Below are positions 1 through 7,517 of a DNA stretch of 7,517 nt, piece by piece. Under the pieces are notes generated by a model. That model worked only from the letters and a program-made list of their open reading frames with translations. It had not been told where the DNA came from and did no database searches. The position numbers were made by a program, and so were the translations under genes. The stretch lies in the IMG/VR virus record IMGVR_UViG_3300029816_000066, positions 1 to 7,517 of that record; one strand, given 5' to 3'. Source of the DNA: a virus. Taxonomy: Duplodnaviria > Heunggongvirae > Uroviricota > Caudoviricetes. How positions within the stretch are numbered: the stretch's first letter is position 1; each line of letters starts with the position of its first letter.

Positions 1-135
1 ATCAGCATTCAGAATCAAGGGAGCAATGGCGAGATAGATGCGCGCTCAGCCAGGGGACTGGTGGATCTGATCGACAGCAGGGTTGTGTCAATTATGCAGT
101 CATCGCGTCGGGATGGAGGATTGTACAGTGCCTGA
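1..135 (+). CDS. Tail tape measure protein (lambda gpH-like), C-terminal fragment; 5' end lies outside the window
   Basis: Frame 1 is open from base 1 to a TGA at 133-135. Position directly upstream of the M homologue matches lambda gene order (H-M-L-K-I-J). The fragment is too short for me to confirm identity by sequence recall. Confidence 0.5.
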   Translation: MSIQNQGSNGEIDARSARGLVDLIDSRVVSIMQSSRRDGGLYSA

Positions 136-469
136 GCCTGAAGTTTTTAACTGGATCCCCCGTGAGGGGATGGAGACGACACGAAAGCCATCAGTTATTA
201 CGGTAAAGTTTGGTGACGGATATGAACAGAGACGGGCTGGTGGTCTGAATGCGGATCTGAAAACGTTTAAACCGGTATTTCGTGTCACAGATGAATATTC
301 CCGTGCCGCGCTGGACAGTTTTTTATCCCGTCATGCCGGGATTCGTGCTTTTTTGTGGCGTCCGCCAAAACACAACAGGACTGTCCGGGTTGTCTGCAGG
401 GAGTGGAGCATTTCGGATAATGCCATGTATACCGATTTTAACTGTACCTTTGAAGAGGTCACTCACTGA
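128..469 (+). CDS. M: Minor tail protein M (lambda gpM-like), 113 aa
   Basis: Translation (…FNWIPREGMETTRKPSVITVKFGDGYEQRRAGGLNADLKTF…FLWRPP…) aligns with my recall of lambda gpM (FRWKVKPGMDVASVPSVRKVRFGDGYSQRAPAGLNANLKTY…FLWTPP). Start chosen as GTG 128 because GGAGG at 115-119 sits 8 nt upstream and the product length then matches gpM (109 aa). The ORF track's TTG start at 83 has no RBS; ATG 113 and ATG 170 remain alternatives. Stop TGA 467-469 overlaps the L start by 1 nt. Confidence 0.8.
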   Translation: MPEPEVFNWIPREGMETTRKPSVITVKFGDGYEQRRAGGLNADLKTFKPVFRVTDEYSRAALDSFLSRHAGIRAFLWRPPKHNRTVRVVCREWSISDNAMYTDFNCTFEEVTH

Positions 470-1167
470 TGCAGGATATACAGCAGGAAACACTCAATGA
501 GTGCACTAAAACGGAGCAATCCGCGCTGGTCGTGCTCTGGGAAATTGATCTGACAGAGGTCGGCGGAGATCGTTATTTCTTCTGTAATGAGCAGAACGAA
601 AAAGGTGAACCAGTCACCTGGCAGGGGCGGCAGTATCAGGCTTATCCCATTCAGGGAAGCGGATTTGAGATGAACGGCAAAGGAGCCAGTGCTAGGCCAA
701 CGCTTAAAGTCTCTAATCTGTACGGCATGGTCACCGGGATGGCGGAAGATCTGCAGAGTCTGGTCGGCGGAACGGTGGTCCGGCGTAAGGTTTACGCCCG
801 TTTTCTGGATGCGGTGAACTTCGTCAACGGAAACAGTGACGCCGATCCGGAGCAGGAGGTGATCAGCCGCTGGCGCATCGAGCAGTGCAGCGAACTGAGC
901 GCGGTCAGTGCCTCCTTTGTACTGTCCACGCCGACGGAAACGGACGGCGCTGTTTTTCCGGGACGTATCATGCTGGCCAACACCTGCACCTGGACCTATC
1001 GCGGCGATGAGTGCGGTTATAGCGGTCCGGCGGTCGCGGATGAATATGATCAGCCGACGTCCGATATCACGAAGGATAAATGCAGCAAATGCCTGAGTGG
1101 CTGTAAGTTCCGCAATAACGTCGGCAACTTTGGCGGCTTCCTTTCCATTAACAAACTTTCGCAGTAA
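469..1167 (+). CDS. L: Minor tail protein L (lambda gpL-like), 232 aa, with C-terminal cysteine cluster
   Basis: 232 aa, the same length as lambda gpL. ATG overlaps the M stop (TGATG), as in lambda. C-terminal Cys cluster (CTWTYRGDECGY…KCSKCLSGC) is consistent with the Fe-S cluster-binding region described for gpL. Confidence 0.92.
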   Translation: MQDIQQETLNECTKTEQSALVVLWEIDLTEVGGDRYFFCNEQNEKGEPVTWQGRQYQAYPIQGSGFEMNGKGASARPTLKVSNLYGMVTGMAEDLQSLVGGTVVRRKVYARFLDAVNFVNGNSDADPEQEVISRWRIEQCSELSAVSASFVLSTPTETDGAVFPGRIMLANTCTWTYRGDECGYSGPAVADEYDQPTSDITKDKCSKCLSGCKFRNNVGNFGGFLSINKLSQ

Positions 1168-1172
1168 ATCCC

Positions 1173-1916
1173 ATGACAGAGACAGAATCAGCGATTCTGG
1201 CGCATGCCCGGCGATGTGCGCCAGCGGAGTCGTGCGGCTTCGTGGTGAGAGCGCCGGAGGGGGAAAGATATTTTCCCTGCGTGAATATCTCCGGTGAGCC
1301 GGAGGCGTATTTCCGGATGGCTCCGGAGGACTGGCTGCAGGCAGAGATGCAGGGTGAGATTGTGGCGCTGGTCCACAGTCATCCCGGTGGTCTGCCCTGG
1401 CTGAGTGAGGCCGACCGGCGGCTGCAGGTGCAGAGTGATTTGCCGTGGTGGCTGGTCTGCCGGGGGGCGATTCATAAGTTCCGCTGTGTGCCGCATCTCA
1501 CCGGGCGGCGCTTTGAGCACGGGGTGACGGACTGTTACACGCTGTTCCGGGACGCTTACCATCTGGCGGGGACTGAGATGCCGGACTTTCATCGTGAGGA
1601 TGACTGGTGGCGTAACGGCCAGAATCTCTATCTTGATAATCTGGAGGCCACAGGGCTGTATCAGGTGCCGTTGTCAGCGGCGCAGCCGGGCGATGTGCTG
1701 CTGTGCTGTTTTGGTTCATCGGTGCCGAATCATGCCGCCATTTACTGTGGTGACGGCGAGCTGCTGCACCATATTCCTGAACAACTGAGTAAACGGGAGA
1801 GGTATTCCGAAAAATGGCAACGACGAACGCATTCTGTCTGGCGTCACCGCCACTGGCACGCATCTGCCTTCACGGGGATTTGCAACGATTTGGCCGCCGC
1901 CTCAGCCTGTATGTGA
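1173..1916 (+). CDS. K: Tail assembly protein K (lambda gpK-like), 247 aa; MPN/JAMM domain plus NlpC/P60 (C40 peptidase) domain
   Basis: JAMM motif H-S-H-x7-S-x2-D is present (HSHPGGLPWLSEAD) with upstream Glu candidates at aa 19 and 29. C-terminal NlpC/P60-like Cys/His residues (VTDCYTLF, VPNHAAIY, LLHH). 3' end overlaps the I gene by 103 nt in a different frame, as in lambda. Internal Met49 at nt 1317 would give 199 aa, the annotated lambda gpK length, but the long form keeps the complete domain. Confidence 0.88.
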   Translation: MTETESAILAHARRCAPAESCGFVVRAPEGERYFPCVNISGEPEAYFRMAPEDWLQAEMQGEIVALVHSHPGGLPWLSEADRRLQVQSDLPWWLVCRGAIHKFRCVPHLTGRRFEHGVTDCYTLFRDAYHLAGTEMPDFHREDDWWRNGQNLYLDNLEATGLYQVPLSAAQPGDVLLCCFGSSVPNHAAIYCGDGELLHHIPEQLSKRERYSEKWQRRTHSVWRHRHWHASAFTGICNDLAAASACM

Positions 1917-2494
1917 ACACGGCAGCGGAAGCCATCCGTGCCCTGTCGTTACAGGTGCCGGGCTTTCGCCGTCAGATGAACGAAGGCTGGTACCAGATAC
2001 GTATTGCCGGTGATGACACGGCACCGGAGGCGGTGTACGCCCGTCTTCACGAACAGCTGGGTGAGGGAACGGTCATCCACATTGTGCCGCGACTGGCCGG
2101 AGCCGGAAAGGGCGGACTGCAGATTGTGCCGGGGGCGGCAGCCATCGTGGGCTCTTTCTTCACGGCCGGTGCCTCGATGGTGTTATGGGGTACAGCCCTG
2201 AGTGCCGGCGGTTTTTCTGCCACCACGATGCTGTTTTCACTGGGGGCCAGCATGATACTGGGCGGTGTGGCCCAGATGCTGGCCCCGAAGGCAAAAACAC
2301 CGGATTACCGCGCAACGGATAACGGCAGACAGAACACGTACTTTTCCTCGCTGGATAACATGATTGCCCAGGGGAACCCGATGCCGGTGCCTTACGGGGA
2401 AATGCTGGTTGGCTCCCGCCGTATATCCCAGGACATCAGCACCCGTGATGAAGGCGGGGGCGGAAAGGTCGTGGTTATCGGGCGGCAGGGGTAA
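1814..2494 (+). CDS. I: Tail assembly protein I (lambda gpI-like), 226 aa
   Basis: Strong similarity to my recall of lambda gpI (ARICL(H/Y)GDLQRFGRR, AEAIRAL, IHIVPR, FSLGASM(I/V)LGGVAQMLAPKA, DNG(R/K)QNTYFSSLDNM(I/V)AQGN, YGEM, VVVIGR). Length 226 vs 223 aa. Start lies inside the 3' end of K, as in lambda. Confidence 0.92.
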   Translation: MATTNAFCLASPPLARICLHGDLQRFGRRLSLYVNTAAEAIRALSLQVPGFRRQMNEGWYQIRIAGDDTAPEAVYARLHEQLGEGTVIHIVPRLAGAGKGGLQIVPGAAAIVGSFFTAGASMVLWGTALSAGGFSATTMLFSLGASMILGGVAQMLAPKAKTPDYRATDNGRQNTYFSSLDNMIAQGNPMPVPYGEMLVGSRRISQDISTRDEGGGGKVVVIGRQG

Positions 2495-2540
2495 AAAGAA
2501 TAAAAAAATCCCGCAGTGATCGCGGACAGGAACTGCGGGA
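2495..2540 (-). terminator. Intrinsic terminator on the minus strand: 8-bp GC-rich stem followed by a U-tract, abutting the I stop codon
   Basis: On the minus strand, TCCCGCAG (2540-2533) pairs with CTGCGGGA (2516-2509), then TTTTTTTATTCTTTTT follows (2508-2493). The 16-nt loop is long and may form extra pairs. On the + strand the same hairpin is preceded by A-runs and has no T-tract, so it acts only leftwards. Confidence 0.6.
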
Positions 2541-2598
2541 GAGTTACGAAGATTAAGTGTAAGGAATTATTCTTATATCACGACAAAAAAATTAACGC
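2495..2598 (-). ncRNA. Candidate small non-coding RNA (~100 nt) encoded in an I-J intergenic insert, transcribed antisense to the tail operon
   Basis: Defined by the promoter at 2605-2632 and the terminator at 2495-2540, both on the minus strand. The predicted transcript (GCGUUAAUUUUUUUGUCGUGAUAUAAGAAUAAUUCCUUACACUUAAUCUUCGUAACUC-hairpin-UUUUUUU) contains no ATG; its GTG and TTG codons each hit a stop within 3 codons. AU-rich body plus 3' stem-loop and poly-U is a typical Hfq-type sRNA layout. TSS is inferred at about 2598, not measured. Confidence 0.45.
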
Positions 2599-2604
2599 AG
2601 AGAA

Positions 2605-2632
2605 ATTATACGCGCCACAGTCAGTTTGTGAA
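2605..2632 (-). promoter_or_regulatory. Sigma70-type promoter on the minus strand: -35 TTCACA, 16-nt spacer, -10 TATAAT
   Basis: Minus-strand TATAAT at 2610-2605 (6/6 to consensus) and TTCACA at 2632-2627 (5/6 to TTGACA), 16-nt spacer. An A/T-rich stretch lies directly upstream (minus-strand GCATAAAAATTCTGAATATC, 2660-2641), resembling an UP element. Confidence 0.6.
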
Positions 2633-2703
2633 AATGTGAAGATATTCAGAATTTTTATGCCATTACCGGTTTTAACCAACAGGATTATCGGTGGGCATGA
2701 AAG

Positions 2704-2740
2704 AAAACCCCGGTATCTGCTGATACCGGGGTTTCTCTTT
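2704..2740. terminator. Bidirectional intrinsic terminator-like hairpin: perfect 10-bp stem, 4-nt loop, A-run on one side and T-run on the other
   Basis: CCCCGGTATC (2708-2717), loop TGCT, GATACCGGGG (2722-2731), followed by TTTCTCTTT (2732-2740) and preceded by AAGAAAA (2701-2707). Confidence 0.7.
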
Positions 2741-2837
2741 AGCATGGCAGAAATGTGTTTCATGCTTTTCGGGCGAAGGATATCCGACTTCTGTACGGAA
2801 TGGCAAGTGGCGGTTAATTTATTCAGGGGAAGGCTGT

Positions 2838-5800
2838 ATGGGAAAAGGTGGCGGTAAGGCACACACGCCTCGTGAGGCGAAGGATAATCTCAAATCCACG
2901 CAGATGATGAGTGTGATTGATGCGATTGGTGAGGGACCGATAGAAGGTCCGGTGAAGGGACTGCAGAGTATTCTGGTGAACAAAACCCCGCTGACGGACA
3001 CGGACGGTAATCCCGTGATACACGGTGTGACTGCGGTCTGGCGTGCCGGGGAGCAGGAGCAGACACCACCGGAAGGCTTTGAGTCCTCCGGAGCTGAAAC
3101 CGGACTGGGCGTGGAAGTGACGAAGGCAAAACCGGTGACGCGCACCATTACGTCCGCGAACATTGACCGCCTGCGGGTTACCTTCGGGGTGCAGTCACTG
3201 GTGCAGACCACGTCAAAGGGCGACCGTAATCCTTCCTCTGTCCGGATTCTGATTCAGTTACAGCGTAATGGCCGCTGGGTGACGGAAAAGGATGTCACCA
3301 TTAACGGCAAGACCACCTCGCAGTTCCTGGCCTCGGTGATTCTGGATAATCTGCCTCCCCGGCCCTTTAACATCCGGATGGTCAGGGAGACGGCGGACAG
3401 CACCACGGACCAGCTGCAGAATAAGACGCTGTGGTCGTCATACACCGAAATCATCGATGTGAAACAGTGCTACCCGAACACGGCCATTGTGGGGCTGCAG
3501 GTGGATGCGGAGCAGTTCGGCGGCCAGCAGATGACGGTGAACTACCATATCCGCGGTCGCATCATCCAGGTGCCGTCAAACTATGACCCGGAAAAACGCA
3601 CGTACAGTGGTATCTGGGACGGCAGCCTGAAACCGGCATACAGCAACAACCCGGCCTGGTGTCTGTGGGACATGCTGACTCACCCGCGCTACGGCATGGG
3701 AAAACGTCTGGGGGCGGCGGATGTGGACAAGTGGGCGCTGTATGCCATCGGGCAGTACTGCGACCAGACGGTCCCGGATGGTTTCGGGGGGACCGAGCCG
3801 CGGATGACCTTTAATGCGTACCTGGCACAACAGCGTAAGGCGTGGGACGTTCTCAGTGATTTCTGCTCTGCGATGCGCTGTATGCCGGTATGGAACGGCC
3901 AGACGCTGACGTTCGTTCAGGACCGTCCGTCGGATGTGGTGTGGCCGTACACCAACAGCGATGTGGTGGTGGATGATAACGGCGTGGGTTTCCGCTACAG
4001 CTTCAGTGCCCTGAAGGACCGGCACACGGCAGTGGAGGTGAATTACACCGACCCGCAGAACGGCTGGCAGACCTCCACGGAACTGGTGGAAGACCCGGAA
4101 GCCATACTGCGCTACGGACGCAACCTGCTGAAGATGGACGCGTTCGGCTGTACCAGCCGCGGTCAGGCCCACCGTGCCGGGCTGTGGGTGATAAAGACCG
4201 AACTGCTGGAAACGCAGACGGTGGATTTCACGCTCGGGTCACAGGGGCTGCGTCACACACCCGGTGACATCATTGAAATCTGTGATAACGACTATGCCGG
4301 GACCATGACCGGCGGACGTGTCCTGTCCATCGATGCCGCCAGCCGTACCCTGACGCTGGACCGGGAGGTGACACTGCCGGAGACCGGCACGGCCACTGTT
4401 AATCTGATTAACGGCAGCGGTAAGCCGGCGAGCGTGGCCATCACCGCACACCCCGCGCCTGACCGGATACAGGTCAGCACCCTGCCGGATGGTGTGGAGA
4501 CATACGGTGTGTGGGGACTCTCCCTGCCGTCACTGCGTCGTCGCCTGTTCCGCTGTGTCTCCATTCGGGAAAACACGGACGGCACGTTCGCCATCACGGC
4601 GGTGCAGCACGTACCGGAAAAAGAAGCCATTGTGGATAACGGGGCCAGCTTTGAGCCGCAGTCAGGCAGCCTGAACAGCGTTATCCCACCGGCAGTGCAG
4701 CACCTGACGGTGGAGGTGAGTGCAGCTGACGGTCAGTATCTGGCACAGGCGAAATGGGACACGCCGCGGGTGGTGAAGGGTGTGCGCTTCAGTCTGCGTC
4801 TGACCAGCGGAAGCGGAGAAGACAGCCGTCTGGTGAGCACCGCCATCACCGCAGACACGGAGCACCGTTTCAGTGGTCTGCCGCTGGGGGAATACACCCT
4901 GACGGTGCGGGCCATTAACAGCTACGGCCAGCAGGGCGAACCTGCGACCACCACCTTCCGGATTAACGCGCCTGCAAAACCCGCCACCATTGAGCTGACG
5001 CCGGGGTATTTTCAGATAACGGCGGTCCCGCGTCTTGCGGTGTATGACCCGACGGTACAGTTTGAATTCTGGTTCTCAGAAAAACGCATCACGAACACAG
5101 CACAGGTGGAAAAATCTGCCCGTTATCTGGGGACCGGCAGTCAGTGGACTGTCCAGGGGAGCCGGATTAAGCCGGGGACGGATTTCTGGTTTTACGTGCG
5201 AAGCGTCAACCTGGTGGGAAAATCTGCTTTTGTGGAAGCCAGCGGGCAGCCCAGCAATGATGGTGAAGGGTATCTGGAAATTTTCCGGGGGCTGATAGAT
5301 GAGACGCTTCTGGGCCAGGCACTGAAAGAGCGCATTGATGCTTCAGCGCTGCGTACGGAGGTCACGCAACTGGAAGAAGACATCCGTCAGCGGATGGACA
5401 CGGATATCGCAGAAGTGACCCGGAAAATCGGGGAGGCAGAAAACAGCCTCACGCAGCTGGTTGCGAAAAAGAATGAGGACCAGACACTGGCCATCGCGCA
5501 GGTGAGCCAGAAAGTGGACCGGGTGAGCAGTGAAATCTCACAGACTGTCAGCCAGGGGCAGTCAGAAAATGCCCGACAGATAGCACAGGTCCGCCAGTAC
5601 GTGGATAAAAAAGGGAGTGAAATTACCTCGACCACGGATAAAAAACTGGGTGACCAGGCCGTGACCATACAGCAAATCCAGCGGGTTCAGTCAGACACGC
5701 GCAATGAGCTGAATGCCATGTATATGCTGAAGGTGCAGAAAACAAAAAACGGTATTCCCTATGTGGCCGGGATTGGTGCGGGGATTGAGGATGTTGATGG

Positions 5801-6530
5801 TCAGACGCTGAGCAGTATTCTGCTGCAGGCTGACCGTATCGCGATGATTACCCCGGAGAATGGCAACACCACGCCGCTGTTTGTGGCGCAGGGGAATCAG
5901 CTGTTCATGAACGACGTGTTCCTGAAGCGACTGTTTGCGGTGAGCATCACGTCATCCGGCAATCCTCCTACGTTTTCCCTGACGCCGGATGGCAGGCTGG
6001 CAGCCCGCAATGCGGATATCAGTGGAGCCATCACGGCGAATACCGGCACGCTCAATAATGTCACCATTAACGAGAACTGTGTCATCAGAGGGAAACTGTC
6101 TGCAAACCAGATTGAAGGCGATCTCGTTAAAACAGTGGGTAAGGCTTTCCCCCGTGGCTCCCGTGCACCGGAGAGGTGGCCATCAGGGACCATTACCGTC
6201 AGGGTTTATGACGATCAGCCGTTTGACCGGCAAATTGTTATTCCGGCGGTGGCATTCAGCGGTGCCAGACATGAGCGGGAGAATAACGATATTTATTCGT
6301 CATGCCGCCTGATAGTACGGAAAAACGGTGCTGAAATTTATAACCGTACCGCGCTGGATAATACGCTGGTTTACAGTGGTGTTATTGATATGCCTGCTGG
6401 TCGCGGCCACATGACGCTGGAGTTTTCTGTATCAGCATGGTGGGTAAATGGCTGGTATCCCACAGCAAGTATCAGCGATTTGCTGGTTGTTGTGATGAAG
6501 AAAGCCACTGCAGGCATCACGATTAGCTGA
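2838..6530 (+). CDS. J: Central tail fibre / host specificity protein J (lambda gpJ-like), 1230 aa
   Basis: N-terminus [22 protein letters not shown]…[15 protein letters not shown] and many later blocks ([93 protein letters not shown]…[40 protein letters not shown]) match my recall of lambda gpJ. A fibronectin-III-like segment lies at about aa 610-700. RBS GGGGAAGG sits 4 nt upstream of the ATG. Confidence 0.95.
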
Positions 6531-6548
6531 ATTTTATAACCCCAATAC

Positions 6549-6576
6549 GGGCGCCAGAAATGGCGCCTTTTTTATT
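6549..6576 (+). terminator. Intrinsic terminator immediately downstream of J
   Basis: GGCGCC (6550-6555), loop AGAAAT, GGCGCC (6562-6567), then TTTTTTATT (6568-6576). Confidence 0.65.
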
Positions 6577-6597
6577 GCAGAAAAGCGAGAGGTAATT

Positions 6598-7197
6598 ATG
6601 CGTAAATTATGTGCTGTTATTCTGTCCGCAGTAGTCTGGCTGGTTGCCGCTGGTACGCCAGCGAGCGCAGCAGAGCATCAGTCCACACTAAGCGCCGGGT
6701 ATCTTCAGACCCACACTGATATGCCAGGCAGCGATAATCTGAACGGGATTAACGTGAAATACCGTTATGAGTTTACGGACGCGCTGGGGCTGATTACGTC
6801 CTTCAGTTATGCCAATGCTGAGGATGAGCAAAAAACGCACTACAGCGATACCCGCTGGCATGAAGATTCCGTGCGTAACCGCTGGTTCAGCGTGATGGCG
6901 GGGCCATCTGTACGCGTGAATGAATGGTTCAGTGCTTATGCGATGGCAGGTGTGGCTTACAGCCGTGTGTCGACGTTCTCCGGGGATTATCTCCGCGTAA
7001 CTGACAACAAGGGGAAAACGCACGATGTGCTGACCGGAAGTGATGACGATCGCCACAGCAACACGTCTCTGGCGTGGGGAGCTGGCGTGCAGTTTAACCC
7101 GACCGAATCCGTGACCATTGATATTGCTTATGAAGGTTCCGGTAGTGGCGACTGGCGAACGGATGCATTTATTGTTGGTATCGGATACCGTTTCTGA
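6598..7197 (+). CDS. lom: Lom-like outer membrane protein (Ail/Lom/OmpX/PagC family 8-stranded beta-barrel), 199 aa, with signal peptide
   Basis: N-terminal signal peptide (MRKLCAVILSAVVWLVAAGTPASA then AEHQ). Conserved blocks relative to lambda Lom (GINVKYRYE, SVMAGP, SAYAMAGVA, DIAYEGSGSGDWRTD, FIVG(I/V)GY) and a C-terminal aromatic residue (…GYRF) typical of beta-barrel OMPs. RBS GAGAGG sits 5 nt upstream of the ATG. Same position as lambda lom, between J and stf. Confidence 0.9.
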   Translation: MRKLCAVILSAVVWLVAAGTPASAAEHQSTLSAGYLQTHTDMPGSDNLNGINVKYRYEFTDALGLITSFSYANAEDEQKTHYSDTRWHEDSVRNRWFSVMAGPSVRVNEWFSAYAMAGVAYSRVSTFSGDYLRVTDNKGKTHDVLTGSDDDRHSNTSLAWGAGVQFNPTESVTIDIAYEGSGSGDWRTDAFIVGIGYRF

Positions 7198-7302
7198 CAA
7201 CAGACGCCGATTTATCTTCTGTAAATATTGTTATGATACGCAGGTTCATCCGCCTTATGGGGTGAACTGCGTTTGAGGAAACGTAAAGTTACACTGTCCT
7301 GA

Positions 7303-7334
7303 AGCCCGTGGCGTCACTGCTGCGGGCTTTTTTT
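7303..7334 (+). terminator. Intrinsic terminator downstream of lom
   Basis: Imperfect ~11-bp stem with G-U wobbles (AGCCCGTGGCG / TGCTGCGGGCT) around loop TCAC, followed by a T7 tract (7328-7334). Confidence 0.55.
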
Positions 7335-7348
7335 ATTGGTGGAAAAGT

Positions 7349-7517
7349 ATGACAGTAAAAATTTCTGGCGTGCTTAAAGATGGCACAGGAAAACCAGTAC
7401 AGAACTGCACCATTGTGCTGAAGGCCAGACGGACCAGCAGCACGGTGGTGGTGAACACGGTGGCCTCTGAAAATCCGGATGAAGCCGGGCGTTACAGCAT
7501 GGATGTTGAGTATGGCC
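7349..7517 (+). CDS. stf: Side tail fibre protein Stf (lambda Stf / orf-401-like), N-terminal fragment; 3' end lies outside the window
   Basis: Translation MTVKISGVLKDGTGKPVQNCTIVLKARRTSSTVVVNTVASENPDEAGRYSMDVEYG is near-identical to my recall of the lambda Stf N-terminus (MAVKISGVLKDGTGKPVQNCTIQLKARR…NPDEAGRYSMDVEYG). It is missing from the ORF track only because fewer than 60 codons fall in the window. Confidence 0.88.
   Translation, partial: MTVKISGVLKDGTGKPVQNCTIVLKARRTSSTVVVNTVASENPDEAGRYSMDVEYG

Follow-up and report, generated by a model that had tools for sequence, protein, structure and literature searches.

The spacer between the tail genes I and J of a lambda-like E. coli prophage very probably encodes, on its minus strand, an Hfq-dependent sRNA that acts in trans by base pairing and that represents a divergent allele (herein W) of the RNA family known as PasB in EPEC and as EcOnc22-24 in EHEC. 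Judged by its end-to-end homology to two experimentally seen RNAs, with which it also shares position and orientation, the unit is a genuine self-contained non-coding sRNA moron and a relative of PasB and EcOnc22-24. A preliminary description of this DNA had proposed an antisense, self-contained RNA moron and had left open whether it belonged to a described family; the comparison bears out the proposal and supplies the family. The W allele is itself undescribed and divergent, but the element is of a known kind, its family already bearing two names.

The window, by which we mean the whole 7,517-nt stretch of DNA that was analysed (IMG/VR record IMGVR_UViG_3300029816_000066), contains the tail-tip module of the prophage with the gene order M-L-K-I and J, and a lom-like gene of the Lom family 3' of J (Table 1). 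The stop codon of I occupies 2492-2494, which leaves an I-J gap of 343 bp (2495-2837) vs 60 bp in lambda, and both lengths agree with those originally reported (343 bp and ~60 bp). The excess had been read as one AT-rich insert of ~245 bp; its AT-richness holds (GC 32-39% at 2500-2700 vs 57-67% in the flanks), whereas the single block does not, as the insert consists of two cassettes. The first of these, the sRNA cassette, spans 2495-2658 (about 164 bp) and is the only part of the spacer in common with Stx1a and Stx2c phages. The sRNA unit is absent from lambda, 434, HK630 and related phages, with spacers of 60 bp in lambda, 434 and HK630, and the unit thus displays the presence/absence polymorphism that had been anticipated for it. 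Numerous ExPEC genomes, among them CFT073, S88 and ATCC 25922, carry the whole spacer at 100% identity, and no sRNA is annotated in the I-J spacer of these three or of the other records examined. At the CFT073 locus (L157, NC_004431 1364141-1364483), the RefSeq locus tags skip from C_RS06865 (I) to C_RS06875 (J) across an unannotated spacer, a gap which suggests that a feature was perhaps once called there and later dropped.

Table 1 Features of the I-J region, with positions counted from the first nucleotide of the window.
Feature	Position	Strand	Basis
Tail assembly gene I	1814..2494	+	Pfam Lambda_tail_I (E 6.5e-16); RefSeq annotation of the identical CFT073 locus
U7 terminator tail, likely the Hfq-binding 3' end	2502..2508	-	7 nt separate its end from the I stop
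Predicted primary transcript of the W allele, about 97 nt	2502..2598	-	PasB alignment; covariance model match
Terminator hairpin, arms 2540-2532 / 2517-2509, 14-nt loop	2509..2540	-	Inverted repeat of 9 nt, 100% complementary
Single-stranded core UCCUUACACUUAAUCUUC, counterpart of the putative PasB seed UCCUUCACAUUGAUCUUC	2548..2565	-	Alignment; fold
-10 hexamer TATAAT	2605..2610	-	Promoter scan; TATAAT, AATAAT or GATAAT in 45 unique variants
-35 hexamer TTCACA, 16-nt spacer	2627..2632	-	Scan; near-invariant in terminator-retrieved loci
A/T-rich conserved region upstream of the promoter	2633..2658	-	Conservation; includes CRP-like TGTGAAGATATTCAGA
Right-hand mosaic cassette leading into the J start	2659..2837	+	Locus comparison; 13-bp hairpin
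Tail tip / host specificity gene J	2838..6530	+	ORF list; RefSeq annotation of the CFT073 locus

The anatomy of the gene could be read from the minus strand of the first cassette, where the three elements named in the preliminary description were all recovered. The promoter TTCACA-16-TATAAT with its upstream A/T tract was retrieved by our scan at 2632..2605 (-) with 11/12 consensus matches, in a window holding three promoter-like sites vs 0.9 expected from shuffles, and it is also conserved across alleles (see below). Transcription is predicted to start at 2598, 7 nt after the -10 hexamer, and the ensuing ~97-nt RNA, described earlier as roughly 100 nt without a usable ORF, indeed contains neither an AUG nor a usable ORF. 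The hairpin and U-run said to abut the I stop correspond to a 9-bp stem and U7 that end 7 nt from that stop. The scan's own terminator call was a hairpin plus T-run at 2526..2510 (-), and the 9-bp stem 2540-2532/2517-2509 was judged better; the number of terminators found in the window scan was not above shuffles. The 7-bp core of the stem (CCCGCAG/CUGCGGG) is unchanged in 15 alleles with loops of 4 to 16 nt, and no covariation support for the terminator stem was obtained across the variants because the stem never varies. The consensus fold is made up of the terminator alone, preceded by a single-stranded AU-rich 5' part; within the core of this part AUCUU is invariant across alleles and a UCCUU-like motif is kept alongside it, while the intervening positions are allele-specific.

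Immediately upstream of the -35 hexamer is a CRP-like candidate site (TGTGAAGATATTCAGA, 2635-2650) with one mismatch to TGTGA-N6-TCACA, and the stretch around it hardly varies between alleles. Its centre falls near -44.5 from the predicted start, and at a chance expectation of 0.29 matches per window it carries little weight alone; such a site would fit the reported level of PasB, which is higher in LB than in glucose-containing DMEM. The transcript also contains an 18-nt imperfect direct repeat (78% identical, 2586-2603 and 2502-2519) that is kept in all alleles, and by which the 5' end (CUGCGUUAAUUUUUU) resembles the 3' half of the terminator with its U tail (CUGCGGGAUUUUUUU). The published 5' end of PasB maps 21 nt after the -10 hexamer, directly past the internal U run, where ~7 nt would be usual, so that the start near 2598 is tentative and the published end may reflect processing. 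The 5' repeat with its internal U run could serve in processing or as an internal Hfq site.

Searches of the window against Rfam 15, at gathering as well as permissive thresholds, retrieved no relevant family, and the best matches at permissive thresholds amounted to noise of the terminator type, located on the 2705-2734 hairpin. We built a covariance model from eight non-W alleles, including E2348/69 PasB and Sakai EcOnc22, and it matched 2598..2502 (-) over the full model with 63.2 bits and an E value of 1.4e-11, the next match having an E value of 0.25. Along with this homology in sequence and structure to experimentally detected members, the W allele shows the location of the family (I-J spacer, antisense to the tail genes, 3' end adjoining the I stop) and its gene architecture, namely its own sigma-70 promoter, an intrinsic terminator with a long U tail and no ORF. 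PasB of EPEC O127:H6 E2348/69 was found by Hfq RIL-seq, confirmed by northern blot and shown to depend on Hfq for its stability, with a higher level in the non-activating (LB) condition (Pearl Mizrahi et al. 2021, PMC8550237). We placed it at NC_011601 1466343..1466261 (-), between E2348C_1436 and E2348C_1437, which are the homologues of I and J. The window aligns with this locus from the final part of I through terminator and RNA body into the promoter, the equivalent of the published 83-nt PasB being 2585..2502 (-) in the alignment, and the PasB northern probe matches the window at 2507-2526 (20/20 aligned bases).

The second set of known relatives comes from EHEC O157:H7 Sakai, in which EcOnc22, EcOnc23 and EcOnc24 were reported as three homologous RNAs of the prophages Sp15, Sp14 and Sp11, about 85 nt long on northern blots and destabilised in an hfq mutant (Tree et al. 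2014, PMC4104026); a 2021 review gave their targets as unknown. Expression, size and Hfq dependence have thus been demonstrated in two other alleles of the family, PasB and EcOnc22-24. By their listed positions, the EcOnc genes belong to the I-J spacers of these three prophages, on the strand antisense to the tail genes, and the identity of the gene was settled by the probe sequence rather than by the coordinates in the 2014 table: the EcOnc northern probe (GGGAGAGAACGATGAAGATTAAC...) is the exact reverse complement (23 nt) of the gene in all three spacers. On NC_002695.2 (L166, L167 and L168) the table coordinates lie ~120-150 nt toward J from the probe-matched gene, presumably through a shift between Sakai record versions, and they need checking before use with the current Sakai record. 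No EHEC homologue of PasB is given in the papers that describe it (PMC8550237; bioRxiv 10.64898/2026.05.13.724894), and EcOnc is never mentioned in Zhu, Shabalina and Storz 2026 (bioRxiv 10.64898/2026.05.13.724894). No paper linking PasB to EcOnc22/23/24 was found within the searchable literature, so that the link has apparently not been made before, and searches with the terminator 16-mer or for CFT073/UPEC sRNAs retrieved no paper describing the W allele.

To survey allelic variation, viral contigs were scanned twice, once seeded with the terminator and once with the promoter, yielding some 150 loci with 45 unique variants of the gene. In the loci retrieved through the terminator, the -35, the -10 and 25 nt upstream were almost invariant; in those retrieved through the promoter, the 7-bp terminator core and the U tail were invariant, and body and loop varied. 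As the conservation of either end was judged on loci chosen by the opposite one, ascertainment bias is controlled, and the conservation of promoter and terminator implies that the features seen in the window are not due to chance. Between the two ends there are several body alleles that carry indels and differ by 27-35%, with at least 10 distinct targeting cores among the 45 variants. A megablast search of 5426 complete E. coli genomes detected the W allele in 800 of them, compared with 956 for the E (PasB) type and 542 for the Sakai type, counts that may overlap; the Sakai-type gene is multi-copy in O157 genomes (median 2 copies per genome). The PasB census of Zhu et al. employed a word size of 28 and a query coverage above 75% (bioRxiv 10.64898/2026.05.13.724894), and could not have retrieved W because W has no exact 28-nt word in common with PasB, the longest shared word being 25 nt, in the terminator region.

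Beyond E. coli, a scan of one genome per species with the promoter 25-mer recovered only E. albertii and two short contigs labelled Asaia platycodi and Streptomyces flavalbus, whose E. coli prophage sequence is probably contamination. In the locus with the Asaia platycodi label (L121) and in L132, an IS3-family element sits in the promoter spacer of the sRNA, directly after TTCACAAACTGA; from its end (TGAACCGCCCCGGGAATCC...), we take the inserted element to be IS629-like.

Pairwise comparison set the W allele apart from PasB in its body rather than in its ends. The two share the I-J locus, the antisense orientation, the 3' end at the I stop and the promoter, and they are of similar length, with an identical 7-bp terminator core plus U7 and with UCCUU and AUCUU conserved. 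However, the W and PasB transcripts are 73% identical as a whole and 65% identical in the body, with indels and a larger terminator loop in W, and the right-hand spacer cassette is unlike that of the PasB locus (intergenic region of 343 bp in the window vs 240 bp in E2348/69). EcOnc22-24 of Sakai constitute a third allele, which has the same I-J position, orientation, terminator stem and U7 as the window but a -35 region and a body (AACUCCAUAACGUUAAUCUUCAUCG) unlike it.

The consequences for targeting were assessed on eight of the strongest PasB RIL-seq partners from the non-activating condition, using the chimera regions. The scan counted exact complementary runs with a shuffle control; unrestricted RNAduplex gave meaningless full-length duplexes. 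Perfect complementarity of 9-11 nt to PasB was present in four of the eight target regions, and for three of them it fell within UCCUUCACAUUGA, with 11 nt in the napF 5'UTR, 11 nt at the fabR/yijD junction (17 nt upstream of the yijD start) and 9 nt in the start region of caiF. Two partners, yhhX and E2348C_2648, match the adjacent AAAACAAC(U); hflX and map also belong to the EPEC partners of PasB. Runs of at least 9 nt in at least three of the eight targets were obtained with 2.3% of PasB-body shuffles, and these eight targets thus point, at moderate significance, to a putative PasB seed in UCCUUCACAUUGA. Zhu et al. placed the seed nearer the terminator (bioRxiv 10.64898/2026.05.13.724894), and the single-base difference that defines their PasB-2 (position 27) lies inside the UCCUUCACAUUGA stretch.

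At the target-complementary stretch of PasB, W differs in 5/17 positions and reads UCCUUACACUUAA, and it offers only 6-8 nt of complementarity to the same eight targets, which is background; W therefore seems not to share the seed, and hence the targets, of E2348/69 PasB. As its complementarity to the PasB targets is at background, W is probably not functionally equivalent to PasB and would be a member of the family by descent, with targets that probably differ from those of E2348/69 PasB. Within the window itself, the only trans complementarity of the sRNA was a 9-nt background match.

The remainder of the spacer has a history of its own. Positions 2741-2837 had been taken for conserved spacer in the preliminary description, whereas they form part of the interchangeable right-hand cassette of 179 bp and only the hairpin is common with lambda. 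At least three alternative cassettes, unrelated or diverged, occupy the right half of the I-J spacer (L001, L005, L009 and others), measuring 87, 86 and 189 nt between the promoter anchor and the start of J. The window-type cassette occurs with either W or E sRNA alleles, and this independent assortment of cassettes and sRNA alleles indicates a recombination break near 2655-2660. The hairpin in the window is a perfect one of 13 bp (2705-2717 with 2722-2734, 4-nt loop) with T-rich runs on both strands, and fold z-scores around it range from -3.8 to -6.3 (context 2680-2780). A strong hairpin with a T-rich run on the late-gene strand precedes J in every cassette type, including the E2348/69 spacer; the 60-bp spacer of lambda also has a hairpin and T-run (AAACCGCCTGCGGGCGGTTTTGTCATTT), and one 434 record annotates a terminator. 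In one locus (L049) the hairpin was lost precisely, through a 47-nt deletion between AGAAA repeats. In an operon that is antiterminated by Q, the pre-J hairpin may protect J against read-through in the lysogen or, alternatively, shield the sRNA promoter.

Set against other known systems, the unit has the properties of a moron: its own promoter and terminator, a place between conserved late genes, absence from lambda/434/HK630 and an atypical composition. Morons of lambdoid phages (Juhala et al. 2000) are autonomous promoter-gene-terminator units between late genes, which the window unit resembles; it is unlike classic morons in that its cargo is RNA and not protein and that it is convergent with the late operon. 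The anti-sRNAs AgvB and AsxR are, like the window unit, prophage-borne, Hfq-binding and moron-like, with conserved 3' and variable targeting parts, but they are RNAs of 51-60 nt that lie downstream of Q/PR' and serve as decoys of GcvB and FnrS. Identity with AgvB or AsxR was rejected because those RNAs are encoded at the PR' site and the window unit at I-J, and because neither RF02702 nor RF02703 matched. An antisense RNA of a type I toxin-antitoxin system was also rejected, since neither strand has a conserved ORF, indels break the frame and no Pfam match was found.

The proposed action of a trans-acting sRNA encoded in this position begins in the lysogen, with initiation by the sigma-70 RNA polymerase of the host at TTCACA-16-TATAAT. 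The polymerase would transcribe ~97 nt against the silent late operon, stopping at the CCCGCAG/CUGCGGG hairpin and U7; expression of W, like its seed, is predicted here from its kinship with the two alleles seen experimentally. The product would comprise an unstructured AU-rich 5' part of ~60 nt, with the anti-Shine-Dalgarno-like UCCUU and the invariant AUCUU, and a 3' terminator/U-tail module that appears to be of the type bound by Hfq. Together with Hfq, the single-stranded core could pair over short segments with host and island mRNAs, frequently close to the start codon, and the pairing would alter the translation or stability of these mRNAs, in the same mode as PasB but with a different set of mRNAs expected.

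The same RNA could instead act in cis, pairing with the late I-J mRNA and tuning J in lytic growth through RNase III cleavage or convergent-transcription interference, in the way that lambda OOP RNA acts on cII. All alleles indeed keep one position and orientation, within the late operon and convergent with I, full complementarity to the I-J part of the late polycistronic mRNA is inherent, and every cassette type places a structured hairpin between J and the sRNA promoter. We nonetheless regard a cis role as rather unlikely, given that the RNA overlaps neither the coding region of I (3' end 2502, stop 2494) nor the ribosome-binding site of J (about 2825-2837), and that the E allele has many trans partners on Hfq in RIL-seq data. 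Moreover, PasB and EcOnc22 were detected in ordinary cultures, induction being unmentioned, in which the late mRNA should be absent. A trans role could also exist beside one in cis.

It seems very improbable that the RNA is a sponge or anti-sRNA in the manner of AgvB and AsxR, with other sRNAs as its main partners. Such a role would be in line with a prophage-encoded, Hfq-binding RNA that has constant ends and a variable targeting part, as anti-sRNAs do, and with the one PasB RIL-seq partner that lies in the pasA region; yet 30 of the 37 RIL-seq interactions of PasB are with a CDS or 5'UTR, which was the criterion for a regulator sRNA (PMC8550237), the gene lies at I-J and not at the PR' moron site, and AgvB and AsxR found no match among the Rfam results. 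Finally, the spacer might be non-functional mosaic DNA with fortuitous motifs or might code for a small protein (ORF 2516-2857 (+) or 2578-2862 (-)), given that mechanical ORFs span it, that one phage record annotates a hypothetical protein there and that the terminator count does not exceed that of shuffles. We consider this extremely unlikely and largely refuted: the spacer ORFs have no Pfam match, the RNA strand lacks an AUG, both frames are disrupted in natural variants by indels (1, 2, 5 and 47 nt), promoter and terminator are kept across alleles that are 27-35% different in between, and two alleles yield discrete Hfq-dependent RNAs.

As a divergent member of the PasB/EcOnc22-24 family, the W allele is carried by the model uropathogen CFT073 and is common in ExPEC, and because it differs in the very stretch that matches the RIL-seq partners of PasB, results from EPEC PasB should not be transferred to ExPEC without testing. 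The family as a whole is some two- to threefold more widespread than one would conclude from the BLAST-based census (800, 956 and 542 genomes, with overlap possible). Two literatures, on EcOnc22/23/24 (2014) and on PasB (2021, 2026), are herein tied together, and a covariance model of the whole family, for which Rfam 15 holds no counterpart, would mend the annotation gap. The pattern of constant promoter and terminator, swappable cores and recombining right-hand cassettes could equally well prove right or wrong as a sign that the lambdoid I-J spacer is a hot spot for a multi-allelic sRNA cassette, through which EPEC, EHEC and ExPEC each wire different host genes. If this is true, about 15% of complete E. 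coli genomes would harbour, in W, a regulator as yet uncharacterised.

Follow-up and report, generated by a model that had tools for sequence, protein, structure and literature searches.

A divergent, apparently uncatalogued allele of the prophage small RNA PasB, predicted between tail genes I and J of a lambda-like prophage

Described prophage RNAs and the setting of the locus

The OOP RNA of phage lambda is a 77-nt antisense RNA, convergent to cII, that overlaps the 3' end of the cII coding sequence and acts in cis via RNase III. PasB of EPEC E2348/69 is an 83-nt RNA encoded on the minus strand of prophage PP6 (NC_011601 1466343-1466261) between E2348C_1436 and E2348C_1437 (PMC8550237, table S6); in RefSeq these two genes are tail assembly gene I, which ends at 1466255, and J, which begins at 1466496. 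PasB was detected by northern blot and requires Hfq for its stability (Pearl Mizrahi et al. 2021, PMC8550237). The DESeq2 tables of that study list a baseMean for PasB of 482 in DMEM at exponential phase and of 1082 in static overnight LB culture, with log2 changes in the hfq mutant of -6.8 and -2.4, respectively, and baseMean values of 4.8 and 15 for the flanking I and J. In RIL-seq, PasB has 37 partners and is nearly always the second RNA in the chimera, which is typical of sRNAs, and all Pas sRNAs contact both core and accessory targets (PMC8550237). No phenotype has been reported for PasB. The family was surveyed by Zhu, Shabalina and Storz (2026) using blastn with a word size of 28 and a query coverage of >75%; the PasB variants are said there to differ by few nucleotides, and the seed is placed just upstream of the terminator (bioRxiv 10.64898/2026.05.13.724894).

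Two further types of prophage cargo are relevant for comparison. AgvB and AsxR are Hfq-bound anti-sRNAs of EHEC prophages, 51-60 nt in length, that are encoded downstream of PR' near the stx and lysis genes (Tree et al. 2014, PMC4104026). Phage morons, in the summary given in the same paper, are independent units within a conserved operon (Juhala et al. 2000, cited in PMC4104026).

The stretch analysed here (the window) comprises 7,517 nucleotides of the IMG/VR virus record IMGVR_UViG_3300029816_000066 and corresponds to the tail-tip end of a lambda-like prophage. The coordinates of its features are summarized in Table 1. Pfam confirms the assignment of I (Lambda_tail_I), K (JAB and NlpC/P60), J (seven tip-attachment domains) and Lom. 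The gap between I and J amounts to 343 bp, and the remaining genes of the window overlap or are closely packed. The same gap is found with 100% identity in CFT073, S88, ATCC 25922 and many further complete E. coli genomes, and RefSeq carries no annotation within it. Genes K and I overlap by 103 nt (1814-1916, with I starting from ATG 1814), and the overlap in lambda is 103 nt too. In this form gene I encodes 226 aa and scores 59 bits against Lambda_tail_I (profile positions 3-83), versus 37 bits (profile positions 26-83) for the 193-aa RefSeq form that starts at GTG 1913; the RefSeq version of I is probably too short.

Terminator-like hairpins with T-runs are present on the plus strand at 6549-6578, directly 3' of J, and at 7301-7340, directly 3' of lom. 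They flank lom as a separate unit, as expected of a known lysogenic-conversion gene. A 66-codon plus-strand reading frame (2657-2857, ATG 2657), corresponding to the hypothetical protein gp9c of phage ASU11, is probably spurious, as it has no ribosome site, crosses the spacer hairpin and is missing from the short spacer type.

Table 1. Positions of genes, RNA features and regulatory elements in the window
Feature	Position	Strand	Details and basis
M, L, K, I, J, lom, stf (tail-fibre gene start)		+ (all)	ORF list, Pfam
Tail assembly gene I	1814..2494	+	ORF list; stop TAA 2492-2494
Gap from I stop codon to end of the sRNA U-tract	2495..2501	.	7 nt, read from sequence
Predicted PasB-family small RNA gene, ~97 nt	2502..2598	-	Predicted +1 G2598 to U7 end 2502
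Intrinsic terminator	2502..2540	-	Stem CCCGCAG 2539-2533 / CUGCGGG 2516-2510, U7 2508-2502
Candidate seed box UCCUU-ACAC-UUAAUCUUCG	2547..2565	-	Single-stranded, conserved; alignment
(ARN)3 tract AAGAAUAAU	2566..2574	-	Candidate contact for the Hfq distal face
U7 run near the 5' end	2585..2591	-	Follows conserved GCGUUAA; alignment
Sigma-70 promoter	2605..2632	-	-35 TTCACA 2632-2627, 16-nt spacer, -10 TATAAT 2610-2605; 11/12 matches
CRP-like box TGTGA-AGATAT-TCAGA	2635..2650	.	Directly upstream of -35
GC-rich hairpin upstream of J	2704..2740	+	Stem 2708-2717 / 2722-2731, then UUUCUCUUU
Tail tip gene J	2838..6530	+	ORF list, Pfam

Identity of the RNA and architecture of its gene

The predicted RNA occupies the same slot as PasB, namely the I-J gap of a lambdoid prophage, on the strand opposite to the tail genes. 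A covariance model was built from E2348/69-type and other non-window alleles only and used to search the window. A single significant match was returned (2598-2502, minus strand, 57.5 bits, E 1.1e-12), which spans model positions 1-94 of 94 and so indicates homology over the whole RNA. The northern probe published for PasB (AATCCCGCAGTGATCGCGGAGCT) matches window positions 2508-2527. In comparison to the E2348/69 locus, the promoter region and the terminator are nearly identical and the RNA body has diverged; the two RNAs share about 71% identity with a longest common word of 25 nt, and intermediate mosaic alleles connect the two types in the alignment. Searches of Rfam, which contains no model of this RNA, gave no match at gathering thresholds, and at E values up to 10 returned chance-level matches only (<20 bits). 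Judged by its sequence, the 2502-2598 element is a divergent, apparently uncatalogued allele of the known prophage sRNA family PasB. The discovery is modest, since the family, its I-J position and its orientation have already been published.

The first-pass annotation had placed a candidate sRNA at 2495-2598, abutting the 3' end of gene I, and both parts of that proposal are borne out. A promoter, a terminator and the full-length covariance match support the RNA; 7 nt of T-rich sequence lie between its U7 and the I stop codon, and it does not overlap the I coding sequence. The predicted +1, G2598, is also the position at which that annotation had ended the element. The published 5' end of the 83-nt EPEC RNA falls 15 nt inside the start predicted here, and E2348/69 carries the same promoter. 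A protein-coding reading of 2502-2598 is ruled out, as the RNA has no AUG.

The terminator stem is GC-rich (9 bp), carries an extending U2540-A2509 pair and closes a 16-nt loop, and the fold has a predicted energy of -15.7 kcal/mol (z -4.0). Past the U7, the T-rich stretch TTCTTTT (2500-2495) continues up to the I stop; in about 200 related copies the distance from the I stop to the U-run is 4-7 nt. The plus-strand version of the hairpin folds with -17.0 kcal/mol and is followed by GAGAGTTACG, without a T-run. With no T-run on the plus side, the pasB terminator is one-way and late transcription is not stopped there. Scan counts alone are near chance for the window, with three promoter-like sites versus 0.9 expected and one terminator versus 0.7. 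The small RNA gene is therefore judged to be real on the basis of homology to an experimentally detected sRNA and not on scan counts.

The CRP-like box (TGTGAAGATATTCAGA) matches 9 of the 10 half-site bases of TGTGA-N6-TCACA and is the sole site in the window with at most one mismatch, a match count that is insignificant for the window (0.29 expected; a match in 54 of 200 shuffles). Both half-sites are intact in 64 of 66 distinct cassettes, with five forms of the 6-nt spacer, and in 62 of those 64 the box lies 32.5 nt from the -10 element; most of these loci were collected by a pattern that includes the box, and only the variants in two unbiased sets count as evidence. The centre of the box is located at about -44.5 from the predicted start and not at the class II position of -41.5, and the sRNA promoter also has a good -35 element of its own. 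The box upstream of PasB in E2348/69 is nearly identical. PasB levels in overnight LB exceed those in exponential DMEM, and Spot 42, an sRNA reported to be repressed by CRP, behaves in the opposite manner; the two conditions differ in too many respects for this contrast to bear on CRP control.

Read along the minus strand, the RNA is composed of GCGUUAA, the U7 run at 2591-2585, a short variable stretch, (ARN)3, the UCCUU box, a short linker, the terminator hairpin and its U7. At least three ARN repeats are found at the same position in 33 of 33 alleles, and 3% of shuffles of the window allele reach its ARN count. The UCCUU of the seed box resembles an anti-Shine-Dalgarno sequence. Within the box a 4-nt core (2560-2557) varies between alleles, with the forms ACAC, AACA, CACA, AACG, AACU, AUAG and GUGG (alignment A2, columns 50-54), and the flanks UCCUU and UUAAUCUU are kept; this pattern suggests that the seed core may be a swappable element on a fixed scaffold. 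As no RIL-seq target motif has been reported for PasB, the position of its seed is a guess, and so is the position assigned in the window allele.

RNAalifold and pair counting on 23 alleles gave the invariant terminator stem only, with no covariation. The loop of this stem ranges from 4 to 16 nt, and all of the sequence upstream of the terminator is unpaired in the consensus fold. The window RNA has the make-up of an Hfq-type sRNA, in that a hairpin followed by U7 is joined to an A/U-rich, single-stranded body with an (ARN)n tract. Every allele retains the terminator stem, the ARN tract, the U-run and the seed box, despite an identity in the RNA body as low as 56%. Together with the unpaired body, these are hallmarks of Hfq-bound, base-pairing sRNAs, and Hfq binding is predicted here. 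Such features are unneeded for pure cis-antisense pairing, and a role in trans is thereby favoured. When the sRNA body was compared with the start regions of M, L, K, I, J, lom and stf, the best duplex had a z of -1.55 and a shuffle fraction of 0.08. The duplexes are thus no better than those of shuffled controls and give no sign of trans control over the neighbouring tail genes.

Allele variation, distribution and the spacer upstream of J

The window allele is present at at least 99% identity in 633 complete E. coli records, which include CFT073, S88 and ATCC 25922. A PasB query run at the survey settings (word size 28) gives no match on the window; at a word size of 11 a 25-nt piece of the terminator alone aligns, corresponding to 30% coverage. 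These settings are an operational choice of one survey and not a biological boundary. The published few-nucleotide variation fits the E2348/69 cluster, whose position-27 variant is the commonest form in the collected set. On these alignments, the window allele was most likely left uncounted in the published survey. The literature on uropathogenic strains yielded nothing specific to this RNA. The EcOnc sRNAs of EHEC Sakai were also considered as candidates, and no entry in the supplements of Tree et al. could be assigned to an I-J gap.

By blastn, the PasB family is found in 1847 of 5426 complete E. coli genomes, with at most nine copies in each. A scan of bacterial genomes, one per species, with the promoter block returned E. 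albertii only, besides two contigs, in agreement with the published restriction of PasB to Escherichia and Shigella. The two additional contigs, assigned to Asaia platycodi (546 bp) and Streptomyces flavalbus (3408 bp), carry an E. coli prophage tail together with the cassette and most likely represent contamination.

Thirty-three distinct RNA alleles were gathered from IMG/VR contigs. Among 80 loci with an I protein at least 96% identical to that of the window, the cassette is present in 71 of the 71 I-J gaps that were scorable, meaning that both the I stop and the J start could be delimited. Within this set the mean identity is 97-98% for the 300-nt flanks in I and J, 86.5% (minimum 56%) for the RNA and 67% for the spacer past the promoter. 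The combination of conserved flanks with a diverged RNA and spacer marks the I-J gap as a mosaic joint for allele exchange. In E. coli JNE170426 (NZ_AP027217.1 1162768-1163720) two complete cassettes with different seed cores lie in tandem within a 471-bp I-J gap, and the U-run of the copy adjoining I touches the stop codon. From this arrangement the unit can be delimited: it comprises the upstream box, the promoter, the RNA and the terminator. Individual IMG/VR contigs show disruptions of the region: in L036 an insertion sequence separates the -35 from the -10 element of the sRNA promoter, L022 has an IS-like insertion in its long spacer, and a 47-bp deletion in L069 runs across the spacer hairpin.

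The I-J spacer of the window is about 100 bp longer than that of E2348/69. The GC-rich hairpin upstream of J (2704-2740) lies outside the sRNA cassette, folds with -26.7 and -28.7 kcal/mol on the two strands (plus strand -26.7) and is terminator-like on both. The corresponding spacer of lambda comprises 60 nt and carries no sRNA, and here a plus-strand GC hairpin is followed by UUUUGUCAUUU (L212 764-790). In the E2348/69 type the hairpin upstream of J (L001 1931-1964) was called a terminator by the scan, and 98.9% of its pairs are kept over nine haplotypes, with one compensatory change from C-G to U-A. A hairpin with a T-run upstream of J is therefore seen in three unrelated versions, those of the window, of the E2348/69 type and of lambda. 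Since the sRNA-less lambda also has the hairpin, it appears to be an older feature of the late operon, with the cassette inserted between the I stop and the hairpin. The hairpin could stop RNA polymerase that is without antiterminator modification, or could act as a processing or stability element. The spacer as a whole (2601-2840) has an unusual amount of structure on either strand (z -4.3 and -4.7), and no shuffle folds as well.

A plus-strand RNA ending at the hairpin upstream of J was considered and rejected, as the promoter sought for it was not found. The promoter scan gave no plus-strand promoter anywhere between I and J, including one for J alone, and J, probably with the genes after it, would thus rely on transcription through the pasB cassette.

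Mode of action and relation to known systems

We consider it probable that 2502-2598 encodes a ~97-nt Hfq-dependent sRNA of the PasB family, carried as a self-contained backwards cassette, expressed in the lysogen and acting in trans on bacterial and accessory mRNAs. The cassette, composed of the CRP-like box, promoter, RNA and one-way terminator, would have been inserted backwards between the I stop and the older hairpin. In a lysogen, where the late operon is silent, it would be transcribed alone, and the RNA would be held by Hfq via its U-tail and ARN tract, while its single-stranded UCCUU...UUAAUCUUC region would pair with bacterial mRNAs and those of the accessory genome. The close fit to I and the opposite orientation would be packing features of the cassette. 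Upon induction, late transcription would pass head-on through the cassette and probably silence the sRNA promoter; this silencing, and the 97-nt complement in the late mRNA, would be likely side effects and not the main function.

The first-pass annotation had argued that the RNA is probably made mainly in the lysogen and has a host-directed or prophage-maintenance role, and data published for the homologue speak for expression in the lysogen and action on the host: EPEC PasB is abundant while I and J are near-silent, it has 37 RIL-seq partners, and the Pas sRNAs contact core and accessory targets. By analogy with this homologue of about 71% identity, the window allele would be expected to share the lysogen expression, the Hfq dependence and the trans partners. 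Head-on interference is expected from work on convergent phage promoters. It is plausible that late transcription interferes with the sRNA promoter on induction and lowers sRNA synthesis, and any effects on induction are a possible secondary effect of the arrangement.

The main alternative is that the RNA acts chiefly in cis. Even without any read-through, the sRNA is complementary over its full length to the untranslated spacer that separates I and J in the late mRNA, and as there is no promoter between I and J, every I-to-J transcript holds a perfect 97-nt complement. Pairing in the spacer could conceivably lead to cleavage and alter the I:J ratio or shift the time at which the tail tip is made, in the manner of OOP; the tight abutment to the I stop, which is kept family-wide, and the dependence of J on upstream promoters are compatible with such regulation. 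We nevertheless regard it as unlikely that this is the principal function. The duplex begins 7 nt past the I stop and ends 239 nt before the J start, covering neither coding sequence nor a ribosome site, and the conserved ARN, U-run and seed features would be unneeded. Moreover, I and J were not found among the PasB partners in the available portion of the EPEC RIL-seq interaction tables, where late genes are barely expressed, and lambda works without this RNA. The first-pass annotation had also envisaged that read-through of the terminator yields RNA antisense to the 3' end of I and to the K/I overlap. The terminator does end 7 nt from the I stop, so that any read-through would at once be antisense to I, but the expectation does not hold up well and a regulatory effect of this kind appears very improbable. 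The terminator is canonical and GC-rich, with -15.7 kcal/mol and a U7 followed by more T, 7 nt separate the end of the mature RNA from the I stop, the K/I overlap (1814-1916) lies about 590-690 nt beyond the terminator, and in EPEC the RNA is mapped as one discrete species of 83 nt. Rho would be expected to end an untranslated read-through transcript of about 590-690 nt.

Two further readings dispense with a functional sRNA. The hairpin at 2510-2539 might primarily serve the late mRNA as a structural element, such as a 3' stabiliser following I, and the minus-strand promoter would then be incidental. An invariant stem with a variable loop, and a plus-strand version that also folds (-17.0 kcal/mol), would be in keeping with this; however, the U7 is present on the minus side only, a near-consensus promoter lies about 100 nt upstream on the same strand, the homologue is a detected Hfq-bound RNA, and lambda lacks this hairpin, which together leave this reading with a very small probability indeed. 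A chance pairing of promoter-like and terminator-like sites, with no gene present, would agree with scan counts near the shuffle expectation, but it is effectively refuted by full-length homology to a validated sRNA (E ~1e-12) and by conservation of the cassette in about one third of complete E. coli genomes, and its probability is close to nil.

A more far-reaching possibility, which we put forward as a doubtful one, is that the locus functions as a two-mode switch. In the lysogen, the output of the Hfq-bound sRNA would track carbon status through the conserved CRP-like box, and exchange of the 4-nt seed core among phages would direct it to new host genes. On induction, the abundant late mRNA, with its perfect complement, would sequester the sRNA and undergo cleavage in the I-J spacer. 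If true, host targets would be released, and the expression of J, lom and the tail-fibre gene would be uncoupled from that of the upstream tail genes. The preferred reading, that of a lysogen-expressed, trans-acting PasB-family sRNA, has a bearing on many strains: a pasB cassette occurs, in one copy or more, in about one third of complete E. coli genomes, and once the window allele is named, the family takes in a large group of extraintestinal strains. Hypotheses also arise on Hfq dependence, on control by carbon source, on retargeting through the seed core and on the cost, at induction, of a backwards sRNA gene.

Of the systems described above, PasB of E2348/69 is matched in the I-J slot, the opposite orientation, the terminator stem with U7 and the layout of a 5' GCGUUA-U run, ARN tract, UCCUU...AUCUU box and terminator. 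The seed core differs, being CACA or AACA in E2348/69-type PasB and ACAC in the window allele, as do the terminator loop (11 nt versus 16 nt in the window) and the spacer hairpin. Like lambda OOP, the window element is a short RNA transcribed from its own promoter to its own terminator. It is directed against a phage operon, is complementary to the opposite-strand transcript and has its 3' terminus where the upstream gene ends. Unlike OOP, it leaves 7 nt free before the I stop codon and has no coding overlap, and its homologue has many trans partners. With AgvB and AsxR it shares the status of lambdoid prophage cargo encoded against the late transcript, a conserved 3' part with a variable pairing segment, and ARN motifs. 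The sequences are unrelated, however, and the Rfam models of AgvB and AsxR have no match in the window; an identity with AgvB was rejected on this ground and because AgvB is located near PR'. Finally, the pasB cassette resembles a moron in that it has its own promoter and terminator, sits between two genes of an operon and is missing from the lambda junction. Classical morons encode proteins, as does lom (6598-7197 in the window), whereas pasB encodes an RNA and faces backwards.

Follow-up and report, generated by a model that had tools for sequence, protein, structure and literature searches.

In a lambda-like prophage of E. coli, the spacer that separates the tail genes I and J encodes a perfect, symmetric hairpin that we predict, from its sequence, to be an intrinsic (Rho-independent) terminator; it is unannotated and of a kind that is already known. 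Such hairpins are the rule at spacer-bearing I–J junctions, and the one described here is ordinary in this respect. We lean towards regarding it as a local, symmetric version of an ancestral punctuation terminator at this junction, at which unmodified RNA polymerase would stop and through which antiterminated late transcription would read. This view builds on the observed structure and strength of the hairpin, on its neighbours and on its distribution across phages.

The tail-tip region and its terminator-like sites

The window, as we call the whole stretch of 7517 bp analyzed here, covers the tail-tip part of the prophage. From the list of open reading frames and from Pfam, we assigned the genes L (469–1167) and K (1173–1916), as well as three genes on the plus strand: the tail assembly gene I (226 aa, 1814–2494, with its stop codon at 2492–2494; Pfam Lambda_tail_I, E = 6.5e-16), the tail tip and host specificity gene J (1230 aa, 2838–6530; seven GpJ Pfam domains) and lom, a moron that encodes an outer membrane protein of the Ail/Lom family (6598–7197; Pfam Ail_Lom, E = 4.6e-128). 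These assignments agree with the RefSeq annotation of homologous loci, and no Q gene lies in the window. The I–J spacer, which holds the hairpin, comprises 343 bp (2495–2837). Of 5426 complete E. coli genomes, 1662 contain this spacer, which is unannotated in every match listed.

On the sense strand, the window has three terminator-like sites in series: the I–J hairpin, a hairpin between J and lom (6549–6568, plus strand, followed by TTTTT; −15.1 kcal/mol, T-score 4.29) and another one after lom (7301–7330, plus strand, followed by TTTTTTT; −20.0 kcal/mol, T-score 3.87). The same three-site series is present in lambda, where the hairpins after J and lom lie at 18920–18935 and 19612–19633, respectively. 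The lambda Q protein renders RNA polymerase resistant to terminators over the whole late operon, and the intrinsic terminators of this operon, i.e. tR' together with the hairpins that follow J and lom, are read through by the modified enzyme. Given this established biology, three terminator-like sites in a series of co-expressed genes fit a Q-type antiterminated read-through. The I–J hairpin of the window resembles the lambda late-operon terminators in having a GC-rich stem and a U-tract between co-expressed late genes, but it differs from them in its symmetry, which gives it a U-tract on either strand, and in lying beside a divergent sRNA promoter.

Structure and strength of the I–J hairpin

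The hairpin spans positions 2705–2734 and can form on both strands. Its arms, AAACCCCGGTATC (2705–2717) and GATACCGGGGTTT (2722–2734), are 100% complementary and pair into a 13-bp stem around the 4-nt loop TGCT (2718–2721); in a repeat search, this was the sole perfect short-loop inverted repeat in the window. The GC-rich 10-bp core of the stem, in which 2708–2717 pairs with 2722–2731, reads CCCGGTATC-TGCT-GATACCGGG and is invariant in 114 IMG/VR contigs, all of which were retrieved by that very arm pattern. As RNA, the hairpin folds with −25.2 kcal/mol from the plus strand and −26.0 kcal/mol from the minus strand, and the core alone with −19.1 and −18.5 kcal/mol; the z-scores of the full hairpin are −7.3 and −7.1, and none of 200 shuffled sequences was equally stable. 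On either strand, the stem is followed by a U-rich tract. On the plus strand, this is TTTCTCTTT/UUUCUCUUU at 2732–2740 (T-tract score 3.43), for which we found the natural variants GTTTCTGTTT, GTTTTCTTT and GGTTCTCTTT; on the minus strand, it is TTTTCTTTC/UUUUCUUUC, the complement of 2699–2707, which is A-rich on the plus strand (T-tract score 4.15). The T-tract score is a scoring of our own, by which we compared the terminator-like sites of the window, and the values of the I–J hairpin lie, for both strands, within the range of the J–lom and post-lom sites; the energy of its core stem is also in line with these two sites.

The sequence thus combines the features expected of an intrinsic terminator, a stable GC-rich stem with a short loop and a U-rich tract 3' of it, in both directions. 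A preliminary description of this DNA had proposed a perfect bidirectional terminator hairpin between I and J, inside the tail operon, and this proposal is borne out by the 13-bp stem and the U-rich tails as well as by an RNA fold that is of terminator grade on both strands (z about −7). A consensus terminator scan did not list the hairpin, and it also missed the I–J hairpin of lambda; we think that the window hairpin escaped the scanner because its stem extends into the A/T tracts and consumes the T-run. Rfam covariance models found no match in the window (E ≤ 1) and none in the homologous loci L001–L004 (E ≤ 0.1).

Folds of 2650–2850 (plus strand) and 2770–2697 (minus strand) also contain a second, weak hairpin at 2742–2766, AGCATG-N13-CATGCT followed by TTTT, which comes right after the main hairpin on the plus strand. 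Two small ORFs across the main hairpin (ATG at 2657, 66 aa; ATG at 2746, 37 aa) were discarded, having neither a ribosome-binding site nor other support.

The repeat might also act as DNA, for instance as a site of protein binding or recombination, or it might be a chance inverted repeat without RNA function. A dimeric protein could bind to a perfect inverted repeat of 10–13 bp whose arms are 4 bp apart, and a conserved box near 2660, to which we return below, is a point of module exchange. However, the A-tract and T-tract around a GC-rich stem form a terminator signature, the fold is far beyond that of shuffled sequences, and a sequence-specific site does not explain the recurrence of hairpins with T-runs, unrelated in sequence, at the same junction in other phages. 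We consider a function at the DNA level, or none, extremely unlikely.

A divergent pasB allele next to the hairpin

The other occupant of the spacer is a predicted sRNA gene on the minus strand, which we assign to pasB. PasB, a known Hfq-dependent sRNA, is encoded between E2348C_1436 and E2348C_1437 of strain E2348/69, on the opposite strand, at 1466343–1466261 of NC_011601 (Pearl Mizrahi et al., 2021, PMC8550237, table S6), which correspond to I and J in the prophage PP6. The window has a divergent allele of this gene at ~2502–2598, as judged from its position, from its alignment to E2348/69 and from the published northern probe AATCCCGCAGTGATCGCGGAGCT, which matches 2507–2529 at 20 of 23 positions, with 0 matches expected by chance. 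The published ends of the E2348/69 RNA align to 2583 and 2502, and from the position of the promoter we predict a start near 2598. Like PasB, the gene lies in the I–J spacer and antisense to the tail genes, with a conserved promoter, core and terminator; unlike that of E2348/69, its body is a divergent allele. Directly after the stop codon of I, 2502–2598 would encode a minus-strand sRNA that ends at the hairpin CCCGCAG...CUGCGGG followed by U7.

The terminator hairpin of pasB (2510–2540, minus strand; −15.7 kcal/mol) is followed by U7, the complement of 2502–2508, and was recovered by the terminator scan. It has a T-score of 3.32 on the minus strand and of 0.38 on the plus strand, so that no terminator is predicted in the plus reading, and in alignments it is kept in all pasB alleles. 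Its putative sigma-70 promoter (2605–2632, minus strand) consists of a −35 element TTCACA (2632–2627), a 16-nt spacer and a −10 element TATAAT (2610–2605); with 11 of 12 consensus positions, it is the top promoter-like site in the window. The preliminary description had also postulated an independently transcribed minus-strand insert in the spacer, which we can now identify as pasB with its own predicted promoter and terminator.

The body of pasB is a local hot spot of diversity, with 85–88% identity compared with 98–100% in the flanks and at least six alleles, across which the promoter, the core UUAAUCUUC and the terminator are conserved (window; L002, L003, L140–L219). By eye, the longest exact run between the window allele and PasB of E2348/69 measures about 25 nt. 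Since exact runs are this short, a BLAST survey with a word size of 28 (Zhu et al., 2026, preprint) may undercount pasB.

Upstream of the gene, alignments of the long and short forms of the spacer share a conserved box, AAAATGTGAAGATATTCAGAATTTTTAT (2630–2658, unstranded). Within this box and just upstream of the pasB −35 element, we noticed a CRP-like pattern, TGTGA-N6-TCAGA (2635–2650), which occurs once in the window against 0.03 occurrences expected. It is centred at about −44.5 relative to the predicted pasB start, which is a non-canonical spacing. PasB has been reported to be higher in a non-activating than in an activating condition, and we think that a candidate control of pasB by cAMP-CRP would fit this condition dependence.

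PasB appears to have been described under other names as well. EcOnc22, EcOnc23 and EcOnc24 are Hfq-bound RNAs of about 85 nt from EHEC, and EcOnc22 is destabilized without Hfq (Tree et al., 2014, PMC4104026); they are located in the I–J spacers of the Sakai prophages Sp15, Sp14 and Sp11. The coordinates of the old Sakai record lie ~136 nt below those of the current one, as follows from the Rfam hit of AgvB and its published peak. After a correction of ~+136 nt, the peaks of EcOnc22–24 fall on the body of the pasB homolog (about 2166830–2166889 of NC_002695.2 and the equivalents in Sp14 and Sp15), and the CLASH hybrid reads labelled EcOnc22 and EcOnc24 (GCCTGAAAAATAACTCCATAACGTTAATCTTCA...) are body sequence of the homologous Sakai allele. 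By sequence and position, EcOnc22–24 and PasB are one family. Pearl Mizrahi et al. (PMC8550237) give no EHEC homolog in their table on PasB. An apparent placement of EcOnc22–24 antisense to the hairpin of the short spacer form proved to be an artefact of the ~136-nt record shift, given that the CLASH reads match the body of the pasB homolog. Two further candidates for a spacer RNA were dismissed: AgvB and other anti-sRNAs sit at the PR' moron site and not between I and J, and there is no Rfam match; HnrS (EcOnc10–12) has its place near the lysis genes.

Three alternative modules between pasB and J

For a view of the spacer across prophages, we collected 80 IMG/VR loci with I genes at least 93% identical to that of the window, of which 68 could be classified and 12 could not. 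The pasB module is present in all 68 classified spacers. Beyond the conserved box AAAATGTGAAGATATTCAGAATTTTTAT, at ~2660, the J-proximal modules part ways. The long module with the I–J hairpin accounts for 26 of the 68 spacers, and in one further spacer, the long module has cleanly lost the hairpin through a 48-bp deletion. In another 32, the module is short and its hairpin is not the same, namely CAGGCAYCC-TCCG-GGRTGCCTG followed by TTGTTTTT, which is terminator-like on the sense strand only, and the remaining nine are of an 851-bp form with a minus-strand gene for a Cu/Zn superoxide dismutase, sodC. Alleles of pasB and J-proximal modules occur in mixed combinations, and pasB is found without the window-type hairpin in 41 of the 68 classified spacers. 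The type locus of PasB in E2348/69 also has no window-type hairpin: in an alignment of its 240-bp spacer with the window, homology extends through pasB, its promoter and the box, and ends at ~2660.

Of 5426 E. coli genomes, 1446 have the long module (2660–2837), and its identity is almost always 99% or higher. A distant blastn search with the same segment returned only E. coli copies of at least 95% identity, 1442 of 1451 at 99% or more, along with 13 phage records of at least 99%, and it did not connect this segment to the spacers of lambda or of the short form. We do not take this extreme conservation as a sign of function, considering that the flanking coding sequences of I and J are equally conserved. 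The long-form stem likewise shows no visible covariation, and it receives no support of this kind because it never varies. In the short-form hairpin, one pair runs through C-G, U-G and U-A, and the observed score is reached by 85 of 500 shuffles, which is not significant.

The deletion of the hairpin is a natural one, carried by the contig L192 (IMG/VR 2671180417_000014), where a spacer of 295 bp remains, and it apparently occurred between the short repeats GAAAGAAA and GCAGAAA. The hairpin is therefore dispensable for keeping the prophage.

It may also be asked whether the hairpin ends a transcript of its own, namely a second minus-strand sRNA of about 74 nt that would run from ~2770 to ~2697, in tandem upstream of pasB. 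A promoter-like sequence, TTGCCA-18-TATCCT, with 9 of 12 consensus positions lies on the minus strand at 2806–2777, and the predicted transcript, with a 5' stem-loop, the linker AAAGAGAAA and a strong terminator with the better U-tract, would have the shape of an Hfq-binding sRNA. The promoter match is weak, however, with six such sites in the window against 4.3 expected in shuffles. For the copy in Sakai Sp12, where the hairpin lies at 2217494–2217523 of NC_002695.2 and the tail genes run on the minus strand, the EcOnc list of Hfq peaks has no entry and the CRAC and CLASH tables have none nearby; the text of the RNase E CLASH supplement has no coordinates beginning with 22173 or 22174, and Rfam has no match. 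Short-form hairpins are devoid of a minus-strand U-tract, so that ending such an sRNA would not be a general role of the position. Altogether, we consider a second sRNA very unlikely.

Hairpins at the I–J junction of other phages

Hairpins before J are not confined to relatives of the window. In lambda (NC_001416), the I–J spacer of 60 nt consists mainly of a hairpin at 15465–15484, AAACCGCC-TGCG-GGCGGTTT followed by TGTCATTTAT. Lambda_ev066, mEpX1, and prophages of Enterobacter, Rahnella and Pantoea whose I proteins are 32–45% identical each have their own GC-rich stem of 7–9 bp, followed by 6–7 T and located roughly 10–15 nt before the start of J. The virulent phages T1, NJS1 and phSE-2 also have a hairpin and a T-run before J, and in NJS1 a rho-independent terminator annotated by the depositors ends in the I–J spacer. 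Thus, a sense-strand hairpin with a T-run precedes J in every spacer-bearing junction type sampled, including the window. By contrast, seven other sampled phages, in which I and J overlap or abut, have no I–J spacer or hairpin, so the feature is restricted to certain lineages.

The stems of these phages are unrelated in sequence, and what is conserved is the architecture. The window hairpin resembles those of lambda, mEpX1, T1, NJS1 and phSE-2 in its junction, its strand logic and a similar stem strength. It differs from the lambda-type hairpins in its length (13 bp versus 7–10 bp), in the absence of sequence homology to the other junction hairpins and in being split from I by the pasB insert. 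Furthermore, its end and the start codon of J are 103 nt apart, compared with roughly 15–60 nt elsewhere, and only this version is clearly bidirectional. Having no homology to the lambda and short-form hairpins and lying farther from J, it occupies the ‘same position’ by analogy.

In T1 (L222) and phSE-2 (L230), an extended −10 sequence, TGTATAAT and TGTACAAT, respectively, follows right after the hairpin and T-run, which suggests that the I–J junction is a boundary of transcription units in these phages.

These comparisons bear on an explanation in which the stem-loop acts after transcription: it would protect or process the 3' ends of late mRNA and give the I-side and J segments different stabilities, with no polymerase stop. 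Comparable hairpins occur in lambda, both behind the capsid gene E (7163–7180), which is highly expressed, and between other late genes, and the I–J hairpin is kept in temperate phages although Q-modified polymerase would ignore terminators. Yet a pure stability element needs no U-tract, and U-tracts beside the stem are kept in every type sampled; besides, the promoter-like extended −10 after the hairpin in T1-like phages points to true termination. We consider a purely post-transcriptional role unlikely, although a role in stability is compatible with termination at the same hairpin.

Equally, they bear on the view taken in the preliminary description, by which the hairpin is a moron boundary that came with the minus-strand insert and shields its promoter on both sides. 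The hairpin is indeed symmetric, good U-tracts on both sides occur only in the long form next to pasB, and the I–J spacer takes other morons, such as sodC and a lipoprotein-like ORF (L132, L133). The geometry, however, does not allow the shielding from rightward read-in that had been proposed. The hairpin sits on the J side, 72 nt upstream of the pasB −35 element, and transcription arriving from I would pass the pasB terminator, which is not terminator-like in this direction, then the pasB body and promoter, and only then the hairpin. It follows that the hairpin cannot shield pasB against rightward transcription, and stopping read-in from J is the sole part of the insulation idea that the geometry allows: here the hairpin could act. 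The role as a boundary of the inserted unit does not hold either. At 2705–2734, the hairpin is outside the PasB RNA and upstream of the pasB promoter, and hence no part of PasB; pasB carries its own, separate terminator; and the J-proximal side is taken by three alternative modules, with most classified spacers and the type strain E2348/69 carrying pasB without the window-type hairpin. Finally, the arrangement had been regarded as the usual architecture of a moron boundary, but lambda, mEpX1, the T1-like phages and the Enterobacter, Rahnella and Pantoea prophages have a pre-J hairpin without pasB, at the same position and without any insert, which suggests that the position predates the insert. 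An insulator acquired together with the insert is, in our estimation, improbable.

Morons of lambdoid phages were reportedly treated by Juhala et al. in 2000; our examples are lom, bor and the prophage gene sodC. The spacer resembles such moron sites in that it accommodates self-contained units, each with a promoter and a terminator of its own, where relatives have two adjoining genes. Unlike moron terminators, the hairpin of the window is not the moron's own, for a junction hairpin is also present in moron-free phages.

A probable punctuation terminator in the tail operon

The explanation that we favour, if only by a modest degree of confidence, is that 2705–2734 encodes the local, symmetric form of an ancestral punctuation terminator, i.e. 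an intrinsic terminator-type RNA hairpin that would be able to act in both directions. The position before J may have punctuated tail-tip gene clusters of the lambda type since long ago, and in the prophage lineage of the window, pasB would have inserted between this position and the stop codon of I, where sodC would have lodged in other prophages. A rightward polymerase without the late antiterminator modification would stop at the hairpin, so that stray transcription past I and pasB would be kept out of J and lom in the lysogen. During lytic growth, Q-modified polymerase from the late promoter would read through, and if a fraction of the polymerases terminates, J mRNA may be less abundant than that of the tail genes before it. 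In the long form, the second U-tract would halt leftward (antisense) transcription from J some 70 nt short of the pasB promoter and thereby leave pasB under its own promoter. We infer from the structure and position of the hairpin that it terminates transcription in vivo, that antitermination allows read-through and that pasB and J are affected as described.

If this is true, the hairpin marks a stop for unmodified polymerase in a tail operon found in roughly one in four complete E. coli genomes; carriers of this prophage tail operon include ST131 and O157:H7. Provided that it terminates, it also helps explain how pasB stays under its own promoter. More generally, the terminator position between I and J would represent an architecture conserved from lambda to T1-like phages and a recurrent site of cargo such as pasB and sodC, and the junction could be used by annotators who seek prophage sRNAs.

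A bolder version would make the junction a conserved regulatory checkpoint, which sets the dose of J, the receptor-binding protein, or gates J–lom expression in lysogens, serves as a landing pad for morons and, in the long form, ends a second antisense sRNA; this combination appears quite unlikely to us.

Other cargo of the spacer and atypical records

Occupied by pasB, sodC or a lipoprotein-like ORF, the I–J spacer evidently serves morons as a site of insertion. The minus-strand sodC (Pfam Sod_Cu, E = 4e-32) was found at the I–J site of L190, L199, L202 and L209, which have 851-bp spacers, and also in L136. Since sodC replaces the pasB promoter and pasB lies downstream of it, the pasB body and terminator could belong to the 3' UTR of sodC in these loci. 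The lipoprotein-like ORF, which is encoded on the sense strand and starts with VKKYGLVLFGVLFISGCAP, was observed in L132 (Enterobacter wuhouensis) and L133 (Pseudocitrobacter faecalis).

A scan of genome contigs with protein I yielded only 12 loci, several of which are E. coli contamination in unrelated assemblies. Three short contigs, assigned to Streptomyces flavalbus (L128), Parendozoicomonas haliclonae (L130) and a Clostridiales MAG (L136), carry a pasB-bearing tail of the E. coli type and are most likely contamination. The record MW057783.1 (‘Campylobacter phage CJLB-4’, 48,361 bp) has K and I genes that resemble those of lambda in sequence and in coordinates, and it seems to be a genome of the lambda type whose host label is unexpected.

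Follow-up and report, generated by a model that had tools for sequence, protein, structure and literature searches.

Organization of the tail-tip module

The window, by which we mean the whole 7,517-nt stretch of DNA that was analysed, is the tail-tip module of a lambda-like prophage, and it contains the following genes and features:

83-469: gpM (open reading frame list)
469-1167: gpL (open reading frame list)
1173-1916: gpK (open reading frame list)
up to 2494: gpI, whose end lies at this position (open reading frame list)
2495-2837: gap between I and J, 344 nt
2838-6530, plus strand: gene J, tail tip attachment protein and central tail fibre, 1230 aa, an intact single open reading frame (open reading frame list, 58% identity to lambda gpJ, Pfam)
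6550-6576, plus strand: terminator-like hairpin GGCGCC-AGAAAT-GGCGCC followed by TTTTTTATT, 20 nt past the J stop codon, read from the sequence by eye
6598-7197: Lom-like outer-membrane protein of the Ail/Lom type (Pfam Ail_Lom, 425 bits)
about 7350-7517: start of the side tail fibre gene, encoding its N-terminus (open reading frame list)

The order M-L-K-I-J-lom-stf, read from the open reading frames of the window, the annotations of lambda and of CFT073, and Pfam, matches that of lambda. In phage 21, lom is absent between J and the side tail fibre, whereas it is present at this place in both the window and lambda. From nt 1750 onward, the window matches a prophage adjoining potB in the uropathogenic Escherichia coli strain CFT073 at no less than 99.6% identity; in that prophage, the counterpart of J is annotated as 'phage attachment tail tip protein J'. 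A mosaic junction lies near nt 1750: nt 500-1500, covering gpL and the start of gpK, are just 73-85% identical to the CFT073 prophage, and nt 1-465 (gpM) fall outside the alignment that matches it. Judged by these identities, gpM, gpL, and the start of gpK are of a lineage different from that of CFT073.

The tip attachment protein J

The product of J is a tip attachment protein and central tail fibre of the lambda gpJ type, a designation with which its domain set, its gene position, and its Ig-like fold all agree. It is 58% identical to lambda gpJ (NC_001416) over its full length, it carries the Pfam domains FNIII-A_GpJ, Phage-tail_3, Ig_J, Ig_J_second, Phage_Tail_Tip, and Ig_GpJ_C, all of which score far above their curated cut-offs, and it differs from the gpJ of CFT073 (WP_000514735.1) at two residues only (T358M and G1107D).

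The resemblance to lambda is unevenly distributed along the protein. Taken in blocks of 50 aa, identity is mostly 60-88% over aa 1-800, with one block at 48%, stands at 62-78% over aa 1001-1100, and is 46%, 44%, and 30% in the successive blocks of aa 1101-1230. At the DNA level, J is about 75% identical to lambda outside its divergent parts; blastn aligns 2838-5285 and 5835-6080, and the same search against lambda gave no match over 5285-5835 or over 6080-6530. The distal break, at nt 6080 (aa ~1081), is close to the position, about aa 1085, at which an earlier note on this DNA had placed the onset of a divergent C-terminus, and the divergence itself is borne out by the last 150 aa, of which 63 of 148 (43%) are identical to lambda gpJ in BLASTP and 42.3% in a global alignment, which is well below 90%. 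The same note had called everything upstream of this boundary highly similar to lambda, a description that suits aa 1-800 but does not extend to some 100 residues within aa ~835-940, which are without a lambda counterpart, and that is too generous for DNA of only ~75% identity. The short conserved anchors that it had listed within the divergent part are all present (WPSGT at aa 1114, FDRQIV at 1129, IDMPAGRG at 1183, and VMKK at 1219), but two of the four are inexact, lambda having VDMPAGRG and VIKK.

Helical shaft, central fibre, and receptor-binding domain

The distal portion of J is divided as follows, the names of the fibre domains being those of Ge and Wang (2024):

5259-5723, plus strand: alpha-helical shaft, aa 808-962 (single-sequence AF2 model, gap in the lambda alignment, blastn)
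5724-6134, plus strand: central straight fibre (beta-prism), up to the receptor-binding domain (Pfam Phage_Tail_Tip at aa 944-1071; 62-78% identity to lambda over aa 1001-1100)
6135-6527, plus strand: Ig-like receptor-binding domain, aa 1100-1230, corresponding to the divergent region (Pfam, AF2, Foldseek)
6144-6185, plus strand: predicted distal ('bottom') loop L1, aa 1103-1116, which holds G1107 (AF2 strand order)
6273-6290, plus strand: predicted distal loop L2, aa 1146-1151 (AF2 strand order)
6354-6362, plus strand: predicted distal loop L3, aa 1173-1175, with little variation within the class to which the domain is assigned below (AF2 strand order)
6441-6479, plus strand: predicted distal loop L4, aa 1202-1214 (AF2 strand order)

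In a single-sequence AF2 model, query residues 8-162 form a near-continuous helix (H8-22 and H24-162), giving a predicted shaft of ~155 helical residues, which is ~100 more than in lambda and agrees with the ~100 residues that are gapped in the lambda alignment; the corresponding segment of lambda gpJ is a short alpha-helical shaft (Ge and Wang 2024, PMC11101478). The shaft of the window is also longer than, and unrelated to, that of the VT1-Sakai prophage, and its DNA (5285-5820) is matched by neither lambda nor VT1-Sakai in blastn. Because a DNA match to VT1-Sakai is missing as well, the shaft behaves, in these alignments, as a mosaic module of its own; it is mostly covered in four phage records only, among which PhiR40_1 provides the sole match at 98.9%. 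Should the helices form a coiled coil, the central fibre would be lengthened by roughly 15 nm, as estimated at 1.5 A per residue.

The receptor-binding domain belongs to a defined protein family, with aa 1100-1230 matching Pfam PF12421 (Ig_GpJ_C, 'Tip attachment protein J, C-terminal receptor binding domain') with a score of 130 bits, the cut-off being 26.2. An AF2 model of aa 1061-1230, predicted as a monomer, has a pLDDT of 80.7, and a Foldseek search of this model against the PDB returned four top matches (9wca, 9wcb, 8xck, and 8xcj) at E-values of 4e-19 to 6e-18 and TM-scores of 0.73-0.80, the next match following only at 2e-4. These four entries are A8 gpJ in the closed state (9wca), A8 gpJ in the open state with the OmpC of EDL933 (9wcb), lambda gpJ closed (8xck), and lambda gpJ open with LamB (8xcj). 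The A8 domain thus shares both the fold (TM 0.73-0.77) and the Pfam family of the window domain. No solved structure is closer in sequence (E 5.9e-109), and A8 has been solved in complex with EDL933 OmpC (9wcb); it is 63% identical to the domain of the window, with an L2 region that is 5 residues longer and an L1 region that is 4 residues shorter. A literature search for a paper on the A8-OmpC structure found none.

The loops L1-L4 are predicted from the topology of the model, that is from strand order and not from superposition, and their counterparts in lambda gpJ would be the four 'bottom loops' inserted into LamB (Ge and Wang 2024, PMC11101478). The lambda domain (8xck, 8xcj; PMC11101478) shares with that of the window the protein architecture, the Ig-like domain, the four distal loops, and probably the manner of triggering, but it is only 42-43% identical in sequence, uses LamB as its receptor, and sits on a shaft that is ~100 residues shorter.

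Class membership and frequency of the allele

Over the last ~150 aa, the window is 92% identical to VT1-Sakai and to 1A2, a natural gpJ C-terminus considered in the next section, 66% to phage 21, 63% to A8, and 42% to lambda. Still closer relatives are the temperate isolates PhiR49_2 (96%) and PhiR40_1 (94.7%), and the PPompW prophages stand with VT1-Sakai at 92%. The domains of A8 and phage 21 share 81% identity, and a fifth class, the phage 434 type in its 155-aa form (lambda h434, mEp460, cdtI, and Stx2c phages), belongs to the same family as the domain of the window and is ~42-44% identical to it. Phage 434 is classically said to be a user of OmpC. On these identities, the domain of the window is assigned to the Sakai/1A2 class of gpJ receptor-binding domains and is not a new type.

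The allele is common, not rare. In the phage collection, 57 of the 243 records with this domain family carry a domain at least 90% identical to that of the window, including VT1-Sakai, the PPompW prophages, many Stx2a phages, and the temperate isolates PhiR49_2, PhiR40_1, PhiR55_1, and PhiR46_1, the last four of which form plaques and have a domain of the Sakai/1A2 class at 90-96% identity. Among complete E. coli genomes, 638 of 5426 (~12%) contain 80% or more of a 1.3-kb segment from the 3' end of J, and this segment is found at an identity of at least 99% in 195 genome records. The J sequences returned by a protein homology search were for the most part short pieces, several with frameshifts; they served for alignment, being unfit for counting full-length alleles.

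Within the class, variation is concentrated at few places, and the positions that vary are those that differ between the window and 1A2. The most variable stretch is aa 1144-1152, around L2; positions 1202 and 1205 in L4 are multi-allelic, and both differ from 1A2 (W/L and G/N); and the junction between fibre and domain (CVIRG, aa 1081-1085) is variable, with positions 1082-1084 multi-allelic. G1107 in L1 (nt 6156-6158) is private to the window, Asp being found in the gpJ of CFT073 and in all 18 class relatives examined. Read from aligned sequences, such a pattern is consistent with a domain that is still adapting to a receptor which is itself polymorphic.

The receptor of the window domain

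The most informative relative of the window is a domain that has already been assayed for its receptor. In a study by Brodel et al. (Nature 2024, PMC11338833), the part of lambda gpJ from aa 964 to the end was exchanged for natural gpJ C-termini. Two of the resulting chimeras, A8 and 1A2, came out of a screen on a lamB deletion strain and were assayed in a lamB ompC double deletion strain complemented with 23 OmpC variants (PMC11338833). In cells that lack LamB and their own OmpC, 1A2 delivers DNA only if OmpC is supplied, accepting the EDL933 variant and not that of K-12, and A8 accepts both the K-12 and the EDL933 proteins; 21 of the 23 variants were served by 1A2, A8, or both (PMC11338833). 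Delivery by 1A2 into UTI89, considered as evidence that OmpC of phylogroup B2 is recognized, was dropped, as the text of the paper names A8 and its legends 1A2 (PMC11338833).

The C-terminus of 1A2, read from the DNA in the supplement of PMC11338833, is identical to the J of VT1-Sakai at 170 of 170 residues, in a frameshift-corrected reading that was stitched from three frames, with about six machine-reading frameshifts corrected by hand. The segment swapped in 1A2 (lambda aa 964 to the end) is equivalent to aa ~1062-1230 of the window and therefore spans the divergent region. Between the window and this allele, which is shared by 1A2, VT1-Sakai (Sp15), and PPompW and comes from enterohaemorrhagic E. 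coli, 138 of 150 residues are identical in a gapless alignment of the same length and with the same conserved core. Three of the 12 substitutions lie at the junction (aa 1082-1084), and the others, given from the window to 1A2, are G1107D in L1, R1144K, R1147K, N1149H, and N1150T in or beside L2, W1202L and G1205N in L4, and V1178I and R1189H elsewhere, so that about half of the 12 differences (6-7) are in or beside the predicted loops L1, L2, and L4.

Since the near-identical 1A2 retargets lambda particles from LamB to OmpC, we infer that OmpC, rather than LamB, is the most likely receptor of the window domain as a member of the 1A2/Sakai class, with a probability that we put at roughly 0.65. 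Against this reading weigh the 12 of 150 residues at which the domain differs from 1A2, the discrimination that 1A2 itself exercises between OmpC variants, the lability of receptor choice in this family as seen in phage 21, the unusual long-loop OmpC of CFT073-type hosts, and the hand correction of frameshifts on which the reading of 1A2 depends. The earlier note had concluded from the divergence of the domain that a receptor other than the LamB of lambda is used; its conclusion is probably right, on account of the OmpC use of 1A2 at 92% identity, but its argument from divergence fails with phage 21, a phage with a domain equally divergent from that of lambda that nonetheless uses LamB.

On this reading, nt 6135-6527 encode an Ig-like receptor-binding domain, presumably trimeric, that forms the far tip of the central tail fibre and would favour certain OmpC variants over others. 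If it works as the solved lambda domain does on LamB and the A8 domain on OmpC, each protomer would push its four distal loops into the porin trimer from the cell exterior; the three domains would thereby be spread apart and the beta-prism above them twisted, and the helical shaft would then flip, allowing the tail tip to open for DNA ejection.

Alternative explanations

A first alternative is that the substitutions in the loops, D1107G included, have retuned the allele to a different porin or to a different variant of OmpC, such as the long-loop OmpC of the ST73 lineage, and that the longer shaft is itself an adaptation, one that could help the tip to get past the capsule and O-antigen of extraintestinal strains to the outer membrane; taken jointly, these two suggestions are a tentative proposal that we would rate as rather unlikely. 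The OmpC of a CFT073-type host is a long-loop variant, with a precursor of 375 aa that is 90.7% identical to K-12 OmpC and has insertions of 3, 1, and 4 residues in its extracellular loops relative to K-12. This form (ompC at L007 1590-2717, outside the window) is common to CFT073, Nissle 1917, ABU 83972, and ATCC 25922, and ompC of CFT073 is found at an identity of at least 99% in only 115 of 20,395 records. Several strains with the J allele of the window have the long-loop OmpC. The co-occurrence of the J allele with OmpC of the ST73 type was set aside as evidence, since shared clonal ancestry confounds it and strains of other lineages carry the allele too.

It is also conceivable, though in our view unlikely, that the 12 substitutions relative to 1A2 have shifted or broadened the specificity of the domain toward another porin such as OmpF, or toward several porins. 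The receptor choice of phage 21 moves from LamB to OmpC and then to OmpF within 1-10 mutations in J (PMC11336670), the sites that vary within the class are concentrated in the loops predicted to face the receptor and at the junction, which is where mutations of this kind take effect, and D1107G in L1 is private to the window. On the other side, both of the tested natural alleles that flank the window in sequence space, 1A2 and A8, use OmpC, and nothing positive speaks for any other receptor.

Continued use of LamB, after the manner of phage 21, strikes us as quite improbable. The domain of phage 21 (OL657228) is 48% identical to that of lambda and 66% identical to that of the window, from which it differs in class within the same family, and its native receptor is LamB, to which the single J mutation I1025T adds the use of OmpC (PMC11336670); at the site of this mutation, both the window and 1A2 have Leu (IEGDLVK). 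The window is, however, far closer to 1A2 than to phage 21, and 1A2, the closest relative to have been tested (92%), was isolated on cells deleted for lamB and depends on OmpC. What phage 21 does establish is that divergence from lambda is not diagnostic of a change of receptor, and, since this phage switches so readily and is 81% identical to the OmpC-binding A8, that receptor choice among the trimeric porins is labile and is not predicted by percentage identity to lambda.

That J belongs to a decaying prophage and retains no adsorption function, as might be suspected from the tail-fibre assembly genes just downstream in the CFT073 prophage, which are truncated and marked as pseudogenes, and from the frameshift in the J of VT1-Sakai, is very improbable, because the 1230-aa open reading frame is intact with six Pfam domains and is conserved at 99% or more in 195 genome records, and because the plaque-forming isolate PhiR40_1 has the same shaft (98.9%) and the same class of domain (94.7%).

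Recognition of OmpC thus remains our preferred reading of the domain. For basic biology its import is small, as the modular and fast-evolving nature of gpJ receptor-binding domains is textbook knowledge and lambda particles have already been redirected to OmpC with domains of this class. Its practical value is that a natural allele from a uropathogenic background is added to the panel of OmpC-binding domains, one that differs from 1A2 mainly in the predicted contact loops and that could help to extend delivery vectors or phages to the OmpC variants missed by 1A2 and A8. For genome scans, the case carries the caution, drawn from phage 21, that a receptor-binding domain unlike that of the reference phage is, taken alone, no predictor of a receptor switch.

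The gap between I and J

The gap between I and J measures 344 nt in the window versus 60 nt in lambda. On the minus strand it has a near-consensus promoter (TTCACA-16-TATAAT, from 2632 to 2605) and, ~100 nt downstream of it, a hairpin (CCCGCAG..CTGCGGG, from 2540 to 2500) followed by seven T; both elements are conserved in PPompW and VT1-Sakai, and the interior between them varies. The predicted RNA of ~100 nt has a folding energy of -19.4 kcal/mol (z -2.3). A search of the whole window against Rfam at E-values up to 0.1 gave no match, and the gap RNA has no annotation in CFT073. We consider the region a candidate prophage small RNA, which may possibly be PasB, an RNA described as lying within a phage structural operon. 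The prophage small RNA svsR of strain NC101 was ruled out as its identity, svsR being located at cI.

A second, perfect hairpin lies at 2703-2740 (AAACCCCGGTATC-loop-GATACCGGGGTTT), with T-rich sequence on either side; it is part of a stretch of ~100 nt that is absent from VT1-Sakai, and the hairpin is present in the window, CFT073, and PPompW.

Follow-up and report, generated by a model that had tools for sequence, protein, structure and literature searches.

The 7,517-nt stretch analysed here (hereafter the window), from a virus of the Caudoviricetes, holds a canonical lambdoid J-lom-stf segment, a layout which is already known and ordinary (Table 1). Within it, the late tail operon has gained lom as an additional gene, which has its own Shine-Dalgarno sequence, a terminator just upstream and a second one before stf. 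The label of 'moron' that a first-pass annotation gave to lom is the conventional one, and it sits well with HK97, in which stf (19239) comes immediately after J (15141-19031); as HK97 has neither lom nor a terminator-like hairpin between these genes, the hairpins appear to come with lom. The layout is not peculiar to the window: the J-lom-stf (orf-401) region of lambda (NC_001416, 18903-19650) has the same gene order, a hairpin and T-run at both the J-lom and lom-stf junctions, and a ribosome-binding site (GAGAGG) right after the J-lom hairpin, as here, and neither locus has a consensus promoter. Nor is the allele a rare one, being found in at least 80 IMG/VR loci at 91% identity or more, which places it among the commonest in E. 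coli prophages, and the clusters of Lom homologues count thousands of members.

Table 1. Features of the J-lom-stf region, with window coordinates
Feature	Position	Strand	Description
PasB sRNA homologue	~2503-2632	-	in the I-J gap
J (tail tip / host specificity protein)	2838-6530	+	ORF of 1230 aa; Pfam J domains including the C-terminal receptor-binding domain PF12421
Terminator 1	6549-6576	+	stem-loop 6549-6568 (GGGCGCCA-GAAA-TGGCGCCT), then T-run TTTTTTATT; co-inherited with lom
Shine-Dalgarno GAGAGGT	6587-6593	+	10 nt past the T-run of terminator 1, 5 nt before the lom ATG; direct sequence reading
lom	6598-7197	+	199 aa; predicted Ail/Lom-family outer-membrane beta-barrel precursor
Variable linker, probable module junction	7198-7215	+	first ~15 nt past the lom stop differ between lineages; remaining spacer conserved
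Extended -10-like element TGtTATGAT	7229-7237	+	candidate small-RNA promoter; TGnTATAAT in other lineages
Conserved non-coding module, candidate ~95-nt RNA	7243-7337	+	SL1 7244-7267, SL2 7268-7285, single-stranded 7286-7300, then terminator 2
Terminator 2	7301-7337	+	stem-loop 7301-7330 (13 pairs, 7 GC), then T-run, to 7334 in the scan and T7 up to 7337; top-ranked in the window
stf 5' end (side tail fibre, lambda orf-401 homologue)	7349-7517	+	Pfam PF08400 'prophage tail fibre N-terminal', E 1.6e-28

We took an intrinsic terminator to be a GC-rich stem with a short loop and at least five T directly 3', a description that fits both sites flanking lom. A scan of the whole window returned 17 sites, where shuffled sequences give 6.7 +/- 2.5, and the two plus-strand sites on either side of lom rank first and second, terminator 1 being the second. 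Its stem of eight pairs, six of them GC, is closed by a GAAA loop and folds at -16.5 kcal/mol (z -3.85). Indeed, across 16 distinct homologous sequences, 95% of the cells pair, four of the eight pairs change on both sides, and none of 500 shuffles match this pattern. The predicted terminator hairpin that had been placed just after J is borne out by scan rank, folding and covariation, and the strong ribosome-binding site some 10 nt beyond it is likewise present, in the 67-bp spacer that separates the J stop from the lom ATG; this Shine-Dalgarno sequence is unchanged in every lom upstream region that was compared, lambda included. A hairpin with a T-run lies at the same place in lambda, in Citrobacter and in a lambda-like Lom lineage, with differing stem sequences, and the position is kept across Lom lineages of 43-100% identity. 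Differing J 3' ends join the lom module approximately 5-10 nt upstream of this hairpin; in the sequences compared, exchange of the J 3' end leaves the upstream hairpin linked to lom.

Terminator 2 folds at -20.5 kcal/mol (z -3.6), and it barely varies among relatives, with one wobble-to-Watson-Crick change only. It had been described as lying just after lom; a strong predicted terminator is indeed present, but it begins 104 nt past the stop codon, where a conserved spacer comes to its close. This unusually conserved non-coding stretch is the one new item at this locus. Between lineages, the lom-stf spacer (7198-7348, 151 nt) is 86-92% identical, versus 67-74% for the flanking lom and stf sequences and 40-55% for the third codon positions of these flanks, and a 60-nt core within it is invariant. 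It is present in 1640 of 5426 complete E. coli genomes (~30%), where it is unannotated, and a search of Rfam returned nothing at E <= 1 across the whole window, spacer included. The corresponding spacer of lambda has 64 nt (type A) versus the 151 nt (type B) seen here, and as both types occur with the same Lom, lom type and spacer type assort independently.

Could this spacer be a gene in its own right? It may represent an independent small-RNA gene, driven from the extended -10-like element, starting at about 7243 (equivalent to 1798961 in Sakai and 1470682 in E2348/69) and ending at 7337, or else a small RNA derived from the lom 3'UTR; in both cases, the 7301-7330 hairpin would be the terminator of that RNA rather than of lom. 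We hold this to be possible, if doubtful. The excess conservation over both coding flanks, the invariant core, the wide distribution in E. coli and the independent assortment from Lom type all point in this direction, as does the sRNA-like architecture of a single-stranded stretch followed by a terminator with a U-tail. The promoter-like element reads TGnTATAAT in four of six variants and TGnTATGAT in two, and is kept whilst n varies; however, with a PWM score of 8.1, the motif alone is not above chance within the window. The consensus fold of the spacer shows wobble-to-Watson-Crick changes but no pair that changes on both sides, the lack of any Rfam match also speaks against a small-RNA gene, and a recombination junction or the terminator context might equally account for the conservation. 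When 7229-7337 was considered as an Hfq-type small RNA, a promoter-like element, a terminator and excess conservation were all present, but no transcript of the spacer was found in those EPEC and EHEC expression tables that were examined. The spacer is likewise absent from the accessible part of the lists of Hfq-bound and newly found sRNAs of EPEC E2348/69, which carries it, and the EcOnc entries examined include no Hfq peak at the spacer of Sakai Sp9.

Several known candidates were set aside for the identity or target of this stretch. The spacer is not the sRNA PasB, whose homologue lies in the I-J gap, on the minus strand. Neither is it HnrS (EcOnc10-12) or any further EcOnc sRNA from EHEC Sakai: the Sp9 ones sit in the Q-lysis region and not at lom, and there is no sequence match. 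Pairing of the single-stranded stretch with the region of the stf start codon amounts to 14 nt at 79% and, by eye, is not kept in the PhiR5_1 lineage.

The protein itself is, from its family match and predicted fold, an eight-stranded outer-membrane barrel of the Ail/Lom family with four putative extracellular loops. Lom matches Pfam PF06316 over its entire length (residues 1-199 of 199; 425.1 bits versus a cut-off of 23), and shares with Ail, OmpX, PagC and Rck a full-length match, a signal peptide (residues ~1-24; N-terminus MRKLCAVILSAVVWLVAAGTPASA, then AE) and eight predicted strands. These eight strands are those of the AF2 model, at a mean pLDDT of only 61.5, and Lom matches lambda Lom (PDB 9wso_C, E 3e-48), Ail (3qra) and OmpX (1qj8), its conserved C-terminal strands aligning to the latter two, whose L2 and L3 are shorter than those predicted here. 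Aligned with lambda Lom, it is 43% identical overall and 59% in the membrane strands and turns. Predicted loops L1, L2 and L3 fall to 25%, 18% and 28%, with an 8-aa indel in L1, whereas L4 (EGSGSGDWRTD) is 100% identical; the earlier statement that the surface loops differ substantially from those of lambda Lom thus stands for L1-L3 and fails for L4.

How, then, is lom expressed? The first-pass annotation had seen no obvious promoter in the 67-bp spacer, and this was borne out by both scans that we ran. A sigma-70 consensus scan found no plus-strand site anywhere in the window, and a PWM scan of 6200-6597, taking in the 67-bp spacer and the last 400 nt of J, found nothing above chance: the best candidate, CTGATA-17-TGAAAT with an upstream TG (at 6309/6332; 6309-6337), scores 9.15, where the median maximum for a 400-nt shuffle is 8.7. 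Promoters overlapping terminator 1, whether with a -10 inside the T-run or with TATAAC (6535-6540) as the -10, were rejected, with PWM scores of at most 4.8. The lom relatives pagC, ail and rck are activator-dependent, and a sigma-70 scan would miss promoters of this kind. A PhoP box in J (GGTTTACAGTGGTGTTA at 6368-6384, two mismatches) was attributed to chance, since the window holds two such matches versus 0.94 expected and 50 of 200 shuffles equal this.

Public transcriptomes of lysogens offer a second line of evidence. Prophage PP6 of EPEC E2348/69 carries a near-identical module, with the same hairpin, a Lom of 90% identity and the same spacer, and there the BaseMean is 2.0 for lom, 15 for J and 7 for stf, versus 482 for the sRNA PasB. 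For EHEC EDL933, Z1381 has 0-4 reads across 11 conditions, and the lom genes Z1489 and Z2342 are on the list of 'silent genes'. These counts come from few growth conditions and may be depressed, since lom occurs in several copies and reads that map to more than one place can be dropped. The emphasis on lysogenic conversion in the first-pass annotation finds no support for this allele. Classical reports on lambda describe lom as a gene that lysogens express (Reeve and Shaw 1979; Barondess and Beckwith 1990; Chen 2005), from which it follows that lambda, at least, must have some promoter or leak. In Osterhout 2007, lom could not be detected in a lysogen of lambda. Where the lom promoter comes from has been a recognised gap in knowledge since 2007 or before.

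Taking these elements together, we favour, as the probable though by no means settled explanation, that lom owes most of its transcription to late polymerase under Q antitermination, that the terminators insulate it in lysogens, and that the likely function of Lom is receptor masking or exclusion late in infection. It had been argued that expression in a lysogen needs either a promoter in the 3' end of J or terminator read-through; this logic is sound, but it did not consider transcription as part of the late operon, where Q antitermination would carry the polymerase past both terminators. During lytic growth, by analogy with lambda biology (Q and pR' lie outside the window), a Q-modified, terminator-resistant polymerase from pR' would read through both hairpins, and because it passes them, lom would be made as a late gene along with its neighbours J and stf. 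Within a lysogen, stray transcripts arising in J would stop at the upstream terminator and the downstream one would protect stf; since stray transcription is thereby blocked, lom would remain at or near background unless transcription leaks through. One observation on lambda sits awkwardly with this late-gene explanation, namely that lambda has a better -10-like hexamer (TATTAT) right after a weaker hairpin, which the allele of the window is without.

It is rather unlikely, in our estimation, that lom instead possesses a weak or conditional promoter in the 3' end of J or over the hairpin and T-run, giving low but meaningful expression in the lysogen by a leak through terminator 1 or by a start just downstream of it, in keeping with the classical lysogenic-conversion view. 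The reports of lom expression in lambda lysogens, the TATTAT/TATAAA directly after the weak hairpin of lambda, the candidate at 6309-6337 and the activator-dependence of lom relatives would all fit such a promoter, which is compatible with, and not exclusive of, late-operon transcription. However, no candidate, the PhoP-box-like site included, rises above chance; the window allele has TTTATTGCAG in place of the lambda TATTAT; and its hairpin is much stronger, with 8 bp and -16.5 kcal/mol versus 6 bp and approximately -8 kcal/mol in lambda. Moreover, J 3' ends are swapped between loci whilst the lom module stays constant, so that a promoter lying within J would be passed on separately from lom, and in the two lysogen transcriptomes lom does not rise above background. 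It is far less plausible again, to the point of being highly improbable, that the upstream hairpin serves as a 5' leader element (an attenuator or stabiliser) of a transcript starting at the TATAAC -10-like hexamer just past the J stop, and not mainly as the terminator of J: the conservation of TTTATAACCC/TTTATTAACCC ahead of this hairpin in two lineages of Lom and the inheritance of the hairpin with lom would agree with this, but TATAAC lacks the key final T and a -35 partner, scores 4.5 by PWM, far below chance maxima, and is absent in lambda and Citrobacter, and the hairpin with its U6 would end such a transcript after ~30 nt.

Placing lom amongst the morons described in HK97 and HK022 (Juhala et al. 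2000) clarifies what is and is not shared. Like these, lom is an addition between two genes that adjoin each other in a relative, and a predicted terminator lies downstream; unlike these, the defining own promoter was not found at lom, a terminator lies directly upstream instead, and base composition is not distinct from that of the neighbours (GC of 0.51-0.57 for lom versus 0.47-0.58 for the 3' part of J); no compositional signature of horizontal insertion was found at lom. As regards an own terminator, a strong one is present at 7301-7337, but the spacer that holds it assorts independently of Lom type and may be a separate unit. As regards expression from the prophage, this is affirmed in the literature for lambda, whereas RNA-seq of EPEC and EHEC places the present allele at background, with the caveat of multi-mapping. 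The Lom of short-tailed Stx phages (Sepvirinae, e.g. VT2-Sakai and 933W) also belongs to the Ail/Lom family, adjoins tail-fibre genes and precedes a strong terminator, but it is 32% identical, has 244 aa, and its gene follows ~100 nt of AT-rich sequence without a terminator hairpin, i.e. the classical promoter-gene-terminator layout of a moron, which the window lacks. The chromosomal ail of Yersinia has a long AT-rich upstream region, whereas the lom of the window is phage-borne and sits in a late operon.

A functional parallel may be offered by the receptor-masking proteins Cor (HK022, phi80, N15) and Llp (T5), which are encoded next to receptor-binding genes, as lom is; indeed, the cor of HK022 is an annotated exclusion moron downstream of J, in the position equivalent to lom. 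Lambda Lom resembles them in that its overexpression protects strongly against lambda-vir and not T7, and a preprint reporting this (10.1101/2025.02.28.640651) also finds its level in lysogens too low to exclude, rising dramatically late in infection. PDB entry 9wso, for its part, contains lambda Lom together with maltoporin LamB, the lambda receptor. Both are recent indications of an action of lambda Lom on the receptor of its own phage, which the first-pass annotation had not taken into account. By homology with lambda Lom, the Lom of the window may mask the phage's own receptor, or act in exclusion, late in infection, and a dedicated role in lysogenic conversion is less likely. There are nonetheless differences, as Cor and Llp are small lipoproteins and Lom is a predicted beta-barrel. 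The receptor-binding domain of J here differs from that of lambda (the C-terminal 230 aa are 54% identical), a point against receptor masking. Furthermore, the window type of Lom occurs with several types of J receptor-binding domain: it accompanies the window type in 79 of 85 loci and is also seen alongside five further domain clusters, and two Lom types share one domain cluster. A strict coupling of Lom type to J receptor-binding domain was set aside, the sample being one selected on Lom similarity.

Two non-classical readings may be offered for this locus: the spacer (7198-7348) would hold an undescribed small-RNA gene at ~7243-7337, with a TGnTATAAT-type promoter and its own terminator, and Lom would be essentially a late gene whose loops L1-L3 are tuned to mask the receptor of the neighbouring J. 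We put these forward only tentatively, as conjectures that we would sooner doubt than assert.

The route by which lom is expressed decides between two very different roles, i.e. a change in the phenotype of the lysogen, such as adhesion or serum resistance, and an action that is confined to phage lysis. The evidence points to the latter for this very common allele, which would temper the routine annotation of prophage lom as a virulence factor in E. coli. Finally, the conserved spacer and the PasB homologue show that lambdoid prophages carry, among their tail genes, non-coding elements which current annotation overlooks.

The window represents the tail-tip end of a lambdoid prophage, in which homologues of L, K and I are followed by J, lom and the start of stf, and its lom arrangement is lambda's own layout. 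In lambda (NC_001416), J ends at 18903 and is followed by a hairpin (CGTCCGGGAACGGGCG) with TTTTATTAT and the RBS GAGAGG, then by lom (18965-19585), a further hairpin (AGCCCGCCGGAACCGGTGGGCT) with T6, and stf from 19650; lambda and the window alike have no consensus promoter between J and lom. The region matches 236 phage records, the closest being Escherichia phage PhiR49_2 (98.4%), and the Lom allele, present in at least 80 IMG/VR viral contigs at 91-100% identity, ranks among the commonest Lom types, within homologue clusters that hold thousands of member sequences. Among the homologous loci compared (L-numbers), lambda-identical lom loci also occur on low-coverage (~1x) contigs of unrelated assemblies (L093-L103, L100, L104 and others), including Neobacillus, Kitasatospora, Pseudomonas, Shewanella and Bradyrhizobium; such contigs, some of them measuring about 48.4-48.5 kb, are almost certainly lambda DNA contamination.

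Features of the J-lom-stf region and of the I-J gap, in window coordinates
Feature	Position	Strand	Description
PasB homologue	2503-2632	-	gap between I (end 2494) and J (start 2838)
PasB homologue promoter	2632-2605	-	TTCACA-16-TATAAT, near-consensus, 11/12
PasB homologue terminator	2526-2510	-	TCCGCGATCACTGCGGG plus T7
J	2838-6530	+	tail tip / host specificity protein
Terminator 1 stem-loop	6549-6568	+	8 pairs, 6 GC, GAAA loop, then TTTTTTATT
RBS		+	GAGAGGT, 10 nt past first T-run, 5 nt ahead of lom ATG
lom	6598-7197	+	199-aa ORF; PF06316 (Ail/Lom family), full-length match, 425 bits
TGnTATAAT-type element	7229-7237		TGtTATGAT in window; n varies between lineages
Terminator 2 stem-loop	7301-7330	+	13 pairs, then seven T
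stf (side-tail-fibre gene), start only	from 7349	+	

The terminator, RBS and lom coordinates of the first-pass annotation, and its description of them, are borne out by the terminator scan, the folding and the sequence itself, except that the second terminator, placed just after lom, starts 104 nt past the stop codon. Terminators 1 and 2 are the top-ranked plus-strand terminator-like sites of the whole window in a consensus scan, with folding z-scores against shuffles of -3.85 and -3.6, respectively. The upstream hairpin, within the 67-bp J-lom gap, is real and belongs to lom. Related loci carry the stem variants GGGCGCC/GGCGCC, GGGCGTC/GACGCC and GGGCACC/GGTGCC, and the closing pair turns from A-U to U-A in a lambda-like Lom lineage; when 16 distinct sequences are aligned, pairing holds in 95% of cells and both sides change in four of the eight pairs, a covariation reached by none of 500 shuffles, whilst slid registers were only 37-63% paired. 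A hairpin and T-run stand at the same place in lambda and in a Citrobacter prophage, with stem sequences unrelated to the window's. Where the 3' end of J has been replaced, the junction falls 5-10 nt upstream of the hairpin and the stretch from hairpin to lom ATG is unchanged, and in HK97, which lacks lom, stf comes straight after J, and the 207 nt between them contain no terminator-like hairpin. From the swapped J ends and HK97, lom therefore moves as one unit with its hairpin and RBS.

A promoter inside J, one of the two routes to lysogen expression that the first-pass annotation had proposed, would not be co-inherited with this unit. The built-in consensus scan returned no sigma-70-like site on the plus strand anywhere in the 7.5-kb window, and our own position-weight scan (relaxed thresholds, extended -10 bonus, spacer penalties) found as its best site upstream of lom CTGATA-17-TGAAAT (6309/6332), scoring 9.15 against a median best score of 8.7 in 400-nt shuffles. 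The claim that the J-lom gap has no obvious promoter therefore holds, and applies to the final 400 nt of J as well, for a scan whose reach stops short of activator-dependent promoters. Candidate sites overlapping the terminator 1 hairpin or using TATAAC (6535-6540) scored below 5, and a PhoP-box-like repeat at 6368-6384 was at chance level. The other proposed route, terminator read-through, was soundly reasoned.

Is lom, then, expressed in lysogens? For lambda lom, the literature affirms it. Two public data sets are usable for the window's allele. In EPEC E2348/69, whose prophage PP6 shares the hairpin and the 151-nt lom-stf spacer with the window and encodes a Lom 90% identical to the window's, lom (E2348C_1438) has a BaseMean of 2.0, next to 15.0 for J, 7.0 for stf and 4.8 for I, 482 for the nearby sRNA PasB, and about 200-580 for genes of this region that lie farther downstream (Pearl Mizrahi et al. 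2021, Table S2). In EHEC EDL933, the tail-adjacent lom Z1381 gave 0-4 reads across eleven conditions, as did its neighbours, and two further lom genes are listed as transcriptionally silent; lom is multicopy in both strains, so that multi-mapping may lower these counts, but neighbouring unique genes behave alike. A 2025 preprint (10.1101/2025.02.28.640651) reports that lambda Lom levels from the prophage are too low to exclude and, citing ribosome profiling, that Lom "increases dramatically during late infection". The available expression data for EPEC and EHEC thus weaken the initial emphasis on lysogenic conversion.

Late-operon, terminator-insulated expression of lom is the best-supported reading, and one we consider fairly probable. 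Judging from sequence and covariation, both hairpins would stop ordinary polymerase. The Q-modified late polymerase, in established lambda biology, ignores terminators; Q lies outside the window. As the transcriptomes and the 2025 preprint suggest, lom would be chiefly a late gene and, by homology, Lom may serve to mask, on infected or lysing cells, the receptor that the phage itself uses. Support for this model as a whole comes from the anatomy of the locus together with several comparisons. Overexpressed lambda Lom gives strong protection against lambda-vir and none against T7 (10.1101/2025.02.28.640651); in PDB entry 9wso lambda Lom is accompanied by the receptor of lambda, maltoporin LamB; HK022 has the exclusion gene cor downstream of J, in a position equivalent to lom; and in short-tailed Stx phages lom likewise adjoins tail-fibre genes. 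In the latter (VT2-Sakai, Stx2_06E050 and Lys12581Vzw; L126, L124 and L127), a Lom variant of 240-245 aa is encoded after a tail-fibre gene and two small membrane-protein genes. Its gene is preceded by ~100 nt of AT-rich, hairpin-free sequence and followed by a strong terminator and more hairpins, a regulatory layout that differs from the lambda-type locus.

Divergence of the surface loops from lambda Lom, also proposed at first pass, is confirmed for three loops and fails for the fourth. As the AlphaFold2 model (25 homologues) has a mean pLDDT of 61.5, only its topology was used: eight predicted strands (31-38, 51-60, 65-81, 86-106, 111-135, 141-169, 172-182 and 188-198), with the membrane-proximal ten residues of each taken as transmembrane. 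Overall identity to lambda Lom is 43%, and 59% in strands and periplasmic turns; it falls to 25% in L1 (plus an 8-residue indel), 18% in L2 and 28% in L3, whereas L4 is 100% identical. Across the final 135 aa, the receptor-binding domain of the window's J is ~40% identical to lambda's. This domain type accompanies 79 of 85 window-type Lom loci, in a sample picked by Lom similarity, but five further domain clusters are also found alongside this Lom. The domain is closest to PDB chain "A8 gpJ 713" (9wca; cf. 9wcb) rather than to lambda's wild-type J.

Terminator 2 is part of a spacer that forms a separate unit and can be exchanged: one Lom type precedes either a 64-nt lambda-type spacer (most loci) or the 151-nt form. 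The latter is present in 15 of the 80 IMG/VR loci; of 5426 complete E. coli genomes, 1640 have it, none with an annotation. Between three lineages of the 151-nt form, the first ~15 nt past the lom stop are variable and the remainder is 86-92% identical, compared with 70-74% for the adjacent 300 nt of lom (third codon positions 46-55%) and 67-70% for the first 300 nt of stf (third positions ~40%). Besides the TGnTATAAT-type element, which does not by itself exceed chance in the window, the conserved part includes the terminator and a 60-nt core without any variation. In the consensus fold of this part no pair changes on both sides; two hairpins at the 5' end are followed by 15 single-stranded nt and then by the terminator with its U-tail, the architecture of a small-RNA gene of ~95 nt (about 7243-7337). 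The spacer has no Rfam match, no transcript from it is listed in the portions consulted of the EPEC RNA-seq and RIL-seq tables for E2348/69, a carrier, and no Hfq-binding peak lies in the Sp9 lom-stf spacer of EHEC Sakai among the peaks examined. We regard it as a conserved non-coding module, for which a candidate sRNA gene is our leading, if tentative and rather doubtful, guess.

Both spacer forms share TGTTATGA(C/T)A at the 5' side and AGCCCG...CGGGCTTTTTT at the 3' side, as read from lambda (L001, 1598-1612) and the 64-nt spacers of L084, L122 and others. From sequence, it looks as if the longer form were the shorter one with ~75 nt inserted after a -10-like element and ahead of the terminator; transcription starting from this element in lambda would begin inside the terminator stem. 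In four IMG/VR loci (L018, L023, L053 and L066), the lambda-type terminator is followed by GTGCACAGAAAACCCCCAGCTAGGCTGGGGG... and an unrelated ORF instead of stf, which looks like an insertion or deletion that took away the stf start.

The I-J gap carries a homologue of the Hfq-dependent EPEC sRNA PasB (NC_011601 1466343-1466261). Promoter and terminator are almost identical to those of E2348/69 and the RNA body is ~70% identical; Rfam gave no match. In HK97 this gap holds morons, gp22 and the "reverse moron" gp23. In Table S2 of Tree et al. (2014), Sakai EcOnc22/23/24 are three homologous Hfq-dependent sRNAs of ~85 nt from prophages Sp15, Sp14 and Sp11; close to PasB in size, they might be its EHEC counterparts.

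To conclude, the lom locus is a textbook lambda locus with a very common allele, and as such already known. What is worth keeping is the over-conserved 151-nt spacer within the lom region and, outside it, the minus-strand PasB homologue between I and J.
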